Below, piece by piece: positions 1-64,000 of a stretch of DNA of 64,000 nt; the first letter of the stretch is position 1, and each line of letters starts with the position of its first letter. The stretch covers positions 6,014,001-6,078,000 of the forward strand of contig OZ059900.1 of assembly GCA_964057225.1 (NCBI GenBank), written 5' to 3'. The notes under the pieces were generated by a model. That model was not told the DNA's origin. It did no database searches and worked only from the letters and a program-made list of their open reading frames with translations. Origin of the DNA: Auanema rhodensis. Its lineage: Eukaryota; Animalia; Nematoda. Made by a program: the position numbers and the translations under genes.

Positions 1-1003
1 AACTTCTATCAAGTTTTTTCTGAAATTCTCTGAAGTTGATATCGTATTTTAGAATTGAGTTTTCAGAGATATTTCGAGGTTCAAGTAAGGATAGAGATTT
101 ATAGAGAGAGAGATTTTGTTTTTATAAATTTCTTGGGGAGGATTTGAACCAATGAAAGTTTTCAACTAACCTGGAACACATCAACTACACTAAGATGTTA
201 TATTCTTCAATCCATTAATATCAGATATATTTCTATTCAAAAATCCAATAATACATGAGCAAACTATGAAGTAAACTGACAAACGTTCAGAAAATTTTTC
301 AGTTTATTTTCAAAATGGCTTGTTTTTGTATTCAAACATTTCAAATTTAATCATGTAATGAAGAGAAAAAATAATATCCAAACTTTCAAATTTTATTTTG
401 AAAGTATACACTGTATGGGTCTGAAGTCATCGATTTCAAAGTCTGTTCCCACCAAACTCACTGAAACAAATGAACTACACAAATATGTTATGCACACTGT
501 GTCCCATAAAGTAAATATGAAGTAAACAATGAACAATTATATTTTAGTTTCTTTTCGTCATAAATATTACAATAATTTTAGAATTTATTTTTGTCATTCA
601 ATTTTGATTATTTAGCCTTTTATCAGACGAAAAAGTGAAAAACAGTCGTACTTCTTGGAATTTATAATGATGTTCATATCTTTCATATTCTTGAATCAGA
701 TCAGTTTGTTTTTGAGAAATAATTCAAAAAATAACAGAACATTTATCTTCAAAAATTGTAAATGGGATATACACAAAAAGAAAACATAGGAAAGACATAA
801 ACTACAAATCAGATAAATGTATCGTAAATTGGCAGACGCAAAAATACAGTTGGAAAAAAAATGGCACCATACAATAACTTTCTAATATCTTTTTCTGTAG
901 ATACATAGTAATCAATATAACATTTTACAGCTATCAACTAATCGATTTGGCTTTCTAATAATTTGTTCAATTAAGAATAAGTTTAAAAAGAGGAGGTAGT
1001 TTA
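1..1003. repeat. Direct repeat copy A (about 1 kb, runs off the window start); pairs with 5127-6149
   Basis: AACTTCTATCAAG at 1 matches 5127. The copies are colinear until GGAGGTAGTTTA at 1003/6149. Confidence 0.97.
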
Positions 1004-1232
1004 TTTTGACACATACCGTTTGAGATAAAAGTGTTTCTTTCGTTATTTTCTCAAGAAAAGAATGTACTGTGGAATATTCTGGTTGGAATTTCAATAACTA
1101 TTGTAATAGAAAAACTTTACAAAAACTTAAAACATGAAAATATAAAAATCTTACAGTATTCATTGAAAACAAGTTTAAGTTAGTAAACTCATTTACATTG
1201 TTCATACGAATTTATCTTTAAGTGATAGTTTT

Positions 1233-1382
1233 TTAAGTCCTAGCTAGTTTGTGTAGAGTGTAAGCATCTTGTTCATTCAGGAACTCTTTGGCCTCTTTGA
1301 TAGGCTTCTTTGTTATTCTTGATAACGCAATGATACTACAAAATCCTGTTTTAGGAGAATAATAAGCTTTTTCTAAAAGATC
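1233..1382 (-). pseudogene. N-terminal fragment of a Maverick/Polinton retroviral-like (c-)integrase
   Basis: The -1 frame relative to the zinc-ribbon ORF reads DLLEKAYYSPKTGFCSIIALSRITKKPIKEAKEFLNEQDAYTLHKLART*. This fits the Maverick integrase N-terminal signature L..+YY.P...F....L......+..+L..Q.AYTLHK..R. No DDE core is recognisable after the stop. Confidence 0.75.
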
Positions 1383-1615
1383 TCTTTCAGATGCACTTGT
1401 GGATTGTCTAAGAATTTTAGATTTTTCACTAATACAACCTCCTCGATATCTTCTAATCCAGAACCTCCTGTGATTGTTGGAATAAGCTTACACTTCATTG
1501 TATTACAATCTTGGCATAACCCTTTTATTATAGAACGTTTCGAGCTTGTTTCAACATTAAATAAGTCAGTAGTATCAGTATATGTTTCACATTTGAAACA
1601 GTATACTAATTCCAT
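1373..1615 (-). CDS. Small zinc-ribbon protein, DUF5679-like (Maverick/Polinton-associated type)
   Basis: 80-aa ORF MELVYCFKCETYTDT...TSSKRSIIKGLCQDCNTMKCKLI then a Gly linker. Two CxxC pairs in the YCxKC...R..+KG.C..C...K pattern. TTCTAG acceptor-like site lies 3 nt before the ATG. Confidence 0.65.
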   Translation of the reverse strand: MELVYCFKCETYTDTTDLFNVETSSKRSIIKGLCQDCNTMKCKLIPTITGGSGLEDIEEVVLVKNLKFLDNPQVHLKEIF

Positions 1616-2118
1616 AATCTAGAAGTTAAAATTTAAAATTTTTTTTTAATCTTATTTGATTTTGTGAAATAGGGGACGTTGTGTGAAAATGGATGTCTTC
1701 ACTAGAAAATGAATTCACTTCCATCTAGCCATGACCCGCAAACATAGCTACCTCACCTGAATAATTGACTTTCTACACTTGACATCAATGAAATAAGATA
1801 TTTGTTTCGGGCGAGACGCAAACACTTTGTGCTAGAGTGGAAGGGGATAAGAGTGACGCGTGAGCAAAGATGCAGAGAAGGAGAGAGACTGCCAACTCAA
1901 ATTCTTCTATTAACTTTTGTGAATAAAAGAGAGGCTTCAATTTTCTTCTATATAGTTCGCGTGTTCTTTCCAATTTTATTATATTTTGAAACAGCGTTTA
2001 ATTGTAGATGTTATGCTTTATATGTTTTAACAATTTTTTGTTATGGATTAGACTTGCTACGAGATTTTGATTTTTATATTGACGAATATTATTTAACGAT
2101 ATATTGTTTCAGAAAAAA

Positions 2119-3434
2119 ATGGCTAAAGTAGATTTGTCTCGGCTTTGGTATCAATTTCTAGACGCTGCAAAGTGTGGGACTGAAGAAGGAGGAAATCTTA
2201 TTTATAAAGTTGGTTTATGCAAGGTTGCCTTAAACCTGTCGAACAAATTAATTGAATGTGGGTATGATTTCGGAGACCAATATGATTTATGGAAGGAACA
2301 CTTTGACAAAGTTTTTTTTTTTTTGGAAGGCGATGATGATATGATTCAGAGTATGTACTTGCCTATGTTTTCTAAGTTAGAATAATTTTTACAGGAACTG
2401 TGCGTGAATACTTCTTGGGCCTGCATTCTGGAGAAATAACGGATTTCTCGATATACTTTGCATGTAATATAATGTTTATATTGATATAAATACTATTTGT
2501 TTTTAAATTTTTTAACAAACATTATTTTTCAATTTATCTTTTCTTAAGCTATAAAATTGTAATAAAATTCGTTTTTAGATAAAACCGAAGGGACATCAGT
2601 TGGCACTATATGTAACGTCATGGTTTCTGGAATCAGTCGGCGATTCTACATTAAATGCCACCAGAGAAACCCACGTTCTACATCAGTATCGATTGCAAAT
2701 CGACACAACAGCGCAAATGGCCCATTCGTTCAAGAAATTTTTGTATACCAGGTATTCTATTGAAATAATTGAACAAAATTAACATTTTATTTTATTATAT
2801 TATAATATTTGTTTTAATTTATATTTTTAGTTGCTGTCGTTGATCAAAGTCGGCGGTGAAGTTCATTTTCCCCTCCCAATAACCTTCAAAGCCAAGAACG
2901 CTTTATACATTGCAACGGAAGAGATCAACTTCACAATTGCAGAAGAACTGACGGCTGAAACCCTTAATTTCAACGTCATAATTCTGGTGAACTTTCTTGA
3001 ATACTTCCTGCGTTTGGAAGACATCGGTAGAAACGAAAGAAATTACGGACAAAGTGATGAAGGAGAAGCAGTTATTGTAGATTTTTGGTAATTTTTGTTT
3101 TGTTTTAAGTTCTAAATGGAACCTGTTTTATTCCAGGATTACTCTGAAGGACAATTACGAGCTTTCCGATAGCCAAATTTCTGAATTTTGGAGTGAGCTG
3201 TATGAAACTAAATCTGAACAGATCCCTCATGTTTTGAAGATAGTAACCAAAGAGGAAAGAAAGGAAATAATTTATGGAGCGATTGAGAAATGGAATTTAA
3301 TGAATGCAATTGAACAAGCCAAATCAATTGTAGAGGAATTTCTTTTTAAAAATAGAGAAAGATTAGAAACCAGTGGTGATCTCAGTCGATACGTTCGCGA
3401 TGTTAAATCCAATGTAGAGAAATTGCTTAAGTAA
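2119..3434 (+). CDS. Atypical (PI3K/PI4K/HipA-like fold) kinase-like protein, 342 aa, 5 exons; possible Maverick cargo kinase
   Basis: Exons 2119-2350, 2395-2463, 2579-2751, 2831-3087 and 3137-3434 join through GT-AG introns into one 1029-nt frame. Motifs in kinase order: KTEGTSVG, FYIKCH, QEIFVYQLL, LYIATE, LEDIGRNERNYG, IVDF. TTTCAG lies just upstream of the ATG. Confidence 0.8.
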
Positions 3435-3572
3435 TTTGTTTGTATATCGTTTGTTTGTATAAATGTTACTTATTTGATTAGTTTGTTTGTTTTGTTTTGA
3501 CGTATTTTATCTTGTTATTCCAATTAATGGGGAACCAGTAATTATTCCTTTTGAAAAAACTTGGATCCGTGA

Positions 3573-3779
3573 CAGATCCGCTAAAATATTTCTGAAAAAC
3601 TCAACAGTTAAGGAGATATAGCGTTTCAAAGTCAAGGTTTTGACTTTATATCTCCTCTTTAGGAGGCTATAACTTCTATACTAGACCAGATAGGATATTA
3701 AGATTTGGTGAGATGAAAGAGTTCATCTTCCACAATTTGCCCATTCAATCATAAATGAAAAATATTAATTTTTAACTGA
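3573..3779. repeat. 207-bp direct repeat, copy 1 (copy 2 at 4649-4855)
   Basis: CAGATCCGCTAAAATATTTCTG...AACTGA occurs twice with only a few substitutions. Confidence 0.95.
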
Positions 3780-3783
3780 TTTT

Positions 3784-4368
3784 AATTTTAGTTATCAGAA
3801 TCGTTTTCTACGTGTCTGTTTTACTTGGTCAACTTAGTTTCAAATCATTTTGTTCGAATTTTCAATTTTCGATCAAATGGTCGAAATCCATGTACTACCC
3901 CCTTACCTACTTTTTCATCAAAGTTGACCATCATCACATGAAATTTTAAGATTTTCACAAGTTTTTTGTTGATTTCCAATTTGAAACAACTTCTAACTTG
4001 AGAGATTTGTAATGAAAGCAGTTCTCCACGAGAATCGGAATAATCACAAGTTTTAGGTTAACAAGATTTGTTGAGCATCTGAATGATTGTTAGATGAGAC
4101 AATCATTTCTTGAACTTTCAAAGTATATTCATTAATTCTTTTCTAATATCTTTAATTCTTATTTTTATAAAATATAATTAAAGAAAAAAACTTAAGAAAA
4201 TCTTAAAATTTCATGTGATGATGGTCAACTTTGATGAAAAAGTAGGTAAGGGGGTAGTACATGGATTTGGACCATTTGATCGAAAATTGAAAATTCGAAC
4301 AAAATGATTTGAAACTAAGTTGACCAAGTAAAACAGACACGTAGAAAACGATTCTGCTAACTAAAATT
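3784..4368. mobile_element. Foldback/MITE-like inverted repeat: arms 3784-3956 and 4196-4368 (173 bp), 239-bp spacer
   Basis: The arms are near-perfect reverse complements, e.g. CATGTACTACCCCCTTACCTACTTTTTCATC and GATGAAAAAGTAGGTAAGGGGGTAGTACATG. No coding capacity. Element class not assignable. Confidence 0.8.
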
Positions 4369-4648
4369 TCCTCAAATGCCGTCTGAAGGTAGATATGGCC
4401 TTCTGAATGGAAAACATCAAAACATAAAAAGTCTCATAACTCCTTTCAAAGTGAGAATGGAGTTATTTGCTTGTTATATTTGAAATCAGCATTTTAAGCT
4501 CTACCAGAAACTTCTCTCAATTTTTAAAAAACTCGAAATTTTTATTTCTCAAACCGGAAATTGGCCGAATTTTCTATTTTCCAAAATTTCAAACTACTCC
4601 AATCTTCAATGTAGGTAGCTTTTCTAAGAGATCTTTTCACGTAGAGTT

Positions 4649-4855
4649 CAGATCCGCTAAAATATTTCTGAAAAACTCAACAGTTAAGGAGATATAGCGT
4701 TTCAAAGTCAAGGTTTTGACTTTATATCTCCTCTTTAGGAGGCTATAACTTCTATACTAGACCAGATAGGATATTAAAATTTGGTGAGATGAAAGAATTC
4801 ATCTTCCACAATTTGCCCATTCAATCAAAAATGAAAAATATTAATTTCTAACTGA
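4649..4855. repeat. 207-bp direct repeat, copy 2
   Basis: Matches 3573-3779. Confidence 0.95.
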
Positions 4856-5126
4856 GCTACGAAGCGGAAAACTTCGAAAAAGAAGATTTTTTACAGTCCA
4901 AATCCATTCGACCGTTTTTTGGATTCTCGATTAGATATTGATTTTCTTAAAAAACAGAGAAAGGTATTGAACTCCGTTACCTAACCTGTAATCCATGCAG
5001 TACACCTTTAGGCCATCCTGCTCATAGTAGTGTATATCATTTCCTGTAGATGAATAGGGAATAATGTTTGTTGTAAACTTAAAAAGTTGAATATTTCAGA
5101 AAGTTTTTGAGAATTTCTTTTTAGTA

Positions 5127-6149
5127 AACTTCTATCAAGTTTTTGCTGAAATTTTCTGAAGTTGATATCGTATCTTAGAATTGAGTTTTCAGAGATATTT
5201 CAAGATTCAAGTAAGGATAGAGATTTATAGAGAGGAAGAGAGAGAGAGAGAGAGAGATTTTTTGTTTTTATAAATTTCTTGGGGAGGATTTGAACCAATG
5301 AAAGTTTTCAACTAACCTGGAACTCATCAACTACACCAAGATGTTATATTCTTCAATCTATTAATATCAGATATATTTTCAAAAATTCAATAATACATGA
5401 GCAAACTATGAAACAAACTGACAAATGTTTAGAAAAGTTGTCAGTTTATTTTCAAAATGGCTTGTTTTTGTATTCAAACATTTCAAATTTAATCATGTAA
5501 TGAAGAAAAAAAATATTATCCAAACTTTCAAATATTATTTAATTTCAAAGTATACACTGTATGAGTCTGAAGTCATCGATTTCAAAGTCTGTTCCCACCA
5601 AACTCACTGAAACAAATGAACTACACAAATATGTTATGCACACTGTGTCCCATAAAGTAAATATGAAGTAAACAATGAACAATTATATTTTAGTTTCTTT
5701 TCGTCATAAATATTACAATAATTTTAGAATTTATTTTTGTCATTGAATTTTGATTATTTAGCCTTTTATCAGACGAAAAAGTGAAAAACAGTCGTACTTC
5801 TTGGAATTTATAATGATGTTCATATCTTTCATATTCTTGAATGAGATCAGTTTGTTTTTGAGAAATAATTCAAAAAATAACAGAACATTTATCTTCAAAA
5901 ATTGTAAATGGGATATACACAAAAAGAAAACATAGGAAAGACATAAACTACAAATCAGATAAATGTATCGTAAATTGGCAGACGCAAAAATACAGTTGGA
6001 AAAAAAATGGCACCATACAATAACTTTCTAATATCTTTTTCTGTAGATACATAGTAATCAATATAACATTTTACAGCTATCAACTAATCGATTTGGCTTT
6101 CTAATAATTTGTTCAATTAAGAATAAGTTTAAAAAGAGGAGGTAGTTTA
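5127..6149. repeat. Direct repeat copy B of 1-1003; ends about 200 bp from the atg-11 stop codon
   Basis: Direct alignment by eye. The (GA)n tract is longer in this copy. Confidence 0.97.
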
Positions 6150-6353
6150 GAAACGAATCATCTTCAATGACAGTCATTATTGACACTAAAATCAGGCAAG
6201 AATTGTTGCAAACACTAGATAAGGAACTGATGTGATATGAAATTTAAAATATAATAATAGTTAACATACACTTCTAGAACATACATATAGTATTTGCATT
6301 TGTCATAAATATGAGAAATATAGTATTAATAACATTTACATCAAACTATTGCA

Positions 6354-9300
6354 TCATGTGTCCACTCTTGCAGTGGATTGACCTCTGACATCCAATAAAA
6401 CAGAAGAAACATCTACGCGATATACCCGAGTATCGAGAGCAAGATTATACCTTGAGTATTATAAAAACAACGTAAATAATATCAAAATCATTGAACTAAC
6501 CTATTATTCACTTTCTTGATAACACACAAATCAAGGCTATTGACACGTCCAAGGAACCATGTTCTAACTGGACCATTCGGTGACATAAGATTCATACGTC
6601 GTAAACTGGACTCTTTCACAAAATGAAGATAGGGTGATGAGCTGAACAAGAGGAAAGCTTGATAGCGCTCATCATAAACAATAAGAACAGTAGCTCCTTC
6701 CGAAATATCATGCAAAGATATCATCATTTCCATAGAACGAAAGTCTTCAAAGAGTAAAGTAAGTACGTTACTTATATATATATTTATATTAAAACTCACT
6801 TAGTTTTGTCTGTGTTGTTTTATCTCCATTGTCTAAAGCTTCATTAGAACAGGTAATTTTACTAAAATGAACTAAAATGAGAAGACCTTAAAAGTAGTAA
6901 CAATACCTTTGTTGCATGAAATCGGAATCCCTTTTTTCATACATTACAGATTTACCCATGACACTTTCAGAATTACCAAGAAACAGCACTAAAAATAAAA
7001 ATATATGTAAATTTGAATGAGCATCAACTTTACTAGAAGTGCTGATTGATGCTTCACGTGTCAGTTTTGCTCGAGAATCAGTGATATTTTGGAGTTGCTG
7101 ATTTTCTTCTTGATTATTCATTGTTGAAGTAAACATATTCAACTCGAGCGTTTTTGCTTCCAACAACTTTTTCAATTCAGCAATTTCTTCGCTTTGTTTC
7201 TAGAAACAAAAATTTAGTTCACATTCATCACTTTTTAAGCATCATACAGCAATGATGTTTTTTAACTCAGCTGTATTAGCAACAACATCAGCATTTCCGT
7301 TCTCATCCTCTGGCTCAATGATTTTTTTCTGAAAAGGGAGAAAATAAGCCATGACTTTGGATTATATATCTCGGAGTACCTTGGTTTCATTTCTTTCTTG
7401 TTGAACGCGATAGTTTTTTGAAATCTCCACGATACTTTCAATGTCCGAAAGTATGGTAGATGTATTATTTTTAAAATCTGTTTTCAAATCATTTAGTTCC
7501 TTTGTGAGATCATTAACTTCTATTTTGAAATTAGATAGTGTTTCCCTCGGGATATTGGAGAAATAAAGAGAGCTTTGACTTTCCTGATTCTGAAATGAGA
7601 TATAAAATAAGACCAAATATCTTATCAGACCTTGAAAACTGGATTGAATCCTACAGAGCATTTCGGATCAGATAAAGACAAACGATTTGCAAAATGAGAA
7701 CAGACAGATGATACATCAAAGGTTTCCTAGAAAATCCAAAACAATTTTAATATACGCTGAAATCTTCATACCCTGCTCGAAGCTTTAGAAGTTGTTGGAG
7801 TATCAGGAACTGTTTGCAAAGCTCGATCGTTAAGACATTCGATTCTGAAAATCAAAACGATAAAACTTGAGAGAAAATCGGAAAACTTACTGTTGAATAA
7901 CTTTTTGAACTGTTTCTGTTACTTCAACATTCACTTGCCCTTTGATTGATTCGCAATCTTCACTCAATATTTCCAGATAATTTTCATCCAATGGCGGCAT
8001 TTCGGTATCAAATTGAGCAACATTGTTTTGATAAAACTCGGGAAAGGAATCAGTTAGACCTTCAAACTATTCATATTTTTTTAATTGAATACAAAATACC
8101 TCTAAACAAAACTCTAAGAAAATGATTATTCATTGTTTTAGCAAAATCATCTCGTCGCTGTTTCTCTTCTTCAAAGAGCTTATCACAGAGCTTGATATAC
8201 GATGTTTGCCATTCAACAAAATGCCGTCGTAGCACGTTTCGACGAACAATTTCAGTAACTCCAGAAACAAAGATATTCGGCACTGCCTGAAGTCGGGAAA
8301 CTAGATATGTAATAACGTAGAACTGGAGTATACTTCTATTTTATCAATTAAATCCATTCGTTTGTCTAATCCTTCATATCTCTCATTGAATAATGTCATT
8401 TCATTGTTGGCTCGATTCAATCGATCATATGCCTTAACAAACGCCTTGATACAGATATTAAGAATGAAACATACTGTTATAATCCATCCATGTATGCGTG
8501 CATTAATATTGGCTATTAACTCTTCTTTTGATTTTCTGAATGTTATACAATATTCTTTTAATTTTCGCAAATCTTGGAAAATAGAGTCAGTTGTTCTCAT
8601 GTAGTCGTCCACTTTAGCCTGAATAGAAAACTCAGATACTGTATAGAATAATAATACATACATGAATCATATTCGTATCGCTGATTGGAGGCGCAGGCGA
8701 TGTCATATATTGTATATTTTGCTTTATTCTATCCAATATTTCTAAATCATCAAACTTTTTATTATGAAAGATTTATTGATCAGGGTACCTGATGCTTTAA
8801 CTTGGTTTTGTTTTAAGTTTTGCATACGCCTGGTGATTCCACAGATGTCACGTAAATCTCGATTTTTTGTTTGATCATCAACAAAATTAATTTTATCCAG
8901 TACCGGCTTGTCACCCGAATCTTTCATCTGAAACTTTGATAATGAAAAACAAAAGCTTAATGGAACTAAACATACAGTGCCATACTGATCCAATAACTGC
9001 TGAATTAAATCTTCCAAACAATTATTTGGGTCTGACATATCAAGCCAATCATAGAGGCTTAATGATTTTAAGCCAGCTGTAGTACGCATTCCTTTAGAAT
9101 GAGCAAGAAGTTTAGCCGGCAATATAATCTAAGCTACGAATTTGTGAAAATGAAAAAATTAGTATCATTACTTGTTTCAGAATATTCAAGCAATCAGAAT
9201 AACATTTTCCCAACCTATGAGCTTTGCTCAATTGAAGGTCTAACTGAAAAATTAAACAATCAATAAATAGAGTGATTTGAGTCCTACTGAATCATATTTT

Positions 9301-10158
9301 TTTTTGAAATTCCTATATTTCTTCTTCGTCAAGTTCAATGTATTCTCGATGTTACACATAATTGCTTGCCAACTCTTCAAAATTTAATAAATAGATACCT
9401 TGCTATCTTGAAAACAAAAATACCATTGTTAATAACGTATGATCGTTAACTAATTGATTACACCAATCATATATCAGAACTGCAGTTTTGCCGCAATGAT
9501 CAAGAGTAATATTTGGCAAATCCGTGAAGATCTCATTGATATTACCTGTATTTTTTATCCGCATCGTCTATCAAATATAATTAAGAACTACTAGTTCAGC
9601 ATATTAGTTACCTTTTCAATAGCAGCATCAACAGTGTCAGCAATTTCTTTCAAATCGCCCTTATACATCATTTCAGCGTTATTATCTCGACGTCTCTGCT
9701 CATAAATGAAAAATGGACTTTTATCTGCTCCTGAAGTTAAAAAATTTTTTATTTACATGATTATTATTAAGATAAAAGTCACCTCCATGATTAGCATAGT
9801 CTTGCAACTTTTTGTCAAATTCAACTAAAACTCCATCATTTAACATCCATATCTGTTAGAAATAAAGAGTTTGAAGTTTTTCAAAAATAAATTTACCTGA
9901 TCTTTAATAGCTATGCGAACTTCTCGCTCTATCTTTTCCTGCACACTTCCCAATGTTTGTAGAGTTCCCTAGAATAAGAGATCAATATTTTTGAATACTT
10001 GTTATTTTAGTTAATTTTAATGAAATTATGAATTTATAATATTTTTAAAAGAGTTTTTTCATACGCTTGTAATATCAGAAAACAACGATAACTCAACATA
10101 CTATTTCAAATGTGAGCAGATGGCCCTTATTCACATAAAACACTTTAATTTGCTCCAT
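6354..10158 (-). CDS. atg-11: ATG11/RB1CC1 (FIP200) autophagy scaffold, multi-exon
   Basis: N-terminus MEQIKVFYVNKGHLLTFEI/GTLQTLGSVQEKIEREVRIAIKDQ resembles the FIP200 ubiquitin-like start. Coiled-coil middle. C-terminal Claw domain ISLHDISEGATVLIVYDERY...YLHFVKESSL...WFLGRV...KKVNNRYNLALDTRVYRV. C. elegans synonym epg-7. Confidence 0.92.
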
Positions 10159-10823
10159 TTTATCACAGCTTTCATAAAGAACCTGAAAAAAAAAACTTAT
10201 AAAATAATGTATAAAACATGCATTATGAATATAAATAATAAGCAGATAATATAAATATAATATTATATATTATATATTATAATGTCGACAAGAAAATACA
10301 AATAACGATCTTATGACATTAAAGTCGTGATTGCGTACAAATCCAGCAACGCCGACATTTCTCACTGCACGCGCATGTACTTTGTGAAGTCAAGGTAATT
10401 GTACTTTGGATATTATTGAATAACTCTTAAAATAATATGAATAGCAAAATAACTGTTAATAATTATATTTATATTATTTCTTTTTTTAGTTATGATTAAA
10501 ATTATTTTTACAAAATGTTGATAACAAAATTCAATACAAAAAAAACATTTTTGATGTAGCATTGAGTAAGAAGTGGAACGGTTACATGGATGATATCTCA
10601 AATAAACATTTAATATACAGTACGCATAATTGCATTACAGCATGTTTCAATCGTCTATATTATTCAGTAGTTTATGAAATTTCCTATTATTCTTACTTGA
10701 ATATTCTATATAATAGTATTATAAAAGAGATAAATTACCAAAAATATTTATTAAAAACTAATAAATGCTATTTAGAAATATGATGCACAGTGTAAAACAT
10801 TAAAGCTATTATAATCATTTGAA

Positions 10824-12818
10824 TTATTCTTGTTTGTTCTCCACTTTTCTTTTCGAATTTCTAATTCCAAGCTTTTGTACGAGCATATTAAGCATATAAA
10901 TTGGAAAAACAATGAGTAACAGCCAATAGTAAAGACAGGACCAAAATCTACAAAAGAATGATTACGATATTGATACTTATTTGAAAATAAAGTACATACC
11001 GATGAACATCATGGAAGTTTTTGAGTAAAAACCCTGTGGCTAACATATCAAAGCCTCTAGAACGTAAAGTTAACCAGTAAATCCATCTGAATACCGGATG
11101 GCGATTTCCGTTTTTATCAGCAGGTATGTAACTAAATATAATACCATCCATAGCAAAGCACATAGGAACAATCAAGAATGACCTAGATAAATTATTAAGA
11201 AAATAAAGCTTATTCAACCAAATTACATAAAATATCCAGCATAAGTTCCATGCCATAAAGCAGAAACGAACATGGTTAGCTCAGTTCTGAAAGAGAAATT
11301 GATATCATTATCTAACGTCTACTGAAACTTAAAAACCTATATGCTTTAGAAGTTCTACCATAAACGTAAAGAGCAAGCCAAGTTTGTACTGATTTGTTCC
11401 ATGCACGAACTCCATTTCTATATCCATCACTGAATTCAACCTAAAAAGAAATGAATCAAGCATTTGGAGGTTTTCAAAATTACCTGATAAATATCAAGAT
11501 TATCAATGGCTTTTGTATCAAATTCTTGTGTTTTATCAATCAGGAGCGCTCTGCCAATATTGCATAATCAAAAACAATTTTAAAGTAGAACTTACTCAAT
11601 ATTTTCTGTATCACGTGGCCCAACAACGATAGCTGGTTTGGATCTTGTTGGATAAATACCAATACCCAACGTTACACATATGCTCTCAGAAATCGCCCAA
11701 GCACTTTAATACAGAGCTGTTGAATGAAAATAGTTTCGAAATTACCTATAAACCCGCCCTCTGAATGCTACAAAAACAGCAGCTGCATAAATAAGATGAT
11801 AAAAGAAAGACCATGACAATATAACATCACTTCTTAATCCCTAAATTAATGAATAATGTATTTCCATGCTCAAAAACTCTTAAACCTACATCTAGTGGAA
11901 AGAAGTAGTTCGATAGAACAAACATGGGAACTGACCAAAATAGTCTCTTTAATCTCCAACTGATTTCATTTATCGGGGAAACTTCATTTTTCAGTAAAAT
12001 TGTGAGAGAATCCATATACATTGTGTATGTGTAATATGGTCCTCAAAAAAGTTCTCATTCAGTCTCATCTGAGTTACAAGTATGGAAAGTACCTGTGAAT
12101 AATCCACAGAAATGATACAAGTAGTTGAAAATTTCGAGCATATTAGGCTCGCAAGGAATATAGCGAAGCGGACGAGATTCTTTGTCTGTTTTAGCACCGT
12201 TTTTTATGGCTTTTCTCTTGTCAGATATTTCAAAAGATATTCCTACTGCCTAGAATCAATCAAAATGCACCTTTTCATAATAGTTGAAAGATGAATTTTT
12301 CAAATTTTGACAATGCTTACGCGAAGTGTCATTATAAGTTGAACAACATTTGTATGACTAGCTAGTTCAGCTACGTCAATGTATAAATGAAGTACACGTA
12401 GCAATATTATATAACAAAAAGATCCAACAAAAACAGTTAACGGTAATATTCTGTAAGAATCATTATAATCAGGCCGAACTATACTTCACTTACCTATTAG
12501 GAACAAATTTTATGCATATAATAGTGAATATTGATAGAATTAATGAATAAACTATCTTTTGTCCTGAAAAAAAGTGAAAATTATGAATAAAACCATTGAA
12601 TAATAAGTACCAATCACTATGAAGACTAGAAGAAGGCCAATAAAGCCAACAGTATGTTTTAAAAGAAATTCATTACGCACGACTCGTAATAGCCATGATA
12701 ATCCAAAAGACAGAAACAATATTCCTAGAATAAACAGCAGGTAAACCTATTTATGCCTGAGGACTGGCTAACCTGCGTACATCCAATCATCTCTGGACAG
12801 TAAGCCAGAAATATTCAT
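10824..12818 (-). CDS. mboa-7: MBOAT7 lysophosphatidylinositol acyltransferase, multi-exon
   Basis: MNISGLLSRDDWMYA start; YHFCGLFTGPYYTY; RVYSAWAISESIC; AWNKSVQTWLALYV; SALWHGTYAGYFMSF (catalytic Asn/His region); RGFDMLATGFLLKN. Confidence 0.95.
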
Positions 12819-14460
12819 GGTGAATTATCCAAAATGAATAAATTGAAACATTTGAAATTATTTAAAAAATACATAAAAAAAGAGAAAACACAATTGTATT
12901 GATAGTATGTGAGCAAGATGCTATTTTCTTCTAATCGATCTGCGACAACCACAACCGCGACTGCACAACATGGCAAATGGCATTGAACCAGCGCTATTGT
13001 AGTCAAATTGAAATAATCAATTTGACCACCTCGTCATTGACACTCTCACACAGTGGACACTTTCTTTTGTAATTCAAAAAACGGGCGCTATCAGCCTTGA
13101 CTAGTGGTCAATCTATAAATTCTTTGGAATACAATTTTTCTAATCAATAAATGAACTTCTATATATATAAATGAATATATCATATCAATGTATTTTATCT
13201 TTGAAACTTTGATCGATTTTTTCTTGAAAAATTGATTTTGACACATGTGCACAGCAAAGATTCACAGACTGGCAGTGAAGGAATGCTATATAGCATAGTT
13301 TTTATATTTGAGAAGATTTCAAATAAAGATTAAAGAGATGGCTGATGAAGATGGATTATAATCAATAATCATAGTTACAATATTTACCAAAAAATATATG
13401 TATATATTCTATATTGATGATACTTTCCAATTAAAAATAATTAAACAAATACTTTGATATATAATATTTATATAATTTAATTATTATATACTGTAGTATA
13501 TAATATATTTATATATTCATATATAATATTAGTATTAACAATAAGTAATGTGTCTTTTTTATGAATAAAACTCAGAAAAACATTGTATTTGAAACATTTT
13601 TTATAAAATTTTTGTCATTACATTTGAAATATTAGTATACGGTATTACAATACGAAAGATTATCGACGTTTTGATGTTCACTAATGAATGAAGCTAAACG
13701 AGATATCTACAGGTCATTATAAACTTCAAACTACAAAACAACAAACATCATTTGAGCAGAAGAAGGGTTGGGTAGGAAAAAAACAATCATAGGAAATTAA
13801 AAAAAACAAATTCACTTAGATAGGGTGGAGAAGAGAGAGATATAGAGAGTAGGAGATGAAATAAGGAAGTTTCTAAAAGGGGGAAATATACAAATGAGAA
13901 AACGGGATCCGTAAATTAAAAACATAGACATTTGAAAAAAACCATAAAAATAATAATATTAATAAAATAGTTATTTAACAATGGTTGGGACATTATTCAT
14001 GATTTTTTAAAATACAATAATGGAAATGCATGGCAATTACGAGATCATGAAGATGAAGGAAATGCTATTCAATACAACATAAAAACTTTTTACAATTTTT
14101 TTGTTGGTTAAATAATATCTATAATCTATATATTGACTTTCATATATGATCTGAAAACAGTATAGAAATTTGGAAAACATGTAGAAATCTGATTGATCTT
14201 GATGAGTTGATTTAACAATCAAAGCAGAATGGGCTAAGAGTAACAAAATGTTATACATGTATGAAAAGAAAAAAGAATGGAAGATTGAAAACCAGAGAGA
14301 GAGAGAGAGAGAGAGAAGTAAAACAAGAAAAAGTATAGAAAGAGAGAAATAGAGCGAAAATGAAATTACAAAGAGAAAGAAATATAAGGAAGAGAACAAG
14401 GTGCATCTTATTGGCTGTTAATACTTATAGAAACAAATACGGCTTGAACAACAAAAATTT

Positions 14461-14479
14461 TGACTAGAAACACACTCAT
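14461..14479 (-). promoter_or_regulatory. Putative miR-44/61/247 (miR-279 family) target site in the ETS gene 3'UTR
   Basis: The + strand reads TGACTAGAAACACACTCAT, so the - strand mRNA is complementary to UGACUAGA-seed miRNAs well beyond the seed. Confidence 0.6.
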
Positions 14480-14713
14480 ATAGTTAATATGATTATCAGC
14501 TATTCATAGGTATACGTATATATTTGAAATTTATATACATATATAGATTTTATGTATATGGTAATAGAACATTCTTAAAATCTTCTTATTTCAATACACG
14601 AACATCCATTGTAGCGCTTTTCTTGCTGTCTTTAATTTTTTTTTGATATTTATATAGGAATGCTGCCCGGAAATTATTGTATGTCACATGTTGCAACCAT
14701 CATCTTATAATTT

Positions 14714-17276
14714 TTCTAAAAATATGTTAGCATAAGATTTCATTTATTTTAATATATTATGCTTACACATGTTAGATAGTTCATTCTTGTAGGCGCCGGG
14801 CCCAAACTTGTAAACTAGCTTCTTTGGATAAATTCCAGTTTTGGGTACAGGCACAAGAATTTGCTTTTCATAATACGTTCTGAAAATAAATTAAGATTAA
14901 TTAATTATTTAACAAAGGGTATGTATACCTCATTGCACGTGAAAGCTTTTCATACGTCATCTTATTATTCTTTTTTCGCTCCCCCCACAATCTTGCAAGC
15001 TTTTCGGATTCAACAATTCTGAAAACTCCCTGAATTGGATCTTCCCATCTGAAAAAAAATACAATTTTTATCATTTAAATGCTCAGTTTTGTAGTTCTAC
15101 CTTACGACTGAAGGGCATGTCTCTGGATCAGTTAAAGCATCTTTTATAAATTCCCATAACTTGTTTCCTTTTGTATGTTGAGAACGCTTTCGCGGACGAC
15201 CATCCTTGTTGATCTTTATTGCTCCAGTTTCTTTTTTGATTGATTTAGCTGAAAGTGAATAAATTTTGTATTGAATGAATCAGGGCTATCGTTGATTACC
15301 TTTGTACGATTCGGCGTAAGGATTACGATCAAGGTTATTGGCAGGCAGCTGATTGATTTGAGGTTGTAAATGGGGAGCATTGGGAGTTGAACTACTATTT
15401 GCATTAGATTGTACTCTATTCAAATTATTAACACCGATTCCTAAATTAGTAGATAAGTTAAATGGAAATGGTTCACGAATGTGTGACTCACCTGCTGTGA
15501 AAGCAACTCCTAACTGATGTAAAGCAGCTGATTGTGCTTGATTCATAGACAAGCCAGAATGATTTATGACAGACATGGCATCCATTGCATTTTTATTCAA
15601 AACCGCAGCTACAACAGCTTTAGCGGAATCATGAGCTGAATAAGATAGCTTCTTGTTTTCCACCGATGCAACGCGATCAGCAACTGATGTAGATGGCATA
15701 CATCCTGATGTGGAAGCTTGTAATCCATGTGATTGAAATAGGGAATATGACGAGTCCGTTGAAGTTGTCGGAATACGCTCATCAATACTTTGCATTGGCT
15801 GTACTAATGCTGTTGGTTTCACAGAAGACATGAACGATGATTGCTGCTGGATTACTGATATAGCTAATGGATCAAAAGCAAAGGCAGATGAGTTAATGGA
15901 ATTTCCACTTTCTTCTTCTTCTGAGTTATATTTGCGCATAATATTGTCTATCAAGGAATCTTCTGAAATTTGAATAGTATTCATAATTGTATTGAATTTT
16001 GAGTTTTGTATATTCAGTTTAAAAATTATATTGTACAAACCTGACAACATCTTTTTTAATTCCTTGAAAATGAGTGAGCCATATTGTGGATCACGTTCTA
16101 GGAACTCTTTCTCGCTCATACAGATGAGTTGTTGTCCTGATACTGATGATATCTAAAACAAGTAATTGATCAGAACATTTATCAAGACAGTTTCATACTC
16201 GATGCATGTTCATATCTTCATATGGAATTGCATAACGTTTTGCAATATCAAATAAAAATGAAACAATGTCTTCGACGCGCCATTCACAAGGCTCTTTCAC
16301 TCGAAATCGAACTAAATCAACCCTGAAACATAAGAAATTGTATATAAGCATTTTTATAAACAAGAATCAAAGTTTAATATTCTGCAAAATTGAATAAGTT
16401 GTTGTCATCACATTTCTGCTTGGTTTCGATTACAGGAAAACAAAACATCTGACTTCATTAGTTTTTTTACAAATTGAAAAACATTGTTTCACTAAATCCT
16501 CAAGAGGTTTTGAAATAAAAGTTTTAACGTATTTTTAAAAAAATTTTGCTGATTCGTTGCTCGCATAAAGCTTTTGTTTCCGTTGCAATCAGTAAAAAAG
16601 AGAAAACACAACTTGTTGATCACTTTTGCACTTTTTGGATGTGAGCAAAGAAAAATAAATGTTTTAAGCTTTGCTGTTATATAATCTTACCTGTCATTAT
16701 TTGGTATTGGCTTAAGAGGCGTTGTGAGACTAGATCTCAAAATAGTATTGCCGCCAATTCGGTTAAGAAGTGCTGGCATTGCTGCGAAACCTGGATGTAA
16801 AACAGGCGTTAGGCAAGGAGTTGGGGTGACAGTCGGAGCTACGAAAGTGAATGCTGACGTGTGCGCTGAAGGCAAATTTGCTGTTACCGATTGTGCTAGT
16901 TCAGCAAGTCTATAACAAACTGATATAATATATAGCTTTGTATTATTAATAGATAATGAACTAATTTTCAAAATGTCAACATGACTGAAATTTCGAAAAC
17001 GACAAGTGAAAATGAAAGGCGTAATCTAGAATTAGTGCAGGAGATAGAATGAGAGATTGGGTTTAAATTATTGATTCATTTTGATAGAAAAAAATGTTGA
17101 CAGCATGTTAAAACATTGATCAAAGACCAGGAAGAGCATCTTCAAAACTTTGAAAAGCAAGTAACTTACACTGATGGAAGATCTGGAGACCGTCGTCTAA
17201 GCCAATCCTCTAAGTCTGCTTGACCAAATCCGGCTCTTGGAATCAGAGGTGCTGGACAAGCCAGAGCCGGATTATC
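14714..17276 (-). CDS. ETS transcription factor with PNT/SAM domain (ELF5/EHF-like; resembles C. elegans ets-3/tag-97). First coding exon lies further upstream.
   Basis: ETS domain [69 protein letters not shown]...LVYKFG. PNT domain [14 protein letters not shown]...[25 protein letters not shown]. The stop is either split by intron 14716-14766 or lies at 14744 by read-through. Confidence 0.93.
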
Positions 17277-20200
17277 CTGAAAGCATTATATTTATGATAT
17301 ATACATCTTAGCATCTTCAGCGTATTATATTTTCAAACAAAAAAGTGATAAAAACACATTATATTTATATATATATATATAAATAAAAAAATATATATGT
17401 ACATTATATATGTATAGATTTGTATTTGATTGAGCAAGCACATGAAAAACAACTTTCTATAGCAATAAGAAGTGGAAATGATCAGCTAAAATTGTTTATA
17501 ACTTTATATGTTTCTATCTCAAGTGCTTGCTATATGTAACGTGTTATTCAAAAGATGTGTATTCTGAACATGCATGGATTCTGAATGAGAAACAAATCCA
17601 ATTTTGTTCGTAAATTATTTTGAATTGATTGTTTATGAAAGAAGCAGAAAAAAAAGGGAAAAAAACATTTCTCCAAACCCCTCACAATGGAAGAGAAAAA
17701 ATTTGGATATGTCGATGAATTGACGAAACACAGGTACATTTATAAAAAATGTATTTGCAAGTATTATCCCATGTGAAGCGTACACACAAACAGTCAATAC
17801 CAAATAATACAAATTATCGTGTTATTAGATAGATAATTAGTATTATTTTTTTCAAAATGTTCTGCTAAAATATTGAAGAGCAAAAAAAAAGCATCGACAA
17901 AGCAAAAATTAGAATTTTTTATTTTGGGCATATTATTTATCGTTCTTTTATTCTGTCTGTTCTCAGCTGACTATGTAAATAATTTGTTATTGTGATGGGT
18001 GCCATAATCAGTGTAATAATATATAAATATATATCTATATATATATGGCATATGAAACTGATTTTATGATATTATATGATATCAAATACAAAGGCTATTC
18101 CCTCATTTACAATATATTCCATTACTTAACTTATAATTATGAGCTTATTTTTAGGATTTTCTGATTAAGTCAAGCCGTTTGAATCACACAAAATATGAAA
18201 TGAGAAAAATCAAAAGATTAAAGAAACATCTCATAAAATAATAATTTAACTAACATGCATTATGCATTACCCTCAACTTATTCCAATTTTTTTTTATCAG
18301 AAAAAGGTTTTAAAAGCAGTTTTTGCAACAAATCTCAACTAGTAGTTTGAGTGGTTTTAATGAAATAAAAATATTTTTGTTTCAAAAAGAGAGCAAAAGA
18401 ATAATGAGGTGGAAAATGATTATGGCAAAAAACGAGTAAAAACAGAATGCTAGGCTAGAAAAGAAAGAAACAACAAAAAAAAATAGGGAGCTATAAGCTG
18501 TTTAAGAATATAGGGTTACAGCAGAGCCAGAATGGAAATAAGTAATGTTGCGAATTTTATTTATAAAATTTATATAATATCTAGTGAAACTGAATATTAC
18601 TCGAGGAAGTGGAAGCAGCTGAGAAAAAAGGAAATGAGGAAATAAAACGGAAGTATGACGATAATTCTAGTGTGAGGGAAAAAGTTGGAATTCTCAGAAT
18701 ATGAATTGCAATTCCTCTTCGTCTTGCTAGCCCCATATCATCCCTATTGAACAAAAACCCAGCTGAGATGACTTTGGGTCTTGCTTCTATGGCTGCTTCC
18801 ACGGCTGCTGCTGTCACGCACATTGAACTCTCTGAGCGAGCACGTGGTAAGAGAGTATAACAAAGTAAGAGAGGTAGAGAAGATGGGAGAGGAAGATTGG
18901 AAAGAAGCAGAGTGAAGCCACATGAGCAAAAGAGCTTGGCTCGCCTGCAAATCGATTCACATCGGCTATGCTGAAAGAGAAACGGAAAAAGATAAGGGCA
19001 CATTAAGAGAGAAAAGGGATGTTGAAAAAAAATATAATACAAGAATAATGTAGAAAAAAAGAACAAAAAAAAACAAAAAAAAAATGAGAGAAACGAAGAT
19101 TGAGGCAAAATAGGCGGTAGTCATGTTTTTTCTGAATCTACCTCAAGCTTATGCTATTTCATACTTCATATCTGTTCTATGTTCTCTCAGCATGTTCTGT
19201 TCTCTATTCTATGAAACACGCTCAAGATTTAAACCTACTCGGCTGCTTTTGCGCTCTCTTCATTCTCTATTATCTTTTTTTATTTCAAATCTTTTTTTGT
19301 GCTCCTGCCAGCTGCGGCCGTGAACAGGAAAAGTCACACAACTCTCATAGTTAACTTTTTTCTTCTCTACTATTTTCATCTATTTGAACAAATCTATGCC
19401 CGTCTAACGTTGCTACTATCTGACTATTGTTGACATAATACATCGAGAAAGGTAGAAAAAAGACGCTTTTTTTACTTTGAAATATATTCGCTCAAAACTT
19501 AAAATAATTTTAGAAATATCATAGATTAACTGGTATTGAAACCTAACTGCTCATTGATCCTGTCATATATATTTCTCAGACTTCAATACATGTTTATATC
19601 AGTTATTTCTTTACCTACACACTGTTTCTTATGCTGTTTTGCATCAGCTTTTCATGTCGTGTCATCTTTTTCAAGATAACAGATCTATCTTTTGAAGTTT
19701 GATGTTATGTAGTTCATATGCAAAATGCAATTCAAGCCTTAGTTTCAGAAACAACATGCTATACGTAGAACTATTTTGTTCACAAATTTAAGTATTGAAA
19801 TAAAAGACGATATCAGATACATACAAATTACTAAAAATAAATTTAAATTGGGATGAAAAGATGAGGAAGGAATTTTTTTTTCAAATATAATTGAGCCGTT
19901 TGTAATTTAGCTGTAAAAATACAAAATGTTTCAAAAGAACTGAATACAATGTTGATATCCTCTGTATTGCATACTAGTGCAACTGCAGACACAGGTGTCA
20001 TCAAACAGAACACAAATGCTTCAATTGATTGGCTCTCATTCCAACAGATTATCTAGTGATTTCGATGAAAATATAAGAAAGACAGAGGAATATTTGCGAA
20101 AACAAGAAGAATATATGAATGTAAATGTTTTTTATCAAGATTATTAAATTCATTCTAAGTAGCAAAATAACTTAAAATGAATCATTTTGGAAACGCGAAA

Positions 20201-23200
20201 ACAGAATCGAATGTATAGGATGATAATGGTGATATCATAAGCAGCGAGAAAAATGATAGTTATGGGAATACGCAGAATTCAACGAATAATGATTGATTAT
20301 AGCGTGAAGACACGCATCTGAATTTTATCGAAAAAAATCAAAAGAAGTATAATATCTATAAAAGATAAGAGAGACTAAACAAGGAGAATCAGAGCGAGAG
20401 GTAAGAAGAAATAGTGAGAATATGGCTATGCTGTAATAGAAGACACGCAGTGCGCTTGGGCAAATATTTTATAAAGACTAGTGACGAAAACGGGAGAAAA
20501 TGCATAGGCATACAGTCAACAGTTTCTTTATCGACCCCCCGACTTAGCAAGTGGCGGAGTTAAAAGAATGGAAGAGTGGGCAATATCGAGTAGATGGTGA
20601 GGAAAAGATGGTTAGCGATTGATGCGAGACCAGAGAGGTTTGATCTTTTTGTGTGTATAACTGTGTGGTTGACACAGCTATTGGTTGCGAGTAGAGAGAA
20701 GATGATGAGACAGATGAGTGGTAGAGAGCGACAGAGAGGAGGGCAAACGAGTGAGATCGAATGAATTGAAAGGTGCGACAAGGCGAAGTAGACGTTTTGA
20801 GGTGCAAGAAGATGAAAAGTCTTGATGAGAAAAAGATACTGGAATTGCTAGAGGTGAAGTTAGATTATAGATATAAAGAAATAAGATATGAACAGTAAAA
20901 AGGACAAAGAAATAGGCTGAGAATCGATGGCTTGAATATCGGAAAAGAAAAGTTATAGGGAAAAAAGGCGACGTTTGCTTTCTTACTCTATGCATACAAA
21001 TGCACACGGTTTTAAATTTTGAAAAATCACATCCGTCAGAGACATATACTGAAAATAGGGTCATGTTGTCAAAGTGTTTTGAACTAGCAGAGTTACAGTC
21101 ACTTTTGAAATATGGGAAATGATAACGACATTATAAACTAAACAAGAGGCAAGTCATCAAAGCAAAATAAGGCTCAAAAAATCCAATATATTCAGATGAT
21201 AACAGGATTTTTATGGGTACTTTTAAGACTCTAGAGAGCAATATGTACTAATTGTTTATGTTCAAATACTGCTGGAAAAGTACTAAACGAACTTAGCTAA
21301 AGAACTACTAAACAAAAGTCCTTATGTTATTTTCATGACGAATTCAATAGAGAAAGGAATCATTCAAAGTGTATTTTGAATTAAAACAAAATCAATAATT
21401 TCATAATAGTTTGATATAAGATAAACAAAAATTAGTAATCATCATTTGTAATCAAAATTTAGAAATAAGAGCATCTGAGAATAGAAAAAACGGGAATGCA
21501 GAATTATCAAAATTAATAATCTGCCAACGCTGGTTTATGTTTTTTTGCTGCTGTTGACAATTTCTTTTATTTTATTTCGAAAACTAGAAAAGAATTTAGT
21601 GATTATATGGACTACTAATATGAAATGGCAACAAAAAATCAACGCATATATGATCATTTAAAAGTTTTTATGCGAATACTGAAAAAATAAAAGACAAATA
21701 AATGTAAATAAACAGTATAAAGACTATAACAGATGAAAATTTGCGGTTTCTTGTTTAGTAGTTCAATATTTTCCATGCAATACCGTTTTTGATGGGAAAT
21801 TATAATGGGATACGGGAGAGGTGAAGTAGAAAAACTAATTTATGTCTTTTAGACTGGGGGCATTAAATCATGAATAGCAGAAAATGTGTGACGCAAAATA
21901 TTCAAACGGAATATTCAATAAATGATATTCAGAAATATGTGTGAGAGTGTGTGTTACTGAATTCTGTTCAAAATTGATGGGTGTGGAACAGTTGGAATGT
22001 TGCCGGTAACAAACGAGAGGAAGTTTTACAGGCATCAAACATCGATTGTTTCTAACCTTCCTTTTAGCATTCATACAATCAACCAAGTCTAACAAGATAG
22101 GAACGCGCGTCGCACAACATTGAAAACGAGAAACATGTTCAACCGAAACATATCACTTTTTTTCAAATTTCGAATCATTTCTGTTGCCTACATGTCATTA
22201 TAAAATCGGTTGCTAACAATGTTGGTATTTGTAACAAAAGGATAGAAGCAGATTTGAGAACAGAATATTCCTTACATCCTCAAACTAGTGTACTGAATTA
22301 GCTTTGTTTCGTCAGATTCATCCTCCACGTTCATAGAATATAACTTCAATTGTATCGAATTTCGTATTCAGAGAAACATAAAAAAACTATCATTGTATGA
22401 ATATGAAACAATATCAAAAATCAGAATCAAATTTGAAGTTATTTTCAACTTTTTGATTTGAGAGAACAAAAATAATAATAATTTCAATTTCGTATGTATC
22501 GACGGGGATTTTCGTCATAGATGAAATTTACTTGCTAATTACAACAATATCAAGTCGTCTGAATTTCAAAAAAAAAAAATTATTACTGTGAAAATAATTT
22601 GTTTCCTTTTGTCTATAATTACCAGCTGTCCTACAGCCCAGTAGCAAAAACAATATGAGACGAATTGATACTTGTCAAGTCTCAGTAAATAATTGAAATA
22701 TTAAGAAAGGAATGTTAGAATATTTGTCATATTTCAAATCATTAAGTCTATAAAATATTATCAACGATATTACTGACTTGAACTTTCTCTTGTTTATTCA
22801 TAAAATAGACAATTTGGCCAAAAAAAAACATTCGTTTATAAAACCGTTGAGCAAAAGAGATATAGAAGAAAGTTATAGTGTTTTCTTTTTTTCTTTTGTG
22901 AGACAGTTATCAGGTTTTTTTCTGTCTGTGTAAAAATATGGCACATTATTTTTTACAAAACCCCATGTAAGTCTATCTATCGTCTGTAATCAGGTTTTAT
23001 TTCTTTCTTTTTTGAAGCTTTTATGGCAAAACTTCATTTTCATGTGACATAATGTCTATCAAGAATGATCTTTGTCACTCTGGCTCTTATTCATATTTCT
23101 GCTTCCTTCTTCCTTCATTATCACTCGCTTCCTTGTTCTCATACTTTATCATCGTATATGGCTTTTATGCTCTCATTATTCTTATTTTCCTAAGTTTCCT

Positions 23201-26200
23201 GCAATTAACTCTTGCAATAGGTGAAGCTAGTTGAAGAATTTATATGTATATATACCTACGTATAGGTCTATATTCGAAAAACAGTTATTGGGTATATTCC
23301 TATCATAATGGAAAATAGGCAAAAACGAGGTAATAATACGGAAAACTGTATTATCTTATCTATAGCATAGCCGCAAACTGGGCAATTTAACTGCGAAATA
23401 ATACGTGGATCATTTTTCATAGTCATTCAAAAATGTCGTAAATTTTCAAGCAAATGAAGAGAAAAAGAGGTGAACATGAAATTTCATCAATCCAACGGAA
23501 TTTTATTCAAAAATACATATAATGCAGTAACAATTGCCAAAACCGTATGCTATTTTATCTGTCTTTATACACTAGCTCATCCTCTATGTTCACATTGCTA
23601 TGACTTACTGGCTCTACGAGTACACCACCAATTACGTTAAAAGAGTTTTTTCAAAGTTTTTTTTAAGTTATACAAATACACGATGCACAAGAAAACAGCT
23701 TAAAGTTCAAAAATTACATTATATTCGCTGTTACTTTTCATGTTTTGAGGAAAGTTAATGATTGTATTCAAACTCTATATGCAAAATATTTTGTTATTTC
23801 TAATACATTTGAGAGATGATAGTTACTGATTATATTTAACAACTCTGACGCATGTATATGAATGAAATATTTATAAAAAATGCAAAAAGAACTCACATTA
23901 TGTAGTGTCCAAGCCATTTAGAACTTAAAATAAGCAATATCGAGAGCCAAGACCAGAACACATATCCACTGAAAAAAAATGAACAAAATTACTTTCTGCT
24001 TCATGCACATGGATAAAAGAATGAAAACGAAACAGAAAATGACACGATATATACATTTGAGAGGTAACGAAAAATATTGAGAAAGAAAGAGAACATGAGT
24101 AGCAAGAGCTATATGTAGAAATATACTCTAAAATGAGAAAAACGCCAAGAAAATTGATGAAAATGTGAGCTAAATTGAATGAAACTTTTTAATGAGTGAA
24201 CCAAAGATTAAAGTTAGAAAGATGCATTTTCTAAAAAAAAAGAGAAGAAAAGAGCACAGACAACAATTTACTGTAGAACTTGATAAAACTTTCTTCTGCG
24301 TGTATTTGTAAGGGGTGTGTGATGATAGAAATCTTTCTTGATAAAAATTGAAGAAACATGATTGGCAAACAGATAACTGATAGTTACTTTGACAATAGTG
24401 CAGTCTTTACTACAGAATTATGACGAGATCGGTTTGTAAGACAAAATGAAAATATTCCAAATATGGATTATAAAGGATAGATCGGAAGACTAGAAAGTGG
24501 AGAGTGATGATATATAATGTTGCGAATGAGTGCAACATAATAGGAAGAGCATTAACGAGAAGGAAATGAACTAAAAGCATAAAGGTAATGAGAAATAGCT
24601 AAATTTAGTTTTTATATGAAAATGAGCTACGCTATCGGCCTTGCTTAATGTACCAAAAAATAGCGAAAATTTGCTGTGAAATGAAAGCAGCGAGAAACTA
24701 AAGGAGACAGGAAGTTGGAGAGACAGAGAAGGCTGTGTGTGGAGGGTGGAAATGTGTGACATTGGATATTATGAATGATCAGACAGCTCTTGGAAAAGTC
24801 GGAAGTTTTACGTATGAAGAGAAAGCTAGAAACACATAAGAGCTAAATGAAACGATAGGAAATGTAGAAAGTTTTGGATAATAGTGTGAATAACGACCTT
24901 ATAGATGAGGTTCGAAATATGTGTGTCCCTTGTACTCTCACTTTTTTTTCATTTTATTTTCGTATTTCCATCTGTTAGTTTCTGTCATGTTCTCTTTTTT
25001 CGAAGTTTCAGCTCTCCAAATCACCCCCTCTTTCATCTTGCAAACTTGCTCCCCCTCTTTTACTCACTCTCTCTCTCTTTGTATGTTATATATGCATGTT
25101 TGTGAATGCGAGTACAGATGATAGACACAGAATTAAGAGAATGCTGTTGTTTTTTTGCACTTAAAGTTGGTTAAACCACACGATCTCACGAGTATTCATA
25201 CTTTTATACAATCTTTTGACTAACCATCAATCTATGTCTTTTGATGCTAAGATTGATAGCCAACTATATATACATCTAGAATGGGTTATTTGTATTAAAC
25301 AATAACGAATTCAAAAGTAAGTAGTATTGCTTGTGGATAACACATGCCCATGAACATGATAGAACTGAAGAGTTGTGAAATAGACATAGCAAATGAAGTG
25401 GAAAAGGAGCATCTACACATGTATGCTGTATTGGGACGAAGAAAGATAGCGGAAAAAAAACGAAGAAGTGAAAGACGTCAACGATATAGTTAGATAAAAC
25501 TGAAAAGAAAAAAATTCAAACGAGAAAGCATCAAGTGATAGAGCAAAGAATACAAGAGAGTAAGAAATATAGAGTGATGCGTTAGATAACTTGGACGCAA
25601 AAAAAGTTATATAACCATCGATCTATGTATTTTTTCAGTTCAATAACATTTGGTCCACAGGCAAATAAAAAATAAAAATGCAAATTAATTCCTGTTCTTC
25701 TCATTTTACCTCAATATGCGTGCCAGTCTTGTGGAACCTAAAAGAGAGTAAATGAGGAAAGTGATGTTAGAGCAAGTTGAAATAATTTGAACAAACGACA
25801 ATAAACCGACGCGAAAAAATGATGAAACAAGTAACAATAAGAGATTAAGATTAACATAAAATTTTATTTAATAATATAGTGATGTAGTCTTATCAACTAC
25901 TTCGAGGCGCATATTTGGCTACAAATGAATAACTCATACCGGAATGATGAGCACGAAGGAAATATATTGAAATGAGCCAATCAGATTTCATATCAAGTGA
26001 GGCGCGAATTTAAGTTGCAACAAAGTAAAATAAATATGAACAGCTAATTGTTGTTGAATGAAAGATTAGTCTAGAACTTTATTTTTCTAGACATTTAACA
26101 TTCATCACGCATAAAAATGTGAAGAACAGTTTGAGAGAAAGAGAGAAATAGTAAGAAATAAGCTTAGCATGGATAACAACGATATAAAGAAAAATGATGG

Positions 26201-28830
26201 CTATGAAAACGAACTTTCAAATTTTCAAGTTGGTAATGAAAGACAAAAGGAAATGTGAAAGAGCTGCAGAGACACTGAGGATTAAAATAGAAAATGCCAA
26301 GTGAAAAAAAGAAGAATTTGAGAGCATTTTAAGAGACTGGGAAAACGAAATAGAGCCAGAGTTGAACTGAAGTTGAAACAACTGAAGAACTTTTAACTTA
26401 CACCCTTTTCTGCAAAAAAAGTTTCTTATTCAATACTGTCTCGTTTGCAGAGTTATTGAGTCCTTTCTCAAGCTTATTTGAACTTTGTCTATCTCGTTCA
26501 TCGTCTAATAAAGTTTTAATTTTAATTTTCCAGCTATCTGATTCTTTTTTTATCGAAAAAAGAGAGAGCACGGGTAAAAATTGATCACAGACTAGATGTG
26601 TTAAACTAAGTGCATAATGAAAACCTGGCAAAGAAACATAAACATGTGTAGTGCAAAGTTTACTAAAATAAAATAGAAAATAGAACAACGGAGCGATTGT
26701 CTCAAAGAAGAATAAGGATTTCGAAATGATTTTTGAAAGTTTCTTTTCATTACATTGAAGCCAGTCGTTTGGATAACTCTTTAGATACCCACTTCCGCTT
26801 CCCATTTCTTCTTCTCATATTCCTCCTACTATTTCTGGAACTTTCTCTTCGTACTCAAGTCTTTTCCTATCTTGATGTAGCTTTAATCTTTTCAAGTTTA
26901 TCTTCTTTTCCGCTACTTGTATCATCTCTTCAATGACTCTCTTCCCGTATTATCGGTTTTGCTAGTCATCGTCTCCCATCCGTCATCAACAACTTTCCAC
27001 TACTGGTCAGCTTCCTTCCGCCATTCTCTCACACTTTAAACCATCTTGTTTCAAATTCTTTGCTCTTCTTGTTCGCTTATTCAGCATTTCTATAGCTTAA
27101 TCTCCCTCACTTTTCCTCATCTATGATATTTCTTGAACGCCCACTTCCTTCCTGCTACAGCCGCCTGACCTTCGTTATATGTCTCTAGAACTCGTCCTGC
27201 TTTTTGTGCCACTTTTCTCTTCCATTTCCTCCCTCATTCTGCGACTTACAGGGCATTCGTCTTTCGCATTGCTCTCTGCTTTTTCTTTTTCTCCTCATAT
27301 TTCTAACACTTCCTTTCACTTTCGTCATGTCAGTTACTTACTTCACTCCCACATGAACGCTAAAGATCTGTTCTCCAGCATGCCGACCAATGCTCTATAT
27401 ATCTTTCTCTCTCTACCTCTCAATCTCTTCTCGTTTTTTAGAATGCTCTCCGTCTCTATTCGTACCTTTTTTTCTCTCTTGTTCCAAATCTCTCTTCTCT
27501 CCTCATTAAACGCGAAACTCTCTTGAGTTCATATGTTCGCCTTATTTTGCCCCTGCGGCAATCTTCCTCATTTCTTTTGCTCTCAGTGTATATGTGTATA
27601 TCCTCACATGAACCACATTGAAAGCATCACTCTGGGCATCAAAGATCTAATCGACCAAACGTTATTCTGGCTTCAGGCTGTGAGCTTCTCACAAAGGCGT
27701 ATATTACTTTCAAAAGAAGAAAAAAAATAGAAAAAAGTAGTTAGATAGAAAGTTTGTTGCCACTTCCTTTCATCATTGAAATAGTCATTGAAATTCGAGA
27801 AGTACAATGAATTAATTAGCATAGAAAAGGAGAAAAGACTTCTGGAAAAAAAGGAGGAAAAAGCAACAGAAAAATACTAAGAATGACAAGTACGTACTTA
27901 TTTGCACAATGAAAAAGATTCAATACTTTTTGCATATCATTCACTATAAACAGCAATCAAGAATTAAGAAATTCAATGAATTTCCAAAACACCAAAAAGG
28001 TTGCTAGTTTATCAGCAACAAAAAAAAGCGAAATGAACAAAATAGGTGGCGTTAACATGACTTACTCCCATATGTTAAAGATCTCAAACATGGCAGACTT
28101 GGATGTCTCTACACCCTGAATGAAAAATAAGAAGAAATGTATATCCAACAGAACATTATGAAAAGAGGAAGAAATGCAACAACTGTGTAAAGCTTGATAG
28201 ATGTCTATAAGAAGAAACAAAACAACAAATAAGATAATGAACAAAAATGAGAAAAAGAACATGATATATGATATTCTATTCACATCATGTATACGTATAT
28301 AGCCTGATATTCGTAATACATGCTTGAAATAATGAAAAAAAGAAACAAAAAGAAAGAAATAAAAAGTTCAAAGATTTAAAGAAACAAAATAAGCAAAATG
28401 AATTAGAAAAGTATGTATATACAAGAAATTCTCAAATAATTAGTATTTTCACAGAAAAAAAAGTATAATACGAAACGGTTTAGCTTTGATAAATGTTTGA
28501 CGTAGTTAAAAAAGAGAACAACACTGAAGAAAAAATTATATGAAGCATAACTATTGTATAAAGCAGACAGTTGCTGCTAGTTATCAACGAAATGTATTCA
28601 AAAAAGAAAAAAAAAGAAAAAACCAATATGTATCTATGTGAGAAAATAAGAAAAAAAACGTAATAATGTGGCGTCTACTATATATATATATAAATAAGTA
28701 AGATTCTGAAATGGCATTAGCTGAACAATTAGTATGGCAACACAGGTTAATACACGCGTGGATTGAATATGACATATATATAATATATAATCTTATTATT
28801 AACTCATACTCAACAAGGCTCAAATTATAC

Positions 28831-28845
28831 CTCGGCGTGCAACAT
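28831..28845 (-). CDS. Candidate first coding exon (MLHAE) of the ETS gene
   Basis: ATG TTG CAC GCC GAG|GTATAA. The phase-0 donor is compatible with the phase-0 exon starting at 17276 (DNPALAC). A GC-richer block lies just upstream. Confidence 0.3.
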
Positions 28846-30800
28846 TCTTACGTCACAATGCCAGTTAATATTGCTTTCTGCTTTCTACTGCTCGCTTGTC
28901 AAGCTACGCTTACTCTACGATTTGATTTTACAATCGCACTGACGCAGTTTCAGAACATTGTGATAAGTGATGCCGCTGTTTGTTTACTTGATTGCAACGC
29001 CCAGGGCCAACTCGAATGTTGAGCGCTATCTTGACAATGACTAATGAAGAAAATGTTGAGCAGACAACCAAATTCGAGCTTTTTATTTCAATCATATGTT
29101 AATAAATAGAGGGAAATGAGAATTTGAACTATCTATGATCAACTAAAAATAGTGTATTGTCATTAGAAAAAAAAATACTCTAAGCGATTATGTTGAAAAT
29201 ATGGAAAAAGCCGACAAAAATCTGGAATAAATGGCTTGTTTCCTTTCACGTCGTCAAGCTGAAGGCACACTTTGTATTGCTCAGATGACTACACTTTTCT
29301 TAGGGTGCGCTTACATAAGACTACTATGCAAAATTGAAGAAAATTATTCAATTTTCAGTTTAAAAAACGAACGAAGACAATTCCTAGGAAAAAATAGGAA
29401 CATGGAAATAAAAAGAAACACCAATGAGCAAAAAAACAACCCTCGAAATGTGTCAAAGGTTCAAAAAACGATGATCAAACCTGTGGCAGATATTATAGAA
29501 CTTTTAAAGCGCACTTTTAGTTGTTTTTTGTTGCAAGCAACACTTTTGCTTTTCCCTTCAACCGGAAACATTGCCGTCATTCTACTCGAGGTTTAAGAAA
29601 AAAATGTTTAAACCACTTAGAAAATAATAAAATTTTTAAAATGTAGTGACTTATATGGCTTATGGCTATTAAGTCTTCTAACGACAAAACTTGCAGTATT
29701 GTTATATAGAGATCTTAGTAAATATGGGTTGCTAAGCCATTTTTGTGAATACGTTTGTATGATTGTTTTTCTGTTTTGAATATATAATGAGGAGACGGTG
29801 ATGTGAGAAAAGAAATAAAAGTAAAAGAAGTAACATGAAGTAAAAGAAAAGCTGCACAGCTCAACAAAAAATGAGAGAGGGAGAGAAAGAGAATAGAAAT
29901 AAAGAAGGAATGATAGAGAACTACCTTTTTTCTATTCCGTATTTAATTGCAAAGTGAATAACTACTATCACGCTTGACCACAAGTTGTATCTGTTTTTGA
30001 TACATATTTTTGATTCAAATAAAGAAACTGAAGACAATTACAATAGAATATATCAGAGAAAAAAAAGAAAAAAATTATGATTCTCTCAAATGATTCTGTT
30101 TTGTATGAAAAGGAAACAGTTAATAGGTATTTGCATAGCTATAGAGAAGACATTGTTATGAGTTATATTCAGATTCTTTCATTCATGAAATAGCTTAATT
30201 AGAGTATATGAGATGTTACATGACTGTTCGTTGTTTTTAGTTTTTTATGAAATAGAATGAAATCGTAAAACATCACACTGTCTCACACGTATAGCCATAT
30301 TGAAAATGTTGAAAAAAAAGAAAGAAGGAAAAGCAACATTAGAAAGAGGAAACTGAGGGAGTAAACGAGAAAAATAAAGAGTACGAAATGAAGAGAGTTA
30401 GAGAAAGAGCGTACGAGAAGCATGCAGACAACATGTGACTGAGATAAAAGTTTTAGAATAAAAAGTAAATCGGAATTCTGAATTTTGAATTAAACGGATG
30501 TGGAAACGACGAAACGAAAATGAAGAGGTCAAAAGGAATTTGAGAAAGCGAACGTAAAGTTGCGATATAATATATTAAAGAAAGCTCGATTAAGATAGAA
30601 ATTTTCTAAAAAAAATAACATTGAGCATATTATAAAGAGAGAAGAGATACACGTAAATAGCAATCAGTATAACATATACGCGGAAACTAAAATGACAATA
30701 ACAATGAAAAATGAATGAAATGAAGAAAGTTGAAAGCATACAACTGAGACTCAAAGTACATTTATTTTTATATGACCTATCATTTTCAGAAAAGAAAGGA

Positions 30801-30834
<34 letters not shown>

Positions 30835-30869
30835 ATATGTGTGCATATCTATATCTCTATCTATGAATG

Positions 30870-30900
<31 letters not shown>
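30801..30900. repeat. Compound (TA)n/(GT)n microsatellite
   Basis: Visible dinucleotide runs. Confidence 0.9.
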
Positions 30901-33900
30901 CGTTGATAAACTAGAAATAAAAAATATGAAGATGAAGATGAAGTAATCGAATATGTGAAATTGAATGAGTTGCAAAGATAAAAATTGAAGAGCTGAAAAA
31001 CGTTTGAGAAAGTGAGAGATACTCAAATATTTCAAGGAAGGGAAAAATGTTCAATGTCCATGTGAAAATTCTTTGTAATCAACTTTTAGAGTGATTTTTC
31101 AAATATATTCGTCACTTTTCTCATTTGTCGAAACAGGCGTTAGAAGTTCAATGCACGTCAAGAAACAAAAAGGTTTCAGTAAACTATTGTGAGTGAATGT
31201 ACACTAACAACACATATATACTAGTAGAAGTGAGTGGTGTGCAGACAAAATATTTATGAAATTGTGGAAGGAAAATAAGAAATTGCTAAAAAGACTTTGT
31301 TCCTCCTTTTTTGTGTTGAAAAGCGTGCACGTTGGCAAAGTTTTTCGTATGTTGTCAAGGTATTTAAGCTAACTTTTTTTTTCCATTCTGGAATGAGAAA
31401 AAACAGAAAAAAGCCAATGAAACGTATGCAAATTGTTGCTGATCATAAGACAAAGAAGGTTATTTGATTAACAAAATAGGATAAGCCATGCGTCTCAGAG
31501 ACAACCACACGGCTTCACGAAATGATCATTGTCATGGAGAGTGTTGTTGCCACCTTCTTAACTCATAATCGCGGATTGTTCCGTGTTTGGCAAGTGAGAG
31601 GGTGGGGGAAAACAAAAAAAACAGTTAGCTAATAAAACAACCCAATCGCTATAATGTTAAACATCACACATTGGAGATGTTATTACAAGATCTTGAAAAA
31701 TAGTGGGAGGGCAGAGAAGGTGAACAGATGATGTGACGAGGCGGACTTTGAGAAATGCAATAATGAAGAAGTATTTAGAGGAAGCTTAGAGTTTAGTAGA
31801 TTGTAATGAAGAGAAAAAGAGAGAGAGAGAAACAAAAAATAAGTTAAATGAGCAGCTTAGCTGGGATATGAGGATAGGGAATAGAAACTGACGAAGATAC
31901 GGACAGATTGAAAGGTAGTGAACGACAAGAAAGATAGAGAGAGAGAAAGAGAGAGAGAGAGCAAAAAGAGCAAGGATTTCAGTGAGGCAAAATGTGATCT
32001 GTGGTCAACGAACAAAAATTGGCAGGGTGAGGGAGAGATGGGAAAGGACAACAAATGAACATTGATCTCGAGGCACAACGGACTAAAGAGATGAAGAAGG
32101 CGAAGAGATAGACGGGAGTTAGAGGGAAAAGAGTTGAAACGAGGACTGGCTTTTTAGAAGGAAAGGATTCGTTAAATGGCAAAATATTCAAAGATCTGTT
32201 GAGTGTAGAAGGCTAAAGAAAGTTACCCAATGAAGCTGATGGAAAAAATATCAGGAAGATTGAGGAGATAGAGAAAGCGACAGACGAAAGAAAGAAAAGA
32301 TAAACTGCGACTGGAACGGAAGGAATAGAAGCAGTAGAAGGAAGAAATTGGACGGAATGACACACTTTTGCAGAAGATGTAATGGAAAGGAAGTCGGCTC
32401 AAAGAACTTATAAACTTGTATAAATACACCTCAAAGCAATGGAATGCGAGATATGAACAGGGACAGGCGTACTAGCAGGGACCAACAAATCGACATTAAA
32501 CGGAAATATAAGAGACTTGGTTACGGCAAGACGATTGAAATGCTAGAAACGGAAAAGGAAAAGAGGGGAGTCACATGGAATGCCTGTCAAATCAGGGAGG
32601 AAAAAAACAGACTAAAGAGAGAAATATAGAAAGGCGGATGTTGCAAGAAAATCAAACACGCTACTAGGTAAGCTGATTCAACTGACTTCTGATGACCAGG
32701 AAAGATCACTACTCCGCATGCATGCTTGCATAGTTGAATTCTAGCCACTATCTTTTGCATTTCATACAAAGAATATAGCTGAATAAAAAACCCAAACCAA
32801 TTCGTAGTTATTTCTTTCGTTCTTGTAAATTTTTGCGCCGATCTTAGAAATCGTAAAATATGTAAAATATTAACCAGTGACGTACAAGCATCTGCAGGTG
32901 GTAGAACAAGCAAATTAGAGAAACAGGCAAAATAATTTAAATGGATAATTGACAAACAGATTCAGATAAATATAAAGTACAACGTCGAATAAAACAATAT
33001 ATATTTAGAATAATTTTGCTTTGGGTTGTGTTAACTGAGCAATTATAATGTATAGATGATTATCAAGAGACTGATAAAAGAATAAAACTATTTTAATCAA
33101 AGAATTGAAATACATGAAACAATCTGTTTTTGAGAATATTCTCTTCATTTCAATTCAAACAGATATAAAACATTTTCCCAATTTTTTTTCAAATTCAATA
33201 TAATGCAACAATATTAAAAAAATCTGCCGTGCTAATCTTATTGATAATATAAGAAAACATAGTGAATACGACATACGACATGATGTCAAGCTGATTTCCG
33301 ATTTCCGATCGGTTAGAAAGAGTAAATGAGAGGGTATTTAAAGTGATGAGCTCAAGATAATAATTGTAAAATGAACAGTAGATCATAGCTGAGAGAATAA
33401 GAGTAAGATGCGCTTTTGACAGAACCTCATGACCAAAAAGCTAATCAGTTTTGTCTGTTTAACATTCTGACACTTTCTAGATGTTTCTGAGTTATACACA
33501 AGTTTCTCTTAAAATTATGCCAAAACTAGTATTCATCTTTAATTCTCGTTTATAGTAAGTTTATTAGTTTTCTTAAAAAATATGATAATAGTTGGGCCAA
33601 ACATATTTCCGTCTATAAACTAAGTAGTGTTAGTCAAGAAGAATATCAACCCTTACATGTTTAATTTGCAATTTCCGAATATTTAGAATTTTGTCAATAT
33701 TAGACTTTTATCTTAATGTTTATCCATTAATTCATAAAAGAAGAAAATAAGGGTAAGGAAAAATATCAAAAACATCTAGAGAAAGTTCTGATGTTACGAA
33801 TATTAAAACTTTTTTTACAAAAAAAATCAGAACTGTTCTTATAGCTAAGATAAAATATAATATTATTATATGATCGGCTATAAGAAAATGTTTTTCACTT

Positions 33901-36900
33901 CAGAAAAAGATTTTCAAGTTTTTAAAAGAGCTTAAATGAATAAGAGTGAGCAGAATTTGAAACGATTCTTAGGAAATGACTCTTTTAGTTTGATCACTGA
34001 TTCGCAAAAATACTGAGAAGGAATGATAAAAAACACATTTTTTCTCAGAAATGGACAAAGGTAAGACAGTGGCGAGTTGAGTAAGCGTTAATAAGAATGA
34101 AATATATCTCAACTACCTCCCTTGTTTACATCAAAAAATATCAGCTGCATAGTTATTGATTTCGAAACATAAATGAAACGAGCATTGAATATGCGTCAAT
34201 AGATAATAAACAGGTTGGCTGTTTTAACTCAATGATTTCTTTCTTAGAACACAGAATAAACTTCATACTTCTATTTTTTAGTTGCATATTCAAGTTTCAT
34301 GTGTGAGATTAATCATTTTCTCTGAAACTAAGACGAAATGACGAAATAAAAGAGATTAACTATATTCACGGCCAATTGGATTCCAAAAATCATTTTTGAT
34401 ACACTTTAGAATATTAAAATACTTCAAAGTTAGATTTCAACAAATTCTAATATGGATGTTGTTTACATGCACCCAACACCATGGGAACCACTTTTGAACA
34501 GAATTTTGCTTCTGAAATACAAAAAAAGGGTATAAAAGTACAAGAGAAACTCAGTGCTGAAATAAAGGAAAAGAATAAGAAGAGCAGAAAAGTTTGTAAA
34601 TTCAGCAAGCAGTCAAGTAGAGCAAAATCATGCGATTTAAATTGTGAAAAACTAAGTGGTTGAGAATGAGACAAATTTTATTGACCAAAATTTTGAGAAC
34701 ATTCGAGCAATACGTTCAACTGAAAAAAAAAGAAAAAAAATAGAAAAGAGAGAGAGAGAGAAAGAGAAAGAGAGAGAGCAAAAAGAGCAATGCACTTGAA
34801 TAGAAAATAACAAATTTTTGTTAAAAAACAGATGAGAACGAAAGAATCTGAGCACTACTACATCATCGTTATCTATGTTTACATGAATGCCATGTACTAA
34901 ACTAAACTATATCATCATAGAACATACACATGCATATATACATATATTTAAAGTACATAGCTTTCACTTTTTCATTCATTGCCAAATTGTTTTTCACACA
35001 TTCGTGCTTCTACATTCTCACCATCTTACTTTCTATTTTCTTTTTCTTACAATAACTCATTCATTCCTTTCATGATCTTGCTAATTTGCAAAAAAAAAGA
35101 AAAGAAGAAAAGAGTATTAAACATTGCAAATGCATCGAGTACGAAAAAAGACGGTTAAGTCTCATTCATATAACTTAATCGCATTATGAATCAACCGGTG
35201 TGAGCTCACAATGCCAGAAACAGCACTGAGCACAGAGAGAAAGCTGATCGTTGTTCCGTTGTTGAGACTGGCTCCCTGCCTAATCGGTTTGGAGATTTAT
35301 CCAATTTTTTGCTCAAAATATAAATTGCCTTTTTGCCCTTAATGGAATTGCCAACGTTATAATATCAACAGAAAACAGATAAAAATGAATATCTTATTCT
35401 CTATCTTTGAACTTTTCGAATAGAATGAAAGATATCTCGTATTAGAATGTCAAGTAGTTTCTTGTATATGCTAACTAGCTCATTTCTAGCTTTTCCGCTT
35501 CAACTATGAGCAGTAGTCTGCATAAAAAATGTTGGATCTGGTCGTCATTTTCTCTCGTTTTTTTCCATCAAAATGAAAGTTGAGTGCAAGTGTGTCCCTG
35601 TCTCTACATTAATCAGCATTATTTCTCCATCATGACTCTTTACCTTTAAACTTAAATCAACAACCTCTGTACTAGTATTAGCTTTTCATACTTTGGTATT
35701 AAGAGGGCATGCAGCAATTCGAATAAGTCAAAATGTGTTTTCTAATAGGAATCATATTGATAATGTAATTTATTGTTTGTGAGCAAGTCGCTGTGAGTTC
35801 AAATCCTAATTATTCAAATCTAACATAACAAGCTGAGGTCGACAGCCGCAGTAGTCGTCAATGCCAATAGCGGCAGCATGCAGCAGCAGTAGCAGCAAAA
35901 AAAGAAATAAAAATATAGAGGGAAAAGGTGAATTACAAGCGGATAGTAGAGAAAAGTATAGTCAGACTTTATGACAAACATCATTCAGACAAATCCATAA
36001 AAAGCATTGAACATTTGCAAGCGTTGAACTTTCATTTTCCGCAAATGCTCACAGCTAAACACAAAGAAGTTCAGAATTTGAAAGATTTGTTAGAGCATTG
36101 AAAATTTTCTAGAAAATGCTACCATCAGGTCAGAATGCGAAAGAAAAAGCATAATTGTATTTGTCGCGAACAAGAATGATGACAAGGACGAGAAAAGAAC
36201 AGCACAAGGCAAATGCAGCAGTATCCACCGCGATGAGAATATTGGACGAGAAGTCTAAGTAAATGGATAAAAAGAAAGCGATGATGCAAAAAAAAACTAA
36301 AACTAAACCAAGCAACAAATGGCTTAGAAGTTACAAGAGCTTCTGTTTTTTTCTCGCACAACTGTCTAAATATTCTATAGTCAGCTAATGCTATACATGT
36401 TTGTCTCGAGACAATTCTGATTTTAAAAGCTTTGATGTTCATCAATAGTTTAGTTGCAAACAGAATATTTACAAACTGTTATCAATTCAATTGAAAACGA
36501 AGAAAAAGAAGCGTAGCAAGGTAAAAATGCGGGAACAACATTGAGAGAACATAATGAGAAACAAGAAGTTGAAGCTGCAGAATTAGGCAAATAAGTACAA
36601 TTCTTGAAATTGTAGAAGAATGTTAATTGTGTTTGAAAAGGCTAGCATAATTGTATGTTCTAATTTCAAACTTTAATTCCATATTTGATTGGAAAAAAAG
36701 AAAGAAAGCAGCAGCTATTTTTTGAGACAATCGGATTAGATAGAAATTGAAACAATGTATGTATATTGAAAGAGGAGAAACGAAGAAAAAAATGTTTGAT
36801 CACCTCCATCATTGCATAACATCATAAATTATCGAATAATAACAAACACTAGTTATACTTTATTATTAATTTATTATTGTTATTTATGAAGCAACCAGTT

Positions 36901-39900
36901 ACCGTTTTGGGCAGATATGAGAATGATGCCTAACAGTACGAATGAATATACATATAGCGTTAGTGAGAAAACATCTAAGATTTACATTAGTACATGAAAA
37001 ATGTTTAGAAAAATATATTTTTTCATTATATTTCAAATAGCAATTCTGCTTTCCTTTTCACAAAATAATTATAATATGTTAAAGTATTAGGCCTGTATAT
37101 AAAAATATCTATACATATAGTATATATATATATATACTATATACTATAAACTATATATTATACTATATCATTATATCAGTATAATTCAACTTTTCTTATT
37201 ATTATAAGTTAAAGACATATCTATAACTATATCTATATATATCTATATATATAATTAGATGAAAATATGTGAGAAGAAATGCACAGAAGCACCTATCATG
37301 CACATAATCAAGTACTTTTTGCAGAAACACTACTGTACATTTTGAGTAACAAATTAAAAATGCAGACAGTGTTAAACAACCTTTCTAACTGATATATGAG
37401 AATCAATTGTACATATATAATCTAAACTATAATGACATTTTGAATATTTAACAACAGATACAATTGTAAATTGTAATTATCAATGAATGTCAAATAGCGT
37501 TTTGAGCACCTGTGACAGCTGAAGTTTGGTGTACAAGAGAGCAAGAGCAGATTTCATCACATATTCTGCTTTTTTTTTCTCTGCACATTGAACCTATTGA
37601 CTTCAAGACATTTTTTTTCTATTTGTTTCAGTACATTATGTTCAAATGTCCAAAATACAATATGACAATCTAATAAAGATAAAGCATTATTGTATGAGTC
37701 GAAACATATTTGAAATGAGAAATGAAAAACATTTCTTGAATTAAAATTGAGAATGGCATGAATATGTAGCAGACAAAACAAATGACATTCACAAAAAAAA
37801 ACATAGCGTTTGGTCCAATCTGCTTCAGCTTCTCGAGTACATGGGATCGAATAGAAAATACTATGCATTTGTGAAATCACCAACTCTATATAATTGGAGA
37901 GCACTAGAAAATGAAGAGCACTGCGAATTCGATAGGGATAGAGAGAATTGCTATAATTAAGCGTAAAACGGAAAAAAACAAGTAGGTAAGCCACAATTAT
38001 CATTCAAATAGATCAACTTTTCGAACATTATAGTTATATTATACTGCATTTTCTGCAAATAATTCATATAATAAAAAAAAGTTACTCAGAGAACGTTGCG
38101 ATAATTGCATTTATTAGTGTTGAGGAATAACTAATTTTTCTCTACTTCATAGTCAGTATAAGGTGAAGAGGAATATAGATCACATTATAAATCTTCAATG
38201 ACCTTTTTCGCATTTTTACATTATACTGAAATATATGGCTTTTTTTTTTATAAAGAACACATCTATATAATTTTATTTTGATATTCTCTTGGAGCATTGT
38301 CAAAAGCTATGTTAATGAATGCAGGGCAATCAAATGAGTACAAGCATGGGAATACTCTTTAAATAGCTCGAGAAGTCTGCATACCAATTTATACTTTTAT
38401 AACATTTCTGACGAGAAAAAAAGTAGAATAGAATGTTTACGTATATGAGGTCAAATAGGTTAGGCTTCTTGCAACAATCTTACAACTACTGCCTGTTTAC
38501 ACCATACATCTCGAACAATGTTCATTCGAGATTTTATGAGATATAAATCTAATATTCGTGAAAATAGATAGACTTGACGTATTTCATGCAAGTATTGCTC
38601 AAGTTATTAGACAAACAATGAAAAATTAGTAAAATGGAATAATTAGCTGGCTAGATGTCGAATTGAAATTCTACTTGCATGCATCAGCTTTGTTTCAGTT
38701 CTTCTTAGATTTTTTTCACGGAATTATATGTAATAATAAAATAATGAACAAATACTGAGCTCAATATAATATTAAAACAAAATATGAGCAACATGTTTAT
38801 ATGTATATATACGTAAATGTATTGTTCGAAAGCGCGAACAAGAGTATTTGTAGTTAATCCTTTTCAATTATGCCACATTCTTAATAAGAAGAAAAGTTTC
38901 AAACTTGCATGCTTGGTGTAGCAGAAAACTGATTCAAAACCAGCCACTGACATATGGTAACAGATCAAACATAGAAACTTTCAAGACGGATGAATCGGTG
39001 TCGACAATTTCGTGTCCGGTGTCGTATTAAACACAAAATGCGCAACCAGCTGAAATGAATAAATTTGCCCTCTTAACAATGCAAATGGTATTATGTATTC
39101 AAATCAAAAATTAGCTAGAATATTTGAAGAGAAACAACTAGTTGAAGTCGTCTCTCTCTTTTTCTCAGGAAATTACGAAACAAATAAAAAAGTAAATATA
39201 TAATATTTCAGTGAAAAAAAAAGTATATCAAGTATTAAGATGGCATGACATGAAATGGTGTACAAATAGTACATTGATGTAAAATTACTATACATATACG
39301 TTTCTTAACTAAAAACAAAAGATGAAAAAATGTTATTTTCGTTAATTTAGCGAATATTAGAAAACGATAGATAAGCCAAAATCAAGAAAAGAAACTAATG
39401 TGATGAAGAAGAATGGGAATAGACTTGAATTTTATGGAAATAAAAAAAGAAAAAAAAGATTAACGGAAAGAAAATAATGAGAAAATAGTGAAAAAAAGGT
39501 TAAAAGTACTAGGAAATCAACAAAAATAATTAGAAACTAGGAAGAATTCATTATTTCCAATCAACGAAAAATACAAAATAATAGGATGATGAATAGTTTA
39601 AAAACTTTTGCAAAAATGCCTAATAGCCTCGAGGCGACATTTTCTGAAATTTTGAGTAGGCAAGGTATACTTCATCTAAGCCACAAAATATACTAATTAG
39701 TTTTGTGAGAAATTCTCGATTTTTCCCTTTTCCGGACATTTTTTCGTCTTTTCCTCTTTCTCAACTTTTTTCCTCTATTTCTCACATTGATCAAAAATTT
39801 TTGACAACTCGATTTTAGTTTTTCAACAATCCACTACAAATTTCTTATAGGTCTGGCGTCAAGAGAGAATCATCAAATTAGAACAGCAACAGTCTTCAAT

Positions 39901-42900
39901 ATCGTTTCTTTATTGAAATAATTATAAACTAACTTTCTTGCTAAAATTGAAACAATATTAAGAGTAGCAGCTGTTTCAAAATGTCAGAAGTGACTTATGC
40001 TAAATGGGCCGGGTGATTATATGGCTCAAAAGCAGGCATAGGAGAAAAAAATTTACTTTTTTTGCTATATGTATGTGCCGACATCTAGAAGTGAGTGGGT
40101 ATTAGTATTCAAGAAAAAGGAAGAAGGGCAATGAGACGACTCAAATAACCCTGAGGGGGGTGGCCTGGCGATGACGACAGTGGATTGTCTGGCGGAAGAC
40201 AAGATGAACAGACAGAGACGAGGTGAAAGAGAAATCGAGAGCATAGATCACAAACACAAATGAATACAATGTGAGAACTAGTGCAAACTGAAGAAGATGA
40301 GGACGACTAAAGCAACAGTTTGAAGATATACGAGGACGATACGCGTTAATGATGTGCATAGTATTGCTGCTGATTAGAAAACAGAATAAAACTATATAGG
40401 GAATAGCAAGACAAGCAGACGTTTGAATACAAATTACGATTAAATATCATATAATATATCTAGAACCATATAACTATAACTGTCTTCAGTTATTAAACAT
40501 CAAGAAGAAGAATAAAGCAATGATTAGATAAGAGAAATGTCTGGTTTAACCCGACACTAGACATTTGGATTGCCACTCCTGTAGGTAAGCAGACACAGAC
40601 AAATGGTCAGGCAGGTTTTCAAACGAGGGGGGGGGGGAGGGGATAAAGAACAGTATGCGCGAAAGGACTTATTTAGTGTGTCATCTCCATATTTATATTT
40701 CGCTAAAATATAATTTTTCTTCATGCCTCTGATAGTCTCTTAAACTTATTTGACTTGTGTGATTCCGAAAATATGATTATCTATATGATTCATATGATCA
40801 CTAACCATATCTCTTAATATATATAGATTCATATACATATACATATATATATTGAGAGAGAGAGAAATACTCTTTTCATTTGTCTCAATCTTTAGAGATA
40901 GGAAATCTTTTATTTAATTTTTCCTCTTCTTACTCCCATTCTTATACCCATTTCACTTTCACTTTCGTACATCTTTCATAGAACCCTATTTTCAAATCTC
41001 TTTCATGTCCATGATCTCTCTATCAATCAATCTCTTTTCAGCACAGTTCACCCGAAAATCTCAGACTGGCGACCTACCTCTTCTCCTCACGTACTTATTC
41101 GCCTACATTCAGATATTGTCACATCATCTTCATTGCATCTTCTCACATTATGAAACGCATCAAGAAAACGTGAACCGTTGTCTTTGTCGCTGTCGCGGAA
41201 TCCGGATGTCGTATCTGTCTACCTATTGTTTTCCTTATTGTCTTGACCATGTCTGCTATGAATGAGTCTGTGTGCGACATAAGTCTGCAAGTCATGCAGT
41301 AAAGTACGCTGGGAGGCCTAACACATTTGTCTTCAAGATACTATGGGTATTTCAGGATTTGATCTCAGGAAAGTTTTTCCAATATCTCTCAAAGAACACT
41401 ACTACGCTTGCATTTTCATTTTCATCACTCGTAAGTCTATAATTTCTTATTTGAAAATCAAACTCCCTAAAGTTTTACATATGAAATCCATATCAAATTT
41501 CATAACAAATTAGGAAATTAGACAGATTATTAATATTTTGGTACAGAGTCAATAACGTTTCAAGTATGGATGGCAAATAAACACTATGAAAGCAGGAAAT
41601 ACAAAAATGAGAACAATGCAAATTGTAGCATAAATACTATATGACCAATGAGCACAATTTGAAGCATATGAGTAATATGAAAAAATGCTGTTTGATGTTT
41701 GAAAGCATTTATTATATTTCATATACATATCCATATATTTATATCATTCACTATGTATATATAAAATATAAATATATTAGTTAGCCTAGTTTTTTTCATT
41801 TCCAAACTAACAGAACATATATAATATATTAAAATACGCTCTATATGTCAAAAAAAGCTTGTACTTTAGGACATATTGAAAGCAATAATTTCAAAATGAA
41901 AATGTTGAGAGTGGCAAATGACAATATATAGAAGTTTTACAAAGCTAAAAACAGAATGATGACAATGAAATGAATTTACAACTGAAAAAGTATGCTGAGA
42001 TTGAACTTGACAAGTTGAAATAAAAAAAAATAATAAGAGATTTGGAAATTCCATGTTAAAAAAAGAAAAAATGAACTAAGTGATCATGTCATACTTAACA
42101 AAATTACGGAACTAAAATTGTTCTCTCTCTTTCGTCCCCTCTCTCTTCCTTTTTCTCTCTCAATTTCAAAAAAAAAATGAATTCAGAAGATTAGTTGTAT
42201 TGTATGTTGATCGGTAAGACGGAAATCACAAGCTAAAATACTAGAGTCAACAAACAATATTATAAAACATAATTTTGTGTAATGAGGTTAAGTATGATCA
42301 AATTGAAAACTATTAGCTCTATAACAATAATCACATTTTGCAATACTATTGAGAAAAAAATAGAATTGGAACCGTATAAATTATTAAAACATGTGCAAAG
42401 ATAAGAATATGAAAAGAAAATGAGAATGAGAGAAAAAGAAAAAAAGCGAGAGCACAGAACAGAAGAAAAGAGAGACTGAGAGGTAGAGGTGTTTTAAAAT
42501 GTGATGGCGAGAAAATGAAAAAAAAATCATATTACTCAATTATCTGTTGTTTATTTAATATTCTTGTAAAGTAATTACATATGTATAAATTTTTTTTAAT
42601 ATACTAATTCGAAACGATATGATTTTGCGAAAAATACAGGTAAGGCGAGGGGAAACTGAAATAGGATATGTTGAAAATGAAAAATATAATAGACATTGTC
42701 AGAAAAGGCCTTGCAATTAACTTTTTCTTTCTTGTAAAAATTCTTTACATCTCAAACCCACGTCATTTTTCTAATTCTTCTCTCTCTCAAGTATAAATTG
42801 TGAATTGCTAACTCTCCACGCCGTCTTTTTCATTAACATCGCTGAATTTCTGTGATAATCAACAGTTCTTCTAGAATATCTTTCCATTTTCCCTTCTACT

Positions 42901-45900
42901 TTTTAACTTTTTTTTCTTAATTTTCTCTTCTTTTTTTCTTTATCTCATCGACTTAGTACATAAATTTTTTCTACAAATGACTTTTGCTCACAGTGGAATG
43001 GTTTTCAAAAATGAAACTACAAAAATCATGCATTAAATCAAATTATTTCAACAATAAAATTGCATCATTTTACAAATGATCGTAATCAAAGGAATCAAGT
43101 TTAAAAGTGTCTCTAGTGAAGATGACCTTTATTTTTCAATAATAAGTGAAAAAAAAAAACAATTCAAGACATTCATTTTAGAAAATTTATATTTCAAACT
43201 CTCGAATGAATTATAAACCTTGGAATAATATTATTTTTGTTATTGATGGCAAAAATGGTTCCAAATAAAGATGGAATAGTACTGCACAGAGAAACTGTCA
43301 AACAAAAAGAGAATACGCATTGAAAGCAGGTGAAGGTGAAAGTAATCATAAAAATTTTGAAAGGTTGCCAGAAAAACTAAATCAAATCACTGTATTAGAC
43401 GAATTGAACAAGATACGTTAGCTGTGTATTCACACTTGAAAGTATATTAGTATATGCATTCATGTGTAATTTTGTAGCATTGAATATAATTATATGAGGG
43501 AATAAAAGCAAAATCAGTAAAAGGTGACGTCAAGCGTATGAGAATATGCAAAATGGCAAATTATGAGAAAACAAAAAATGTTGATAATCAATTAAATGAA
43601 TCAGCATCCAGTTATCCGATAAAAACACAATTATTAGTTATTAAAGACGTTTTTGATAGGAATTGAAAAATAATGATAGAAATAAATGATCGCAATTGGT
43701 GCATTTTGTCACACTTTTCTCTGCTAGAAATCAGGAAAATAATAATGAAAACTGATTAAAAAACAAAATGGAAACAACAGCAAAAAATATGATAAAACTG
43801 ATATAATAAGATTGAACAGTTTAATGGTCACTGATCAAAGAGCAAAACGTGTTTTTTTGCGCTCCTATACTCAGATCGCACACCTAAATGGTATGAAATT
43901 TATTGAAGTTTTCCTAAGAATGCATGTTCAAACATCAGAATCATTGCAACCAGCAAAGGTTAAGATTCTTCACGACAATTCTGTGAACTAATGAATTATA
44001 AGTTGATTCATAAAATAGTCTTGAATTAATAGGTCGATCTGATTTGGAAAATTTACAATGTTACAATTCAAGGTTCTTCTTGAAATGCAAGTAGTTCGTT
44101 CATATTTTACAATCAGTTACGGTTTCAATCATGAAGGGAGCTTATACGTTTTGTATTTATACAAGTATTACAACATATTCTTTCTTCATTTGCTGTGTGT
44201 CAAGTTGATAAGCTAGCTGGTCAGTTATTGGAACATATATGTGTAAATATGAGAAAAATGTCAAAAGACAATTGGTTAACAATGTGATTATAATGATCAC
44301 ATGAATAAATAAAAGGAAATGAAAGAAAAAGCTAATAATATAGGTGGCATACGAAGAAAATGCTAAGTCCTATGATTTATTGCCATTAACCGTGAAATAC
44401 TACTTTCGGTCTTTTCTGCCATTGATATGATTGTCAGAGGTTGTAAAAAGACATTTGCAAAAAAAAAACTAATACAGTGTGCGTATATTCTCCTTCTATC
44501 TTTTTTTCAGTTTGTCAGTCTAAAGTGACAAATGATGGATTAAAAGCAAGAGAATAGTAGTCTAATGGTGAAAACTTTTTAAGAAAATTCAAAATAAATC
44601 GTGTACTTAAACGAAAATTAGTGAATACCGACAGCTATATGTGTAAGGATTGTCAAATAAAAAAAGAACGAGATTAAAGATTCTAAAGTTTTCAACAAAC
44701 CATGAACAACACATTAAGTTTTGAAATTAATGAAGCGAGAGTGAAGATATCTAAGAGATGTTAAGGGTTGGGATGCAAAGTGATTACAGCAACAATACCA
44801 TCAATGATCACTATTTTCAAATAGAAACAAAACAAACTAATTAACGAATACATTACAAGTTTTTTTCAATATTTAAAATAGATCAAAAAGAACTATTTAC
44901 ACTTTTCATATACTCTTGTTAAAAAAAATTTGAAAAATTAGTCAAAATAGAATAGTGCCGGTTTTAATTTTTTTTCTGCTGTCTGAAAAAGTGTTCTTTC
45001 AGTCCATTTTTCATTACAATCGTTTCCGACTATCTGTCTTTCATACCTATTTCTTAAAGCAAGTGTTTTTTTCTCGTACCCTACTGACATTTTCATTAAG
45101 TATCTAAGCAAAGGTTTATATATCGTTCTTGCTCTAAGGTCTAGACTGTTTTACAATAACAGTTCTGTTCAATTTTTTTTCTTTCGTTTCATAGTGAAAA
45201 ATCGATAAATAAGGATAGCAAACGATACGATATATATAATAGTTAGCCATTTAACAGCATAAGCTCAAAGCGGAACAACTGGATGGGGGTGTTAGAAGAT
45301 TTCATATAGAGTTTTCAATGAGCAAAGATCACCGATGAATAATGGGCAGGGTCAGGATGTAACGAATGGTGGCTATGCTGATAACAAAAGATAAATGAAT
45401 ACGAGCAAAGCATCAATGATGCAAAGTTGTAGGAGGAAGAAATGTGAAAGATGAATAACTTGTCAATGATCAAAAGCACTATCTTTAAATAACTACGAAA
45501 TTCATTCAAAAAATTGATGCGAATTCATAAAATAAATCAAAAACGTGTACAACAATAAAAAAAACTATTTCATATATTTAGAATGAGTATAAATTGTGTA
45601 CAAATGTACAATATGAGATTATTGATTTTTTTGAAACAAAAAAATTAAGGAAATATCAGTCATGTGAACAAAATTCACTAGCAAAATAGTGAAGAGATAA
45701 TATGAAATGGAGCTGTTTTAATAATAACTATAGTGAGCAGTCATTTTGCAAAAGAAAAACCTCAACAGAAGACGCAACACATGATAATATGACGAAAGTT
45801 GAGATGTAGGCTCGACATCATTGCAGTATCAGTGTACTCAAAATGAGAAAAAAAATTAATTTGGAAGATTGTTAATCAAAAGTATTAATGAATTTATTTT

Positions 45901-48234
45901 AAACTTTGATTATATTCAGGAATATTGATAGAATATAAGTGTTAATTGAGCAAAAACTTTGTTTGGCGCCAAAAAATGAAAATATTATGTTGCATTAAGA
46001 AGGCAAAGAAAATATTTAGAATTTTATATTTTTTTAACAAAGAAAATGTTTTTCATTACTTCTTATGAAAGGTAAATGAAGTAATATTATATGTAACAAA
46101 ACAAAAGACAAAATATAGTTTTCTTAGTTCACATGCTAACCTGATTACTGATACAAGCTTCTTCATAGATAGCTTCTTTTTCAATTCCGCTACTAAGCGT
46201 ATCTCCCATATCAATTCAAATTTTTTCCCGTGTGAAATTCAATCATCAAAGTTCCATTTCATATATTTTGAGAGCTACATGATTGCTGATCTCTTTTGTT
46301 TCAAAGAAAAAAACACTGATGATTTCATCTAAATGAGAATATTGCAATGAAAAACAAATTTTAAAGGCTCAAAAGCAAGATGAGCAAGTGGCAAGAAGAA
46401 CAAGAATAGCGAAGATGAAAGATTGATATTGATATCTCATAGATATGCAAGATTATTAATACTAATTTAGAGATTAAGCTAGAACTAAAGATCAGATGAA
46501 TAGGTATTGCCCCAAATGAGAGAAACAACATTAATGAAAGAAGATAAAAGCAGACGTTCCTCAATTAGATCACTCATTCATCACTTATCTCTTATGTTTT
46601 AATATAAAAACCAATAAACACATAACTTACTTTGCCATTGATGTGAGATATGATTCTTGATCAGTGGAACTTGCAGTTCTTTTGATATATACTAGCACTA
46701 CTAATGTCAGAGTCGGCAGACTGCCCTCTGTCGGTCATACAGCCTTAAGAATGTATTGCAAATGAACAGCAGAGATATTTCTCTCATTTGCTTCATTAAT
46801 TTGATAGCAGTAAGATCACTTAAACTTTGCATTCAGCTGTGAGAATAATCAAACACCTTTTCCTTTAACTAAGAATAGCCAAGTAATATAATTAAACTGA
46901 AATTCCGTCTAATTGTTCTTAGACATGTTCTCAAAGTAATGCGGAAATAAAACATTTTTCAATTGATTTTAACTTTAAATTTCTGCTGAATAAGCTTATC
47001 AAGTCTTATTTTACAATATAAAAGTTCAAAAACGAGTATTGTGCACGTGTAAGTTTTGAAATTACACCGGAAGAGATTAGTGGCCTTCAGAGCACATGGT
47101 CCTATCATCTTAAATCGAAAAATGTATTTTTAGATCCACCCTCAAACAACTACAGAAACTTGAATCAAATGAAACAATATATAACTTGGAATTCAAAATT
47201 GACATAGAGCTGAAAAAGCTTTTGAATGAGAATATTATTTATTTGACGTTATTATAATCATTTTTCTTAAACTATTACCGCTATAAGTGACAAAATTCAC
47301 ATTTGGAAATTAGTTTAGAACTAAACTGTTTTATCATATTATATTATAGCGAAATAGCATCATTGAGAATTACAGAGCAAAGTATCGTTCTAGTGATATA
47401 TCGACACTTTGCAAGAAATGGCAAATAGTCTAGAGTAGAAATGACTATAAAAAGATAAAACTGTTTGGAAAAAAAAGGAAAAAATATATTTATATATATA
47501 AAAAAATATAAATATACTTTTATTCACAACAAAATATACTTGAGTATCATGAAATTTGTGAATTGAAATTAGTCGAGAACGGTTGAGAAAGACACTGTCA
47601 ACAGAAAAATAAATAAATAAATAATAAGATATGATATTTTCAATGAAAAATATATATAAAAAACAAAAATGAAAGTATATATATATATATGAAAATATAA
47701 TAAATAATAAAACATTTGCCTGTATATATTGAGATAAAAAAATTAATCAGCTAAAACATGACGATGAAAATATGATGTTATACATTTGTTTTCCTGAGCA
47801 TACAGTTGAAGCAGTCTGAATTTACTGCACTGAGATACAAATGATCGGCAAGGAAAGAGGAAGAAGAGCCGTTGACAAAAAAGAGAAAAGTGAGAACAGA
47901 CAGATAAATATATTTGAAGAAGCAGAGAAGGGGGCAAGAAAACAAGTTAATTGTATGATAACATAAAAAAAATGAAAAAATTTTAAAAACCAACTGAATG
48001 TTAGAAGAATTGTATTCAAATTAGATTATTGTAGTTTACATAAAAACATGTGGGACTCAGCATTATAACTTGGAGCGTTATGATTACGAATAAATAGAAA
48101 TGGAAATTATTTTGATTGCGGCTGATGTAGCATGCATTGAGAAGAATAATAAGGAAAACTTTGCTTTCTATATGAATAATCTGATAACTGGAACATTGAT
48201 GTGAGTTGTCAGTAAGTGCGAGATATAAACCGCC

Positions 48235-51188
48235 TCAAACATATTTCGAGAAAAATGACATTTCATCTGAAAAGTGAAAAGATGCTGCTTATTTCTTTCT
48301 CGTTGACTGACTGATATAACTAACCGACAAAGCATTCGCATGATACCCGCACATTCAGATTATATTTCTTCCACACTTGACATTCTTTTGTGCCGACATT
48401 TCGTAAAACTGCAAAATTCATATGGCGTTGACGACATTTTCCATGCGCTGAAATAATACACTTGCGATACGCTATGTCATTTTGTAGACTGCAAGACAAT
48501 AATTGGGAAAAACATACGATAATCATAAAAGTATAAGCAGGCCTTATCAGTATCGCATGTAATTTCGTTGATGAAAGGTGGAAAAAAATTGTCCGGAAGA
48601 TGTCGAATTGTCTGCAAACATAAGCTCATTTAGATTGTGAAATATTTTTAAAAATTATTTTCAAATTTATTGATTACATTCTCAATGATATCTTCGATTG
48701 CATCATGATCAGTAATAACTAATCTTGCAAGCTATTTTCTCATTTTTCACGTATAAATCATGAATACACTTGAAATATGATTTCAATTCTAATTGGGCTA
48801 TACCTGGCAGGCTCCGCACAAACGAAGATAGCCGTCTTCTTCACTTCCTCGCTTATCGCAACCAAATGGTACCGAATGCGATTCACCTAAAAAATATAAC
48901 GTGAATAGCAATTTCAATTAGAGATGAAAATATTAAAACACCGCTTTCAATTCAATCGAACAATACACCTACCTATTAAGCGTTGTTTTCCTGAGCCAGT
49001 TTCATGATCTTTAACACGATGTTCATTTGATAATGTAGCATTTACAAGAGCCATCAGTACATTTTCATTATTCATTCGTTTAGTACGTCGTAACGATGGC
49101 GATATTATAGATCGTCGTAATTGTTTACTAAAAAAAACAAACACTTATTGATTTCATTCACTATAATTCAGTGTTTACAGTGATAATTCGCGTAAACGAG
49201 CTCGTACAGATACATCCGTCACGCTACACGTCACATTGAGCTCGGAGAGCAGACGTTTCAATGAGTTTGTATTCTTCTCTACAATTTCTTCTAGTTGACG
49301 GGGATTTGTTGTTTCTTTCTGAATTTTAAAACATTTGTAGTTATTTGTAGTTTTTTTCTATTTATATCATATCATCATATGAATATTCTAATTGACTTCT
49401 GTATTTCAATCTCTTTAATCAAGATGAATATAATTTCGAATTTTTGTTTACCTGATATTGATCATGTATGGCTTTATCGATAAAACGTAGTATTCCTAGA
49501 GCATCCCACGCCATCAAATCAGGATTGTATGTTCCTTTCTGTTTCAATTCAGCAACAAGTTCTGGCTGAGTGTATTTCTGACATTCGTGTGATAATGCCG
49601 AAGTAGCCTGCAATACTAATATTTGAATTTTGAATCATGTGTCAGAGTTTCATGTGTATAACACCAAACATAACATGATTATATCTCAATGTGTTGTCTT
49701 CCAAAAATAATTTCCTGTAGAAGAAGAGTCGTTATCAATATTTGCTTTAGCATCTTACAATTTTTTTTCATAGAAAATCATAATATTCTCTTATTCTATC
49801 AAAAATATTGTAAATGTGAATTATGCAACCAAAAACAGTTGTGGTTATTATCATGAGAACGTTGACATCGAATGTTCTGATAAATAATGCAAATTTGGTC
49901 ACGATCTTTGTGACAACAATGATCACAAACATATTTTCCTTATCATACTATATAATTCTCTTATCTTATCGATCATTTTACTTAAAATCAATTTGGAGCA
50001 TTTTCTATTAAAACGGCTAATAATCAGTTTGTTGGGGCCCAAAACTAAAAAATTAAATGTTAAAATTACATTTTATGTGTTTGTATTATATCAAGTGCGA
50101 AGAGCATGAAAACGTGTTTGAATGAGTTTTTTTGAATCAAAATGCGGAAGTTTTGCGTAAATTATACTTGAAAACATCTTGGTTTTCAGTCTAGATTGCT
50201 ATAAGTCAGAACTGGAAAAACTTATTTTTTAATTAAACTTCAAGTTTGTTCATAAGCTATTGAGTTTGATGTCACGATGGTATGTAAAAATAATCGATAC
50301 TTACATTAGCGATAACACTAGAACGAAAACGAATTGCCGCTTGAGCATCAGCAACAAATGCTGGTAATCCGGATGCAGTGGATGAAGATACCAATGATTC
50401 TTCATCAGCATTATGACTTATACTTGTTGCCGTAGAAGAAATTGAGGTTGTGCTACTTGGTGGTAAAGTTGTTGCCGCATTCTCCGCAGATATCGGTGGT
50501 GGAGATGTTGTAGAAGAAGGTAAATCGTTTGCTGTAGACGTTGACAGTTTCACTGTAGATGAGGCTGATGTAGATGTCTGGATTACAGACGGTGAAGATG
50601 TAGTTGTTGTGGTTGACGACACCGCAGTTGATGTCACTGTTGGTGATGAAATCAATAAGGGCGTTGTCGTCGTTGTATTTTCATCCTCTGTTGATGAGAA
50701 CGCTAATGTGGTGGACGCATTTTCAACGGCTTGGACTGTCGTTTCATTTGGAATTGAAACATTTGATGATTCTATTGTTTGTAGTGGCAATATTCGCGCG
50801 ATAAATGATGTATTTCTGAAAAAAAAACTCGAAATCAACAACAGATGAATAAATGTTTCAAAATGAATCAGGTATCATGACTAACCGATCTATTTTTTCT
50901 GGTACCAATGATTGTATTGATCTCCTGAGTCTGGTGAGCTTTTTTTCATTTTGAATGCGTTCAAGTTCACTTCGAAGGTATTTTTCATACTTATCAAGTT
51001 CATCATCTGAACATTGCTGAATTTTTAAATAATAATAACAATTAGTAGAGAACTGAGCAACATTCTTCAAAAAGACATTAAAAAATCATACCAGAACTGA
51101 AATGTTGTGTATCAACAGCGCGCTGGGCCTCACAAAATTGAAAAAATAATAGAAATAAGGCAAGTTGTAGTATGATGCCCCGAGACAT
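48235..51188 (-). CDS. Secreted protein: signal peptide, Ser/Thr mucin-like region, C-terminal cystine-knot cytokine-like domain
   Basis: MSRGIILQLALFLLFFQFCEA signal; S/T-rich exon 50304-50815; basic sites RLRR and RRTKR. Spliced C-terminus LCGACQTIRHLPDNFFPPFINEITCDTDKACLYFYDYPHGKCRQRHMNFAVLRNVGTKECQVWKKYNLNVRVSCECFVDEMSFFSKYV*. Confidence 0.82.
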
Positions 51189-53319
51189 TGGTTTCTACCG
51201 AAAATATAAAATATGTATTATAGCACATATTGAGAACTACTAAAAGTACAACAGAATGAATAATAGTGTAAAGACGACGACTTGAATAAACTACAAACAT
51301 TGAAGTAAAAATGAACTAAACTCTAAACTTTATGAAAGTTGCTCTGAAGATATTTAATAGAAAAAAATACAGAATGAAATTGAGTTTAAATGATTTTTTA
51401 AAAATAGTTATTTAGGAACATTAAAATGATGTTTTCGATGATATACGTTTCAAATAATCGAAATACTAATGAAGAAAGAGAGAGAGAAGATGTGATATAG
51501 ATCAAGAGAAAAGCCGATAGTTAGACAAGTGGTTAATAAAGAGAGACAGAAAGATTCAGAATGGAAGAAGCTAGCAGTTCTGTTTCTTTAGCATTTTCTT
51601 AACCGATCTCGTTATCATTTCTAACATAGCAGAAGGCCAGTTGTTATCCAATCAGCTATAACATACAGATGAAGACAGACAATACTGATTGTGATAAAAT
51701 AGTTAAAGATAAATGAATTGTTATATATTCTTATGTATGACGAGAAAGAGGGGTCTAGTTAATTAACTTGTTTTAAACCTTTATGCTTTGATAGTAAAAT
51801 GGGCAGAATAACTTATGGAAATCAGCAAGTGGGTTGCTTTTTCTTATCAGAAAATTCGATACATTCTAAATGTAAAAGTGTGCTCTCAAACACTTTCATG
51901 CATCGCTGAATGAAACAATAGCTAGAAACGAAGCTTTTTTGAAAGCAATAAATGTTCAGGTTAGCTATCTCCTTGATCCATTTGTCTTGAAATTGATCAT
52001 TATCTGCCTGTAGTCACCAGTTCGGCATCATGGACAAAGATTCTCTCGTTTGTTCACAGCATGTAAGTGAATTAATTATCGTTTATATGGATTTTTAAAT
52101 ACTATTTCTATCTATCTTCGGCACTTGATCTTCCATTTATTATTTTCCAATTTGGAAAAAGAAGAAAATATTCTGAGAAGCTTTTCAATCTTTGAGAGAT
52201 TATTTAGAAACTCATACTTTGATTGCGTCACGATAGTTCAGAGAAGGTTGTTCTCCAATGCTCAGATTGTAACATAGAAAAAGCGAAAAAACCAACTTTC
52301 ACATTGTAAAAAGTAATTCTACACAGCATAAAGTAAAAAATATCTTCAGACTGACCAGCTGTCAATGCCTTGTCTCTTGCCGCTGCTAAGCCTATTCATG
52401 GAATCTGGTTTCTTGATTCGTGTACCACATATAATTGCCCCCCCCCCCTTTTCCATCCTTTCTCATTGTCTCTGTTTCTGTTTCACTCAGGATATAATCC
52501 AATTCATATATAAATATATAATAAATATTCATTTATTTATATACATATATGCTTATAAATAGTGTATTATCATTGAGATCTGATATTATTCTGTAATTCA
52601 ATAAACATCCAATTCAGATCTCTAAACAGTAATTTTAGTCTAAGTTCTGTATATTTGCATAACTATATCATATAGTACTAGATACTCAAAAACTGAGTTT
52701 AAATATAAATGAAAAACTAAAAACATTAAATAGACCTGAAATCCTTAATCTGCACTATAGAGAATAAACAGTTTGTCACTCTTTTCTCGTCTCATCGAGT
52801 TTAGAACAAAGAGCCGATCATCTTCTAATTGACATTGAACTGTCCGACAGGGTCTCAATAGTTGACACATCTGGTCATCTTAGGATATCTAGTCTATGTA
52901 CCATTAATTGAAAACCGGTCCACTATTATTTCATTTCTCGTCTAGATAGCACCATCTACCTCTCTAATTTTATAGAGACTCCGTTAATAATTTTTGTTTT
53001 TTTTTACCATACATCTGATGTCGATGGACATCTTGCTTTTGGTCATCAAAAGGATAATTGAATCTCAATGTTAGATATGAAACAACGGGGATTTGAAGAA
53101 AATTACACAGAGTTTAGAATATACTTGTGCATACGAAACAACAGGGTAACTATCATAATACTTATTACAATATTACTTATCCAATTATTCTCAAAAGTGG
53201 TTCTTGAGTACAAGAATCGAAGTTGTAACAGAAAAATAAATGACAATTGAAAAGTTTCTCTGTGTTACATGTTGGAATTAGATGACCGGTTTATTTCAGT
53301 CCAAGCTGTATTTCACTTA

Positions 53320-55837
53320 ATGCCAACTGGAACGTTCTACGTTATTCTGCCGTTGGTCTGTCAAACGCTTTTTGGAAAGCCAGACCCAGATCCGGAAATT
53401 CCACCTTGGAATAATGCTGTTTTCAAGGTTTTCACTTAAATTGCTACAATGCCTTAGGAAAAGATGAGAAAAAGACAATGTAAAATAAGTGGAAATAGAC
53501 GAGGATGACGAAGATGAAGCTATTATGAAGAGGTGAGTAAAGAGTCGGACAACATGTTTTCTTACTCTTGTTCGTTATTGCATACAATTCCCTTTCGATG
53601 ATAGTTTCAATAAACTTATTTTCGATTTGCTTCGGTTTTCAAATTTTATTTCAGCTCTGAAACAATTCCTCACACATTCAAAAGTTTAATTTTCTAATCT
53701 ATCATCCGAACGATCATGCATTTGAACTATTTATTCTCATATTTTCTTCTATTGTTTTCAAAAACAGAAAATAATCAACAGACTAAATAGTTTGCTCAAG
53801 AGATTCGGTAAAAATATATCAGCTGAAGCTGGATTGTGCAAATATTGGCGACATTTGAACTCAATTAAACGCCCATTGCTCTTATATTAGCTTAATTTTC
53901 ATCACTCGGATATTTTCATCAAATTTCAGTAGCATCAATTAGTCTCTGCTTGTCCTACCGATACGGTTTACTTCAACTTCTCCGTCATGAATTTAATTCA
54001 GCTAACATTAGTTGCAATCATCCATCAAATTCATGCTCAAAATTCAATTGTATGTTTAGAAATGTATCATTTCAGTTGATTCATTAATATGTTTTTCAGT
54101 ATTTTAATAAAAATTTACCTGATCATGAAACTACTTTAACCGATTACGATTTTCTAATGGCCAGAACACACAGCTATCCATCCTTTGATGAGCCAGCTAA
54201 TATGACAGCAATGTATAATCCTAAACGTTTTGAAGGAGATATAGGTAAATGCTGCATATCTCAGAAATTAAGATTTTTTCTTGAAGACAATGTTGCGTAT
54301 ATCGCCTTCGGTTCATAACTTGTTTTCAGTTTATACGGCAGGAACATTTAATGCTTTGCGAAATTATAATCCAGGAATGAGGTTTAATACCGTGGTAGGT
54401 GTTCAGAGAAATGCTGTTAAGCAAGCTTACCTTAAATGGACTGATGGTCGTATTCCATATACAATTAGTTCTCAATATTCCTCTTTCAGGTAAATAAACA
54501 ATTTTTTTGATTAATATCGTATATTTTCAGTCGCGCTAAAATTGCTGAAGCACTTGAAGAATATAAGAAAAAGACTTGTGTCTATTTTTCACCAAAAAGT
54601 GCTGCTGATCAAGATTATATTCATATTGTTCCGGATGATGGATGTTACTCCCTAGTTGGAAGAGTTGGTAATTCATATTTTATCATTGAATATTATGAAA
54701 ACTTCTTCTTTTTAGGTGGAAAACAGCCTGTAAGTTTAGGTGATGGATGCATTCAGAAGGGTATCATCTTACACGAATTGATGCATGCTGTTGGATTTTT
54801 CCATGAGCAGAGTATGTTGCATTGCATTAACTATTAGTGTAGTTTGATTTATGTGATAGGTCGTGCTGATCGTGATGAGTATGTTGTTATCAATTGGAAT
54901 AACGTTGAGCCTGGATTACAAGATCAGTTTGATAAATATTCGCTGAGCATGATAGATCATCTTGGAACAAAATATGATTATGAGTCTGTCATGCATTATG
55001 CTCCAACCGCATTCAGTAAAGTAATATAACTTATATTATATTTATAAATAGAATAATTTTATCATATAATTCCTAAAATATTTTATTTTCTTATAACATT
55101 CCTAAACATTTGTTATATCCAATTTATTTGTTTTTTATTTTATGTTTTAAGAATGGTAAACCAACTATCGAGCCTAAACAAGCTAACATCGAGATCGGAC
55201 AACGCCTAGGATTTAGTGCTAACGACTTATACAAGATCAACAAGCTGTACAACTGTTCCAGTAAGTTTGCCGGAGCGAAACAAGCTTTCGCATCATAATC
55301 TTGTATGTAATCCAAACTAAAATGTTTTGTTTTAGATATTGAAGAAATCGAAACAGTAACATCATTATCAAAAGCAGCCAAAAAGCCTTTATCATCGCGA
55401 AAAGCCGGAACTGGATCATCTATTCGAAAAGAAATCGAAGAAGCTAATACGAAAGAGATTCCAAATGAAGAACAATGTGCCGATAGGTAATCGTAAAGTT
55501 ATTTACAGATCAATCAACCATAAACATTTTAGACGTCGCGATTGTGAGTTTTTAGCTCGTGCTGGACATTGTGAATCAAAATTCAGTAAAAAATTCATGA
55601 CAGAGAATTGTCCCAAAAGTTGTAAAAAATGTGAAACAGAATCTGAATCTGAAAAAGAGGAAGATATCTCAAAACCGGAAAAGTGTGAAGATGCCAGGTA
55701 CTAAATAATAGTTTCAAAATATATTTATGAATTGCAGGTCATGGTGCGAAAAATGGGCAAACAGTGGGATGTGTACACAATCCCTATTTAAACCATATAT
55801 GTCGAAAAAGTGCGCCAAGAGTTGTCAATTATGTTAA
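53320..55837 (+). CDS. nas-13: Astacin zinc metalloprotease with two C-terminal ShK domains
   Basis: FEGDI pro-domain; HELMHAVGFFHEQSRADRD zinc motif; SVMHY Met-turn. ShK domains CADRRRDCEFLARAGHCESKF...CPKSCKKC and CEDARSWCEKWANSGMC...CAKSCQLC. The 5' exon structure is less certain. Confidence 0.9.
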
Positions 55838-57514
55838 AACAGAATATTATAATCTAATGATAGCTATTCTTCTAGTTAATTTATTTATTTTAAAGAAATA
55901 CTTAAATAATTATATATTTCAAAAGTATAATGTATTGCAATTTTCACTAAAAATGATCTGTCTGCAGAGCTTTCCAAATAACAATTTTATTTATATACTA
56001 TATGATATGTTTATAATTAGATTAGATTATATACAACCTGTAGATGTTGAAAATATGTTTTTTTGCAATATATTGTATTGTCTTGTCTATTCATATTGAA
56101 TAAAAATGGTTTCATTATGACATCTTCTTCTTTTCCTTTTTTTTTGTCTAAACCCATTCACTTTTTTTCAAATCTGTGTATGATGAATTTCTGAATCAAA
56201 TCAAATTATTGTAAATCATCTGATAATTTCATTAATATCTTGATTTACCCTTTTTTCTTAGCACTTATTTTCAAGATAATTTGATTGTAACGACGAATTT
56301 CAAAATCGGAAAAACCTGTCGACCTGCGCCGGAATCGTTTGAGCCTTATCTGAATCGGATGTGTCTGCACGCTGATTATACCCGAACAATTTAAATGGAG
56401 TAAATACGATGTTGAAGAAAGAGAGTAAAAAGAAGGTTGATGAAAATGTCAGATCCACCTTAAATCGCTAAAAAAGCCTGTTTCATCAAAGAAGGATGAT
56501 TAAAAGTTTTAAATGATGGCTGAACTTGGAAATTTGGAATTCGAACCGAAGCAAATGATTCAGAAGAGGACAATCCCAATAGGCATTTCTTTTGTTTCCT
56601 CCTGGTCGTTTCGCAGTTTTTTTGTTCCGATATCAGCGCAGTTCAGCCTGTTCTTGGCTGATTCTTTTATTTTCAATTAACATCTTAGCTCTTTTCAGGA
56701 TAGCAAGGCTGAGAGTGATCATAAACATTATTAGTATGTATTGTCAGCATGTAGCTTCATCAGATCATCAGGCTCTGTCCAACAAAGTCTGAATACTAAT
56801 ATCAGCTAACTCTAACATTAGCAATAATTTGATCCAATCAAATGCTTAATAACAAGAATTATTATTGTTTCATGTTTGTTATTTTGAACTGGACCAACTT
56901 TATCATATGATTAAGATTATACGATTTTGTTTTTGCATAAACTTGATAGTATTGTTTATGTTGTAGCTGTGGTTATGCAGTAACCAGATTCTTGATATTA
57001 GAGACAGCTAATATTATATCCAAACGCCAAAAAACTGAACTTTTTTTTGAAATTCTGATAATTTTATCAAATAAAACATTTTGTTCTAGAAATTTCTTAA
57101 TTAATTCATACTAACAATTGTATTCATCTATGTTAATATTACAATTGTGTTTTTGAATATTCGATTGATATGTTTGTTTCAATGCAGAGTTATCATCAGG
57201 TGTGTCAGAATCGAATAATCCTTTCCCTTTCGTATCATCTCTCTCTGATTCTTTATTCGGCAATAATCGAAAAGTGGGCCAACGAAAATGAGATTAGCAT
57301 ACAAAGTGTAACATCTTCATCATCTTCGGATGATTTTCGTTGATAATGATTCCAACGGTTTAGTTTATTTTCATTTCTCTTAGTTTTCTATTTCATCCTG
57401 GCTATAAGGGTTGCTGTCTCAATCGTATTGTCAGCCAATCATCTTATGTCATTTAAATTTTTTTTTGTACAAATTTGTATCTTTTGTGATTAAAATTGAA
57501 TAATAAATTGTAGA

Positions 57515-58923
57515 ATGGATAAAAACGAAGAATATGAACAACATGTGAAAAGGATACGTGTATTATCAATAGCAGGTATGAATATTCTTCTACACATTTG
57601 TGTTTTCAAAATATTTGGTACATTCTCTTGCATTCTTAGGTGTATCTGTTTCATTGGCTACTGCTTTGTTATGTATTGTCATTGGGCCATTAGCATATTA
57701 TCATATACAACATATGAATAGTCTTATTCAACATGAACTTGACTATTGTAAGGTAAAGTCATTGTTGTTATTCTCACTTATTCTTGTCTTACCAACTAAT
57801 ATTTTGATTTTCTTATTTCAGCATCGTACAGATTCTGTATGGAAGCAAATCACTGAGAAACAGCAGCATTCTGATCCTGAGGTCCGTTTTGTTGTACTTT
57901 ATCCTTTTAATGTTTTTTCTGGTTAATTGCAGAGAATTCGAAAGCGTAATGCTTATGATGGCTATAGAGCTAGTTATGGTAGTTATGGGGCTCAACGTTT
58001 ACAAGAATACGTAGCACCTGGAATGAAAGCTAGCGGAATTTATATTCAAGCAGTTCAACAAAGTAGGGTTACAAAGTTTAAAAAAAAACGATTCTGAAAA
58101 GTTTGTAATGAAAACAGAATTACCATGAAATTTTAGCTTGTGGTTGTGGAATTGGAGCTCCTGGCGAGCCTGGGCAACCCGGACTCAATGGCAAAGATGG
58201 CCATGACGGTGCTCCTGGACGCAATGGATCCAATGGAAAAGATGGACGTGTAATTGAAAAGCAGCCCGTTCAAGCTTGCTACGAATGTCCAGTGGCCCCA
58301 CCAGGTATTCTTATACATTGAATAGATCATACAGTGTTGGATAAAACATCTTTGTTTTCTAAATTGCAGGAGTCCCCGGTGAGCCAGGAGTGCAGGGGCC
58401 ACCTGGACCACCAGGCTATCCAGGAAGACCCGCTGTTCCAGGAGCACGTGGAAAACCAGGACCACCCGGCCCAGAAGGCGCAAAAGTTGAAGGGTTTAAT
58501 AATTTATGATTTGACAAAATTATTTCAGGGACAACCTGGAAGAGATGGTACCGTTGGTAGACCAGGAGAACCAGGACGCGTGTTGATGAAGGTTGGACCA
58601 CCGGGCGAACCAGGAACTCCAGGCATTCAAACTCAAAACAAAAAAAACTAAACTCTAAAATTACAGGAGCTGCTGGACTACCTGGAAAACAAGGATCTCC
58701 TGGAGCATACGGAGCACCAGGCATTCCAGGTTTTCAATTTTTTTCATTTTCGGACAACAAGTTTTTTATTAATTTAGGTCCACCAGGAGTAAAAGGATCT
58801 CCAGGACAAATTGGTGTCATGGGACGTCGCGGTTTAGCTGGTGAACCTGGAAAGACCGGTGAAGTTGGAGTACAAGGAGACTGCTCACATTGTCCACTAC
58901 CACGTACCGGACAAGGCTACTAA
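57515..58923 (+). CDS. Nematode cuticle collagen
   Basis: N-terminal TM/Col_cuticle_N ([42 protein letters not shown]); RIRKR furin site; CGC; interrupted Gly-X-Y repeats; CYEC; terminal [15 protein letters not shown]. Confidence 0.97.
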
Positions 58924-59385
58924 GTTTGTGCATATGATGTTAACGAGCATCATCATATCTCAACTTCAGAGGTACCAAATTGAAAAAGGTTAGCCTACAA
59001 CTCGGCCAACCATATGCAGGTCATATCTAATAATTGGTAACTAACATTACAATCCAATTATTATTATAATTATTTAAATTCTTAATATTACTAACCCTAA
59101 TTAACTATTAATCTTCTTTCAATCGATTAATTAACTTTATATGTAAATAAAGAAGACTATTCATTGTATAGCTGCAATAACGTTAATAATATGTAATCAT
59201 AATTTGAATAAAATTTCAATGAATATTTTATTTTATTGATATTAGTAAATATATTTTTGGTCTCGATAGTAGCTGACCTAGCTGCTTCTTCGTATTATTC
59301 TTTCTTTTTTTCGTTTTTGCACTGTTACAAAGTGCTGTGGTATCAATTTCATTGCAATAAATTCCACAAATAAAGTTTCAATGTC

Positions 59386-59504
59386 GCTTACGACCACACC
59401 ACGTTGAAAATACGCCATCCCGTCCGATCTGGCAAGTCAAGCAACGTTGGGCCCGGTTAGTACTTGGATCGGAGACGGCTTGGGAATCCCGGGTGCCGTA
59501 AGCT
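59386..59504 (+). rRNA. 5S rRNA gene (single dispersed copy)
   Basis: 119 nt GCTTACGACC...CCATCCCGTCCGATCTGGCAAGTCAAGCAACG...TTAGTACTTGGATCGGAGACGG...GTAAGCT, followed by oligo-T Pol III terminator runs. Confidence 0.97.
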
Positions 59505-59839
59505 TTTCATTTTTTCAGAGTCACAATATTTAGACAAAGTGTGTTTAATACGAATTTCTCAACATTTTGTTCTTCTTCCATACTTTTTGTGTCAATGTTC
59601 TTGGTTCATTTATCACATATGATTTAACATATGGCAAAAGAAACATAATTCTCCTCGGCTTATATTTTCTTACAAGATTTTAGATCAGATTACTTGAACA
59701 ATTGTTTAGCTATATCATTTCATTCTATTCTTATCATTTATCAATATCTAACCCTTTCATTCTAATTTCTTTTATTATATCAACTATTAGTATATCTGAT
59801 TTATAACATATATGCATTTGAGGATTTGTTTCAATAACC

Positions 59840-60653
59840 ATGGAAAAACCCCGTTACAAACCAGAAAGTTTGGAAAAACTTGAGCAAACGACTTCTTTCA
59901 GTAGAAGAGAATTAAAATATTTATACCAAAGCTTCAAACAAGTTTGTTTGCAATATTCCAACAACACACTAATATATTTAGAATTGTCCAAGCGGATATG
60001 TCACTAAATTAGAGTTTGTATCAATATTCCTCTCCTTTTTCAATATAACACAAAAATCTGGTGCATAATATTAGTTACATGAAATAATTATATAGATTAA
60101 GACGCAAAAGCATATGCTGAATTGGTTTTTAACTCGTTCGATGATGATGCTAGCGGTACAATCAGCTTTTCGGTAGCTTTTATTTGATTTTAAAACTTTT
60201 TGTTTTAACCACAGTGCATAACTTACGCATTCAGGAATTTGTCAGCGAGCTTTCAATGTTTATCCGAGGCTCTGTGGAAGATCGTCTTGGTTGGATTTTC
60301 GATTTATATGATTCAGAGCGGAATGGCTTTATAGTTGAAGATGATCTGCTAAATATAGCCAAGTATAACTATTACTAATAGTTTTTACGCCTTTCAACAT
60401 TTTATAATTAAAGGGCAATGTATTCAATAGTTGGATTACATTATACTAAAAACAAATATATTCCAATAAAAACGCGTCGATTTTTGAAACAACAATTTCA
60501 GGTTTGTTATACTGCTGTTTAAAAGCAACTTTTTCTATTCAGAAGTTAGATATAAATAAGAATGGACGAATAACCCGTGATGAATTTATCAAAAGCTCTT
60601 TATCGAATGACCAAATTCTTGAATCTCTGGAAGTTTTGAAATCTGTATGGTGA
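59840..60653 (+). CDS. Neuronal calcium sensor, KChIP/calsenilin-like EF-hand protein
   Basis: PRYKPESLEKLEQTTSFSRRELKYLYQSFKQNCPSG; EF loops DDDASGTISFSE, DLYDSERNGFIVEDD, DINKNGRITRDEF. An upstream extension is possible. Confidence 0.9.
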
Positions 60654-61171
60654 TCATTCTCAAACTTTTTGTTTTTAATTGAATAAATCAACAAATTCAT
60701 TTATCATCATCACAAATGTTAAATAATTCAAATAAATTCTATCTATTAAAGAAATCTCTTCGTTTAAAAAAACCAAAATTGTGGTTTAGAAAATATTTTT
60801 TGATGGCATTCACATTCAGAATGAGATGAAAGTCAAAATGTCGGCATTAAGCAAATTACAATAGTTCGAATCTCGCAATCTGTGTAATGACATTTTCATA
60901 CTAAAGAGTACATACTGTGTAAGATGATGCATATGTCAACGGATGGATAAAAAACAACCAATGGCTTTAAATCCTTGATCATATAGAAATTACATCATTT
61001 GTGGTGCATGTTCCATTTTCAATCACACAACAGCATATAACATCTGTTTGTTGTGTGTGTATTGGCTGTTTTACAGTTTTACTTAAACTTTTCAGTTATA
61101 GCTTGTAAGTTCATTTGCAACAACAATATAATTATGTTAAATTATCATGTTTTTAGATTACAATATTTCAA

Positions 61172-61674
61172 ATGATTTCAAATTCAGACACGATTCTCAA
61201 TACTTCTTTACAAAATGTTTTTCTTAACATCCAAATTCATCTAGATGCAATGAGCTATTCTACTCCATCCGAAAACATCTTGTTTGAGGTGAAAGCTTAT
61301 CACTATCTTCTTCAGAATATTACAGATGATTCGTGTTCCAGTTTCTTGACATCTTTGGAAAAGTGATTACAGGAACTGAAAGGCCACATGTGATTGGACA
61401 AAGTAGAGAAACTATGTCGATGCTTTATGAAATTATACCTGGATTTCGGGAGATGTTTCTATGTTATGAATTTCATTTGTATCCCAGAGTTGTTTATTGC
61501 TCATGGGATTTTTTCAATCCTATTGCATATTCTTGTGATTTTCAATCTATTTATGACACTTTGATGTATCTGCTAGGAAGTTGGATGAGATTTGGAAATG
61601 GACAGCATTTCAACACGCAAAGTCTTCTCCGTACAAATGGCCATACAAGAAGAAGGCGAGCAAATAGGAGATAG
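61172..61674 (+). CDS. Possible small orphan gene
   Basis: Two adjacent ORFs (61172-61366 and 61333-61674) could be joined by a short GT-AG intron near 61341-61373. A GTAAGT...TTTTTAG intron precedes the ATG. No recognisable motif. Confidence 0.3.
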
Positions 61675-61979
61675 CACTGATGAAGTTTGTAAGATATTAT
61701 GATATTCTCAATACTGTTCTATAGTTGCAATTTCAATTTTCTGAATCTAAGTTGTTTTCTCTTCTGTATATAAAAGAATTTTTTGATTAATCACACTTTA
61801 TTCACATTATGAAAGTTAAACATAAGAAATTATATTGTACACGAGAGCATCCGTTAAAACCATTACAAAAAACACGTCAAAATAAAAATGAATTTACAGG
61901 AAAATATACATAATATACATAAGATTAGCATTAATTGAAAAACTCTAAAAATTCAAAATCCTAGCAAAGGAAATTGAAT

Positions 61980-62349
61980 TCAAATTCTCCATGTGATACT
62001 ATCCTCTTCAAGAGATGGCTCAAAGACTTCATCTTCGTAATCACTAAAGTTTAAGCCAAACGACGCATCATCTGCAGCCATAGAAGAAACATTGCTAATG
62101 AAATGGCTTAAATCAAATGAATATCTTAATCTTGTATAAGTATGTACAACTTACATTCTTTGACGGTAATTTTTTTCTTTGACATCTGTCATCGGAAGAA
62201 TTCTATTCCTATCTTCTTCCACCTTCTTCATAAATTGTGCATTCATGTAGTTGAAATATCTATTGAACCAAGCACTGTACAACACAATAATTCATTCATA
62301 CAATAAATCAACAAAGAACTTACTTGTTAGAAATATTGGTCTCAGTCAT
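61980..62349 (-). CDS. 86-aa acidic protein, 3 exons; possible APC15 (ANAPC15) homologue
   Basis: Exons 62349-62324, 62274-62155 and 62094-61980 with GTAAGT donors give an open 261-nt frame: MTETNISNNAWFNRYFNYMNAQFMKKVEEDRNRILPMTDVKEKNYRQRINVSSMAADDASFGLNFSDYEDEVFEPSLEEDSITWRI*. Confidence 0.7.
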
Positions 62350-62864
62350 CTTAATCAAAGAAGTAAATACAAGTAAGAAGGGGTTAACTAAAATTAACTT
62401 TATTTCCCGAAAAAAAGAAAAAAATTAAACAAAGAGAAAGAGCGAATACAGAAAAAAAGAACATAAATCTAGATAGGAAAGAGAGAAAGAAAAAACTGCC
62501 AAAAGCAGACAGAGTGACAAATGGATGCGGTGAGTACGTTATCGCGGTCGAAATCGCGTAAACATCGCTACACAAACATTTCAAATGATACTGTACGTTG
62601 TTTACAATTGTGTTCGCTATAGTATATGGTGACATGTGAAAGTCTATTATTGGCAAATGTTCAAATATTCCTTCAGTACATTATAGCCAAAAAAAAATTG
62701 AAAGGATCAGGGAATATTAGAACATTGATGATACAAAGTACAAATATTTTAGTACACTAATTCTAGATTAACTATAATCAATAAAAAGGCTAATAAAGAA
62801 TACACTCGTTCTTATACTACGTAAATTACAATGAAATTTTCTTTTTCTGATAGTATTGTTCATT

Positions 62865-64000
62865 TTATTTCTTCACAGTTGGCACCAATTGATAATCGCA
62901 GCCAAAGAAGCGTTTTGCATTCAGGATGAGATACTCTGTGATCTGAAAATAAAAGTTGTACATAACCTGTCGCCTGTTCTGAGGTGTTAGTAGCTGACCT
63001 TGCTGCCACATTGGCTGTCTTCAAGATCGGTTCCACCAAGCAGATTTGGACCAAAGACAATGGCTAGGTTATACGCATCCATTCTGTAAATTGAAAACAG
63101 AATCTTCAAATGTACAGTATGATTTACAAATTCTGATCTTCGTATAGCTGTAGTTCAGCCAAAAATTGGATTATGTATGAAAGATTATCCAAATGCGTTG
63201 CTGGCATTTTACTGAGACAGACTTCTATAGCTTTTCGGAGTTCTTCTCCATCCAATCTGCAGATTATTTTTCTAAATTATCTATTCAACATTCAGATATT
63301 TCTTACAATGCTGCTTCGAGCCAATCAGAATAAAGACGGTTAGTAAAAAGCGGATCAGGTAGTTCTCTCAAGTACAACTTGAGTGCCCCACAAACACTAT
63401 GTGGATCGTCTTTGTAGTTAATGATGTCATGCTGTAAATAATCATTTTACAAGCAACGGTTGTTTAATTTTTTTACATTTATTTGACCAGCATTCATAGA
63501 AGCTTTTATTCTTTTTATTTTTACGGAATTTCCGTTAACTCTGAATAAGCCTAAAACAATTTATTTATAAAATCTTCTATGTGATGTTGTCGCAACCTTT
63601 CTCATTCAGCCCGATGTGTCGCAAAAGAACACAGCATTGTTCAATTGGAACAGCTATCTGCTTGTTAACATGGTGAAGATGCTCAGTTAAGTCAATGCCA
63701 AACATTGGTTTTGGACGGAAGTATTCTATAATACCAAATGTATAACAATATATGGCATTGTCTAACCAATTTCTCGCCGAATTTCAAGAAGAGCAGCTTC
63801 AAGAGTTCTCACAGCTGCTCTGTGAAACTCCAGTTGTTCTTCCAGGTAAGCGCTGAACATCTAAAACAACTTTAATGATGCCAAGTGTTAAAAATATCAA
63901 CTTGCTTTAGCAATTTCTTGTTCTTTAGAAGCTAGATTATAAACTTCAGTTATAGTCTCATCCTGAAAACGAACATATTAAGTTATAGAAAAGTCTGTAA
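62865..64000 (-). CDS. rga-8: BAR-RhoGAP (SH3BP1/RICH1/ARHGAP17-like), 3' part; 5' end outside the window
   Basis: BAR tail (EVYNLASKEQEIAK, YLEEQLEFHRAAVRTLE), then KPMFGIDLTEHL, GLFRVNG (Arg finger), DPHSVCGALKLYLRELPDPL, MDAYNLAIVFGPNLL. Confidence 0.85.

Follow-up and report, generated by a model that had tools for sequence, protein, structure and literature searches.

The gene at positions 2119 to 3434 of the window, by which we mean the whole 64,000-nucleotide stretch of Auanema rhodensis DNA analyzed here, looks like an intact kinase gene standing beside the relic of a Maverick transposon, and this raises the question of whether the kinase came with the transposon, whether the host has kept it, and whether it might be part of a selfish module. 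We consider it probable that the gene encodes a spliced nematode kinase of the MavQ/CtkA/HipA type, one that is related to the KRMA kinases, lacks their ubiquitin-like (Ubl) domain, and was likely the cargo of a Maverick whose integrase is now broken. The association of such kinases with Mavericks has already been published, as the accessible part of Widen et al. (10.1101/2022.07.12.499685) sets out; a copy that is intact and expressed next to a dead integrase offers a workable place to ask what a cargo kinase does and whether its host retains it.

The gene is real, spliced, and transcribed. Its five exons lie on the forward strand and encode 342 amino acids with no internal stop, separated by GT..AG introns of 44, 115, 79, and 49 nucleotides. 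Exon 1 (2119..2350) carries residues 1 to 77, exon 2 (2395..2463) is bounded by the GT..AG joints 2350>2395 and 2463>2579 seen in RNA-type contigs, exon 3 (2579..2751) holds the Gly loop (G105/G109), the beta3 lysine (K126), and the alphaC glutamate (E153), exon 4 (2831..3087) holds the catalytic D222 with N226 and N229 and the metal-binding D242, and exon 5 (3137..3434) encodes the helical C-lobe and the stop. An initial annotation of this DNA had described an uninterrupted five-exon kinase-like gene with these motifs, and this description holds: the protein aligns without gaps to relatives of 342 and 343 residues at 60 to 61% identity, and the named residues fall on the conserved columns of the family. 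An alternative model in which exon 1 was shorter, giving 296 residues, was dropped because the 342-residue model fits both the relatives and the RNA.

The transcript evidence comes from a comparison of the window with 8 of 20 listed sequencing runs. The RNA type of runs was a guess; three of the four runs so guessed gave spliced contigs, all from one study. These contigs skip the introns exactly (four of four in X11 and in X14, three of four in X12) with at most one mismatch to the window copy, and DNA contigs retain the introns. The RNA-type kinase contigs start at 2106 to 2112, at a TTTCAG acceptor (2107..2112, forward strand) 6 nucleotides before the kinase ATG. Judging from the sequence and these contig starts, the acceptor is a likely trans-splice site.

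Pfam gave no match below E 0.03 for three full-length relatives, and sequence searches of the PDB matched no kinase; the fold was approached through a proxy, the relative P0002 (61% identical and gap-free to the window protein), and a 77-row alignment. The P0002 model has a pLDDT of 92 and a pTM of 0.91. In a wide structural search, its residues ~79 to 343 found MavQ first (Z 11.2, rmsd 3.5, 212 residues aligned), then CotH (Z 10.8), actin-fragmin kinase (10.6), S. oneidensis HipA (10.1), CtkA (10.0), and PI4K II (9.6). The entries compared were 7m7a (MavQ, from Legionella), 3akj (CtkA, from H. pylori), 4pu3 (HipA), 5jda (CotH), 1cja (actin-fragmin kinase), and 4pla (PI4K II); the fold is alike throughout, at Z 9.6 to 11.2, although sequence identity is 8 to 13%. 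Foldseek with the same model returned generic kinases, and the ESM Atlas returned bacterial clusters without names, the nearest named ones being HipA_2 and PI3_PI4 kinase. The window protein has K126, E153, D222, N229, and D242, as do 71 to 74 of the 77 aligned relatives. On this modeling the window protein is a predicted MavQ/CtkA/HipA-type kinase, and a check of the kinase fold through a 61%-identical relative favors the reading of the initial annotation. Among the neighbors, lipid kinases score level with protein kinases, and CotH and actin-fragmin kinase score level with HipA and CtkA; no particular substrate follows from the fold. Residues 1 to 69 of P0002 are modeled as a three-helix bundle with only generic structural matches, and the same bundle is predicted for the N terminus encoded by exon 1. 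A likeness of residues 1 to 70 to MIT domains (Z 7 to 8.5) is not claimed, as unrelated bundles of helices score just as high (up to Z 9.9).

On the reverse strand, at 1233..1615, lies the 5' end of a Maverick integrase pseudogene, made up of a DUF5679 zinc ribbon (1615 to ~1434; Pfam E 3e-8) followed by ~65 codons in another frame (~1433 to 1239). The initial annotation had treated these as a zinc-ribbon ORF and a separate integrase remnant. Its divergent ORF about 500 bp away is there, with an ATG at 1615 that is 503 bp from the kinase ATG, but the two parts are not two genes. With the 55-residue "remnant" frame as the query, 2 proteins were found among 11 candidates, a DUF5679 protein of C. 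angaria (P0173) and a protein in which DUF5679 is fused to an rve integrase core (P0174). P0173 is matched end to end, over 1615 to 1409 at 80% identity and then over 1433 to 1239 at 80% in the second frame. Because P0173 spans both frames and P0174 joins DUF5679 to the rve core, the zinc ribbon is the integrase N terminus, and by these alignments the two parts together make up ~127 codons at the start of one integrase. The window's copy resembles the nematode Maverick integrases with N-terminal DUF5679 at ~80% identity to P0173 over both frames, but it is frameshifted near 1434 and cut off at ~1239, before the rve core. Integrase copies in X6, X16, and X18 continue past this cut (loose ends at 1238 to 1242). 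No RNA-type contig covers the window's integrase fragment, which is not evidence of silence. DUF5679 is frequent in coral polintoviruses, according to the accessible part of PMC11131425.

Some further observations concern this fragment. Exact contigs at 1148 to 1367 and 1534 to 1736 have about twice the kinase depth in X2 and X6, so the truncated integrase junction likely has an identical counterpart outside this locus, for which the duplication extending beyond the window's edge is one possible site. P0173 and P0067, the latter a Ubl-plus-kinase protein of C. angaria, are each assigned to a contig of 13,323,656 bases. Two scans of viral contigs with the integrase frames gave six and three weak loci, which we attribute to chance; the six are presumably phage primase-helicases, judged by eye, and the three are short frames, also by eye.

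The closest named relatives of the window protein all come from nematodes of several genera (10 of 10). Without gaps it aligns to Acrobeloides nanus sequences at 61% and to those of Caenorhabditis sp. 36 at 60% identity; C. briggsae, C. remanei, C. auriculariae, and Auanema proteins are 47 to 67% identical to it. At a threshold of E 0.001 a profile search collected 339 representatives, of which 150 were listed, and a Pfam scan of 73 representatives gave a ubiquitin match in seven, one of them above the curated cutoff. The profile search also reached, at E 2.5e-14, a cluster of Ubl-plus-kinase proteins of 430 to 434 residues from C. angaria, C. bovis, and C. sp. 36; P0002 aligns to its 430-residue member P0169 from residue 73 to the end at 24% identity. 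This cluster is probably of the KRMA-1 type: in the available text of Widen et al. (10.1101/2022.07.12.499685), Cwal-KRMA-1 has 430 residues, a ubiquitin-like fold at residues 1 to 73, whose end coincides with the start of that alignment, and MavQ, CtkA, and S. oneidensis HipA as structural neighbors.

As far as that text describes them, KRMA kinases are like the window kinase in these top neighbors, in their kept catalytic residues, in bearing introns, and in adjoining a Maverick integrase, and the window family's core is homologous along its entire length to the 430-residue proteins. In contrast to KRMA, the window protein has 342 residues instead of 430, lacks the N-terminal Ubl, with RNA-type contigs beginning at 2106 to 2112, and falls in a separate clade (100/100). 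A Ubl profile built from 19 long relatives matched 32 of 173 collected proteins, 19 of which were its own rows, and it matched none in the window's clade and none of the window's frames (best E 0.36). Because the Ubl is absent, we class the window kinase as a KRMA variant. The link to KRMA drawn in the initial annotation, which could not be confirmed by eye there, is borne out at the level of a KRMA-related atypical kinase, by fold neighbors and by homology to the Ubl-plus-kinase cluster. The 532-protein KRMA set of Widen et al. may already include this shorter Ubl-less clade, and the accessible part of Jeong et al. (10.1101/2023.08.22.554363) makes no mention of a kinase or of cargo.

Trees were built from 116 rows with FastTree (126 passed the coverage filter and 10 near-duplicates were dropped) and from 40 hand-picked rows with IQ-TREE. 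The window protein belongs to a nematode clade of ten rows, all lacking a Ubl (100/100), and the Ubl-bearing proteins form a separate clade (100/98); the union of both with one Ditylenchus protein has 85/83 and is unstarred in IQ-TREE. There is no resolution of the branching inside the ten-row clade. An independent origin of the Ubl-less clade from non-nematode relatives is a weakly indicated possibility: it appears at 0.49 in FastTree and is absent from the IQ-TREE result, in which the groups rich in nematodes unite with 85/83 (unstarred).

The layout of the locus resembles that of Maverick cargo. The kinase stands head to head with the integrase 5' end across a spacer of 503 bp (1616..2118), well inside 6 kb from a Maverick core gene, and the Maverick association proposed at the outset is sustained to this extent. 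In the part of Widen et al. available to us, cargo lies next to the 5' end of the integrase and its own 3' end faces outward; the kinase has this position and orientation, and it has introns. No TIR or further Maverick core gene was recognized in the scanned frames, including no TIR past 3535. Two other organisms, D (run X16) and E (run X18), from two other studies, share the integrase start at 89 to 94% DNA identity, the spacer, and the kinase at 88 to 93% over 2323 to 3504 or 3535, 287 intron bases included. The Maverick-derived DNA common to both extends approximately over 1238..3535 (from ~1238 to 3504 in X16 and to 3535 in X18), and the right flank at 3542 to 3700 is absent from both. It is likely that the spacer is Maverick-derived and that one or more promoters lie inside it. 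The higher GC content described for cargo relative to core genes is not seen here: the kinase gene with its introns has 33.4% and the integrase fragment 32.9%, a comparison between two sequences that have both decayed in an AT-rich host.

The surrounding DNA is duplicated and rich in repeats, as first described. A segment at the left edge (1..1003), which runs off the window, is 95% identical to 5127..6149, just downstream of a host atg-11-like gene. Between them, a high-copy block (3573..4855) consists of 207-nucleotide direct repeats (3573-3779/4649-4855) around 184-nucleotide inverted arms (3784-3967/4185-4368); its sequence is MITE-like, and its repeats are at most candidate Maverick ends. 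Depth at 3542 to 3700 is 700 to 1360 in X2 and X6 and 0 in X16 and X18. Rfam found nothing on 1 to 7000. A short exon-like frame at 4931-5095 on the reverse strand, without a Pfam match, presumably resembles the end of a LIM domain (by eye) and may be a fragment of a gene left of the window. The window as a whole is AT-rich with short introns, and its host genes include an atg-11/epg-7-like gene at ~6360 to 9750 on the reverse strand (Pfam ATG11 at 6491 to 6799, with ATG17-like matches) and two ordinary genes on the forward strand, one for an astacin protease with a ShK domain at 54511 to 55704 and a cuticle-collagen-like one at 58322 to 58923.

Could the kinase instead be an old, vertically inherited host gene beside which a Maverick fragment landed by chance? 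Relatives do occur in several nematode genera, and AU tests do not reject Caenorhabditis monophyly (p 0.34 and 0.39) and Caenorhabditis plus Auanema (p 0.33). Against this, the DNA that D and E have in common with the window takes in the kinase, the spacer, and the integrase start and leaves out the flank at 3542 to 3700, the spacer between integrase and kinase is itself conserved in D and E, and the relatives are patchy, with protein identities that ignore kinship (90.5% between C. briggsae and C. auriculariae against 46 to 49% between C. briggsae and C. remanei). We regard chance adjacency as improbable. Nor do we see much room for the kinase as the toxin of a toxin-antidote element with its antidote elsewhere or outside the window, to which we assign only a very slight probability. 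There is a precedent in msft-1/tlpr-1 of C. briggsae, in which, by the accessible account of Widen et al., a MULE captured the WASP/WOSP protease that acts as the toxin and the antidote was co-opted. That system is like the window locus in that a Maverick cargo gene was left in the host after its vehicle decayed, and it differs in being a protease where we have a kinase; no antidote or second transposon is recognized here. The same source reports that disruption of the Ubl of MSFT-1 leads to a higher dose and toxicity, and the window protein lacks a Ubl; its fold, too, is common to HipA and bacterial effectors. Yet the small divergent ORF that the initial annotation had put forward as partner or antidote is the integrase's own N terminus, which removes the proposed partner gene. 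No other gene was recognized in 3435 to 6240, and no function or toxin role for any KRMA kinase was found in the literature searched. The suggestion of a selfish role is thus unsupported, with no linked antidote found in the window.

A harder choice arises within the Maverick origin itself. The window kinase could simply be the copy that has decayed least in a cargo family on its way to extinction, its transcription owed to a remaining promoter. It would then be of no benefit to the host and under no selection since insertion, with a Maverick origin as in our preferred explanation; we give this absence of selection an even chance. Coding changes private to the window copy number at least 18 (from 40 of 329 rows) and divide into 12 non-synonymous and 6 synonymous, which does not differ from the neutral site ratio of 3.8 (p 0.15, or 0.35 with transition bias). 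A neutral copy at 2 to 5% divergence would keep its splice sites and acquire no stops with a chance of 0.29 to 0.05. Exon 1 also contains a run of 13 T (2311-2323), coding for three Phe where relatives have other residues, and one of the six covering runs, the RNA-type X11, has one base more, a frameshifted length; the other five match the window, and the extra base may be homopolymer error or slippage. On the other side stands the contrast in small indels that set the window copy apart, with four in 1233 to 2118 and a 1029-bp coding sequence free of them (p 0.046, tested post hoc on 12 of 46 rows), along with the retention of all catalytic residues. Among columns that are otherwise invariant, the window protein deviates at 8 of 64, which lies inside the relatives' range of 1 of 57 to 16 of 72, and part of its divergence may predate insertion.

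The state of other copies in the same organism also speaks against an absence of selection. In X2 and X6, exact kinase contigs have depths of 48 to 56 and variant contigs ~97 to 120, although depth reflects copy number only approximately. These variant contigs carry the joints 2165>3188 and 2667>3071, which recur in X9, and a one-base insertion in exon 5, and in X2 and X6 the exon 4 segment 2830 to 3007 is covered at 80% identity or more by the exact contig only. From the joints and the coverage, it is likely that the sister copies lack the catalytic exon. Taken as a whole, the sequence comparisons point weakly to selective retention (p 0.05 to 0.35), and we put retention of the kinase by host selection at somewhat below an even chance. 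The initial claim that the gene was kept intact while the transposon decayed draws some weak support from the indel contrast (p ~0.05), and none of significance from the ratio of non-synonymous to synonymous changes.

Returning to the reading of a Maverick cargo kinase, we infer that it would have inserted with the element, its 5' end facing the integrase, and would carry its own promoter and trans-splice site, so that it could still be transcribed after the vehicle lost its integrase core. The enzyme would phosphorylate a host protein or a phosphoinositide, and the three-helix N-terminal module may set its target or place. One contig each from D and E matches the window up to 2116, then has ~205 unalignable bases, and matches again from 2323; the unalignable stretch is of the same length as the window's and lies exactly over the codons of residues 1 to 68, the helical bundle. 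Since these residues are unalignable while the kinase domain is at ~90% DNA identity, we propose a swappable targeting module. Such a swap is possible and would resemble the N-terminal modularity reported for KRMA and WASP in the available part of Widen et al. (10.1101/2022.07.12.499685).

The sharing with D and E fits the spread of cargo and suggests transfer, although, depending on how closely D and E are related to the host, ~90% identity may also be vertical. What bears on transfer is the 88 to 93% DNA identity with D and E and the 90.5% protein identity already noted, beside AU p values of 0.33 to 0.39. Runs X10 and X15 have a smaller share of the window's words (0.39 and 0.23). A fuller account would have a Ubl-less KRMA branch moving between nematode lineages on Mavericks with a swappable N-terminal module and, in addition, one copy here kept by the host, spliced, and expressed once the transposon was dead and the sister copies were damaged, a case of domestication in progress; we offer this conjunction tentatively, as a doubtful possibility. 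The Ubl-less form also provides a test of the idea, drawn from MSFT-1, that the Ubl limits cargo dose.

Beyond nematodes the family is sparse in our samples. The origin of 20 representatives was nematode in nine, the protist Syssomonas in one, and metagenomic in ten. Metagenome contigs of 1.2 to 4.2 kb yielded distant intronless relatives, confirmed for 11 of 149 candidates, with no Maverick gene seen on them by eye; P0002 as a query gave no match among metagenome contigs. These relatives (L010-L020) are close-knit, Ubl-less, and on short contigs, and one of them (L018) lies next to what we take by eye to be actin-like frames. Together with the Syssomonas protein, they extend the family to non-nematode eukaryotes. 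Three scans of viral contigs with distant family members found no relative and BFVD gave generic kinases only, so that an ancestral Polinton-virus origin of the kinase gained no support. Within nematodes, C. briggsae CBG12680 (P0004/P0009), annotated as kinesin-like, combines a kinase of the window's family with a piece of kinesin, probably through the merging of two gene models.
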